From Piromyces finnis finn (Eukaryota > Fungi > Neocallimastigomycota), in assembly GCA_002104945.1 (NCBI GenBank), contig MCFH01000031.1, positions 434,001 through 498,000 of the forward strand: a DNA stretch of 64,000 nucleotides. The letters run 5' to 3'. Below, one piece after another: positions 1 to 64,000 of the stretch. Below the pieces are notes generated by a model. That model searched no databases. It was not told the origin of the DNA and saw only the letters and a list, made by a program, of their open reading frames with translations. A program made the position numbers and the translations under genes. The stretch's first letter is position 1. Each line of letters starts with the position of its first letter.

Positions 1-191
1 GCTTGTCTCTTATATGCTTTTTTCATTAATGGTGAAAAAGTTATATCCTTCGATTCATTATACATACTTTGAGCAATTTCAAATAACTTGTCAAAATTAT
101 GAGCTGACTGATATTTTGTAATTGCTTTTACTAAATGTACTAATTTTCCTTCTGGGGTAATATTACCTTTTGTTATTTTATTGCTAATCAT
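1..191 (-). CDS. 5' part of a hypothetical protein running off the window edge (MISNKITKGNITPEGKLVHLVKAITKYQSAHNFDKLFEIAQSMYNESK...)
   Basis: Open minus-strand frame from ATG at 191 to position 1, with coding-like GC content against a near-pure AT flank. No family recognised. Confidence 0.45.
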   Translation of the reverse strand, partial: MISNKITKGNITPEGKLVHLVKAITKYQSAHNFDKLFEIAQSMYNESKDITFSPLMKKAYKRQ

Positions 192-3100
192 TTTGTATTT
201 AATTTTTTATACTTTACAAATTAATATTAAAAATTTATTATAGTTTTATTAAGTTAAAAAAAGATAATTTGTACTTAAATTATAGAGATATAAAAAAAAA
301 AAAAAAAAGAATTTACTTATTTAATAAATTAATAATAAATTAAAATAATTTACAGAAAAAAAATATTCTTTTTTTTTTTTATTCTATTCTTAAATATTAA
401 TTAGAGTCATAAAAACATGTTCATTATAATAATAATTATAACAAAAAAAATTATTTTACATATAACAAAAAAAGAAATTTTAGTAGTAAGAAGAAAGATA
501 AATTACTCTATTTATATTTTTTAAAAGAAGAAAAAAAAGATTTCAATTTAAATTTATATATATATTATAATATATATTGATATATTATAAAATAAAATGG
601 GAAATTTTATAAAATTAAATTGATGAACTTTTTTTATTATAAACTTTAATATTTATAATTTGGTGATATAATTAATATTTATATTTATTAATATATCATA
701 GTTTATGTTGTACTACCTTACACATATTAAAGAATATAATTCATAATTAAATTATCTTCCATAATTGATGTTTTTTTTTTTTAAGGATTTATTTGTTTAT
801 TTTAACATGTTATTTTTCCATTTAATATAATATATGGAAATTAACATATGCATATATTTAATATATCAATTAATATTGGTGAGTTGTACAAGTAATAAAT
901 GAATTTCAAAATTGTTTTTTTTTTTAATATAAAAAAGTTTTATAATAAATAAACTTTGAATATATTGATATATAATGTATTATATAGTATCAATTGAATA
1001 ATATATAAAAATAATAATTAAAAATAAAAGTTATTAAAAAAAAAAGGCTTTACTCTATCGTCTTCCATGGCACATAAAAAGAATAATTAAATAAAATAAA
1101 TAAAATATAATATAATACTTAAAGTCATAATTAGTAATGAAAAAAAGACAATAATCAGTAATAGATAGATAGATAGATAGATGAATAGAATTTAATAAAA
1201 GTAAATATAGCAACATAATAAAATAGAAATTGAGAAACAAAAGTAAAGAAGTATAGAAATAGAATAAAACTAAGCATATAAAGTATATATAGAAACAAAA
1301 AAAGAAAATTAAGATAGCAAAGTATATAATAAAGAAAGTATAATATAATACAGAAATGTAAAATGATTTTATACATTGTATAATAATAATACATTAAATG
1401 TCAATGCTTATTATACTATATAATATTAACTTTTTTCGTTTTTACTTTTAGAAATATGAATGATTTATAGACAATAATAATAAAGAGATGAATAATAATC
1501 ACTGTAAAATGATAAAAAGTCTCATTATAATGTTATAATAATGATGGATGTTTTTTGTTGCTATAATTTAATTAGGTTTTTTTTTTAACATAAACCATTT
1601 CATATCCCATCATGAATTATATATCCTTTAATAAAAATAATAAGTTTAGCATTCATTACAATATTATGCAATTTGTTTTTTTAAAAAAAAGCTACTCTTT
1701 TAAATTAAGAAAAATAATAGTAAAAAAGTTGAGAATAAAAAAAAAAAACCAATAAAAAACGTTGAAATATTTTTTTTTTTTTGAAAATTATTATATGTCT
1801 CCCTTTCAATAAATGTTAATACTAAACTTTAACCAATAATATTTAATTTTAAGAATGACAACTTTAAAATATATTAAATTACAATAGGAAATGGAATAAA
1901 AACTTTAATATTATTATTAGTTGAATATAGCTATAAAAATTAATTAATCATAAATAAATGTATTGTTATAATAGATTTATACTTTTTATTACTATATTTA
2001 TGTGTGTATCATGTGATTAATTCCAAATAAAAAATTCACGTTATTCCAAGTGTAAAACAATAAAATTTATACCATAAAATTATAAAAGATATTTTGTAAT
2101 GTTAAAGCACATATTAAAAGTAAAAAATATTTTGAATGATTTTATAGAATCATTAAAAAGATGATTAAAAGATGTATTATTTTTACAGTTAGAAAAAATA
2201 AAGACAATATATTACAATATATTGTAACATTGTATTATATTTGATATTCCTAAATTTAACTGGCTATTGAATATTTAGTTAAAATATACTATAATATGAT
2301 AATAATAAAAAAGCTTTTTTTTTTTTCTTTCATTAAAATAGTTGACTTTAACCTCAATATTTCAAAATTTTATTTTACTAAACAATTTTTCATAAAGATT
2401 TTAAGCAGTATTACTCTTGACACATTTTTTAGGTCTTTTTATTAATGATAAATATTAAATTACCATTAAAAAAAATATTAATGAAAAATTAGATTTTTTT
2501 TCTTTTTTTAGAAATTTTTCATTTATTCTAATATGGTGTGTAACATTAAAAAGTAAAGATTAAATTATTTATTTTTAGAAATTTGATGTAACTTTGAATA
2601 AATTAAAAATAGAAAGAAATTAATAATAGACAGAAATAGGAATCATAGAAATTAATTTTTAGAACCAAATTTATTGGCATATTAATACTGTCAAAATAAA
2701 ATAAAAAAAAAAAAAACTAAATATTTTTTTATATAATAGTATAATAATAATAAGGTTATTTATTATTTTATTATTTGTAATAAATGACTTTTTTTATTGT
2801 AAATATAATAAAATAAATAAAACAATATTAATCATATTTATCTATTTATTTTATCATGGTTTTATTAAAAGAAAAAACTTTATAAATTACACTACAAATT
2901 AAAATGAAAAAGCCATTCTAAATCATTAATAGTTTTATTGTTTTATTATTTTTACTTTTCAATAAAAGAAATTTTATAATGAAATTCACCATAAATAGTA
3001 TTACTCATCAAGGTCAACTTAAAAATTACAGGTGGATACTAGAAAAAAAAACTGTATTAGTTATTATTATTACTGATGATTATAATAATTAGGATAGAAA

Positions 3101-5180
3101 TATATTAAATTCTAGAGATTATAATTATTATTAAAATATTATATATAGAAAATAAATAAACATAAAAAAAATAAAATTATTTTTGCTTATAAACCATAGG
3201 ATAAAAATGGAGAGGTGAATATCATCAATTTAGAAAAAAAAAAAATACCAAAAATATTGATAAATACTAAAATAGGAGAAAATTAACTAATATATTGTAT
3301 AATAATTAAAATAAATAATAATCATAATAACAAGAAAAATAAAATAATCATAATGGCAAGGAAAGAAAATATATATATATAACATTCAACAAGAGAAAAA
3401 GTATAATATATTTTTTATTGTTTTATAATATTTACTATTTTAATAAGAAAAAGTCATTTGAAATATATAATTATATAATTCTCAACAGAATAAATATATA
3501 TTTTATTTTTGGTAAGCTCTTTTTTTCTTTTCTACATTTTAAAATGACAGAAAAAAGATTTTTTTCCTTAATTATTAATTTTGTCCATTTATAATATAAT
3601 TTTTTTCTTCTTGGTGAAACATAACCAAAAAAAGTATAAGAAAATTTTTTTTGTCCTACCATTAATTACTTTTATCATAATTACAATAATACTAAAAAAA
3701 AAAAAAAAAAAGACTACTATAATTGAATTTTTTACATTGTTAATCTTTTATTCATACTCTATTATAAATAAATATTATCTACATTATATAACATATTAAT
3801 ATAAAAATAACATTTATTTACGAAATTTTTTATCTAAATCTTGTAATATGTCCCAAAAAAGAAAAAACATTTATAAACTCTACAGTTTTACATGTGCGTT
3901 AGTAGGCGTGTATATAAAATAAATAGATAAATAGATTATATTATATTTATAATTAAAAAAGGGGGGAAATAAAGTTATAAATACTAATTATGTAAAATAG
4001 AAATAATGAATACAATGTAATAAGAATGATAATAGGTACAATAATCAGTAGAATTAAAAAAAAAAAAAAAGGCACAATGGGATAAATAGTAACCAGAATA
4101 TTAAAGATGATTTATATACATAATAAATGAGTATTAAAATATTAATAATATCATATAAATTCAAGATAGTAACAAAAATAATAATATATATAATATTATG
4201 TATTAGGTAATTTTATAGGTAAAAATATAAGGGTAATATAATTCTTTTTTTTTTATTTATTTTTATTGTTTGTTTTATTTTTATTTTATATATATATATA
4301 TATATTTATTTTTTTTGTTTCACTTAAATTCATTTGGTATATATTTCCTTTTTTCTGTTAAATAGTGTTATAAATTGGTTTTTTTTTTTTTTTTTTTTTT
4401 TTCATTTTTTCTTTTGTTTTAGAAAAAAAAAAGAAAAGAAAAAAAAAAAAAAGGAATATTTAATAATTTGTAAAAAAAAAAAAAAAAATAATAATAATAA
4501 TAAAATACTAAAATCATTATATAGTATTATTTTTTTTTTTTTTCTTATATTATCATTAAAAAAAATATTTAATAAATTACCATTAAATAAATTATTACAC
4601 TACTTTATAAATTATATATATATCTTTTTCGAAACATTTAATAAATAGTTTTGTTTATAAAAAAAAATATTAATATTATTAAAAAAAATCATACTCTTTT
4701 TTTTTTAAAAAAAAAAAAAAAAAGAAAAAAAGAAATATAATCATGATAATAATATAATACTTTTTTGTTTTTTTGTTTGTTTTGTTTACTAATAATAAAT
4801 GAAAGGGTTGTTATATAGAATTTTGCATATAAAAAAAAAAAAAAAAATCTTATGTATTTTGGGAAAAAAAATTGCAAATTTCGTTGTAAAAAGATAAAAA
4901 TTAAAAATAGTAATAGTAAAATTTGGGTTTTTGTTTTACTTAGATTTGTTTTTTTTTTTTTTTTTTTTTTTTTGATTTTTTGGTTTTAATAATCTTTCTA
5001 CTTGTTTTTTTTTTTTTTTTTTTTTTTAATCTATTTATTAAAAACAGCTATTCTTTTTTTTTTTTTTTTTTTTTTTTCCTATTATTAATTATTAATTATT
5101 CCAAAAACTTTTTTTTTCTTTTCCTCAAATTACTCCATATTTCTATTCCACTTTCCACATCCTTCATATTATCCTCTTCA

Positions 5181-5211
<31 letters not shown>

Positions 5212-6290
5212 TTTACTTTTTTTAATAATTCTTTTTTTTTTTTTCTTTAAATATTAGTTATAAAAAAAAAATAAAGTTTATATTAATACGAATTATATAT
5301 TGGAATAATAAAAAAAATTAAAAGATTTTTTTTTTATTATCATTATTATATTTATAATTGAAAGATTGAAAAGGTGATTATATAATCAATATATAATTAA
5401 AGGATGATAATTCCATTAATAATTGTTATATATTTTAAGAATTTGATTTAAATATGTATATAATATTATATTTTATTGGTTTGTTTTTATTTTTTTTTAA
5501 AAAAAAAAATAATAAAAAGAAAAGAAAATAAAAAAAAGAATAATTACTTATTACTAATGAAAAAAAAAAAATATTGTAAAACGTAAAAAAGTGGAAATGA
5601 AAATAAAAAATAATACAGTGTAAATAAAAAAAAAAAAAAAAGGATAAAAATATATATATTTAAGAAAAATTAAAATAAAAAAAAATATATATATATTATA
5701 CTATTGAAAATATTTATAAATAATAGCTTTATCAAATTCTTAATGATATAGAATGTTATAGGAAGGATTTACTTTTATTTTAAAATATTCAATTGATGAT
5801 ATAAACTTTAAAATAAAAATAAATAATATTTATATATATATATATAAAAGAATAAAATAGATGACTTTTTTTTATTTTGCTTTACCTTGATATATCTTAA
5901 TTTTTTAATGCTACGTTGTGTGTGTTTGGAGAATGAACCGAAAAAAAAAATAAAATTTGTTATGTAAAAAGATTTATTCCTTTTTTTTATTCCACGATGA
6001 TATTTTGAAAAAAAAAAAAAAAAAAAAAACTACTAGAATAAAAACTCCATTATTATGTGTTGATAATAATTTGATTTATTGAATATTTGATGTTTTCATT
6101 CATTTTCATTTTTATGTGTAAAAAGAAAAAAGTGGATTGACTTTAAGGTTGATTGCATTTTGAATATTTTTTTGCTTTTTTTTTTTTTTAATGTTTTATT
6201 GTTGTTTTTCTTTTTCCTTTCAAAAAAAGGGGGGTTAGTGAGTTGTTGTTGTTGTTTTTTACAATGAATTTTAACAATGAACACCGTCAA

Positions 6291-8984
6291 TTAACGCCAT
6301 GTAATTGAAAGACATGGTCTATCTACTTCTAATTGAGTAATTCTTTCTTCCCATTCTTCATAGGCTTCATCATCGTATAATGAAACATTTCCGGTTAAAC
6401 TTAATTCTTCAAGTTTTGGTGAAAGTCCTGAATGAAGCATATTGCATATTAATTTTAAATCAATCACGCCCATATTATTATCAGAAAGGTAAAGTTCTTG
6501 AAGTTTACTTAAACCAAACTTTTTAATGACCGTTGAAAAATCATCCTTTTCAGTAAGTCGTATTTGATTTTTATGAAGGTCAAGTTGCTTAAGAGAAGGA
6601 CAGCTTTGAATTAATTCAATAAATCCTTTCATAGTAATATTATTAGCACTAAGGTATAAGGAAGAAAGATGGGTATTCTTGCATTGATTACTACTATTGA
6701 AATTCATATAACTACTTTCCATGTAGCTTCCAGTATAATCTGGTACGGATAAATTATGACCACCACTACTATTACGTTTATTCCATTCGGCGTCTTTTCC
6801 ATCAGAAATGTTCATAGCATTGACATTAAATACACTCCAACCATTACTATTTGAACTAGCACTTGTTGGACTCTTGCCCCAACCATTAGTACTATTGTAA
6901 CTAGAAAAACTACTAATATTACTACCTCTACTACAATGTTGAACATTACTGTTGATAGGAATACTCATGGATTCGGTAAAAGAAGGAGAGGCATGATGGC
7001 TATTGGCATTAGATGAATTTGGTTGAGGTACGGAAGAAGAAGAGGAGGAGGATTTTGAAATCTTAAGGTATTGAACTAAATTTTTTACACCTTCATCACC
7101 AATGTAGTTACCCTTTAGGGAAATAGAGCAAATACGTGGATTCTTTTCTAACAATAGACCTAAAGCTTCACAACCCTTTGAACCAATATGATTTTTGTTA
7201 GCAGAAAGTTTAAGAAGACGACTAGAATGTTGTACACGAGTACAACGTGATGGTAATTCAGAAGTGTCTTCATTTTGAGCTATTGGTGGAAGAGTGCTTC
7301 CAATATTATTACAAATACTTATAATTGTGTCATCACCAATATCCGTGTTGTCGAGATTAAGCTCACGAAGACTAGTATTGTATTTTAATGCTTCCCCAAT
7401 CAATACACCACCTTCATCTCCAATTGGATTACAAGAGAGATCTAATTCACGAATATCACTATGAGTACAAGTGGAAGCATAAATAGAGCAGGTAGAAGAA
7501 TTGGAAATAGTAGATGAATAGGATGTAGAGTAAATAGCATTATTGTTAACTTGGCTTGTACCTGGGGACATGGAATCATCTGATAAGAATGGAACAGGGA
7601 TATCGATATCAACAGTATCACTAATTGTAACACTTTTAGCCTTCTTTGGTAATGGTGTCATGGTTAAGAACTTTGGATGAGCGTTAAGTGAATTATTTGG
7701 AGTGGCAGTATTAAGGTCAAAGCCGGTAGAAGAGGTATCGTTATCATCATAGTCATCATCAGGGAAACATGCTTTTAAAAGACCAGCAATACCTTGTGAA
7801 CCCATACCTTCAGAACCAATATCATTATCTTTTAAATTCAAATATTTTAATGTGTTGTTTTTAGCTTTAATTAAAGCTTGACATATAGCAATACAACCCT
7901 TATCTCCTAAATGATTTCTAGCTAAAGAAAGTTTAACCAAAGTATGATTGTATTGAAGAACACGATCTGCTAACATTTCTGATGCTCTAATACCAATAGA
8001 TTTATAATCCAAGTTCCAATGTTGAATACTTTGATTAACAGCAATACCATCACATATAGCCTTAAAAGATTCTAAATTGTCAGGTTCATTAACATCCTTT
8101 TCGCCAGATTCAGTAGATGGTAATATTGGATTTTGATTAGTGCTATAGAGATGATTCTTTGTAATATTTTTTTTATGTTGATTAAAAATACCTCTGCTAC
8201 TACTAAGATAATTTTGAGTTTGAGTGTAGGATTTAAGGTTACGAGAAAGGGCAGAAGAAACTTGATGTATGAAGCTTGGAGTAGAAGTAGAATATTGTTT
8301 ATAATTGCTTGTATCATTAGCAAAGGAAGGAGATGGAGGAGATGGAGGTACAAGGGTCATATCAGAATTATTATGACTTAAGTAAGCTGTTGGAGTAGAT
8401 GTTGTATTTGAATTAAAGCTAGAATTAACATTTGTGGTGATACTTGAAGTAGATGGAGTTGGTGTTGAATTACCACTAAATAATGCAGTAAGAGTAGATT
8501 CTTTCTTTAGAGTGGTAGTAGTACCTGTTTTTCCTCCTTCTGTATCACTATAATTTAAAATAGAATTTGAAGCATTCAAGGTTTCAATTTCTTCTATACT
8601 TAAACCTAAAACATTGCTACCAATATCAAGAGTAATAATTGAAGCATTTGAAGCAAGAGCATTTGTAATAGCTTTATGACATTCCGATCCAAAGTCATGA
8701 CCTGATATTGTTAATATATTTAAAGAGGTACAGTTTGCAATAGCATTGAAAAGTTTTATAAAATCATCTGAATTTAAATCTCTAAAAGGTAATATATAAA
8801 GTGAAGATAATGCATTTGCAGATAATTTATCAACCCAAGCCGTTAAAAATTCTGAAGATGAATGGGGAACTTGAATACGCTTTGGCTTTTCAGGTTTTGT
8901 AATTTCTGTTTTTTCATTATTATCTTTTATTTTTAGGAGGTTTGATAATGGATCCGATAGTGATATATTTTCGGTTGCTATCAT
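6291..8984 (-). CDS. Ribonuclease-inhibitor-type (RNI-like) leucine-rich repeat protein, 897 aa, single exon
   Basis: Uninterrupted ORF with many LxLxxNxIGxxG repeats (LSLARNHLGDKG, LNLKDNDIGSEG, LDLSCNPIGDEG, ISLKGNYIGDEG) separated by Ser/Thr/Asn-rich inserts. Confidence 0.85.
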   Translation of the reverse strand: MIATENISLSDPLSNLLKIKDNNEKTEITKPEKPKRIQVPHSSSEFLTAWVDKLSANALSSLYILPFRDLNSDDFIKLFNAIANCTSLNILTISGHDFGSECHKAITNALASNASIITLDIGSNVLGLSIEEIETLNASNSILNYSDTEGGKTGTTTTLKKESTLTALFSGNSTPTPSTSSITTNVNSSFNSNTTSTPTAYLSHNNSDMTLVPPSPPSPSFANDTSNYKQYSTSTPSFIHQVSSALSRNLKSYTQTQNYLSSSRGIFNQHKKNITKNHLYSTNQNPILPSTESGEKDVNEPDNLESFKAICDGIAVNQSIQHWNLDYKSIGIRASEMLADRVLQYNHTLVKLSLARNHLGDKGCIAICQALIKAKNNTLKYLNLKDNDIGSEGMGSQGIAGLLKACFPDDDYDDNDTSSTGFDLNTATPNNSLNAHPKFLTMTPLPKKAKSVTISDTVDIDIPVPFLSDDSMSPGTSQVNNNAIYSTSYSSTISNSSTCSIYASTCTHSDIRELDLSCNPIGDEGGVLIGEALKYNTSLRELNLDNTDIGDDTIISICNNIGSTLPPIAQNEDTSELPSRCTRVQHSSRLLKLSANKNHIGSKGCEALGLLLEKNPRICSISLKGNYIGDEGVKNLVQYLKISKSSSSSSSVPQPNSSNANSHHASPSFTESMSIPINSNVQHCSRGSNISSFSSYNSTNGWGKSPTSASSNSNGWSVFNVNAMNISDGKDAEWNKRNSSGGHNLSVPDYTGSYMESSYMNFNSSNQCKNTHLSSLYLSANNITMKGFIELIQSCPSLKQLDLHKNQIRLTEKDDFSTVIKKFGLSKLQELYLSDNNMGVIDLKLICNMLHSGLSPKLEELSLTGNVSLYDDEAYEEWEERITQLEVDRPCLSITWR

Positions 8985-11962
8985 TTTCTAAAACTAAACT
9001 CACAAAAATTTATATATTTATAAAGCCTTTTTATATATAATATCAAATTTTTATTACTTTTTACTCTTTTATTTTTAAAATATCGAAATAAATTAAAACG
9101 TTTCGTATTTTATATATATTACAATATATTTACCTTAAAAAACTAAGATTTACTACTATTTTATAATAAGTATGTTTTTAATAATATTTATTTTCTTTAA
9201 ATACTATACAAATTAATAAAAAATATATTTTATATATATAATTATTAATAATTTTTTGTGTTATTATTTTTCATGATTTTAAATAAAACTATAAACTTTA
9301 TTATATATCTACTTCTATCACACTATTTTAATGATATTATATAAATAAGTTTAATATTTATATTAATTATTAATTACCTTTTAATTTTAATATTTTGCAT
9401 ACTTTTCAGTAATTGAACTCTTCTTATTTTATTGATATTGCTTTACGTTAGTTAATATAATGAATGAAAAAAAAAAAAAGTTTATTAACAATATTAAAAT
9501 TATTGATTCGTCTCTAGTGAGAAATTGCTTTAACGTCTGTAAATAACGAGTTTATATTTATATAAAATATTAATTTTTGTTGAAAATAACGACGATATTT
9601 TTTTTTTTTTTTGAAGTATTTTGACTATTATTATCTTTTATTTGTTTGTTTTTATTTATATTTTATGAAATTAAATATGTATACTAAAAGGAAATATATA
9701 TTTTTTTAGTAAACTTTGTTATATATTCTTATTACATTTAACATTTAATTTTTATTTAATATGATAAATGCCAAGTATATATAATCTTTATTTTTAATTA
9801 TTATTTTAATATATTAATGGTATTATATGGTGAAAATTGTTTTTTTTTTTTTTTTTTGCTTGTTTTGAAAGTATTGTTTGAGTAAAAAGAAGGTGAAATA
9901 TATTAAAATAATAATATTATATTCTTCAAAACTACAATTAAATGTTAGTTTCTCTTTTTTTTTTTTTTTAAATATTTCTTTAAAAAAAAAAAAAAAAAGA
10001 AAGGATTTTTTTAAACTTGATAATTTTTTAAAAAAAATTTTTTTTTGGCTATAGTTATCACCTAATAAATATTAATATTACTAATATTTAAATATTAAGG
10101 ATTTACAATTATAAATCTAAATTATTATATAAAAATGAAATATTAAAAAATTTATTACTAAATAAAACATAAAAAAAATTCATAAGATAATTAATAAAAA
10201 TTTTTATTATTAAATAGTAATTTCATACTAAAAAAAAAAGTATGTTTATTTTATTTATTTATTTATATATATATATATAGAATTAAACCAGAACTTCACA
10301 TCACTTTATGAATTTTATAGTTTTATAATGATAAGATAGAAATGCATGAAAGAAATAACATCAATAAAAAAAGGTATGAAATACTTCAATAGAAACAAAA
10401 AAGAGCATTAATGAATTGATTATGAAGAGATTCAAATACCAAAATAAAACACAATACTTTAATGATGTTATGCATATCAAATAAGTCTTTTATAATTTAC
10501 TACTGCTATTATCACTATACTAATTAATGCTATTTAGAAAAGAAAAAAAAAAAAAGGTTTTATTCTCTACATACCCTCCCCATATCTTATTAAAAAAATA
10601 AAATCAGGATGAAGTCGTCCTACGAAAAACAAATAATGGAACTTTTCCCTAAAAATTTCAAATGTCTGCGTTGCTTTTTATTAGCCAAGATAAAATGATT
10701 TCATAGCCAAAAGTCTTCTTAAGTTATCGTTTCAAGTATTCTTTCCGTAATATTCCTTAATTCCTATTGCGGTGGTGTGGTGATGATGGTTGGTTGTTGT
10801 ACACTTTTAAAAAACTATTATATTAATATAAATTTGAATATATTAAATAATATTAAATAGAATTTATTTTAATATATATGATAATATAAAATAGAAATTA
10901 TTACGCTATACAAATTAATTTATATTAATTTATTTAAATAATAATATATTATTAATATATGAATATGGTATTGTATGTTTTATTTAATATATATTATTTA
11001 AAAGTTTTTTATATATTACAATATAGTTTATGTGATATATTTTAAATATATTATTTATTTAATTTTATTTAAATATATTAATTTGTTTTGAAATGAAAAA
11101 TATAGTTTTTTGGTGAAACTATATTTTATGAGAGTCAAATATATAGAATGGAAAGTATTGGAAATAATATAATATATGATTATAAATACATTTTAATATA
11201 TATCGTCTATCTTCCAATAATTTATGTATTATAAAGTTTACTAATGTATAAAATTATTTTAGGTAGTATAGAGTCAAAATTTTTCTCATTTTATTTATAG
11301 TGTTATCATTAATTAATTAATCAATTAATGCATAAAAAAAGGTATACAAATTTTACATTTTTTCATCCGTTTTTTTTTTTTTAGGGAAAAAGCACCCACA
11401 CATACACAAAACCATACAAACTATTTTATTTTTTGGAATAAAAATTTCAAACTAACTTTTTAATTATTTTTTTTACTTTATATGGAAATAAATTATTTTT
11501 ATTAACTTTAAATTGAGTCACAAAATAATATATAGTAACATTTATTATAATATAAATATATATATTGAAATATATTTAATTACAATATATTAATACATGA
11601 AAGTATTGACTATAACTTCATTCCTAAAAGTTTAAAATTAATTTAAAATAATAAAAAATATATTAATATATTATAAATATTATTGAGTATATATAAATAA
11701 TATATTAATATAAATTAATTAAGTACATGAAATTAAATTAAAATCATTCTCTTTTTAATAAAAAAGTTTAAAGAAAAAAACTGATAAATGATAAACAAAA
11801 AACTAACTTTTCTTGATAATAATTTTGAATGGACAAATAAGGTTTAAGCAACAAGAATAATAAAATAAGTGAATGAATAAATATAAAAATAGATAAATAT
11901 TTGATAAAATGAATGAATGAATATTTTTTTACAATATTTCATAAGGATAAAATTTTATAATT

Positions 11963-11963
11963 T

Positions 11964-12054
<91 letters not shown>

Positions 12055-12056
12055 TT
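11963..12056. repeat. (TTTA)n microsatellite
   Basis: Direct reading, about 23 units. Confidence 0.95.
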
Positions 12057-13842
12057 ATATAGTTGAAGTTAAACAATTATATATATATATAACATTTATG
12101 GTTATTTATCAACATAAAAAAAGAAAGTATTAAAAAAGAATTAATGATTAATAAAAGTTTATTTTGTATAGAAAGTTGATTATTAGTTAACTTGTGCAAT
12201 TAATGGTGATTTATTTGTATTTTTTTATAATACTATAAAAAGAAAGATACTTCATAGTTGCATTAGATTGCATAAATTCATATATAGTAATATTAAAAAT
12301 ACAATATAAAAAAACCCTAGCAATAAGGATTAACATAAATATAAATTTGATAAAATATTATTAAAAGGTAAATAATTATTATTTACCTTATGGATTAAGC
12401 ATATTATCATTATCATTATGTATAATATTTTTTTATAAACTTTACTAGACAATGAATATATAATAAAAAATTTTGAATTGTCTTTTTTTTTGTCATAACA
12501 TCATTAATAGTAATCAAACTTTGAGTTTAAAAATAATGAAATGATACTTTTTTAAATTTTGTTATTTAGTATTTAATGTACTTTTAATCCAAAATATTTT
12601 AAAAAAAAAAAAAAGTTTTTAAAATTATATATGTTAATGATTTTTAATTAAAATTTTAATTAAAACTTTAATCATTCAATTTTAATACGATTAACTACAC
12701 AATTTTTAAACAATTTAAATTTTAATGAATAATACATCATGTTATTAATAATTATAGTATAGTGTTTTTATTAGTATTAGCATTTGTATTGTCATAATCA
12801 TTATTATTACACTTTATTTCGGAATGTGTAATATTGATGATATGTTACAATGAAAAGTATAATAAAAATGAATAGGTAGAGCAATTAAAATTTCGACCTA
12901 CCAAGGAAGAAGTAAAATTTTTTGTAATTAAAAAAATTGTATTATTAAAAAAATATTAAAAATGTTGGTGTGTGTTATATTTAATATACCACAAAGTAAT
13001 AAGTTTGTTTTTTTTTTTAATCAAAAATAATAATAATAATACTAATAATAATAAAGGACAGATAAATACATATTTGTAATTCTTCTTTAATGATACTTAA
13101 AATTATATTAATTTACTATGAAAAGCAATTAAAAATGCAAAAATACAAACTTAAATACATATCATATTTATAATATTAAAATAAATAGAATATGAATTTA
13201 TCGAGGCTTTAGAACTTTGTTTTTCTTCTTTTAAAAAAAAATAATAATTAAATAATGAATTAAAAAAAAAACTTTGTTCATTAATAAGTAGTAAATTAAA
13301 AACTTTGATTTTATTAATTATTAAAGAGATAATACACCTTTTTTGTTTTCATTATTAAATTATAAATTAAAACTTTGATTTTATACTTTTTTTATTAATA
13401 ATAATTATATAAAAAGAGTTGTACTGTTTTATTTTCATATATTAATTCTATTTTCTTTCTTTTGATAATTTTATACTTTTTTATATATAAACACAACTAA
13501 ATAAAAATTGACAATTTTTATTTTGCATAGATTTTTTTTTTTAATAAGGGATGCTCAATTGTATTAATATAAGCATAAAATAATATAAAAGATTAAAATA
13601 AAAATATAAAAATGATCATCTATTCAATAATTCCTATACTACAGTTTTTATTTTTATGATATATAACAAAAAGTTCATTATATATTTAATAAAATACTTT
13701 ATTATTTTAGGTAGGATAGGATGTTTTGATTTATTAATTTTATCCAATCAAAAGGGTAAATAGTTTAAAAAATGTAATATACCAATATTATTTTTTAAAA
13801 AAATAATATTAATATTCTAAAACAATTATATTAAGTTATAAA

Positions 13843-15014
13843 ATGTTAATTATTGGTTTAACAGGTAAATAGACAGAATATAATATAGAAGCATATATAT
13901 ATTCATATTATGTAGTAATTTAAAATGTTATTAACAAAATGTTATAATAAAAAAAAATACTAAATGAAAACATAAAAATAATAAATTAAAATTTTTAAAA
14001 AAAAAAATTAAATTTCACATTTTACATTTCTATTTGATTAATTTATTAATTTTAATTTAATATTAAAACAATTTATTGGTATTTCATATAAAAGGTGGTA
14101 TTGCTACTGGAAAAAGTAGTGTTTCAAGTTACATTAAGGAAAAAAAAATTCCAATTGTCGATGCTGATAAAATTGCTCATGATGTTTTAAAAAATAAAAA
14201 TGTTATAAAAAGAATTATTAAGGAATTTGGAGAACAAGTCATTGACAATACTACAGGGGAAGTTATTAGATCGAAATTAGGTAAGTATTACGTAAAAACA
14301 AATAAAATTTCATAAAATGTGGTTATATTATAATACTAGTCCAGTATTAATTAAAATTTTAAAATTTATAAAATTAATGTGAATAGGTGAAATTGTTTTC
14401 AGTAATGACCAAAAAAGAAAAGCTCTTAATGGCATTACCCATCCAAAAATTAAAATGGAGATGTTTACTCAAGTTTTATATAATTTCTTAATTGGTCAAA
14501 GAATTGTAATTATGGACGTTCCATTACTTTTCGAATCAGGTACTTATCATTTTGTTAATAAAACCGTCGTAGTTTCCTGGTAAGTTTTTTCTTTGATTAA
14601 TTGTCTGTTTATTTCATAAAATGCAATGTTATGTTAAAAATGCAGATAAAATATAACTCAACTACTGTTTATCAAAAATTAATATTAATATTATATATAT
14701 ATAATTATTAATAATATATAATAATATATAGCTCAAAAGAAAATCAATTAACTCGTTTAATGAAACGTAATAACTTTAATGAAGAAGAAGCTAAAGCTAG
14801 AATTAACTCTCAAATGAGTTTAGAAGAAAAAATAAAGAAAGCTAATATAGTTATTGATAATAATGAAACACTTGCTGAAACCGAAAAGCAAGTAGATGAT
14901 ATGCTTGAAAAATATACACCTTCTAAATTTAAAAATGCAGCTTTATATACATTACTTATCATACCAGCTGCAACAGCTTATGGAGTTTTAAAAGGAATTT
15001 CATTCTTTTATTAG
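13843..15014 (+). CDS. CAB5: Dephospho-CoA kinase (CoaE/Cab5/DCAKD family) with a C-terminal hydrophobic anchor
   Basis: Exons 13843-13864, 14095-14280, 14387-14579 and 14732-15014 splice in frame. They give MLIIGLTGGIATGKS (P-loop), IVDADKIAH, NGITHP, MDVPLLFES and RINSQMSLEEK. Confidence 0.93.
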
Positions 15015-16501
15015 ATTTTTTAAACAAAAAATAATAATAATAAAACTATTATTATTTTTTACATATAGAAGAAGTGGAAAAAAATAAAAAAAAAAAATAA
15101 AATAAAATAAAAAGTTAGTTTTGTAATTATAATATGGATATCGTTCATTTTTGGTAAAATATAAAATTTAAGAAAATAATAAAGAAAAAAAAACATTTAT
15201 TAGTTAGATACATCAAACTAATAATAACAATAATAATCATATATGTAAATAATAAATATCAATATGAATTAATGAATAAAAATAATATTATTTGATTTCA
15301 CAAAGATTAATATTAACACTTAAATAAAAATTGTTCAAAGGTTCAATGGTTTATACATATATAAATATCTGACTATATTTAAAATAAATTGCCTTGTTGA
15401 TATTATACAATTATTATATCAATTATATTCATGTGTATAAATAAATCTCTTCAATTATAAAATGAATTTGATTGGATAGTTTTTAATTAACATATTTATA
15501 AAAGTTTTATTTAAAATTTTATTTTTTATGTTCTCTTTACACAAAAAAAAAAAAAAAAAGAAAAATATTAAGTATTCGGTTTATGTTAATATAAATAAAT
15601 AATTTTTATAAAAAGAATATTTAATATAAGATTATAATAATAATTAAAATAATAATAATAATAATAACCCACTTTTAAGTCAGTACATTAATTTAAAATT
15701 GAATCATAATTTTTGTGTGTTACAAAAGTGGAAAATTAAATTTTATTTCTAACTGAATGTATTTGTTTTAAGTACATTCGATAAGAAATAAGCTGTTTTT
15801 TTCAATTATATGAAAGGATATATTTTCTATCTAATAGAAAATTCTTTATACAAGATTGTATTCTTTTGGTTATTGAAAAAAATGAACATTTTAAAATTAT
15901 AAAAATGATTTATAGATCATGATTATATACTGTATAATTTTATTAAAGAATATAAATGTTTTTTCATCTGATTTCATAATATATAATTTATTATATGATT
16001 ATCGGTTGTTGAATAATGATTAATTTGTATTGTTTATACTAAATTTTATAATTTATAAAACATTGGATAAGTCTTTATTAAATAAATAATTAAATTTATA
16101 AGCAATTTAGAAAGTCCTTATTTGTAATTTTCTATTTTAAAAGTAAATGTTGATCAATTCATTTGAAATGTGTTTCAAAAATATTAACACTTTTTTTTTC
16201 ATTTTTTTTTTAAAATAATATTAGTTTCTTTTTTAAAATCTGCATAAAAAATATATATATATTGTATTTAATTATTAGTTAATTGGTACCTATACAAATG
16301 TTCAATTGATGAAATTAAAAGAAAAAACTATTATTTATTAAGTTGTTTATTATTTATTTACTTATTTTTATACACTATATAATATAATAAAAATATGTTT
16401 AGATAGAAGTAAAAATAGTAAATAGATCATACAACATTATCATTTAATTAAATAATGTAACAAAAAATTGTAAAGAAAGAACTATATTTTATTTCTCACA
16501 T

Positions 16502-18817
16502 TCACTGTCTTATAGAATTATTTACAGTGTTTCTTTGAGCAGATTGACTTTTGGGTTTTATATCCATCTTTTCATTCAAACTTTTTCTTTTCTGGGCAGA
16601 AGAGGATGTCATTTTTTTAGTATAAGGTGAAAAATCTTCTTGATGACTAGAAGCTTTGTAAAATGATGAAACTACATTTTCTTGATGTCTAGAAGATGAC
16701 GATGTACGACGAGTTTCCATTCTATTGGCTTCTCTATGACCTTTTCTTTCTTCATTCCTTGATGTCATAGATTGAAGAGGATATTGTTTTTCCTTTGTCT
16801 TAATTTCATTTCTATGTTTGTCAACTTTAACTTCTTCATATTCAATTTCATTACCATTTTCATCAACCTCAACTTCCTGTTCTTCATACTCTATAATATT
16901 ACCATCTTGATCAATTTCACGTTTAATAATTCTTCCAGAGCCATTCACAGCATTATTTTTTTCTGATGGTAGTATGATTTCATTACCATCTTCATCTACT
17001 TCAACTTCTTGTTCTTCATACTCAATAATATTACCATCTTGATCAATTTCACGTTTAATAATTCTTCCAGAGCCATTCACAGCATTATTTTTTTCTGATG
17101 GTGGTATGATTTCATTGCCATCTTCATCTACTTCCACTTCAATTTCTTCATATTCTATTTCATTACCATCCTCATCTACTTCAATTTCTTCTTCAACCTC
17201 AATTTCTTCTTCTTCTTCTTCTTCTTCTTCTTCTAAATGATCATGAATACTATTATTTGATTTCACTACTTCTTTTGTAGTACTATTATTAATATTACCT
17301 TCATTCATTATTTGACTTCCTTGCATTATTGAATTTTCATATTCAAAAAGATCAGTTTCACTTTCTTCATTAATCTCACTGGTTGAACTTAATTCACTAA
17401 TTAAAGCTAATTCACTGACATCATCACCACTAATATTAAATTCATTTTTACTATAGAGTGAAGAGGACTCATCATTGGTCATTTTCGTTGATTTTCCATT
17501 ATTTGAAAAAAATGATTGTATTTCACTTTGATTTTGATATTGTTGTTGTTGATGCGTGAAATTTTCTTCGGGTGCTTTGTCAGATTCAATTAGAGAGACA
17601 CTAGAAATACTTTCACTTAAATCACTACTTGCTCTTTGAATGCTTTGATCTTCCTTAACTCCCTTCACCGATTGTTCATGTAAGGATACATCGGAAATAC
17701 TTTCATCAATACTACCATTTGCTCTCTGTATATCTTGTTCTTCTTCCTCTTCCTCTTCCTCTTCTTCTTCTTCTTTTATCTCAAATGAATCATCATTATC
17801 GTCCTTTTCAATATCAACATTAATATCACTTTCTTCTTCTTTCATATCGTCGTCTTCATGACTTAAATTATTTTGACTCATGGATTGAGAAATATCATCA
17901 TTTTCTATGAAATCATCTTGAATTTCTTTAATTTTATGATCATCACTTTCAATAGATGATTCTATTTGACTATCATTTTTTAATATGCTACCAACAACAG
18001 CATTATATTCATCTTTTACTTCTTCATTTAAATTTTCGGTAAAATCAAGAACTCCTCTTTCAAATTCATTACTCTCATATAATCCGCCGTTATCTTCTTC
18101 CATAAAATTATTAATCGATAAATTTTGTTCATTAACTTCTTCTTCATCAACATGATTATCTATTTCTTTAAGAATTTCATTATTTTCAATTATTTTTTCT
18201 TCTATTTTTTCTTTTTCTTCTTCTTCTTTTTCTTCATTATTATTATTGTTATTATCAGATTTACTACCGATAAAAGTTGATTTCACACTATTAATAATCA
18301 ATTTCAAGCTACTACTTGACTTTACCATTGAATTTTTATCATCTTCATTTTTTGTATCAAGATCGGTTACTTTATCATTTTCAACATGAACGACTTCCCA
18401 ATCGCTTTCACTATCATAATCACTATCATCAAGAGCTTGATCTTCATTATCAACAATATCCTCAAGTATTTTTTTTTTATGTTCAAATTCTTCTTCGGTG
18501 AGATCATCAATAAATTCAATATATTCGGGATACATTTTTCCTGCTTTACTTTTTGCTACGTCAAATGTCATTAAATTATCTTCCGTTAAAACTACAATCA
18601 TTCGAATAATAGATTCTATCTTTGTATTCTCTTCAATCATTTTCATGTTATGAAGAATACCTTTAGTACTTAATAATCCATTGGTTATACTATGATTATT
18701 ACTTATATCAATTAAATAGTCAGCTAATTCTTTAACAACATTGCTTTGGAAAGAATCTACATTAATCGGTGTCTAAATAAATTTTATTTTTAGAAAAAAT
18801 GAAGAATAAGGAGAAAA

Positions 18818-18864
<47 letters not shown>

Positions 18865-19960
18865 GTAAATAAAAAGTAAATAAAAAAAATGGGAAATAAT
18901 ATATATATGTGAGTGTGTGTGATGTATAAAAGTTAGTAAATATTTAATATGTAATAGAAAATATGTTTTATTCTATATATATGATTTATGTTGAATTAAT
19001 TAAATTCTAATAATATAATTATTGTACCTTTTCTGTGATTAATAAACTCTTTCTATAGCCAATACTTATAAAATTAAGCCAATCTTTTAAACATTGATCA
19101 TTAATATTAGAATGAGTATCATTAATTTTTGATAATTGAATAACAGTTGTTAAATCCTTAATTGTTGAAGATTCATAAAATTGAATAGAAGATTTTTTAG
19201 TATTGAAAGATCCATTTTCTAAAGAATGATCAAAAATAACCGGATTAACATGATAAAGGCATGGAAAAGAATTCACTTCTTCATTTTTCAAGAAATAAAG
19301 AGAACGAATATTTGGAATTTTTTTAAAGCAAGAAAATTTAGATGAAGATGGTGAAGTAGGACTTTGTGGTGACATTAAATCAAGCATATTTTGTTGAAAA
19401 TATAAAATTTGTTGATATTTTACTTGATTATTAATATAATTTATTATGTCTAAATAATTATATTCAGTGGGATGATCTCTCATTTCTAAATGAAGAAGAA
19501 ATGATTGACCTGTTGATACAGTTACCAATGATGGAATGTCAGTATCGGAAGTGGAAACATAACAAATACAATCTAAAACGAAGGTTTTATTTTCATTTAA
19601 TTTTGGATCGGTAAAACGATTAAAAATATTATTCGTTTTATAATGTTTAGCACCACCACTATACTTATTAGGAAAAGTTGGTGATGTTGCTGAAAACTGA
19701 TTCTCCCCACTATTAGATAATGAGTAAGACGGAAATCCTTGATCCATCTTTTTAATAAATTCAATAGAACGAATTCTAGGGGTTTTTTTACCTTCTTTAT
19801 CATAATTATAAATTGTATTTAATAAATCTATTAAATATTTTTCTCGTTTATCCTTTCCATTTTCAATAAATAATTTTTTAAAAATTAAATCAAATTTTGG
19901 TGAAAAAACTTTTTGATTCTTGGATGACTTTCTTTTCATTGAATTCATCTTTTCTATCAT
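16502..19960 (-). CDS. Rpn/PD-(D/E)XK (PDDEXK_2-like) nuclease-domain protein fused to a long acidic low-complexity tail, about 1067 aa in 2 exons
   Basis: The two track ORFs join. The donor AAG|GTACAA at 19028/19027 and acceptor TTTAG|ACA at 18773/18772 give a continuous frame (…LLITEK|TPINVDSF…GILHNMKMIEE…). The N-terminus has Rpn-family blocks FDLIFKKLF…LIDLLNTI, VLDCIC, LHLEMR and LKDWLNFI. Confidence 0.7.
16849..17170 (-). repeat. 132-bp (44-aa) coding tandem repeat, about 2.4 copies
   Basis: GATCAATTTCACGTTTAATAAT recurs at 16909 and 17041. The unit is EIIPPSEKNNAVNGSGRIIKREIDQDGNIIEYEEQEVEVDEDGN. Confidence 0.9.
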
Positions 19961-20854
19961 TATTATTATTCTTTTTTTTTTTTTTAATAATAATTAATAA
20001 ATTAATAATATTGTATATTTTACAAGGAAAAAAAAAAAAAAAAAGAAAGAATAAATTTGTATATTAACAGAAATGAAGTTGTTATAAATTTTCTTTTTTT
20101 TTTTTTTTTTTTTTTTTTAATCTTTTAAATACATATATACATAAATGTCTTATTTCTTTTAATGATGTTTCAGATACATTAAATTTGCATAGGTTGTGAT
20201 GAATTTTTTAACTTTTTATAAATAACCTTCGAAATAGGTTTCTTTTTTTTTTTTTAATTAAAAAATGATTTTATTGAAAAACTTAATAAAATAATAATAT
20301 AATTTCTTATTAATAATATTTATTACACTTTGAATAAAAATAGTAAAACTTAATTTTAATTTCCAAATTAAAATAAAAAAAAATACATTATTCTATTTAA
20401 AAATATATTTATTTTTTTTTTTTGGATAATTCATTTTTATTTTATTAATTACTTTGATTTATGATGAATACGATAAATAAGTAAAAAAAGATGCATATAA
20501 AATAAAAGAAAAAATAAATTTATTACTGTTATTTTGCTATTTGTAAATAAATGTTATAATGCAAATGCAAATTGTTGTTATTTTATTTCAACTTTGTTAT
20601 AGTTTTTAGTAATATTTAAGCATTTTATTTGAAGTCTCATTATATTCATTATATGAGATATGCATATGTAAATAGTATGTACTAGTTTATCAAAGAAAAC
20701 TTATATTACATTAAAATTTGTAAAATTTAATTAAGATTTTATTAATTGATAGACTTTCGGTATATAATTTAATTGAATAAGAAAAAGTTTCTATGGTTAA
20801 AAAATTTAAAAATTGTTTATAATAAAATTAATAAAATTATATATTTTTTCATCA

Positions 20855-20887
<33 letters not shown>

Positions 20888-21023
20888 ATTCTTTTGAAAA
20901 ATAATTAACATTAACAAAAAAAAAAGAAAAGAAAAAGAAAAAGAAATAAGTAGCGAAATACTTAAATAAAAACTAAACTTAAAATATTGATTGAAAAAAT
21001 TTTACATAAAAAAGTCTTATCAA

Positions 21024-21052
<29 letters not shown>

Positions 21053-21054
<2 letters not shown>

Positions 21055-22207
21055 GAATGAACAAAGGAAAGACCTTTTAAAAATATTATTAATTATTTTC
21101 CTGGTAATGAAAAATAAAATAGAGAATAATCTAATACAAATAATTTTATATTTTTTAATAAATACAGCATTTACATATTTAATAGATTTTATTATTAATT
21201 TTTTTTAACTTTTTTTTTTTTTTTTTTTGGAATATTAGGTTACCTCGGTAATTAGTGGTAATTTATTAGGTGCATGTATCAGTGGAATTGGACTCTATGG
21301 AGTACAGAATGTAATTTTTTTTAAACTCTTCCTTTCTCTATTTTTATTTTTTAACTTGATATATAATAATTTATATGAATTGATTTTCTTAGTTATAATG
21401 ATATATTAAAATGTATCTTTTTTAAAATATATATAAATATATATATTATAATTTATAAAGAATAATATGGATATGATAAAAATGATATTAATTCCATTTA
21501 TTATAGAAATTGTATTACTATTATTCATTATCTTTGGATTGTTTATGGGAATAGTATCAGTCTCAGCTGTATCAAATGATGAAGATGAGACAAGAATTAT
21601 TTTAAGTATTCTTATTTCATTTACTGTTATGATTCTTATATTTACTATTTTCCAGGTATAGTAGATATATTTTTTATACTAGCTAGTTATTATAAATTGA
21701 ATAGATCAAAATAATAATAATAATAATTTTAATAAATTAATTAATTATTATCAAAAATTTTCATTTTTATCTTAGATTTTCATTGTTTACTTTATAAATA
21801 AATTCATTAATGAAATTTATTATAATAATAATAATAACAACGACAACAACATTAATAATAACAATAATAATAATAATGTAAATAATGATTTTAATAACAA
21901 TAATTATAATAATAAACTCAATGCAATGAATAATGAAAACCAAACAATTCAAAATACAAATATTTATAATGTTGAACCATCGACTGTATCAACTCCACCA
22001 CCACTACCACCTCACCCACAACAACAACCAATGAGCCCAGAACAACAATACGGTCAATATAACCAATATGGTCAATATGGTCAATATGGTCAAATGCCGG
22101 CATATCCAATGTATCCTTCAATAAATGAAACATATCCACCACCAGGTGAAGTTCCACCACCATATGTTAACAATCCTAATATTAAAGTTAGCGATGAAAA
22201 ACAATAA
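21053..22207 (+). CDS. 4-TM membrane protein with Pro/Gln/Tyr-rich cytosolic tail (paralog 1 of array)
   Basis: Phase-0 exons 21053-21103, 21239-21310, 21461-21655 and 21776-22207 splice in frame. There are four hydrophobic segments, and the tail has QYG repeats and VPPPYV. Confidence 0.75.
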
Positions 22208-23949
22208 ACTTTTTAAAAAATATAAAAGATAGAATATATAAGTTTTTCTAATTAATATCTATCTCAAAATTATAAATATAGTTTCATTATTATCCCAACT
22301 ATTATTACAATTTTCTTATAGTTATTGAAGTTTTTATAATATATACTTATACTTTTAAATAATAATATAATAGTAATTATAAGGAGAAAACTATAGTATT
22401 AAGTATTTAAAATGTCATTTTAAATGCTTATATCATTTATTTAATAAAAATAAAATAACTTTGTAATTAAAATGTTTATAAAATAACATACTTTATTCAT
22501 ATTTTTACTTATATTTATAATATGAAATTTTAAATAAAATAATAGTTTAAAAAATAAATATTAGCACACTGTATCCAAAAAAAAGAGAAAAAAAGATGCA
22601 AACCAATATCAATATAAATAATAATGAATAATAATATAGAAATAGATAGATGAATTTAAAAGATATTTATAATTAGAATTCAAATATATAAGTAATAAAT
22701 ATTAAATATTAAATATGTATATGTATATACTTTTATTTTTTATCTAATAAAAAAATTAAACTATATCAAATATTTATAGTTAAAAAAAAAAAAAAAAAAA
22801 AAAAGGCATTCATAATATTTTCAAATTTTACTCTATTAATAGATTGTAATTATATAAAGGTATAAGTATCATGTTATCCCACATCTTTCATTTTTACATG
22901 TGCTTATTGCAATTTTAATTTAAAAAAATTTCTTTGGTATTGTTACACAAAACTTGTTATATTCACCTTTTAAAAATTAATTAAAAATGAAAAGTTTTAG
23001 ATATTATAAAAATAGAAAATAAAAGATTTATTTATAATGTTTGTAAAATAGCTTATTATTATAAATTAGTGTGATGTTTTCATTAATTTATTATTGTTGT
23101 TATTATAAAGTAAAATAATGTTATTTTATTTATATTCATTATTAATTAATCCTTTTTTTTTTTTTTTAATGATATTAAAATAAATTAGTAATTCAACCAT
23201 CAAAATTAAATTAATTTTTAATAACAATAAATAAAGAATATTCATTTTATAATAATATTAAAATAAATAATATATAAATTAAAGTTAAATATTTTTATCA
23301 AATTTCACTTTAAAAAATGAAAATTTTGTTTATATTATAAAGTATCAATTATATAATAATAATAATAGTAGTAGTAATAATCAATCCTTTCTTGTTTGTT
23401 TTTTCAATCTTTTACTATTAAATATAATAAAATATAATAAAATAAAATAAAATATTATATATTTTAATGCATTTAGTTTGTTTTTTTTTCTAAAATATTC
23501 ATTTATAAAATTTCTGGTTCTTTCTTTTTATTAAATATATTTATATTAATAATTAATAAATTAAAAAGTATGCTATTGGTTTATTTTAATTGAGTTATAT
23601 TTTTTTTACTATTATCAAAAAATAAAGTTTTCAATGATTAATAATTATATATAAAAGGTATCTTTTTCTTTCTATATTTTAAATTTTAAAAAAAAAAAAA
23701 AATACGTACAAATACAGCAAACAAACAAAAATTGAAATTAAGAAAGAAATAAACGGAAACGAAAGAATTTATTATTGGGATTATTGATATTATTATTATA
23801 TTTCTTATTTAAATTTATTAATAATTCAATAATATAATAAGTTAATATTATATATAAATACAAATTAAAAAATAAAAGCATTTAAAAAATTATTAGAAAA
23901 AAACAAGAGTTTAAAAAAAAAGTCAAATCTTAAAAGTATAAAGTAAAAA

Positions 23950-24230
23950 ATGGAAATTACACAAAAAATAAAATTAATAAGAGTGGTGATAGTAATAACA
24001 ATGGTAATGAAATATAAAAATGTTATAAATATTAAAAAGTAATATAAAAAATTATTAATAAGAAATTATTATTACTATTTTATTATCTTTAGTTTCTATC
24101 CTATCCATACCTTTCTTTTTATGGAATAATATTATCAGCAATAATATTATACGGACTTAATAAAGTAAATTTAATATATAATATTATAAAACATTATAGA
24201 AATGGAATTATAATTATTAATAAAATTGAA

Positions 24231-24261
<31 letters not shown>

Positions 24262-25670
24262 AATAGGGAAGTGTTTTTTTATTTAAATTTGCTTATATTG
24301 TATACATCATTCAAACTATAGTACAGATATCTGTTTTCATTAAACTTATTGCTGTACTATTCGATTCAGAAAATACACAATATGCCGATATGTTAAAATT
24401 AAATAAATATAATAAACCAAAGTTAATTGCATCTGCTGTATATTCCGGATTGTATATTTTGTTAATGGTAATTATATATGAATAAATATAATAATATATA
24501 TAATGAATTAATTAAATGATAATAATGATACTAATTTTTTTTTAATATGTTTTCATTATATAGCTATTCCTTATAATTAATTTTTATATATTAGCAAATA
24601 AATCAACTGGTAATAACCTAATTTTCTAATAATATTTTTTTCAAATAAATGAGAAAAAAAAAAAAACAATTTCTCAATTTTATTTATATTAAAATTTTAC
24701 AAGTCATTAAATTATCTAAAATTCTATTTTATTAAACATTTATATATATATATTTATATGTTTTTAAAAATTTAATAAAAAAAATGTCTATACAGAATAC
24801 ATTGCTGACTCTAATATTACAAATGAATATATAAATCAAAATGTTCAATCAGATGATTTGCCAGCTTATACACCAGAAGCTAATATTTTACCACCATATT
24901 CACCACCATTATCAACCTCAAATTTAAATAACAATAATAGTAATAACAATAGTAATAATCTTCAAATGATAAATAACACTATGAATAATAGTTCAATTTT
25001 ACCATATCCACCCACAAATGATGAAGTAAATACAAATACAAATCCATTTATTTCATATCCACCACCCCCATCACCACCAAGTCAAACTATCCCTGTACCT
25101 ATGCCAATTGTTTCATATCCACCATCATCCCAACCAAATCAAGCTATGAATATACCTATATCTATGCCAATGAATAATACTTCATTGCCGTACCCTTCTT
25201 ATGGTACTGTACCTATAAATAGAAATATTGTATTATCAGCAAATGATAATAGTACCCTATCATCAAATAATCCATTTATTATTGAATGCCCCCCTCAAAG
25301 AAATTCTCTTGAAGATTTAAATGGAAATAGTACAACGGTTAATAATATTAATAATACTAGCAATGATATTTCACCATATCCACAAAATGATGATGATGCC
25401 TCTATTATTATTATGCCAATTAAAGAAGTGCCATACTTACCAGAACAGTTAACTACACCAGTCAATATAAATGCTACTGAAAATGAATCAAATGTGCAAC
25501 TTAATACAAATACTAGAATACATAACTCTCACTCAAATATATCCACAAATGATGATTTTACATCTGTGGATATAACTACCGTACTTCCTAGTGAAGTTTT
25601 GCATAATAACAATGCAAATGCACAACATAATAATCAATTAGCATCACCACCACCATATTCACATTATTAA
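23950..25670 (+). CDS. 4-TM membrane protein with long Pro-rich PY-motif tail (paralog 2)
   Basis: Exons 23950-24003, 24093-24164, 24267-24467, 24564-24609 and 24796-25670 splice in frame. The tail has LPAY, LPPY and terminal SPPPYSHY. Confidence 0.75.
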
Positions 25671-26340
25671 AATATATATTTATATATTGACCTATTAATA
25701 TTATTGTTACAGCATTCATTATACATAACTAGTAATAATATCATCCTTATAACATTCACATAGATAAACTTTATTAATATTATTATTATAACATTCACAT
25801 TAGATAAATTTATGAATAATATTTTATTATAGCATTTATTATTATATATCTTATATATCTTATATTTTATTACATTATATTACTATCATTAGCAATAAAA
25901 TTAATATAGTTTTTATTCTATCAAAACATGCAAAATATGTTGTAAATAAAATTTTATATCACAACGTAATTTTTTATATTGCTTTAAAAATTGATAATAT
26001 GTTCTTTTCTAGAAATTTAACATTTATCCATTATTAGTTGGCATAATAATAATAGATAAATATACATAATTATCTATTATGAAGATAAATATATAATTAT
26101 AAAATAATTGTATATTTATCCTCTTTTATTTCCCGTTATTAAAAAAAAGAACATTTTAGACATTTAAAAAAAATCTTGATATTCTATAGTATATTATATA
26201 TTATATATTATACTAAATAAAAAACTTAAGAAATAATATATGGATTATATATATAATTCATATATTATTTCTTAAGTTTTTTATTTAAATGCCCTAATAA
26301 ATAAGATTAATTTATTATAAATAAAATTTATTGGCTCTCT

Positions 26341-26344
<4 letters not shown>

Positions 26345-26377
<33 letters not shown>

Positions 26378-26379
26378 AT

Positions 26380-26410
<31 letters not shown>

Positions 26411-26419
26411 TTCATTCAT

Positions 26420-26451
<32 letters not shown>

Positions 26452-26470
26452 ATTTATTTATTTATTTATT
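26345..26470. repeat. Imperfect (TTTA)n microsatellite
   Basis: Direct reading, with a few interruptions. Confidence 0.9.
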
Positions 26471-27537
26471 TTGCAATTAAGATACTTTTTTTTTTTGTAA
26501 CTTTTCAACCATATATTATATTAGAATTTTTTTTCAAGTCTATAATATAATAGAGCATATAAAAAAAAAGTAAAAATAATTTAATTTTTATTAGTATTTT
26601 ATTAGTGTTTATATACAATTATTATATGAAGAAATTAAATAAAATATATATATAATGGAAAAAAAAAAGTTAATACTTTATTATAACGGAAGTGGATTAT
26701 GATTATTATAGTTTTTTAAATATTATATATGTAATATATAATAAATATATTTACTTTTCAATTAATATAGAATAATGTTTTAAAGTTTTTATATTATTAT
26801 TACTAAATAAAATAATATTGTTATTCATTGTGGTGGTTGTGATAATTGTAATATTAAATATAATTATTAAATAGTACTTTTTTATTATTCAATTATTCAA
26901 TTTTATTCTTAATTATTTTTACTAAACTTTTATTATTATCTATTTATTATTTTACCAAGAACTTTGATCAAATGTCACTCGTATTTATAAATAGAATTAT
27001 AATTGCATATAAAAAAGCTTAACATTAATTAAATATTTTTCTATCTGAATTTCATTAATTAAACACATAAATTTCTTGGAATTTAATATTAGCTTTATTA
27101 AAAATTTATCCAAAAAATTAATTAAATTTTTAACATAAAACTTAGCATTATAAAAATCGTAAAAAAAACTATATTTTTTTTATTTATTTCCTTCTTCTTT
27201 TTTTAATTAACTTCATTTTTTTATAGAATTTCATAATAGTATTTAATGCCCTTTTATAGACAACACTATAATAAAATAATATAAATAAAATATATATACA
27301 GCTTATAGCATAATAATTATGTATGAATAAAAAAAAACTTCTATAAAAAAAAAGAAATTTAAATTAAAAAAAAAAAATAAAATAAAGCATTTTGAAATAT
27401 TGAAGAAATATTAAAAACGTCTTTTAATTCACTATAACAGCCATTAATACATCCAGTTCAAAAAATATCTTAATTTGAAATAAAAAATAAATTTCCGAAA
27501 TATATATATGTTTATAAAAATAAATAAAATGTTAAAT

Positions 27538-28430
27538 ATGAAAATGTTTAATATATGTGAAGATAAATTAAAAAAACTTTTAATTATTATGCTGGTATGA
27601 AAAAAAAAATAAAAGAAAAAATAAAAGAAAAATAAAAGAAAAAATAAAAGAAAAATAAAAGAAAAAAAATAACCAAATAAATAATATTAAGAATGAAATC
27701 ATTATTATTTTTATTAGTATATAAAAAAAAGAAAGTCTATATAGTAATATGTTTTTAATATATTCATAATAAATAGGTATCATCAATACCGTGTTTAAAT
27801 GCTCTTGGTATTATAGTATCAAGCTTTATTCTCTATAGTATAAATAAGGTAATAATAATGATAATGATAATATATATTTTATATTATACTAATTTCTTTT
27901 CATTTTTCTTCCCTTATTTTTATATATAATGTTTTATACATTTTTATAATAGAAAGACACAAAATTATTAAAATTGATGATTATACCCTTTATATTTAAT
28001 ATTCTATTAGTTTTGGGAATATTTATTATATGTATAATTGTAGATGTAATAACATTAAAATCATATATGGATTATAATGAAATTACTATATTATTAAAAA
28101 ATTATACTCTATTTATTCCAATAACAATTGTGGTTTTTATTGTATTATTATTTCAGGTATATATAATTTTATAAAATGAAAATCATACGCGAAAATAATT
28201 TATAGTAGTACTCTTTAATTATTAATAAAATATCATTAATTTTTTTTTTATGAATATAGATTTATATTGGTTTAGTTTTTCCAAATTATATTAAAAATAC
28301 ATTTAATGATAAAAAAAATAGTTATACTATTATTGATGAAATAGCTCAATGTATAAATACAACAGAATCAATATCATCATCACCTTCTACTGAAACAGAA
28401 GCAACTACAGAAATATTCATTGGAAATTGA
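27538..28430 (+). CDS. 4-TM membrane protein with short Ser/Thr tail (paralog 3)
   Basis: Exons ~27538-27594, 27777-27848, 27953-28156 and 28260-28430 are all phase 0. Exon 2 (VSSIPCLNALGIIVSSFILYSINK) and exon 3 (…KLMIIPFI…LLFQ) align by eye with paralog 1. The start could be 27529, 27538 or 27544. Confidence 0.7.
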
Positions 28431-28897
28431 TATAGCACTATCATACTCTGAAAACTCATTATTAATTAATAATAATTCCATAGTATCAAATATGTTATAT
28501 AACTTCTATATGGCATAATAGTATAATACACTATTCATTATTCCACTTTTTTTTTTTTACTATACAACAAGGGAGAAAAAATAATATATATTTGATTATA
28601 AATAACACCATTCTATCTGTCTTTTAAAATCTATGCAAAAATAATTTATAGACTAATATTTTTTTTAAAAAAATTTATATACCAAAAATACACTTGATTA
28701 TAAAATAATTTATCTAAAAATAAAGTTTTGTAATATAATTAATAAATATTTGTATAATGAATATATACAAGTAATAATATTAATAAACTGTAATTCATAC
28801 AATATATTGAAATAATTTATTAAAAAACTTTTTTTTTTACTTTTTCATTCTATGTTTTTCTAAGAACGGATAAGTAATACAATGAATAAAAAGTTGA

Positions 28898-29046
<149 letters not shown>

Positions 29047-30112
29047 GCTAGTTGATATACATTTTCAAAATATTAATAATTAAAAATTATAATAAATTAA
29101 AAATTATGTTTATAATTAATAATTTTTAAAAATTGTAATTATTAATGTAAAAGGTTAAAGTTATTTATATAATCTAACCTAAATAATAAAAATCACTATT
29201 TAAAATGATTTAAAATAAAAAATTTATTTTTATATAATAAAATGTTTTTACGATGATGATGATGATGATTTTTATATTTTATAAACATTATACTTTCGAT
29301 GAATTAAATAAATACCATTAAAAAAGTTCAAATAATATAAAATTATATAAAACTAAAAAAAGAACAATTACAACGAAAATAATAATAATAATTGTTATAC
29401 CAATAACAGAAATAATAAACAATATATTAAATATAATTTATAAATTAATAAAAATAATGTTATGTTGATAAAAAAAAATAGATGCATATTTGGTAAAATA
29501 AAATTATATAATAAGAGTAATAATAAGTATTTTTCTAATAAAATACAAACAAGAATTTTAATCATTATTCAATCAAAACGATAAATACTATCAAAAAATT
29601 AAAAAAAAAAAAAAGAAACATTTTATATAGTTAGTGATAATATTTATAAAATAAATATAATAAAATATTTTAATTTATACACTATTCCTTTGATTATTAT
29701 TTTATTTTATACTTTATTATTTTTCAAATTTAAATACATTTTAAAGTTTTATTTTTATTTTTTTATTTTATTTTTCTGTTTCTCAAATTTAAGCTACATT
29801 TTAAAAGTTTAGTATTATATGAAGTCAATAGATATAAATAGGTTCAACATTATTTAAAATTTATATATATATTTTTTACCATTAAAAACTATTATGATAC
29901 TAATTTTATTTTAAAAATATTTTATTTGATAGATGAGAAATAATTAATTAATTAATTAAAAAAAAAAAAGATATATGAAATGAATATTTTAATAATTTAA
30001 CAATACAATGAAGCTCAAATATAAAAATTAAAAAAAAAAAAAAAAATAATCAAAAATACAAACATAATTTTATTGACAACACATATTTAGAATACTTATA
30101 TAATTATAAAAG

Positions 30113-31217
<1,105 letters not shown>

Positions 31218-31244
31218 CCTAAATAAATTCAAAAATTCAATTTA

Positions 31245-31325
<81 letters not shown>

Positions 31326-34201
31326 AGTTAATTTTTAATTCAAAATAAAATGTAAAACAGTGGTGTAGTACATACCGTCGTCATCATTAAATAATTTACC
31401 GTAAAGAATTTTATTAAAAAAAGATTATATTATTATTAAAATATTTTATGCATATTTCGCTAAAAAAAAAAAAAGTCAAAAATTTTAATGTTTCCTTTTA
31501 TATCAGTAGTAATGTTAAAACTTCTATTTTTGTATAATTAATTTTTATGGTAATATATTTAATTTCTTGTCACTGGTTTAGGCATCATAACCAATAATAT
31601 TAAATTACATATATGGTAATAAAAAAATTTTTTAAAAAATGCTAAATTTATTCATAACGTTGTAGTAAAAATCTTGGTTATTGTAAAGGGTTAAATTTTT
31701 TAAAAAATATTGTTTATTATTAATTAATTTGTAATTATAAAATATTATCGATGTGCTAATGTGCCAGTGTATTTACATTATATGTCATGTAAGTTGAAGG
31801 CTAAAATTGAACAAATAATTATATATAGTTATCAAGTGTGATAGATTATTCAAATGTTATTCTTTTTATTTAAAAAGTAACACAATATATCATTTTTACA
31901 GTTATTATTATTTTTATTAAAAAAGTAACACTGTAGAACTGATTTATTGTTATATAATACTATTTGAGTGACTATTTTATATTAATATTTTTGCGCGGCA
32001 TTATCGAAAACATATATTGATAAACACAAAATAAAGAATTACTGATACTTTTTATTATTTAAATATTTCCTATGTAAGTCTATGCATAGTTCATTAATAA
32101 TTAAATATATATAACTTTATCTTTTCATTATTTATATAACTTTATTCATAATTATAAAATTTTCATCTTTTTTTATTCACCAATAAAATATAAAATAGGT
32201 TTATTATAAATATATTAAATAATATATCTAAATCATATAGTATAATAAATTTTATTTAATATTTAAGGGTGCAATTTCAAGGAATTTTTAATATTTTCTA
32301 ATTACAAAAATAAATTAAATTTTGTTATATATAATATACATATATTATAATTAATTATATCAAATAAGTCAATTTAAATGTAAACGTGTGTAGAATATTT
32401 AAAAAGCTATTCTTTTAATATATTTAACATTTATCAAAATTTGAAACTTTAATCAATAATATTTTAATATATCAGAAAAAAACAAAACAAACATTGCTTA
32501 ATAAAAAGCTTATTTAATATGAAAATGTTACTTTTCGAAAAATTTTGTAACTTATTTTAATATATATATTTATATTTTACCATTTATTATTGGTATTTCA
32601 TTATTTATGTTTTAACACCAAATAATATATTATTCAATTCATTTTAAAAACAGACAAGAAGCATTAATCTTCTATTAGGTGAAGCAAGTATAAATATTTT
32701 ATAGAATATAATAGATTAAAATTTATATAAAATTAATACTTTTATTATTCTAATTACTTTATTATTAAGATTGCTTTTTTTATGTTCATTTTTTCAAAAA
32801 AGAATATTCAATATAGAATTTTATGAGAATAAAAAATAATACAACTAATATATATCTTTTATTTAAATAAATTAAATAATATAACTGTGTAACCTTATTT
32901 GTATAAATAAATTAAATTTTTTATTTTATAATTTTTATTTTAATATTATAGAATTTGTGTAAAGTTACAAAAAATCAATATAAATTAATATATAAAATAT
33001 ATATAAATAAAGTGTATACAAATATAATATAAAATACAATATATATTACTTTATATTATAATATTAACTATCCTATTTTTTTAATGGTCTAAAATACTTT
33101 TTTAAAAAAGCTTATCATATATTATATGCCTTTTTTAGGTATCTTTTAATATAAAGTGTAAACAATATATTTATTATATTAATTTCATTATTTTTTGTTT
33201 TTTTTTTTGCTTATAATATATAATAGAATGTATTCTTAATATTATTGATTAATAGAAAAATTTTAATTAAAGCCATTATGTTGTATAATAATATCATATA
33301 TTACTTTATATTCTAATAGATTTGTAATAAAATAGCTAAACATATATTGGATAAATACTATTTTATATTAAATAAAGTTTTGAAACTGATAAAATTTTTA
33401 TATTAATATTATTAGCGTCATAAAATTTCATTAAATAAAGAATTAATTTTTTTTTAAAAAAATTGTATTTTATATTTATTTATTTATTTCTTTTTCTTTT
33501 TTTTTTTTTTTTTTAAATAAAGATATTTTTTTTATTAATATTTTAATTTAAATTGTTGTTATTTTTATTCTTACATTGTTGTTATATTTTATACATTAAT
33601 ACCAAAAATAGTGTTATATTATTAGAATATAACACTACTATAGTCCTAAATCCAACAAAAAGAATAAAGTAACAAATTAAAATATTTAAAAACATAATAA
33701 ATATCAATAATCAAAAACAAAAAGAACAATAAATCGCAAATCAACAATATCAAAATAAATGATATAAATTTAGTTATAAAATTAATAAATCACATTCTCA
33801 AAAAGAAAAACAAAAATACTTTTAATTATTAAATATAATTCAAATCAAACTTTGAAAAATATTTAAAAATAATTATAGTATAAATTATTAATTATATAAT
33901 TATATATATTAAATCAAAACAAATCAATTTTATTTATATTATAAAATAGATTTTAATAGAAATTATATAATATAAAAATTATATATTTAAATATAAAATT
34001 ATTATAATGTATTTATAGTTTATTTTAAAATAAACAAATTAATTTAAGCTTAACAACAACAATCTTTAATAATTATTTCTTTTTAAATAAAAGCGTTATT
34101 AGTTATTTTTTTTGAACTTTTTAGTAAAAAAAAAAAGCGAAAAAACAAATAAACTTATTCAAAAGATAAAAAAAGTGTAATTAAAAAGAAAAATATTCAA
34201 T

Positions 34202-37066
34202 ATGTTAAATTCAATAAAGTTTTTAATTGCTATAATAGTGACTTTATTTTTAAACTTTTCATATGGTAATTATAATTTATTTTTTATTAATATAAAGTGT
34301 TTTTAATAATAATGATAATAATAAATAAATATTATATTCTGGTATAGGTTCTTTAAATATTAGTCCAAATTATGGAAAGTTTAAAGCAGGTAAATATTCA
34401 CATTATAATTTTCATATTTATTTGAATGTATTATAAAAATATATTTTCATTTTATTTTATTAAAAAATAAAAACTACTTTATTCATTTCTTAATATATAT
34501 TTTTTTGTTATATTAATAAAAGGTGATAAAATTACTTTAATTTTTAATTCCAACAGAAAAGTCAATAATGCAACCATATCGTATCATTCAATCCATTATT
34601 CATTGAATAAAGGAATTGATATTTTAAAGAATATTAATGAAGAAAAATTTGAATATGTATGGGAAATCCCAGAAGAAATCGTAAGTTTATGAAATAATAT
34701 AAATATTTTTAATAAAGATAATTTTATTAATTATAAATTAATTAATAAAGAATAATGATATTGGTTATTTTGCTTTATGGGATAATGGAAGTATATTCAT
34801 TGAGCGTAGTAATAATATTGCGATTATTAACAAAACTGTATTAAAAAATAAGCGCTATGATGATGAAAATAAAATAAATAATATTGATAAAACTTCAGTT
34901 GAATTAGAAAACAATGATGAAGAAAACAATGATGAAGAAAAAGAAAAGAAAAAAGATAAGAAAGAAAATGTTATTACTAATTTAGAACAAAATACCATAA
35001 ATAAGGAACATTCTAATGAGTTTGTTGGTACAATTGCTAATTCAAATAAGGATACAGACATAAAGGATAGTAATAAAAGCGAAATCAAAAATACCAAAAG
35101 TGGTTTTAATAATTTATATATTATTATTGGAGCAGGTGTTATTGTAGTAATTATTTTTGCTTTTCTTTTTGTTAAATTGAATAGCAGTAAAAATGAAATT
35201 CCAACAGGTAAACGTTCAATGAAACGTTTTACCCTTCGTGAAGAAAATGTTCCACCAATAACCAAGTATAATGATACTTGGAAAAATACATTATCAAAAA
35301 ATAAAAGTTTTAATACCTTACCTAATAATCTAAATAAAAATAAAAAATTATCAGATGAAGAGACAGAACAATTAATAAATGGTGATAATTTAATTTCCGA
35401 TGCAGAAAAATTTGCTAGAAAACATGGTTTAACTGATACTGAATGGGTTGCTAGAAAGGATTATATACCATATAGAGAAGATGAATTAGAAATTTATCAA
35501 GGAAATAGAATTAAAGTATTCGAACTTTATGATGATTTATGGTGTTATGGTATGAATCTAGATCATTATGGTACACTTAGTAACGATAATGAAGGTATGT
35601 TCCCAAGTAGTATCTTACCATTAGAAGTTATTACACAATTATTGGTTGCTACAAAAGCAGAAAATAAGATTAATACAAATATTGAGCAAAAATCACAAAC
35701 AAATACAAATGAAGTTACTATTGATTGTAGTGATGATGCAGTTAATAGTAATGAAAACCAAGAATCAAATAAAAATGTATCTAATCCAGTTGTTAATGGT
35801 AATTCTCAATTTACACTACCAAAACCATTAGCAGTTCCATTAATGCCTCCAAAACCACTTCCAAATATTCCAAACTTGAACCGTAATTCATCATTACGTT
35901 CATCTGTTCATCGTAAGAGAAACTCTAATATAATAGATCCAAGTAAAAGTCCATTAATTATGAACGCAAAGCGTATGTCACAGTTATCTAATATTTCTAA
36001 TAATGGAAAGCGTGTATCTCAACTTTCAAATCTTTCAAATGAAATTAAAATAACTCAAGAAAAAACATCAAAACAAAAGAAAAGAACATCTCATCAAGGT
36101 AAAATTTTATTTATAAGTACTAACTCAAGTCAAAAAGAAAGAAAAAATGAGGATGTTAAACATTTATTAAGTTCTCCAGAATCTGATTTCCAAAATAGAT
36201 CTACGGATGAATCCTTGTCTGCAATATCACCAATTAACAATTTGGATTTAAAACAAAAGCAACCTGTTGCCAAGCTTGTTTCACCAATTAAAGATGAAGC
36301 TGATACCTCAATTATAAGACAAAAGGATGAGCTTTACCAACAACAATTATTAATTCAAAAACAAAGAGAACAGTTACAGCAACAAAAATTAGAACAGCAG
36401 AAATTGCAAGAGCAATTAAAGCAACAACAATTACATCAACAATTGCAACAACAACAAATTCAAATGCAACTTAAACAATTACAACAATTACAGCAAGAAA
36501 AGGAACGCCAATTATTACAACAAAAACAACAAATTCAAAAACAAATTCAACAACAACAAATGGAACAAGAACAATTAAGAATTCAACGTGAACAGCAACA
36601 AATAATACAAAAATCAAAATTAAAAGAAATAGAATATGAAAGAGAACGTCTTTTACACCAATCTATGAATAAACAAGAGAATAGAGATTCTATTCTTCCA
36701 TCTTACACAGAAGCAGTGAATAATAATCCATATAACTTTAGTTCCAGTTCTAGTTCTGAAAATATGGTTGAAGGATTCCCATTACCACCAAATATGTCTA
36801 TACCATCTCCAAAAGCAATGTCACCTGTTTCTAGCAGCTCTGGAGATCAAGACCCAGAATTATATCCAAGAAATACATCGTATAAGCACCAGATACAAAA
36901 ACGTGATTTACCACCTGAAGATTATCCACGTAATATCTCAAGAGCTTACGTCGATGAACATCCTTCCATTGGTAGAAAAATAAAGCAAACCAAAAATGAA
37001 GAACAAAGTTCAAATAATAAAGAAAAATCCGCTTTAAAACAAAAAGAAGCAATGAATTATCAATAA
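34202..37066 (+). CDS. Type I membrane protein: signal peptide, small ectodomain, TM helix, cytosolic SH3 domain, PxxP and polyQ coiled coil
   Basis: Exons 34202-34265, 34348-34389, 34523-34680 and 34751-37066 splice in frame. Signal peptide MLNSIKFLIAIIVTLFLNFSYG; TM LYIIIGAGVIVVIIFAFLFV; SH3 ARKDYIPYREDELEIYQG…DDLWCYG…EGMFPSSIL. Confidence 0.85.
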
Positions 37067-38117
37067 CAAAATTTAGATAGATGTATTAAGTAAAATTAAG
37101 AATTAATAAAATAGAGGTTTTAATCTATTTTTCGTAATTTTTTTTTTTTTAAAAAAAATAAAAGATAGGATAAAATTTTATTATTATTGATTTAATTATT
37201 AGATAAATTAGTACAAAAAGTTTGAATTTTTTTTCATAATAATATTTCTCATTGCACATAAAAATGAAATAATAATAATAAAAAAAACAAAAAGCAAAAA
37301 ATAAACAAATAAAAAAAAAAAGTAATAATAATAAAAAAAAAAAACAACTCATAAATATAAATAAATAATTAAATAATAATAAATTATATATGTATTTTAA
37401 ATATTCATAAAAATCTTTTTTTTAAATGTTTATTTAATCAAATTGATTAAAGGTAGTAAAATAAGGTAAAAAATATTATAAATCAAATATAATAGTATAT
37501 AAAAAATTTGTTAAAGGATACTGTTCATAAGTTTAACTTTTTTTTTTTTTTTTTCCTTTTTAAAAGAATTAATAATTTTTTATCTTTATTTAGTTTAATT
37601 AATTTAAATAAGCTTTTATATAAGAAAAATAAATATTTTAAAATTAACATTTTTGAAACATAATATGAAACAATAGTAGTATTATAGCAATATATATATA
37701 TATATATTTTTTTTTTGGGTGAATTTTTAATAATTTAATTTTTAATAAATGAATTACTATTTTACAAAATTTAAACTTTAATTATAATAATAATAATAAT
37801 TAATTAATTATTCATCTTTACTTTCTTTCATGAAGAAATGTATCATATTAGTATTATGAGTATTTTAATTCTTTATACATTTTTAATAAAAAAAGAACAA
37901 ACAAACAAAAAAAATATATATATAAAGTATAAAATAAATATTCTCTTTATATAAAAATTTAAATAATATGTTATTCAAATGAAAATGATATGAGGTTTTA
38001 GAAAATAAATATATATGAATTATTATTATTATTATATGAAATTGTATTAGAAATTTATCTTTTTTTTTTTTTTTAAAAAAAAAGATTAGAGGAATATCAA
38101 AAGTTAAAAATTTTATT

Positions 38118-38189
38118 CTCCGCATAGGGGAATCGAACCCCTGCCGCCACGGTGAGAGCGTGGAATCCTAGCCACTGGACCAATGCGGA
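38118..38189 (-). tRNA. tRNA-Glu, anticodon CTC, intronless
   Basis: Reverse complement is TCCGCATTGGTCCAGTGGCTAGGATTCCACGCTCTCACCGTGGCGGCAGGGGTTCGATTCCCCTATGCGGAG. It folds into a full cloverleaf with a TTCGATT T-loop, followed by a T-run. Confidence 0.97.
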
Positions 38190-38870
38190 TATTACATTAT
38201 TCAAATTATGGGTACTTATATTTTTTTTTCATCCTGCTATTTCCAAAATTTTCAAAATAACCAAATTCATCATTTTATAAATTAAATAAATTGAATTAAT
38301 TATCATCATTATCATTTAAATACACATCACTAATGAATAAGAAATTCTTTTGATAGTTTATCAATATGTATTTTTTTTATATAAAAGAAGGGTTAGAATA
38401 AATAAATAATTCTTCAATCCAAAAATAATTTAAATATTAAAATCAATTTAAAAATCAAAAAAAAAAAAAAATGAAATTTAATTTTTTTTTTTTTAATAAA
38501 ATAAATTTACATTTATAAATATTTAAAATTAATATATAAATGATATAAAGATAATAATGATAATAATGTTAATGATAAAAAAAAAGAAAAAAGAAAATAG
38601 TATATATATATTTGTATTATTTAACATTTGTTATTTATTCATTATTAAATTATTTATTAAGTAAAAATTCTGAAATAAAATTATTATATTTAAAAGTTTT
38701 AATAAATTTCTTCATTAGAAATAGTTATCTATCTATATATTTTTTTAACATAACATTAATACCTATATAAGAATATATTGTACTAAAATAATTAAAATAA
38801 AAATATAATATAGAAATTATATTAAGAATAATAAAATGATAATAAGAAATAAAAAATAGTATTGAAATAT

Positions 38871-40975
38871 TTTTTTTTTCAGACTAGGAAGAGAATACAC
38901 TTCTTGTATTTATTTATTTAATTTGAATATTACATTATATTAGGTGATAATACATATTGATATAATAGATAATAAATAAAAATGATAAAAAATAATTATT
39001 TAAGTTACATAAAAGTTACATAAAAGTTCAATGAACTCTGTAATTTGTACTGTGTGGGATTGGTCCCTACCTAATAAATTAAATAAAATAAAAAAGAGAA
39101 GTAACATCTGGTAGGATAGTGTGGTGTCTACTAAACTCTCCCATGAGTTCATAATATTTTCATTCGAAGAAATGCTAATATTGAATCCTGTGTACGGAAC
39201 ACTGAGAATATTCCTTTGCCATATCGGTACGACGTCCGCGCTCTTGATTACGTTAGGTGTCTTACTAAACCTATTGAAAAGTAGCTTCATAGAGCTACTA
39301 ATGATAGGGATTGTTTTAGTAAGAAAAGCCGCGAGACCCTCTACATATAGAACATGAGATCCTGATGAACTGTAAAGCTGTTCATTCAAATGTCTTTGAT
39401 TCGCCTTATCGATTTGTAGCTCATTATAAGCTATAGTTCCACCAAGAAGGAATGTAAAAATATAGTTATAAATTGTTTTTCTTACTTCCATTTCAGGGAA
39501 TAAGTAAGTGATGAATTGATTATTGTATTTATTTTGAAAAAGGGTAAAAAGATCGTCAAGAGAGTTAAGTGAAGAAGTTCTGTATTCAGAGAATGCAGGA
39601 CATTCTAAAATCCAATGATAAAAATATTGTTCATCATACCCGAAACATGGACAGACATGAGGGCAGTTAGATGTAACTCTATTACTGGCAATAGCAATTC
39701 TGGTAGTGTTTTCATAACCGTATCGAATACGTATAATCCAAGTAATTCCTAAATTTAAGTGAGGCTTGTTGAGACCGATATGCATTGGGCGATTTGAATT
39801 AAGGAATTTGTTGTTAGTGTATCTGAGGGCTTTACTTCCATTATTTAGGCTATTATTATTCCAATAATGTTTTCTAATATTTTTAATATTTATTTTCATA
39901 AGTTTCTTATATAGTGAACAAGATTCTTTGGCCCAAGAGTAATGAGACATGGGAGGAATAGATTGGACGAGATCTTTAATAATACAGTTTGATTTTCTCC
40001 ATTTAACAAAGCATTTTACTTGTTGCGCAGCACAAATACAAATCCTTAAATCCCTTGTAAGAGCATACATGCTAATAAACGAATTTCATTCAAAAACAAA
40101 ATTCTTGTTATTTAGACTTTTACTGTGAAAGCTATTGATACTCCATAAAACAGCAATATTGATAAGAGATTGGACTCTGCGAGTTTTATTTTTGTTAAAA
40201 TCAAGTAATAGAGCATAATAAGAGACTTTACTTAAAATATAGGAATGAATGACTATACTTTTTGAACCAATAGGAATACAATTGTTGGTAAGAAAGTTCT
40301 TAATGGAGAATAAAGATTTTTGAACTTTTTTGTACATGTTAGATAGAATGGAAGTCAGAGAAAGATCTTCATCGAATTCTAAGTATAGTAAAAAACCTTT
40401 GGAATCGAGTACATACCAATGTAAAATGTTGGGTTTACATAACTAGGGGATCGGTTTAACATTTTTTTTTTTTTTAACGGCAACAAATATTTTTAAACTT
40501 TATTAGTAATTTAATTAAAATTATAATACATGTAATATAATAAATTAAAAAAAATAATAATAATAAAAAAAAAAATATGTTTAAATAAATACAAATGAAT
40601 AAAAATTGGGTATACTGTATTCTAGTAATTTTAATTAAAGTAAAAAAGCCTCTATTATACTAAAGTACGATAATTGTATTTGGCTTCCGATGGGACACCG
40701 AGTCAAAGATCAAAATTTTGTCAAGGGTCAAAATTATGATCTCCATTGGTTGCGCTGGCCCTCCTGGCCTGTCTTACTGTTTCTTCAGCATTGACGTTCT
40801 TGGCTGTTGTTTCAAACCTTTTGAACATTGATCATTGCTGGCCAATAGCAAAAGGCATGATTTTGGTTTAACGACAATAGTTGCAAATTTATTTATTCTA
40901 AAAGACATTTCACTTAAATTGACCCAATCAAGAACTAGATTAAGCATCTCTTGAAGGTTCTTCTTGCTAGGAGTA
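38871..40975 (-). mobile_element. 5'-truncated, frameshifted non-LTR retrotransposon (LINE) copy 1: RT C-terminus, CCHC-type Zn region, 3' UTR and poly(A)
   Basis: Broken frames read PSKKNLQEMLNLVLDWVNLSEMSFRINKFATIVVKP and YVNPTFYIGMYSIPKV…EFDEDLSL (RT end/thumb), then VCPCFGYDEQYFYHWILECPAFSEYR. The 3' end matches copy 2 and abuts an A-tail. The 5' boundary is approximate. Confidence 0.85.
40461..40864 (-). mobile_element. ~400-bp poly(A)-tailed retroposed insert nested inside LINE copy 1
   Basis: Flanked by direct repeat GGTTTAAC at 40453-40460 and 40865-40872, which splits the RT peptide at IVVKP. A 14-nt A-tail lies at its 3' end (T-run 40462-40475). Confidence 0.7.
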
Positions 40976-41091
40976 ATTTTACCAAAGTAAAAATTGTATA
41001 TAATTTCAAATGGAACTTATTAGAAGTCAAAGGTAAAAATTATGAACTTTGTTGGTTGTGTTTGCCCTAACGACCTATTTTAAACCTTTTA

Positions 41092-41096
<5 letters not shown>

Positions 41097-41123
<27 letters not shown>

Positions 41124-41755
41124 AGACTAGGAAGAGAATACACATCTTTTATTCATTTATTTAATTTGTGATATTACATAATATTAGGTGATAATACATA
41201 TTGATATAATAAATAATAAATAAAAATAATAAAATATATATAAATAAAAATATAAATATAAAATAATATAAAATAATTATTTAAGTTGCATAAAAGTTCA
41301 ATGAACTCTGCAATTTGTACTGTGTGGGATTGGTCCCTACCTAATAAATTAAATGAAATAAAAAATGAAGTAAACTCTCCCATGAGCTCATAATGTTTTC
41401 ATTCAAAAAAATGCTAATATTGAATCCTGTGTACGGAACACTGAGAATATTCCTTTGCCATATCGGTACGACGTCCGCGCTCTTGATTACGTTAGGTGTC
41501 TTACTAAACCTATTGAAAAGTAGCTTCATAGAGCTACTAATGATAGGGATTGTTTTAGTAAGAAAAGCCGCGAGACCCTCTACATATAGAACATGAGATC
41601 CTGATGAACTGTAAAGCTGTTCATTCAAATGTCTTTGTTCCGCCTTATCGATTTATAGCTCATTATAAGCTAAAGTTCCACCAAGAAGGAACGTAAAAAT
41701 TTAGTTATAAATTGTTTTTCTTACTTCCATTTCAGAGAGTAAGTATGTGATGAAT
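41097..41755 (-). mobile_element. Short 5'-truncated LINE copy 2 (3' ~660 bp) with poly(A) and an 11-bp target-site duplication
   Basis: High identity to 38880-39515. A long T-run precedes AGACTAGGAAGAGAATACAC, and CTTTTAATCAA is duplicated at 41086-41096 and 41756-41766. Confidence 0.9.
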
Positions 41756-42420
41756 CTTTTAATCAAAATGGGTATTCTTATTTAATTTGATATTTACAAT
41801 GTACTTTCATTTTCTTTATATTATCATTGTTAAGATTTTTTCTTACAAGAAGAAATTTAATAACTTTTTTGCATATACCAAAACAATTATACAATAATAG
41901 TAGAACTACCATAATTTAAAAATTTTTAATTTTCTCAAATTTATTACTTTTCCTATCATAAATAATAATATACAATTATAAATATTATATCACTAACCGA
42001 AAGACTTATTACCTACTAAATCATCACTAATAAACTCTTATTTATCAATTTATATTTTTTAATAATAACACCCTTAAAAAACACATTTTATTTAATAATT
42101 AAAATATTAATTTAACTTTCTTACTAAAACATTTTTTATCATTCCTCAAATACTACATATTTTCAGCACTTAACATTTTTCATATTATTGTGATAATGTT
42201 TCCAGATTTAACGATTATTATTAATACATAATTGTTTTAAATATCATTCAAATTTCAAATATTTTTGTTTTATCCTTTTCTTATACTTGTAACACTCAAT
42301 TTGTTTTTGCGTAATAAATTATTCTATCCTTTTTTTTTTAATTTTTTTTTATTTTTTTTATTCATATAAAAAAAATATTGACTTCTAATTCCACGTCAGT
42401 ATTTTTACATTTTAAATTGT

Positions 42421-43193
42421 TTAAACGAAACCGATCTATATTGAAATTTTTATAATAAATTTAAAATTAGATATTTCACTTTTAATAATAATTAAATATT
42501 TATCAATTATTTACCTTGCTGGCAACTTCTAAAGCATCAACATCAGCAGAAAGACGGATGAAAGCCTTCTTAGTACCATTTGGTCTGATTAAAGTGTTGA
42601 TCTTTTCAGCATCAACTTGGTACATTCTCTTGATGGCATCCTTAATTTGCTTCTTGTTGGCCTTAACGTCGCAAATGAAGACAAGAGTGTTGTCATCTTC
42701 AATCTTCTTCATGGCAGATTCAGTCTTAAGTGGGAATCTGAGAATGCTGTATTGGTCGACAGAGCTAGTCTTTGGGACAGAAACTCTTGGGTACTTTGGC
42801 TTACGAGCAAGACGAAGAGTCTTTGGTCTTCTGAAAGAGGTAGAAGTGATCATCTTCTTGGTAGCCTTAGCATTAACTCCTTTAAGAGCAGCCTTCTTGG
42901 CGGCAGCAGCCTTGGAAGTGTCTAATAAGTTTTAATTAATAATTTACAATTAATTCATTCATCCATTAAAAACTTCATTAATTCATAATATCATTATTTT
43001 GTATTTATCAAAATAGATATCATCTCATTTTACATAAATTAATATTGGACATATATACAAAAACAATATCATTTTAAATCCACATTCCATTACATCATCT
43101 TAAATAATTAAACATTAAACATAAAAGATAATAAAAAAATTCATAACACATTTTATTCATTCATTAAAACATTCATTATATACCTTTAACCAT
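42421..43193 (-). CDS. RPL25: 60S ribosomal protein uL23 (L25/L23a)
   Basis: Exons 43184-43193, 42515-42921 and 42421-42435 give [18 protein letters not shown]…[17 protein letters not shown]…[16 protein letters not shown]…[17 protein letters not shown]…KIGFV. Strong high-expression codon bias. Confidence 0.97.
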
Positions 43194-43733
43194 GATGACG
43201 TGGTTCTCAATAAATATTTAAAATATTAAGAAATGAGAAAAGAGTGATTAAAATAATAGAATTAATCCTATTTTGTTATTTCATAATTAAAATTTCGAAT
43301 AAATTCAACCAATAGTATTTAATATTTTCTAATTTAAGCCAATAAAAATTTATAAATTTGAGCCACTAAATTATATTTCTTATAATAAATATTACATTAC
43401 ATTATATTAATATATTAATTCATTTATGTATTAAAAGTATGTAGGTATATTCAAAAAAATGTTTATTTATAAATAATTACTACTGTAATTTTATTATTAT
43501 AATTTTATATTTATTAAATTTATATAAATTTTAATAGTACATAAAATCCAAGATATAAAAAAAATAATACTATACTAATTATTGACAAATTAATTTATAT
43601 GTATAATTATTATAACTATCCATATAAATATAAATTAAATATTTTGTGATTTTGAAAATTAGAGAATATTATATATTAACATTTTATAGTTTTTCCTTAT
43701 TCCCAGGTAATTTTTTAATTCTTTATTTCAGAT

Positions 43734-45824
43734 TTATTCTTCATCATCGTCAATATCATCTAAGCCTTCTAAATCTTCTTCTGCAAATAATTCTTCATTA
43801 ACCTTAATTTCTTCCTCGACATTTGATATTGATTCTTTCATGTCACTAACATCAATTTCTTTACCCTTATCATTTGATTCCTTAGTATTTTCGGTATTAT
43901 CTTCAGAATCTTCTCTAACATATTCGTCCATAGCATCATCATCATCATCATATGGATTAGCTAATTCTGGGTTAAAGTCGAATAATTCACGACCAGAGAA
44001 TCCCATTCCACTCTTCATACCAGCCTTGTATTTTTGGTAAGCATCAGCTCTAGCCTTAGCCTTTTCTTGTTCTTCCTTTTCTTTTTGAAGTTTGCGTTCA
44101 GCCTTCCACTTATTAAATGATTCATATGTAATTGGTGTAAGATTTGAACCAAGTTTATGACGCTAAATAATATTATTATAATATTATAATATTAAACATA
44201 ATTAACAAAAAATTATCCATTAAATTAAATTAATAATATTTGATATAATATTTTAAATTAATTTATTATTCTTAATTACTTCAGTTTCCAAAAATTCTTC
44301 AAGAGTAATTTCATTTTCTTTTGCAGCTTCACGAGCTCTTTTTTCTTCTTCAGTTTCCTTTTTCTTTAATACATAACCTGGTGGTAAACAATGTCTATAT
44401 TTACATTTACTTCCACCATTTGGACATTCCCAGAACTTTTATATTTATTGTAATTTATATTAATATTTTCTATATTACTATTTAAATTACATTATTAAAT
44501 ATATTAAATACTTACGAAACCATATTTCTTTGTTTCGATAGCTTCTAAGAAATATTTACAGACAATTTCTGTTGGCTTTTGACTATTATCTTTACCAAAT
44601 TTCTTATCAATAACAGATTCCAATTTGGATTGATCCCAATTTTCCATAGTTTCATCTGTTAAATTACATTTCATTTACAAAAAATTTAGATTGTATTCCA
44701 ATAATTAATTATCATTCTTATTAATAAAATTACCATCTTTTCCTTTTTTATTCTTTCCGGAATTACCGCGATAATCAGTGTATAAATCAATCTTTTCAGT
44801 TTTACGTTCAATATTCAAATCGTGTGAAAATTTACAACGATTTCCTTTTTGGCATGTACCTGCTTTAAAGTAAGCACATAAAATAGTTTTTGGATCAACA
44901 CCTTTTTTATTTTTATTTAAAAAATATATATATACATATTAATACAATATAGCAATGCAACTATTTATTTATAATATTTATTATAAAATTTACCAAATGG
45001 AACTTTTTGTTGTATTTGAACTGGTTTGAAAATTTCTTTTAATTCAGTTTTTCTTTTTGCTTCTTCTTTTTTCTTTTGTTCAAGTTTCTTCTTTCTTTCT
45101 TCTTCTTGTTTCTATGATATTTTATGTTTATACTTAATAATTATCCATCATCTTAATATCAATCATATAATTATTTGAAAATTTATTTTACCATAGCTTT
45201 TCTGTTACCAGCTTGATTAACTTGTTGTTGAACTTGTTGAACATACTTTAAATATGAAAAAAATAAAATATATATAGAAAAAAATCATTATTATTCATAT
45301 TAATTTAAAATTATGCATAACAAATGATTTGTTTAAATTTAGTTGTCTTATTATATTAAAAACTATTTTTAGCTATATTCTAATTAAATTTATTTCCCAT
45401 TCAACATAATCCTGTATTTTATCATTATCAATTTTATTTTATTTTAAATACATAAAATCTAATTTTATATTACATCGAAACATTAAAAAAAAAATAAAAT
45501 TAAAATTCTGATTGATAATGATAATTATTAAGTTCTTTTTTAATTATTATTATTACTTAATTGTTAATTGATAACATTTTTCCTTTATTTTTGTTTATTA
45601 TCCTATTGTTAACTTTTACTGATTTTAATTATTCAAGACATCAAGTAAATAAATAGTTTATATATATGCTATATTTAAATCATTTTAATATCATCTGAAA
45701 TTACTTTAGCAACTTTACTGGACTTCTTCTTGTTCTTTAATCCAAAAGTCTTATCTTCAATAATCTTATTTTTGAGCTTTTGCTCAGTTTTAGAAGACAT
45801 TTGTGGTTGCTTTTTCTTGGCCAT
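43734..45824 (-). CDS. TMA46: Tma46/ZC3H15 CCCH zinc-finger, DFRP1-family protein (multi-exon)
   Basis: N-terminal [20 protein letters not shown] finger [29 protein letters not shown]…FWECPNGG…[23 protein letters not shown], and an acidic C-terminus. Confidence 0.93.
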
Positions 45825-45947
45825 TTTGTTTTATTAATATTTTATTAACAATTATAAACAGATTTTAAATAAAATATTATCAATACATAAATACATATTA
45901 AAAGAACAAAAAATAATGTAGGTAATATTAATTTATAGCCACTTATA

Positions 45948-45954
45948 TGATTGG
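45948..45954 (-). promoter_or_regulatory. Candidate CCAAT box (CCAATCA) about 125 bp upstream of TMA46
   Basis: TGATTGG on the + strand. The same 7-mer recurs upstream of PA2G4 and between TOM22 and ORC4. Confidence 0.4.
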
Positions 45955-46287
45955 ATAATATTATGTAAATTTTAAAATGTATAAAATTTATGTACTTCTT
46001 AATTAAAATTAATATTTTATTAATATTACAAATAATGAAAACATACAATTTCTTACTTTTTTATAAAATACAAAATACTATCATTGCACAAAACACAAAA
46101 TATTAAGTTTTATTAATTTTGCTAATTTATAAGAATATTTTGTTCTTCTTATTATTTATTTAATTGTATTATTTATTTTTATTTTTTACTTATTATTTAT
46201 AAAAATATAAATAAAATATAATATAATAAATATATATATTTTATTATATTGAAAATTTTACAGTTTCGTAAAATTTATTTGTTTTAT

Positions 46288-48190
<1,903 letters not shown>

Positions 48191-48387
48191 TTTTGCAATT
48201 ATTACTGTTTAATTTTATTATTATTTATTTCTTGGTTTTATTTTTTGGTTTTATTTTTATTTTTATTTTTTGTGTTTTTTTAAAATTATATATAATGTTA
48301 CAAATATTATATATAATTATTTGACTTTAAAAGAATATATATTTCCTATACATCACATAAATAAATTCAAAATTATAAATATTAAAT

Positions 48388-48394
48388 TGATTGG
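48388..48394 (-). promoter_or_regulatory. Candidate CCAAT box in the PA2G4/SAD1 divergent promoter
   Basis: TGATTGG in a ~600-bp AT-rich bidirectional intergenic region. Confidence 0.4.
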
Positions 48395-48746
48395 ATAATT
48401 TGATCAATATTATTTGGATGATTAATTTTTAAATAATTAACTTTATATTAATTTATAAAATATAATTAATTAACAAGTAAAATAATTACAATTTAACATT
48501 CATTTTCCAACTGAAAAATTATAAAATAAAGGTATTATTAACAATTGAGTATATATTATTTAATATTTTTAACTTTAAGTATTAATTATATAAAATTGTA
48601 TTAAATAATTAAATACACAATTTGTTAATTAAAATAAAATTTATATAAAAACCATCCATTAAAAATTTTTATTAAATAAATTATTTATTTTATATTATTG
48701 ATACGTATATTTAATATTAATAATATTAATAATGATGATAATAATG

Positions 48747-48782
<36 letters not shown>

Positions 48783-48787
48783 GAAAA

Positions 48788-51412
48788 ATGCAAAAGTCAC
48801 TAAAAAGAAAAAGAGACGATAATGATGAATTAAGACCCGGAGGACTCTACCTTGATACAGTAATTATAACTAACATTTATCCTCCTATCTATTTTAAATA
48901 TGAATGCTAATTTTTACAATTTTCAAATTTATTTCTTATTTTTATATATATATATATATTCTTTGCAATATGATATGATAACCTGTTAATTGCATTATAA
49001 AAAATGGATTGCTATTTTTTTTTAATTTTTCAACAATTTATAATATTTTATAATTTAAAATTTATACTCATCTAAAAATTACGATAATCAAAAATAGATT
49101 AGAAGAACTTATTTAGATTTTGATTTTGAAAAGGTTTGCTCCATATCATTATCAAATTTAAATGTATATGCGTGCTTAGTTTGTGGGAAATATTATCAAG
49201 GTACTCTATTTTTATTATTATTGATATTATTGTTATTGTTATTTTAATAAATAACATATAAAAATGTTCAAGGTTTTATATTAATCAAAATGTAATTTAA
49301 TAATAAAAAAGGAAGAGGCACAACATCGCATGCTTATATTCATAGTTTACATGAAGACCATCATGTATTTATAAATCTACATACTCTCAAAGTAAATTCA
49401 ATGAAATAGTATAAATTAATAAATAACTTTAAACTTATTAAAAATGAAAAACTAATTTATCAATAATTTAAAAGGCTTATATTTTACCTGATGGATATGA
49501 AGTTAATGATTCTTCTTTAGATGATATCAAGGTTTTTATATTAAATTAAATTATATAAAATATAATAATATATCAATTTAGGATGTAAAAATAACACTAG
49601 ATTTTTATATATTATTTAGTATGTTATTAAGCCAACTTTCACAAAAGAGCAAATTAAACTATTAGATAAAAATAATAATTATTGTTATGATCTCAATAAT
49701 AAAAAATATCTTCCAGGTATAGTAATTAAATTTTTAAAAAGTATATAACATAATATGTTATTATCATTATAAATTTTAAATTATATTTATATGCATTATT
49801 TCTAAAGGATTTATTGGTCTCAACAATATTAAGAAGAATGATTATATAAATGTTATTATTCAAGCACTTATTCATATTACACCATTAAGAGACTTTTTCT
49901 TAAGAAATGACAAAGAATCTAAAAGTGAATTAGTTAATAGGTTTGGAATGTTAATTAGAAAAATGTGGAATTCAAGAGCATTTAAAGCACAAGTTAGTCC
50001 ACACGAATTATTGCAAGTATGTTTATTTTTCTATAAGTAAAATCATTGATTGTATATATATATAAGATATAAATAATTAATTATATAAATACATAAAGGA
50101 AATTAGTAATGCTAGTAAAAAAAAATTTTTGTTAACAGAACAAAATGATCCAGTAGATTTTTTATATTGGTTTTTAAATACATTACATTTTGCATTAGGT
50201 GGAACAAGAAAAAAAAAGAGTAAATTAATTATAATATTAATAATATTTATTTAAATAAATTTTATACTTAATTAACAAAATCTAAAATAATTAAATTTGG
50301 AATTTTTAAAATTAAATAATTAAACAAACAAATTTATCAATATTAAATAATAAGGTATAATTCAAGAAACTTTCCAAGGAAAATTACAAATTGAATCACA
50401 AACTATATTAGCTGAACCAGAAGAAGGAAAGGAAAAATTTCAAAAAACTGATTTTGAAAGTGACAGGGGTAATATGAAATAATAATCATTAGTCATTATA
50501 ATAAAAATATATATAGATTTCAATATTTAGTAACTATTAATAAATATAAAATAAAAATCAAATAGAAGTAACAAAAGTAGTATCGCCATTTATGGTATTA
50601 GTTCTTGATCTACCACCACCACCATTATTCCAAGATGAAATGGAACAAAATATCATTCCTCAAGTATGATATAAATAGCATATCGTTTTTATTATTTAAA
50701 TAAAAATCTCTAATTTTCATAAATAACTATTAGGTATCATTATCATCTCTTCTTTGTAGATATGATGGTAAAACTATACAGGTAAGATTAGTATACATTT
50801 AAGAATTATTTAAATAATATTAAATATTAAATTTTATTAATAAAAATAAAACTAGGAAATAGGAAATACATTAAAAAGATATAAATTATTAAAACTACCG
50901 AACTACCTAATTTTCAATGCTAAAAGATTTAATAAAAACAATTGGTCACAAGAAAAAAATCCAACTATTATTAATTTCCCAATTAAAAATGTTGATATGA
51001 AAGAATGTAATTATGCGATTTATAAAATAATTTTTGATATAAAGTAAAATAGTAATAATAATTAATAAAATATAAAATTAGACTTAGATACTGATCCAAA
51101 TGATAAAGAAGAATATAAATATGACCTAGTAGCTAATATATGCCATGAAGGAAAAGATAGTCCTAAGAATGGTTCATATAAAGTGCAAGTATACTGCAAA
51201 GGAAAAGATCAATGGTTCCAAATTCAAGATTTATTTGTTGAAGAAATTATGCCACAAATGATTTTCTTATCAGAAACTTATATTCAAGTAAGTAAAAATT
51301 AATATTGCTTTTCCTAATTCTAATAAATAATAAACGTGAAAGTACCATAATTAATATCGTATTATATTTTAACTAGATATGGGAACGTAAATTTAGTGAA
51401 GAAAGCAAGTAG
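48788..51412 (+). CDS. SAD1: U4/U6.U5 tri-snRNP protein Sad1/USP39 (ZnF-UBP plus inactive USP domain), many introns
   Basis: LYLDT, LDFDFEKVCSISLSNLNVYACLVCGKYYQG, GLNNIKKNDY (Asp at the catalytic Cys position), KAQVSPHELLQ, EEIMPQMIFLSETYIQIWER. Confidence 0.94.
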
Positions 51413-52060
51413 TTTACTAAATTCTTAATATCAATATTATATATTATAATTGTCAATATATTTTGAAAAAAAAAAAAGAAAAGAAAAATAATATTTGGAA
51501 ATAAAAATTATTGAATTAAAAAAAATTTATTAATTTATTAATAAATATTTAAATACTCATTCCATTCATCTATATGTCTTTTAAATGTAAACAAAAAAAG
51601 TTATATATAAAAAGATATTTTTAAATTTTATAATATTTAAAATTAATATTTTAATTGTTATTTAATAACACTTATGGATTATGATAAAAATAATATTTGT
51701 TGATTGATTTTTGTATAAATAGTAATTTATTTATGAATTATTAAATTAATAGCATTAAATTTTTATAACTCTATAAAATTATTTTTTAATATGAAAATGC
51801 TACTAAAGAAATTAAATACAGATTATAAATATAATGATTTTGCTTTGTTTCGTTTTTTTTTTAATTTGTTTGTTTTTTTACTACTATTTTTAAATTCCTT
51901 TATAGATATTGTTGATTTTTATATTAAATGTTTATTGTAAATTTCTAGATTAACTTAATTTCTCGGTTTGTTTTGACTTTTTTGTTACTGTTGATTATTG
52001 AATTTGTATGATTATATTATTTTTTTTTTTTCTTTTTGTTATTATATATAAAAAAAAAAA

Positions 52061-52111
52061 TTATTCTTCATCTTCCTTTGGAACAACTCTTGAAAGTAAC
52101 TATATTTATTA

Positions 52112-52187
<76 letters not shown>

Positions 52188-52633
52188 AATAAAAATATAT
52201 ATAATAATAAATAAATTTAAAATTAGAATACTATTAATAAAAATATTATAGAAATTTATTAGTGTACCTGGTGTTGTCTATATTGTTGTTCTTGAGCTTT
52301 TTGATTTTCTTGATGTATAGCAGCTTGTTCTCTTTCAATTTCTAAAACTACTGGTAAAGCAAGTATACTAGCAGCAGTAACTAAAATCCAAGCACTATTA
52401 CCAACAGCTTTTAATAAACCGAATGACTTTGAAAATAAGGAAGAAGCTGAATTTGAAATTCTAGCTCTAGTTTCTGGAGGAACAATATCTTTTAAAGCCA
52501 TTACTCTTGACATAAAAGTTTCATCGTCATCAATTTCGGAATCTTCTTCATCAGAAGAAGTATATTCTTCTTCTTCTTCTTCTTCTGAAACTAAAACATT
52601 ATTTTTATCTTCAATTTCTTCTAAGTAAGCCAT
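52061..52633 (-). CDS. TOM22: Outer-membrane import receptor Tom22 (hydrogenosomal/mitochondrial)
   Basis: Acidic N-terminus, ETFMSRVMALKDIVPP, and TM WILVTAASILALPVVLEIERE. Exons 52268-52633 and 52061-52099 (LLSRVVPKEDEE*). Confidence 0.9.
52115..52183. repeat. (TAT)n microsatellite inside the TOM22 intron
   Basis: Direct reading. It explains the spurious poly-Y ORF. Confidence 0.93.
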
Positions 52634-52872
52634 TTCTTTAAATAATATATCAATTAAATAATTTATATTATATCAATTTATTTGAATTATATATTGGTAA
52701 AATGTTAATAAGATATGAAAATATTTAAATAAACCAGAATTCTTATTATCTATTTCATGATTATTTACCAAAAAAATTTTATTATATTCAAAGTGTATTT
52801 ACAAAAAAAATTATAATTGTTTTTCATTAATTTGGATAAAATTCAAAATGTAAAAAAAAGAAACTAATAAGA

Positions 52873-52879
52873 TGATTGG
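52873..52879 (-). promoter_or_regulatory. Candidate CCAAT box in the TOM22/ORC4 divergent promoter
   Basis: TGATTGG at the midpoint of a ~500-bp intergenic region. Confidence 0.4.
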
Positions 52880-53131
52880 GTAGATTAATAATTAATTTCT
52901 TTTTTTTCTGTAATAGTAATAAAAATTTTAAACTTTTTCGTAATAATATATGTTAATAAATTTATGGATATTTTATATTTAATACATTTTTAAAAAAAGT
53001 TTAATATACTATTTCATATTGTATCAATAAATTTAATTAAATATAAAAGGTTTATTTGACATTTAAATAATTTATCCTTTATAAAATTTAAAACAATTAA
53101 TTATCAATAGTAATAAATATTAAAGAGTACT

Positions 53132-55353
53132 ATGTTGCAAGATACCTTACCCAATATTAATAAAAAAGATATAAATAATGTTAAAAGAATAATATTAAAT
53201 AATTTAACTGGTAAATCCTATACCAATAAATTAATTGGTTTAGAAGAACAATACAAGTAAAACTTTTATTTCTTCCTTATTTCTATATATATATGAATAT
53301 AATAATATTATTATTAATTATTAAAGAAAAAGTATAAGGCATTTATTTAATTATTTATTTTATCTTTATTTTTAATATATACTTATCAAATAAATGAATA
53401 TTAATTAATTTTAAATTATATCAAATATAAATATAAAGTACTTTATATGATATATGTAAAAAAACTATAGAAACGGGTGAAAGTAATTCAACTTTATTAA
53501 TCGGAAATCGTGGTTGTGGAAAAACAATGGTAATGACATACGTGCATAAAATGTATAATATTTAATCATTAAAGCCAATAAATTATAAATATATAAAATT
53601 TCAAATTTTTATTTTAATTTTTTAAAATATCTTAGATAGTGAATAAACTTTTAGATAATTTAGATAAAGAATATAATAAGGATAAGCAAACCTTCTTAAC
53701 AGTTCGTTTAAATGGGTTAATTCAATCTGACGATCGTCTTGCATTAAAAGAAATGATATATCAATTATCCCAAGAAGAAGCAATGGAGAATTTAAATAGT
53801 GTAAGTAACTTATAAAATTTTTAAAATATAAATATTGAGGTTATAATTACTACTTGTTATACTGATATAGTTATTGCTATCATTATTAATATTATGTTAA
53901 TTAATTAATTAATTAATTATTTATTTATTTATTTATTTACTTTTCTATTTATTTATCATATTATATATTATATATTATATATATGTATATGTATATGTAT
54001 AAAGACTTCATTTTCAGAGGTATTGTCATATTTATTAAATGTACTATCAATTGGAACAAAAACTTCAAAACCTGTAATAATAGTACTTGATGAATTTGAT
54101 TTATTCACTCAACATAATAAACAAACGTTATTATACAATTTATTTGATATTGCACAAAGTAATCAAAATCCTATAGTAGTTATTGGTTTAACTTGCCAAC
54201 TTGTAAATAACACAAATTATATTTTTTTTTTTTTTTTAATTTTATAATAATAACTTTTATTGCTATTTTACGTAATATTTAAAGAACAAATACTTTGTAA
54301 AGCTATTAATTAAATTTTAATTTTCATTTATAAAAGAATGTTGTTGAATTACTAGAAAAAAGAGTCAAGTCAAGATATTCACATAGACAAGTATTATGCT
54401 TTCCACCTATAGAAATTGAAGATTTTGAAAAGATTATTATAAATTCATTGAAGATACCCGAAAATAACTCAAAAATTAACAAGGATTATATAAAAAAATT
54501 TAATACAGAAGTAGATGTAATTATCATTAATATACAGAAAATAAAAATAAAAAAAAAACGATTAAATAATATAATGATAACATATTATTATTAATTATAT
54601 TTTACTATAGAAAATATTTTCTGATGAATCTATAAAAACAATAATAAATAGATTATTTGATATTACTAATAATTCAAGAAACTTTCTAAAAATATGTGTA
54701 AATATTTAATATATATATTATCATAAAATTAAATATATAATTATATGTAATAACAACAATAATAACAATAATCTAGATTGAACCAATATATAAACTTTCT
54801 GTAAATCAACCATATCCAAAAGTAAATGATTTTCTCGACGCTTATACAAGACAATATATTGATTCTAAAACTGAATTATTAAAGGGTTTGTTAATTTGTT
54901 TAATATAATTTCAATAATATTTATATATAGTTTATTAATCTGGAATATACATGATAAGATAAAATAAATGATTAATTATGCAATTCTATTAATATATTTA
55001 AAGGAACATCAATTCTTGAATTATGTTTAATTATTGCAATGAAGTGTTTACTAGAAAAACATATAGAAGTATTTAATTTTGAAATGATATATGATGAATA
55101 TAAAAAATTTGTACAAAAAATTGAAGCTACTGGAAATGGTCGAGAAATTTTTTTCAAAAAGCAAGTTGCTATGAAAGCATTAGAGCATTTAATAGCAATT
55201 GAACTTGTATTACCAACAGAAGCATCTGGTAAATGTCCTAAGGAATATAGAATGATGAAAGTTCTTCTAGAACCAAATCAAATAACTCAAGCTGTATTAA
55301 AACATAATGAATGTCCTACATCAATAAAGCAATGGGGTACAAGATGGCTTTAA
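53132..55353 (+). CDS. ORC4: Origin recognition complex subunit 4, multi-exon
   Basis: [17 protein letters not shown] (Walker A), VLDEFDLF…[10 protein letters not shown] (Walker B), [23 protein letters not shown], and a C-terminal winged-helix region ending IKQWG. Confidence 0.95.
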
Positions 55354-55650
55354 ATTATTTAATTTATCTGAATTAAATTTACTCAATTTGTAATTATGAA
55401 ATAAAAATGTATTATATTTTATATGTTTATAATTAAATTTGGTTATCGTTTTTATTTCTTTAAAAATAATAAATTTTAAAATATTTATATTACAAAAATG
55501 ATATTTGTTATTTAAATGATATTGTTTCTTTTTCGTTCTTTTTTTTTTAATACTTCTCTTTATTTATTTCTTTTGGGTATTAATTGAATGATATGTATTT
55601 ATTAATATAATTACGATAATTAAATAATTTTATTTTTAAATAAATCAATA

Positions 55651-57425
55651 TTAATTTAAATGTTTCATTGCTTTGAAATGTTGAGAATTTTTAAATTCTG
55701 AATATAAAGTAAACATCACATGTAATGATTCAATAGTAGTCCTCGAGTTCATTTCACTTATTTCGTTTATTTTCTGATTTTCTGAACTTATTGGGATATC
55801 AAGAAGAATTAGTAATAAATGAATATAATCTATTAATGGTAAATCAAGATCTGCTGAAGGTAATTCAATCTATGAGTCAAAATAATAATAAATTCATTTT
55901 TTAAAATTTTATATTTGATAATTTTTTGGACGTATATAAAAAAAAAAAAAAAAGTAGAATATCTTTATTCTTACATTATTTAAACCTTCTTCTATTTCTG
56001 AAGGCCAAACTTGCATTAAATCCTATAGCATATTTTTAAATATATTATTATAAATTGAGCATTTGTTTAATAATTTATATATATATAATTACTTCAATAT
56101 CTGGCATTCTTCTAGTATATATAACATTATTACGTGGTTTTGTCTCATGTAATTCATTAATATTAGATATCCATGTATCTATTAATGAAGGGTCTTCACT
56201 TATATCTTCTGAAGACAATGACCTTACTTTTAATTCTGAATTCGTTGAAGATTTTGTAATAGCTCGTAAACGAAGATCCAATACTATTTAAATGCAATGT
56301 TTAATATATATATATACATATATATTTATTAATAAAATTAAGAAATTGGTTCAAAAATATATTAATTTTATTATAATATTAACCGGAAGGATCTGATTGC
56401 TTCCCAGATGGTTCATCAACACATGTTAAACCTAGTGTATCCACCTCATTATCACAACGAGGAATCTGTTAAAAAAAATTTTATGATATCATCCAAATGA
56501 AATATTGTATATTAATTATTTTGATTACAATAAGCTAGAATAGTTTTTCATAATTTAACTTACTTTTATAAAAGCATCTATATCACCAACAGCTGGAATA
56601 TAATCTGGTATAAATGGTTTTAATTCAGTATCTAATTTTATATCTAAAGGTTTATACTGATCTATGAACGAAAATAATTCTTTTATTTCATCATTAACAT
56701 TTCCCATTAACTCATATTTTCTAACATATTATAATAATATGATAAATGATATTTAATATTTAATATTTTATTCTTTTGTTTTTGATATATAATTATGTAT
56801 AAAATATTTATTTGTTTAATACTTTGTATAATCTTCATCATCTGGTGATAAATTATCAGTATCAAGATATTTACTCTTTGATTCGTATTCTCCAGAATAT
56901 CCAATATCATTTGTACTTCTTAATGTCTTTTATTATTATTTTGTTTTAAGAAAAAATATACATAGAATGATATAATAATACATATTATTAATATTTTCTA
57001 TTATTAATGTGCTATATGTATATATATATTTTTTAATAATTATATATTATATGTTATTTATCAAAAACATACAACATGAGCATCTTCATCATCTGAATGA
57101 TCATATTCTTCTTCTGATTCTGAAATTGGATGAGTTGGTGGTGAATCCCCATGATAGTTACTCATTTTTGAACTTTCACCATCATCAGAAACTTCTAATT
57201 CTTCATCATAATAATTATTATCTACTCTTGTTGTGCTGAAATTTAGATTTTTTGTTTTACTCACCTAATTTAATTATTTATTATTAATATATATATTTGT
57301 TAAAAAAAAAAAAAACAAAATAAATATTATTTAATTATTACTTATATATATTCCTTAATACAATTATTTACTAATTCATTATATGATTCATCATTATCAC
57401 TGGTTTCACTATCACTATCAAACAT
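55651..57425 (-). CDS. IFT46: Intraflagellar transport protein 46, multi-exon
   Basis: Acidic N-terminus, LDTELKPFIPDYIPAVGDIDAFIK, LGLTCVDEP…QSDP, WISNINELH, MPDIE…MQVWP, and IESLHVMFTLYSEFKNSQHF. Confidence 0.93.
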
Positions 57426-58334
57426 TTTATTAAAATATATTTTTTATACAAAAGTTACTGTGTTAATGAAATTTAATTATATTCAGTGGATATATTTCAA
57501 GTCACCTTAATTTAAATTTTTATTAAAAAAAATGTTTAAATTATAATTATTATGGTTATTGTTATTAAATATATTTATTCTATACTGTATATTAAAAATA
57601 AAAAATAATTAAACTTTTTTTTTTCATCTCTAATTCATCGTTATTATAAAAATTAAAATTATATTTTATACCTAATAATTTATTATATATTAAAATAATA
57701 TAATAATAATAGTAATAAAAATAGTATGAAATTAATATCAATTAACGTCAATGAACATTTAACTGTTGTTCAATACATATTAAATTGATGTTATAAATAT
57801 ATAGTCATAAGTTCTTTATGATATTTTTCTATTATTATTTTATTGTTGAAATTTCTTTTATAACTCCGAATAAAATCTAAACAAATAATCAAAATTAATA
57901 TAAAAAATGATATTTATTAATTTATTTTTTATTTTTGATGTTACACGTAATGATGAATCTAATCCTTTGAAGTTTAAAAGATATTAAACTTTAAAATTAA
58001 TATTTTTTAAAAATTAATAATGAAATAAAGACAGTGCTGCTCACAACTTTTGTGATTCCAAAACTTTTTTTTCATTTTATGTTGCTTTTTATTTGTAAAA
58101 GTTAATATTTATATATAAATATATATACAAAGAAAAAGGGAAAGTGAAAAAGTAAGCAAATTTTCTAAATGAAAAATTTATAAATTAAAAATAAAAACAA
58201 TATAAAAAATTTAAAATTTTAAAATTAAAAAAGGTTGGAAATATTAATATAGTAATTATAAAATATAAATTATAAAATATAGAGAATGCTAATACTTATT
58301 TTTTCATTTTTCTTTATTATGATTATTCAAACAG

Positions 58335-61300
58335 GAAATTAGATTTAGATAATAATATAATGAATTTGGATTTTAAACCAGAAGATTATTTAAATAGATC
58401 TATTAGTTTAGATTTGAGTAATGAACTAGAAAGTATTATTGAAAAGGCAAAAAGAGATAAAAATAATATTTTCAGCAGTTTAATAAATTATTCATTGGAT
58501 TCTTCATCGGATTTAGTAAAGCAAAATACAAATTTTCATGATAATATTTTATTAAATATAGAAGATGATGAGGATAATAGTCTTATTAAAAGTATATATT
58601 CAAATATTTCTTTTAAAATTCCTGAAAATATATTTAATTCAAAAGAATACATAAACTTAAAAAATAATAATGAAGATAATGAAGATTTAAAGACATCAAT
58701 GAATAATAATTTAAGAGATAAAAATCTTAAACATAATCATTTAGAGGAAGATTTTCAGTTTCAAATAGATAACTTAAAAAAATATATTTATAATAATAAT
58801 AATAATATAAACTCTGAAGTTCCTAGTTTTAGATTAAATACATCTTTTAATTATTCTGAAATAAACAATGATTTCCAGAAATTAAAAGAAAGTCAAAATT
58901 TTAAAACAGAGATAATAAGTATGTTATAAATAATTTATTTATTTATTAAGATAATATAGTATTATTCATCTAATAATTACTCAATAAATATTGTTCATTA
59001 ATATATAAAAAAGATAATGAAGACCTTATACCAAAATTATACAATGAAAGTGAGCATAATTTACCAAAAGTAATTATTTTATTATAAAATTATATATATA
59101 TATTATTATATATTATTGTAAGTTATTAATAATTAATTATAATTATTTAAAAATTTTACTACTATCTTAATAGGGTATCTTTCAAACTGTATATTAATTA
59201 AGATATTATCATTATTTTTAATCCTTTTTTTAAAAAAAAAAAATAAAAAATAAATTTTTTATAATTAATCAGATAGTTTTAATAATGATGAATATAACAA
59301 TAATTTAAGAAAAAGTTATATTTTTACACCACAAAGCTCTTATTTGTCTTATGAAGTTTTAAAAACATCAATCAATGATAATGGAATAACTAATAAAAAA
59401 AATGATGAAAAAAAAATAAATATAAATAAAAATAGTTTTATTACAGGAAAAAACGAAGACTCAAGTATCTACGAATATATAAATTATAAAGATGACATAA
59501 ATGATGACAATAATGAAAATGAAATAAAAAATATAAAAGAAAAAAATTACGATAATTACAACGAAGATTCATCCATTCTTTGTGAATCAATAAGAAGTTC
59601 AAGTTCTAATAATACAAATAATACATTAACATTATACAATATTAACGAATATAAAAAGAAGAAAAATAATAAAAACTATAATAAAATTAAAAATAACGAT
59701 ATTGAATATATAAATAGAAAAGAAGGTTATGATATACAAAATAATAATAATAATTGTAATATAAAAAATATCACTAATATTATCAGTAGTAACGACAAAT
59801 TTAATGAAGATATTAAAAAAGATATTATAAACAAAGATACGATAAATCCAAAAATAAGTATTGATTATTCAACAACTTTAAATAATACTCAAAACAATGA
59901 GAGTAAAATTAGTAAACAAAATGTTGGTATTAATAAAAATGACATTAAAAATAATAATGGAAACTATAATAATTTCATATATGAAAATCCTATATTCAAA
60001 AAAAATGATAATCATTTGGTAAAAAATTATAATAATCTCATTAGTGAACATAAAACTAATAATATCTTAAATTTAGAAAATTCTAATAGAAAAAGTTTGA
60101 ATTTAGAAAATGAAAAATATATAAAAGAATTAAAAGAAACTGTACTCTTTTTATCTAATCAATTGAAAAATTTAAATGAAAAAACAAAACAAATGGAAGA
60201 AAAAATAAATGTATTCGAAAAAAATAATACAAAATTAGAGAATAAAGTAGAAATAGAAAATAAAAATAATATAATAAAATTTAATACAGATGTAGAAAAC
60301 ATAAAACAATATACAATTAACCTAATTAATTCATCAATAAAAAGTTTTGAATCTTCAATTATGGAAAAAATAAAAAATTATGTTAATGATATGTTTGATA
60401 ATTTAGATTGTATATCTGATAATAAATTAAAGAAAATTTTAGTACAAGAGTTTGAAGAGTATGAAAATAAAATTACAAATAAAATATTAAATGAAATACA
60501 ATTAAATAATGTGAATAGTTATAATTATAATAATGATAATTTTACTGAAAGTAAAATAAAAATTGAGAAACAAAATAATAATTCTATTAAAGATGAAAAC
60601 ATATTATTGAAACCCGAAAATTCTAACCCTAGAAAAGAAATAAATTTAAATGTTAAATCTAACCCTTTGATGATTAAAAATTCTTATAATATAAATGAAA
60701 ATGAATGTAATTACGAATATGAATATACTGATATTAATATTAACAACAACAATGATGGCTGCAATAATAATAGTAATAGTACCAATGATAATAAATCCGT
60801 AAATAGTGCTAATATTTGTACTTATAACAATGATAATAAAATTCATAATGATATATATAGTAAAGATAGTATAAAATACAATAATATAATAAATGAGCAA
60901 ACAACATTTGTAAAAACAACAAATAAAAATTTTGAAAATGAAACAAAAAATAATATACATGAAATAATAGTTAATAAAGAAGAATGTAGTCAATCAAATA
61001 AATCAGAATATAAATGGAAAAATGTACCACCATTAAAAGATTTTATTAATAAGAAAACTACGGGAACAGAATTTAAACCAACTTTTATTAAAAAAATGCA
61101 TACTCAAAATATTACAAATAAAATTCCAAAAGAAAAAAAAGGCAATAGTTTAATTAAGGATAAAAATAATAGTTCTAAAATAAAGACAAAACAACTTACC
61201 AGTGCTGGTCATCATATAAATAATGAGAAAAAGGCAGTGATTAACGATAAAAAGCCAAAGAATGAAATTAAGAACCAAGAAATACAGAATGTTGTTGATA

Positions 61301-61813
61301 TGAATAGTTTTATATCAATACCATTTATTGAAACTATTGAAGAAAGTGATTTTTATTTGCATCCAATTAAAGCAGAAAATTTAGAAAAGGATGAGAAAGA
61401 TTTTAATTATGAAAGTACAAATACTAATATTTATAATAATAAAAAGGAAGATGTTATAACATATTCTTTAAAGGAGGAGGATGAAGAAATGAAAAATATT
61501 CAAAGTATGATAGAGAGTTTAAAGAAAAGAATATCACAAAGATCAAAAACTCTTGATCCATTAAAATATCAAGGTATATATATTATAATTTACTGTTATT
61601 ATTTTTCTTATTTAATAATATTATAAATATTAAATATTTAAATATTATTATTATTATTGTTATTTTTAAGTGCGAAATTCAGTAAAAAAAGGTGCAATAA
61701 AGCCTAAAAAAAAGGTTAAACCAAAAGTTTCAACATTAAAATCCTTAAGATCACCTCCATCATATACGAAACCAACAGAAGCTTCCCGTTTAAAATCAAA
61801 AACAAGAATTTAA
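58335..61813 (+). CDS. Large Asn/Lys-rich hypothetical protein with a central coiled coil and a basic C-terminus (5' exon unresolved)
   Basis: Long open exons at about 58335-58920 and 59275-61573. An in-frame last exon 61671-61813 reads …LRSPPSYTKPTEASRLKSKTRI*. The start codon was not confidently located. Confidence 0.6.
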
Positions 61814-61874
61814 TAATTTAATTATTTAATTATCGATAACAATACAATTTATATCTATCCCCTCCCTCTCTCTC

Positions 61875-61905
<31 letters not shown>

Positions 61906-62283
61906 CTCTACAATTTTATATATTATTTCTAAAATATTTTTTATGATATACCCAAACAAAAAGTACAATCTTTTTATTAATAATACCAGATGACAAAAAA
62001 AACAAAACCATAAGCAAAAAATAAATAAAAATTTTTTTTCTATAATAAACTTTTTTTTATTTGTTAAGATTATTAGGAATTATTTTCTATTTACATAACA
62101 TGTGCATTTAAACAAAACAAATTTTCATTACAAAGAAATTTAAATTTATTTTAATCAATATTTTTTTCTTATTTTGTTTTTATTGGTATATGTTTATATA
62201 TATATAAAGTTTACAACTTAAGATAGAGCGAGTAATTAATTAATATAATATATATTATTAATATGTATATATATTATATATAT

Positions 62284-63291
62284 TTAAAGTTTTTGGTATA
62301 ATCTTAAAAAGTATCTCATGTTATTTAATTTGGTTGGATAATGAAGGGGTTGAATTTTTTCATTAGGTAATCTGTACCATACTGCATCATCTTTCAGTAT
62401 AATATCAAAGCTTTTAATCATATCAATGAGTTGGAAAATCATAATTGTTTTTTTTCTATCTCCTTCACTATTATTTACATTTAAATTTGAGAAAGAACCA
62501 GCTGAATCCACTAATAAGAAGTAAGAGCCTTTTGGTAAATTTTTAACAAGTCTAGTAATTAATTGTACTGTTTCTTTTTTAGACATGGTAAAAAGTTCGT
62601 TCATAAGAAACATTGCTGTAACTAAAGTTGCTTTTGAAATATGTTCATCAACTGTCATTCCATCAACTTTATCATTTTTTAAAACATCAGCAACAGAGGT
62701 TGAATATTTAATTCGGTTATCTTTTATATTCCATTGTTCTTTCATTGTTTTAACTAAGCTATCTTGCACTTCATTATAATTTGCATAATCCTGACAATGG
62801 ATTTCTAGACCTTGATTTTCATCGGTTGAAGAAGCAAGGTTTGCACAAGTTAAACCAACAACTTCACTACCAGCACCTGAACCCATACAATAAATATAAC
62901 CATTTGGTGTAGCTAAGATATTAGAAAGTTCAGGATAGGAAGTGAAAAGTTCATTGTATGCTAATGCTCTTGAAGGAGCATAAGCCGTTGTGTATATTGG
63001 AAGATATTTTGGTTCACTAAAAATTGCATCATATTCTCTATTATAAAAATGGGTTTTAATTTGTTGTAATATAGTTTCAAAAGCATCATTGGAAATGTGT
63101 TCCATACAGGCATCCTTAATGATATTTAAAATTGCTTGGGAAACACATGTTTGCTTACCAAGGTGATAAATATGTTCAAGAAGATGTGGATTATCTTCTT
63201 TTTTTGGTTGTAATTGTAATTTTCTACTTTCCTTTTTTTGAATTCTGGAAGCTTTTTTCTTTAATTTAGTTTTCGAATTTCTATCACTCAT
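62284..63291 (-). CDS. BMT6: 25S rRNA uridine-N3 methyltransferase, Bmt6-like, intronless
   Basis: IKTHFYNREY…AYAPSRALAY, CMGSGAGSE (SAM-binding), TAMFLMNELF, LLVDSAGSFS, WYRL…YP…MRYFLRLY. The likely start is the ATG at 63291. Confidence 0.8.
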   Translation of the reverse strand: MSDRNSKTKLKKKASRIQKKESRKLQLQPKKEDNPHLLEHIYHLGKQTCVSQAILNIIKDACMEHISNDAFETILQQIKTHFYNREYDAIFSEPKYLPIYTTAYAPSRALAYNELFTSYPELSNILATPNGYIYCMGSGAGSEVVGLTCANLASSTDENQGLEIHCQDYANYNEVQDSLVKTMKEQWNIKDNRIKYSTSVADVLKNDKVDGMTVDEHISKATLVTAMFLMNELFTMSKKETVQLITRLVKNLPKGSYFLLVDSAGSFSNLNVNNSEGDRKKTIMIFQLIDMIKSFDIILKDDAVWYRLPNEKIQPLHYPTKLNNMRYFLRLYQKL

Positions 63292-63712
63292 TTTTTTTTT
63301 TTTATCCAAAATATAAATATATTATAAAAAATAAAATATTTAAAAATTTATTTAAAATTTAAACATTTTTTATTTAATTAATAAATGTGTAATAAAGATA
63401 CAATTATAATTGTACGATAATGTATCATTAAATGTACATAATAGTATTTAAAAATAATCAAAAAGTTTGATTTTGTTTGATTGAATAAAAATAATTTTAT
63501 AGAAAATTATTGGTTAAAAATTAATGTATTTCAAATAAAAAGAAAATTTTTTGGTCAAATTTTTTTTTTCAAGTAAAAACCAGAAAGATAAAAAAAAAAA
63601 GAAAAGAAAGAATAAGAAAATAATAATAATTTTAAAGTATAATTTTGAAAGTTTCATAATTATAGATGAGAAAAGATTATTATATATTTTAAAAAATATT
63701 GATTTATATAAA

Positions 63713-63793
63713 ATAGATTTAAATGATGCTATTACCGATTAGTCTTTAAGACAAAGATAATGGTTCCAACATGCTCTTTACTGATAAATCTAT
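63713..63793 (+). ncRNA. Box C/D snoRNA, probable LSU rRNA 2'-O-methylation guide
   Basis: C-like box ATGATG at 63723 and D box CTGA at 63781, with an 8-bp terminal stem ATAGATTT/AAATCTAT. Internal CGATTAGTCTTT is antisense to the conserved LSU motif AAAGACTAATCG (recalled, not searched). Confidence 0.8.
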
Positions 63794-64000
63794 ATTATAT
63801 AAGAAATATTTTTATTTATTTATTGATATTTTGAAATGCTTAATTTTTATGAAAGTTTGTTTTATATATACATAATTAAAATGAATGTTGTGATAATAGT
63901 TATAATTTTATTTAAATGAAAGTGTGTATACATGTGTTTAAAAATAATAATTTAAAGTGTTTTTTTCCCTTTCAATAAAGCTCATCATTTTATTTATTGC

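Follow-up and report, generated by a model that had tools for sequence, protein, structure and literature searches.

Nucleases of the Rpn/PDDEXK_2 family are generally taken to be bacterial. Earlier work has treated them as RecA-independent promoters of recombination and, since 2023, as toxin-antitoxin phage-defence systems. In the window (the whole 64,000-nt stretch of Piromyces finnis contig MCFH01000031.1 analysed here, whose numbering is used throughout), an interrupted minus-strand gene had been proposed, in a preliminary description made from the letters alone, to encode such a nuclease domain, acquired horizontally and extended by a long acidic tail. The question raised by this locus is whether a fungal gene does descend from this family, and what its product might still do.

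Structure and transcripts of the gene

Two ORFs of the ORF list lie here on the minus strand, at 19019-19960 and 16502-18646. The preliminary description had joined them into one gene across a frame-keeping GT-AG intron (19027-18773), and the transcripts bore out both the join and the exact boundaries. Minus-strand 19960-19028 and 18772-16502 are a single gene with one intron: the join 18772|19028 was present in contigs from three of the four public transcript runs (X2, X3 and X4, from at least two studies), in which 255 nt are skipped (CT..AC on the plus strand), and one contig of 2004 nt covered both exons. The proposed search for RNA across this junction gave spliced contigs in three runs, and 18869-19019, inside the intron, was covered by none of the contigs of the four runs. 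The last codons of exon 1 are ...GAA AAG, up to 19028, and GTACAA comes next; the intron, which contains in-frame stops, ends with ...TTTAG at 18773, and exon 2 continues in frame from 18772. Orthologues from Neocallimastix and from metagenomes share the intron position, after ...LITEK and then GT. The joined view of the two exons was taken from the database protein P0006. The parts of the gene are as follows.

19028..19960, minus strand: coding part of exon 1, 311 aa from the ATG at 19960, a diverged Rpn/PDDEXK_2-like nuclease core
18773..19027, minus strand: spliceosomal intron of 255 nt (GT..AG, phase 0), containing (ATT)n and very rich in AT
18443..18772, minus strand: first ~110 aa of exon 2, the cap after the nuclease core, highly conserved and near-identical in L018 and L017
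16823..18442, minus strand: acidic low-complexity region, exon 2 aa 111-650, 31.7% D+E and a net charge of -132, interspersed with short islands of conservation
16845..17170, minus strand: tandem duplication in the tail, 132-nt unit x 2.5, 91% matches (Tandem Repeats Finder)
16502..16822, minus strand: basic C-terminal end formed by the last 106 aa (net charge +12), whose motif Q-K-R-K-S-L-N-E-K is conserved in L018; stop codon at 16502-16504

Transcript cover of exon 1 extended over 19028-19950, and at the other end contigs reached ~16409-16425, so that the 3′UTR measures ~80-90 nt. Upstream of 19950, 49 nt of one contig could not be placed, and could reflect either an intron in the 5′UTR or soft-clipping within an A/T tract. 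Judging from the orthologues, which match MNSMKRK, translation may in fact begin at 19948 rather than at the ATG at 19960.

Relationship to bacterial Rpn nucleases

The preliminary description had pointed to Pfam PDDEXK_2 (PF12784) as a check of the homology, and the direct match fell short: exon 1 scored 17.7 bits (E 0.003; aa 21-71, profile positions 1-43 only), under the curated gathering score of 27.4 bits, the orthologues gave 17.6 bits or no match, and an NCBIfam scan of the gene found none. Because the direct match is below threshold, homology was approached through a transitive link and custom profiles. An exhaustive phmmer search of 1.8 billion proteins returned gut-fungal proteins and, as the sole non-fungal relative, P0007 (E 2.4e-12), which itself passes the PF12784 cut-off (51.3 bits, positions 1-180 of 229) and aligns with the window protein over 284 collinear columns (BLASTP, 6e-19). 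A bacterial-only Rpn HMM scored 23.3 bits on the window protein, and 30.6 bits once P0007 was added, the best of 3000 shuffled controls reaching 6.5 bits; a collinear second HMM domain fell on the C-terminal core elements (the K278-W294 region). In a protein-language-model search, PDDEXK_2 clusters made up 92 of the 100 matches. When fungal and bacterial profiles were compared with hhalign only 38-48 N-terminal columns aligned, and the 31-sequence alignment A4 (6 fungal sequences, P0007, 22 bacterial sequences and the group B paralogues described below) was collinear end to end, with F27, F31, D130, E159 and W294 as its only invariant columns. PDB sequence searches with exon 1, P0007 and one group B paralogue found no solved relative. 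The link through P0007 and the custom profiles uphold the proposed homology and argue that exon 1 descends, with much divergence, from the bacterial Rpn/PDDEXK_2 family. The bacterial protein P0008 (1141 aa, E 2.7e-6, 11 stretches) is highly repetitive and was set aside as a repeat-inflated chance match, and the other Pfam matches (SSSPR-51, Rad9_Rad53_bind, DED) were rejected as noise.

Predicted structure was less informative. AlphaFold reached a pLDDT of 33.5 with a 6-sequence alignment, and of 54.7 (pTM 0.52) with the 31-sequence alignment; the order of elements in this latter, low-confidence model (H40-50, E62-68, E127-136, E153-162, H169-195, E217-221) fits a PD-(D/E)XK core. Comparison of the same model with the PDB by Foldseek, with the ESM Atlas by shape and by VIA-align wide gave no PD-(D/E)XK match, but noise such as kinase N-lobes (best Z 5.3). 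As the model is of low confidence, we would count this outcome neither for nor against a PD-(D/E)XK fold.

The fungal gene and the bacterial PF12784 proteins, annotated as 'Rpn family recombination-promoting nuclease/putative transposase', share the same block order over ~300 aa: D-x-x-F-K-x-L-F, L-L-N-x-I, the core Asp, E-x-(Q), an I-N-I-L-N-F-like strand, an (E/Q)-L-x-K strand and a W-x-x-F-L helix, with D24, D130, E159, K278 and W294 in common. The fungal gene differs in its sub-threshold Pfam score, in ExR for ExQ, in Ile for Arg, in five inserts (one of 44 aa), in its spliceosomal intron and eukaryotic host, and in ~650 aa more of acidic tail with a basic end. P0007 (375 aa), the closest non-fungal relative (~26-34% identity, depending on the tool), is encoded on a 79.6-kb bacterial contig (Logan assembly, run ERR14657311; 28% GC) in between BamA, RseP, RmuC and DapF. 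It shares with the fungal clade the derived motifs L-L-N-T-I-Y, C-x-C-Y-x-S, F-L-K, Q-L-S-K and N-G-S; unlike the fungal gene, it keeps ExQ and the conserved Arg, passes PF12784 and has a hydrophobic N-terminus and bacterial neighbour genes. It has neither intron nor acidic tail, and the inserts of 44 aa (aa 70-113) and 18 aa (aa 185-202) are missing from it. Set against BamA of four test genomes of other lineages, the BamA of this contig showed 23-29% identity; a fifth genome gave no match, and across 121 sampled Pseudomonadota the identity was at most 36%.

P0007 is the one known bacterial intermediate linking the fungi to Rpn: word-indexed searches with P0007 and the joint alignment, a genome-contig scan with alignment A2, a plasmid tblastn of P0007 and two metagenome scans yielded no further one. 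Orthologues of the window gene were found in anaerobic gut fungi only; they share its intron position and its tail motifs (exon 1 identity 65-80%). With dN/dS at 0.17-0.26 in exon 1 and 0.11-0.28 in the cap, core and cap are under purifying selection. The phylogeny proposed at the outset placed the fungal clade as sister to P0007 with support of 100/100; in the underlying alignment P0007 served as the bridge to the fungal sequences, a procedure that works in favour of grouping them. The ancestral residues kept in P0007 would set the direction of transfer from bacterium to fungus.

A second Rpn lineage, group B, occupies an array on contig C1 (~1.99-2.09 Mb) of the same fungal genome. Like the window gene it is of bacterial Rpn type, and its own low-complexity inserts are Asn/Asp-rich in fungal style; unlike the window gene, group B matches PF12784 at 65-76 bits, is multi-copy, consists of intron-less ORFs of 400-519 aa and broken copies, and carries ExH. 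In the tree it forms a separate branch among bacteria, near Clostridium, Sphaerochaeta and an Aeromonas MAG, which suggests that the two lineages were acquired separately or split very long ago. Table S1 of Wang et al. 2019 (PMC6712302) already lists a PDDEXK_2 domain for anaerobic gut fungi, an entry that most likely reflects these canonical paralogues and not the window gene.

Two explanations deny or restrict an old transfer. Convergence, or chance short motifs in a lineage-specific fungal protein, could be argued from the sub-threshold Pfam score, the N-terminal limit of the hhalign match and the missing structural match (model pLDDT 54.7), but is highly improbable given a link to P0007 at E 2.4e-12 among 1.8 billion proteins, blocks collinear along the whole domain, a profile score that none of the 3000 shuffles approached, and a language-model search that also led to PDDEXK_2. 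The least likely account is that the gene still sits in a mobile element, or is a bacterial contaminant or a recent insertion. Bacterial Rpn genes do move horizontally (PMC10400941), and a multi-copy array exists in this genome; against this, the window gene is single-copy, has fungal base composition on a contig recorded as 610 kb, and carries a spliceosomal intron, which the transcripts lack, with same-intron orthologues in other genera and a branching compatible with vertical descent. The statement that no transposon ends are visible stood as well, an inverted-repeat search having found no terminal inverted repeats and only A/T homopolymer tracts that pair. A tblastx comparison of the window with the Neocallimastix locus gave no synteny outside the gene, the flank matches being low-complexity. 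Outside these fungi the family is bacterial, and the contig that carries the nearest non-fungal relative is bacterial too, so that horizontal acquisition with domestication, as first suggested, is the best reading, consistent with a single-copy gene without ends that is kept under purifying selection in several genera.

Altered core, cap and tail

Residues and elements of the core, and the largest insert, map as follows.

19889..19891, minus strand: codon of D24 (F-D-L-I-F-K-K-L-F; equivalent of RpnA D11), D in 6/6 fungal sequences, P0007 and 22/22 bacteria
19622..19753, minus strand: Ser/Pro-rich insert confined to the fungi, aa 70-113, separating core strands 1 and 2, model pLDDT 34-39
19571..19573, minus strand: codon of D130 (V-L-D-C-I-C; core Asp, equivalent of RpnA D63), invariant in A4, 31/31
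19478..19486, minus strand: codons of E159-M160-R161 (L-H-L-E-M-R; equivalent of RpnA E82-x-Q84), E in 31/31
19445..19447, minus strand: codon of I172 (bacterial Arg, equivalent of RpnA R94), I in 6/6 fungal sequences, R in P0007 and 22/22 bacteria
19079..19129, minus strand: C-terminal core elements in alignment A4, K278 (Q-L-S-K, bacterial E-L-P-K) to W294 (L-K-D-W-L-N-F)

The five motif blocks singled out beforehand (FDLIFKKLF, LIDLLNTI, VLDCIC, LHLEMR, DWLNFI) were invariant or nearly so in five orthologues, and they keep their order when aligned with bacterial Rpn proteins; K is present in 21 of the 22 bacteria at position 278, and W in all 22 at position 294. The register of D130 is not fully certain, as pairwise alignments to P0007 put it 2 residues off. 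The reported ExR in place of ExQ was found throughout: the six fungal sequences all have R at position 161, P0007 and the 22 bacteria have Q, and the group B paralogues H. The change of the conserved Arg to I172 had been absent from the preliminary description. Its Ser/Pro-rich inserts splitting the domain were also recovered, as five inserts relative to bacteria (aa 70-113, 133-147, 185-202 with SPQSPTSP, 250-257 and 262-271), the first with no counterpart in P0007 or the 22 bacterial sequences.

The conserved structured part is there as predicted, but extends over ~420 aa (exon 1 and ~110 aa of exon 2), not ~380. The cap, which is probably helical, is continuous with the core in P0006, and the bacterial profile runs through the junction; nevertheless, its sequence differs from the helix-turn-helix-like C-terminal region that it replaces, with no significant similarity to bacterial Rpn C-terminal domains and only a weak one to the P0007 C-terminus (E 1.6). 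The long Asp/Glu-rich region with a basic end is real: exon 2 encodes 756 aa with 27% D+E and a net charge of -131, and its last 106 aa carry the positive charge given above. A Pfam scan of the acidic region found no family, the ESM Atlas model, which covers exon 2 from its residue 43 onwards, had a pLDDT of 0.37, and a look-alike search of that atlas with the tail gave nothing usable. The tail islands S-E-S-D-W-E, S-S-S-L-K-L and E-L-A-L-I-S and the V-D-E-D-G-N-E-I repeats are common to L018 and L017, which also keep one copy of the 44-aa tandem unit (E-V-E-V-D-E-D-G-N-E-I and G-R-I-I-K-R-E-I-D).

Possible functions of the product

The reading that we favour, as reasonably probable on the sequence evidence, is a domesticated, horizontally acquired Rpn-derived gene whose core is still a nuclease, of altered properties and modulated by the tail. 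Its N-terminal ~300 aa would have come from a bacterial Rpn/PDDEXK_2 protein, transferred into the Neocallimastigomycota lineage before the sampled genera split, and the intron, the Ser/Pro-rich loop inserts, the ~540-aa polyacidic region and the basic C-terminal end would have been gained afterwards. The basic end (KRK) might direct nuclear import; in the nucleus, the core might still bind divalent metal and DNA and act, most likely, as an Mg2+-dependent endonuclease that is either non-sequence-specific or structure-specific, with the acidic tail modulating its activity or its access to chromatin. The gene would no longer be a mobile or selfish element. The preliminary description's suggestion of a nucleic-acid-binding or regulatory protein, with the tail as DNA mimic or autoinhibitor, is speculative. 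The gene family is undescribed, and with a sub-threshold score and the annotation 'hypothetical protein' in Neocallimastix it is invisible to Pfam-based surveys. Published surveys of horizontally acquired genes in anaerobic gut fungi report mostly metabolic ones, and this gene would add a non-metabolic case, putatively in DNA transactions or defence: a eukaryote has retained, for tens of millions of years, a spliced, expressed, single-copy Rpn gene under purifying selection, with a changed active-site signature and a very large acidic tail. It offers a natural experiment on the effect of Q-to-R and R-to-I changes in an Rpn active site and on the regulation of nucleases by polyacidic tails.

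Whether the core is still active is where the main alternative departs. Classical PD-(D/E)XK enzymes have a Lys at the position aligned with R161, and the fungal Arg is still basic there. In E. coli RpnA (YhgA; Transposase_31, PF04754), of the same PD-(D/E)XK-type group but another Pfam family, D11, D63 and E82 are essential, Q84K lost all activities and R94A lost recombination (PMC5350276). The three acidic residues have counterparts in the fungal protein, and both proteins carry a helical C-terminal part after the core. RpnA itself has Q84 and R94, and its C-terminal domain is produced on its own as the antitoxin RpnS (PMC10400941). Since D24, D130 and E159 are retained, loss of nuclease activity is not implied by the sequence; by analogy with the RpnA mutants, Arg and Ile at the Q84 and R94 positions may mean that the putative enzyme is inactive or changed. 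A catalytically dead Rpn-derived domain, serving as a DNA- or chromatin-binding scaffold with a tail like the acidic stretches of histone chaperones or a DNA mimic, is possible but rather unlikely. Both substitutions in all six fungal sequences, the long inserts that split the core, and a tail of net charge -131, whose islands conserved across genera suggest a function of its own, speak for such a scaffold; the acidic residues have nevertheless been kept although this branch is the family's most diverged, and two of them, D130 and E159, are among the five invariant columns of the 31 sequences.

We regard as improbable a toxin-antitoxin-like defence nuclease regulated in cis, in which the cap and/or the acidic tail would hold the nuclease off until a trigger (for instance virus or DNA damage) releases it. 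The analogy comes from bacterial Rpn phage-defence systems, in which the C-terminal domain, expressed by itself as RpnS, acts as antitoxin by inhibiting the full-length nuclease (PMC10400941). A more specific form, in which the cap and a ~540-aa DNA-mimicking tail replaced or extended the antitoxin-like C-terminus and check an ExR nuclease in cis, we hold to be just as doubtful; if true, anaerobic gut fungi would have the RpnL/RpnS principle in a eukaryotic form made of one polypeptide, serving genome defence or DNA processing. Against such regulation, the fungal cap shows no significant similarity to the C-terminal domains of bacterial proteins, and the contigs, which cannot reveal transcript starts, gave no sign of a separate exon-2 transcript or an internal start. 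In its favour, a highly conserved helical region directly follows the fungal core, the intron parts core from cap, and exon 2 has an in-frame Met 42 codons from its start.

Gene structure, orthologues and selection

The preliminary description had joined two ORFs into one gene through a frame-keeping GT-AG intron at 19027-18773. Both ORFs lie within a stretch of 20-31% GC, and the surrounding DNA has 13-16% GC:

19960-19019, minus strand, ORF of exon 1 (313 aa)
18646-16502, minus strand, ORF of exon 2 (714 aa)

On the minus strand, exon 1 ends in GAA AAG at 19028, followed by GTACAA; an AT-rich interval of 255 nt with stops then ends in TTTAG at 18773, and the open frame resumes at 18772. Public transcript-type contigs settled this model. 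In contigs from three of the four locus-bearing runs, 18772 was joined directly to 19028, and the skipped 255 nt were bounded by CT..AC on the plus strand, i.e., GT..AG on the gene strand. The intron interior (18869-19019) was free of contigs in all four runs. The longest contig (2004 nt) ran from 19950 across the join to 17785, and the 3′ reach of the contigs was 16409-16425. The RNA label of these runs is a guess, and the contigs were free of intron and intergenic DNA, as expected of RNA. The gene is thus a spliced two-exon gene, as had been read from the sequence. Translation probably starts at the ATG at 19948 (MNSMKRK...), as in the orthologues, and not at 19960.

Upstream, positions 19951-20120 are occupied by extended homopolymer tracts of A and T, and the longest contig has 49 nt at its 5′ end that did not align there; they may reflect a 5′UTR intron whose acceptor lies near 19954, or a mere soft-clip in low-complexity sequence. 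The region 20228-20500 was also covered by transcript-type contigs in all four runs, with many loose ends; it may represent a non-coding exon upstream of the gene, the transcript of a neighbour or cross-matching of low-complexity sequence. On either side of the gene, at 14000-15000 and 21900-22500, small islands in which GC rises to 22-24% hint at exons of adjacent genes.

The spliced model was searched one exon at a time. In protein searches, both word-indexed and exhaustive, close relatives (65-80% identity) turned up only in anaerobic gut fungi: in Neocallimastix californiae, where the product is annotated as a 'hypothetical protein', in metagenome contigs and in an Orpinomyces model. The ORF of each orthologue reads ...LITEK and then GT; L017 (the Neocallimastix locus) and L018 (a metagenome contig) have a further ORF downstream on the same strand, which opens with the residues of exon 2, and the annotated splice of the Neocallimastix protein P0006 is exactly that of the window gene. 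Therefore, the gene already existed, with this intron position and two-part layout, before these genera split. Within the fungal clade of the tree, Orpinomyces groups with Neocallimastix, which is compatible with vertical descent. The gene is under purifying selection: dN/dS came to 0.17 and 0.26 over exon 1 and to 0.11 and 0.28 over the initial 110 aa of exon 2, rough values given a dS of 0.7-1.0. In the tail, dN/dS was 0.4-1.0. Since the gene is single copy in the 56.46-Mb, 232-contig genome and the only inverted repeats in its flanks are A/T tracts, it is not a live mobile element, and the earlier remark that no transposon ends are visible holds.

Relationship to bacterial Rpn nucleases

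The bacterial Rpn proteins are endonucleases without sequence specificity that depend on Mg2+, are stimulated by Ca2+ and promote recombination independently of RecA (PMC5350276). They also serve in phage defence as toxin-antitoxin systems, the nuclease being blocked by a C-terminal fragment that is translated separately (PMC10400941). The N-terminal part of the window protein had been assigned to this family from its block order. The Pfam profile PDDEXK_2 did match it, but only over aa 21-71 and at 17.7 bits, under the cut-off of 27.4, so that the direct evidence for homology is weak. We regard as decisive the link provided by P0007, a 375-aa bacterial protein that was the sole non-fungal, non-repetitive match when 1.84 billion representative proteins were searched exhaustively with HMMER (E 2.4e-12). 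The match of P0007 to PF12784 reached 51.3 bits and covered positions 1-180 of the 229 in the profile, and its alignment to the window protein spanned 284 collinear columns (BLASTP 6e-19).

Other comparisons point the same way. In a protein-language-model search, 92 of the 100 nearest matches were PDDEXK_2 clusters. A custom HMM built from 80 bacterial Rpn loci gave the window protein 23.3 bits, rising to 30.6 when P0007 and the fungal paralogues were added (best of 3000 shuffles, 6.5), the match comprising two collinear domains, the N-terminus and a segment from an I-N-I-L-N-F-like strand through the Trp helix. A MAFFT alignment of 31 sequences (the window protein, five orthologues, P0007, two paralogues and 22 bacteria from nine phyla) was collinear across the whole domain; only F27, F31, D130, E159 and W294 were invariant, and D24 and K278 nearly so. 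The block order was thereby confirmed, and the proposed origin and family descent are supported. The gene is best seen as a diverged descendant of Rpn rather than a plain member, because the ExQ motif and the conserved Arg are missing and the Pfam score falls below the cut-off; it is invisible to Pfam thresholds and annotated as hypothetical.

In the phylogeny proposed earlier, an unrooted maximum-likelihood tree of 89 sequences whose alignment linked the fungal rows to the others through P0007, the fungal clade and P0007 formed one group with 100/100 support on a long branch. P0007 differs from the window protein in lacking a 44-aa insert, an 18-aa insert and the tail, in keeping the ancestral Gln and Arg, and in its shorter branch. 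For these reasons a transfer from bacteria to fungi is favoured, on the basis of one intermediate and an unrooted tree; word-indexed searches, a scan of genome contigs, a tblastn comparison with plasmids and two metagenome scans yielded no further bacterial intermediate. P0007 is encoded on L002, a 79.6-kb contig of 28% (25-31%) GC in the Logan assembly of ERR14657311 (contig 114). Since its neighbours are RseP, BamA, TrmB, RmuC and DapF genes, the host is an AT-rich diderm bacterium. Compared with BamA from 121 sampled genomes of Pseudomonadota, the BamA of L002 reached no more than 36% identity; with BamA from four further test genomes, identity was 23-29%. The N-terminus of P0007 is hydrophobic and signal-peptide-like, which is unusual for an Rpn nuclease.

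Active site, acidic tail and possible activity

In E. coli RpnA, D11A, D63A, E82A and Q84K abolish all phenotypes, and Q84A and R94A abolish recombination while toxicity is retained (PMC5350276). The counterparts of D11, D63, E82, Q84 and R94 in the window protein are D24, D130, E159, R161 and I172. The three acidic residues were retained in all six fungal sequences, and all six carry Arg for Gln, the ExR noted previously, and Ile for Arg, whereas P0007 and 22 of 22 bacteria keep Gln and Arg. Pairwise alignments with P0007 shift D130 by two residues from the bacterial Asp, following a C-x-C-Y pattern; multiple alignments place it on the catalytic column, and in both registers the Asp faces the same side of the strand. 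Therefore, the metal-binding triad looks intact and the remainder of the site remodelled.

AlphaFold reached a pLDDT of 33.5 with the six fungal sequences only, and of 54.7 (pTM 0.52; parts of the core 70-81) with the 31-sequence alignment. The modelled order (helix 40-50, strand 62-68, insert, strand 127-136 with D130, strand 153-162 with E159 and R161, helix 169-195, strand 217-221) would fit a PD-(D/E)XK core. For the pLDDT-54.7 model, Foldseek against the PDB, an ESM Atlas shape search and exhaustive VIA-align gave no fold match above noise, and a sequence search found no solved PDDEXK_2 structure.

Of the 756 aa encoded by exon 2, the first ~110 are nearly the same in the different genera and extend the structured part; the alignment of P0006 to the bacterial profile crosses the exon junction into them, and no significant similarity of this cap to bacterial C-terminal domains was detected. 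The acidic tail with a basic end was borne out: residues 111-650 contain 31.7% Asp/Glu with a net charge of -132, and the last 106 residues have a net charge of +12 and a conserved Q-K-R-K-S-L-N-E-K motif. Piromyces-type, Neocallimastix and metagenome sequences share the islands S-E-S-D-W-E, S-S-S-L-K-L-I and E-L-A-L-I-S-E-L-S-S, and a module V-D-E-D-G-N-E-I-(I/E)-Y-E-E plus G-R-I-I-K-R-E-I-D, which is repeated in the window:

16845-17170, tail module repeat, 132-nt unit present 2.5 times

The tail matched no Pfam family and no ESM Atlas look-alike, and for exon 2 from residue 43 onward the ESM Atlas model had a pLDDT of 0.37. 'Disordered acidic region with conserved linear motifs' seems a fair description; 'DNA mimic' and 'autoinhibitor' are ideas.

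The product most likely acts in the nucleus as a putative DNA-processing enzyme that would depend on metal, have an altered active site and be modulated by its acidic tail. A serious rival is that the Rpn-derived domain is catalytically dead and has a chromatin- or DNA-binding role. The loss of all phenotypes in RpnA Q84K and the replaced Gln and Arg have to be weighed here against the three acidic residues kept in every fungal sequence.

A second Rpn lineage in the same genome

The genome also carries a canonical Rpn lineage, group B, with five or more intact ORFs, intron-less and 400-519 aa long, on contig C1 at ~1.99-2.09 Mb, and broken copies elsewhere:

C1 ~1,989,700-2,088,000, group B array (loci L003-L006, L008, L010, L011)
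C157:479290-479714; C178:965208-965354; C174:298679-298864; C2:24148-24231, group B-like fragments with in-frame stops (L007, L009, L012-L014)

The ORFs matched PF12784 with 65-76 bits, and some are near-identical and some lie head to head. They have ExH in place of ExQ, and carry Asn/Asp-rich and (KDD/GRKE)n low-complexity inserts. In the 89-sequence tree, group B was placed among bacterial sequences, apart from the window gene.

A survey of the PD-(D/E)XK superfamily lists PDDEXK_2 as essentially bacterial (PMC3424549). Wang et al. 2019 listed it, without comment (Table S1), among 40 Pfam domains unique to anaerobic gut fungi versus chytrids (PMC6712302). This listing most likely reflects group B and not the window gene; group B passes PF12784, and the window gene lies below Pfam thresholds. 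PDDEXK_2 goes unmentioned in the main texts of two surveys of horizontal transfer, and a supplement of one lists PDDEXK_3 genes, with PDDEXK_2 absent.

The fragments are apparently decayed group B copies. One of these loci, L012, also has an ORF that, judged by its first residues, looks like part of a retroelement.
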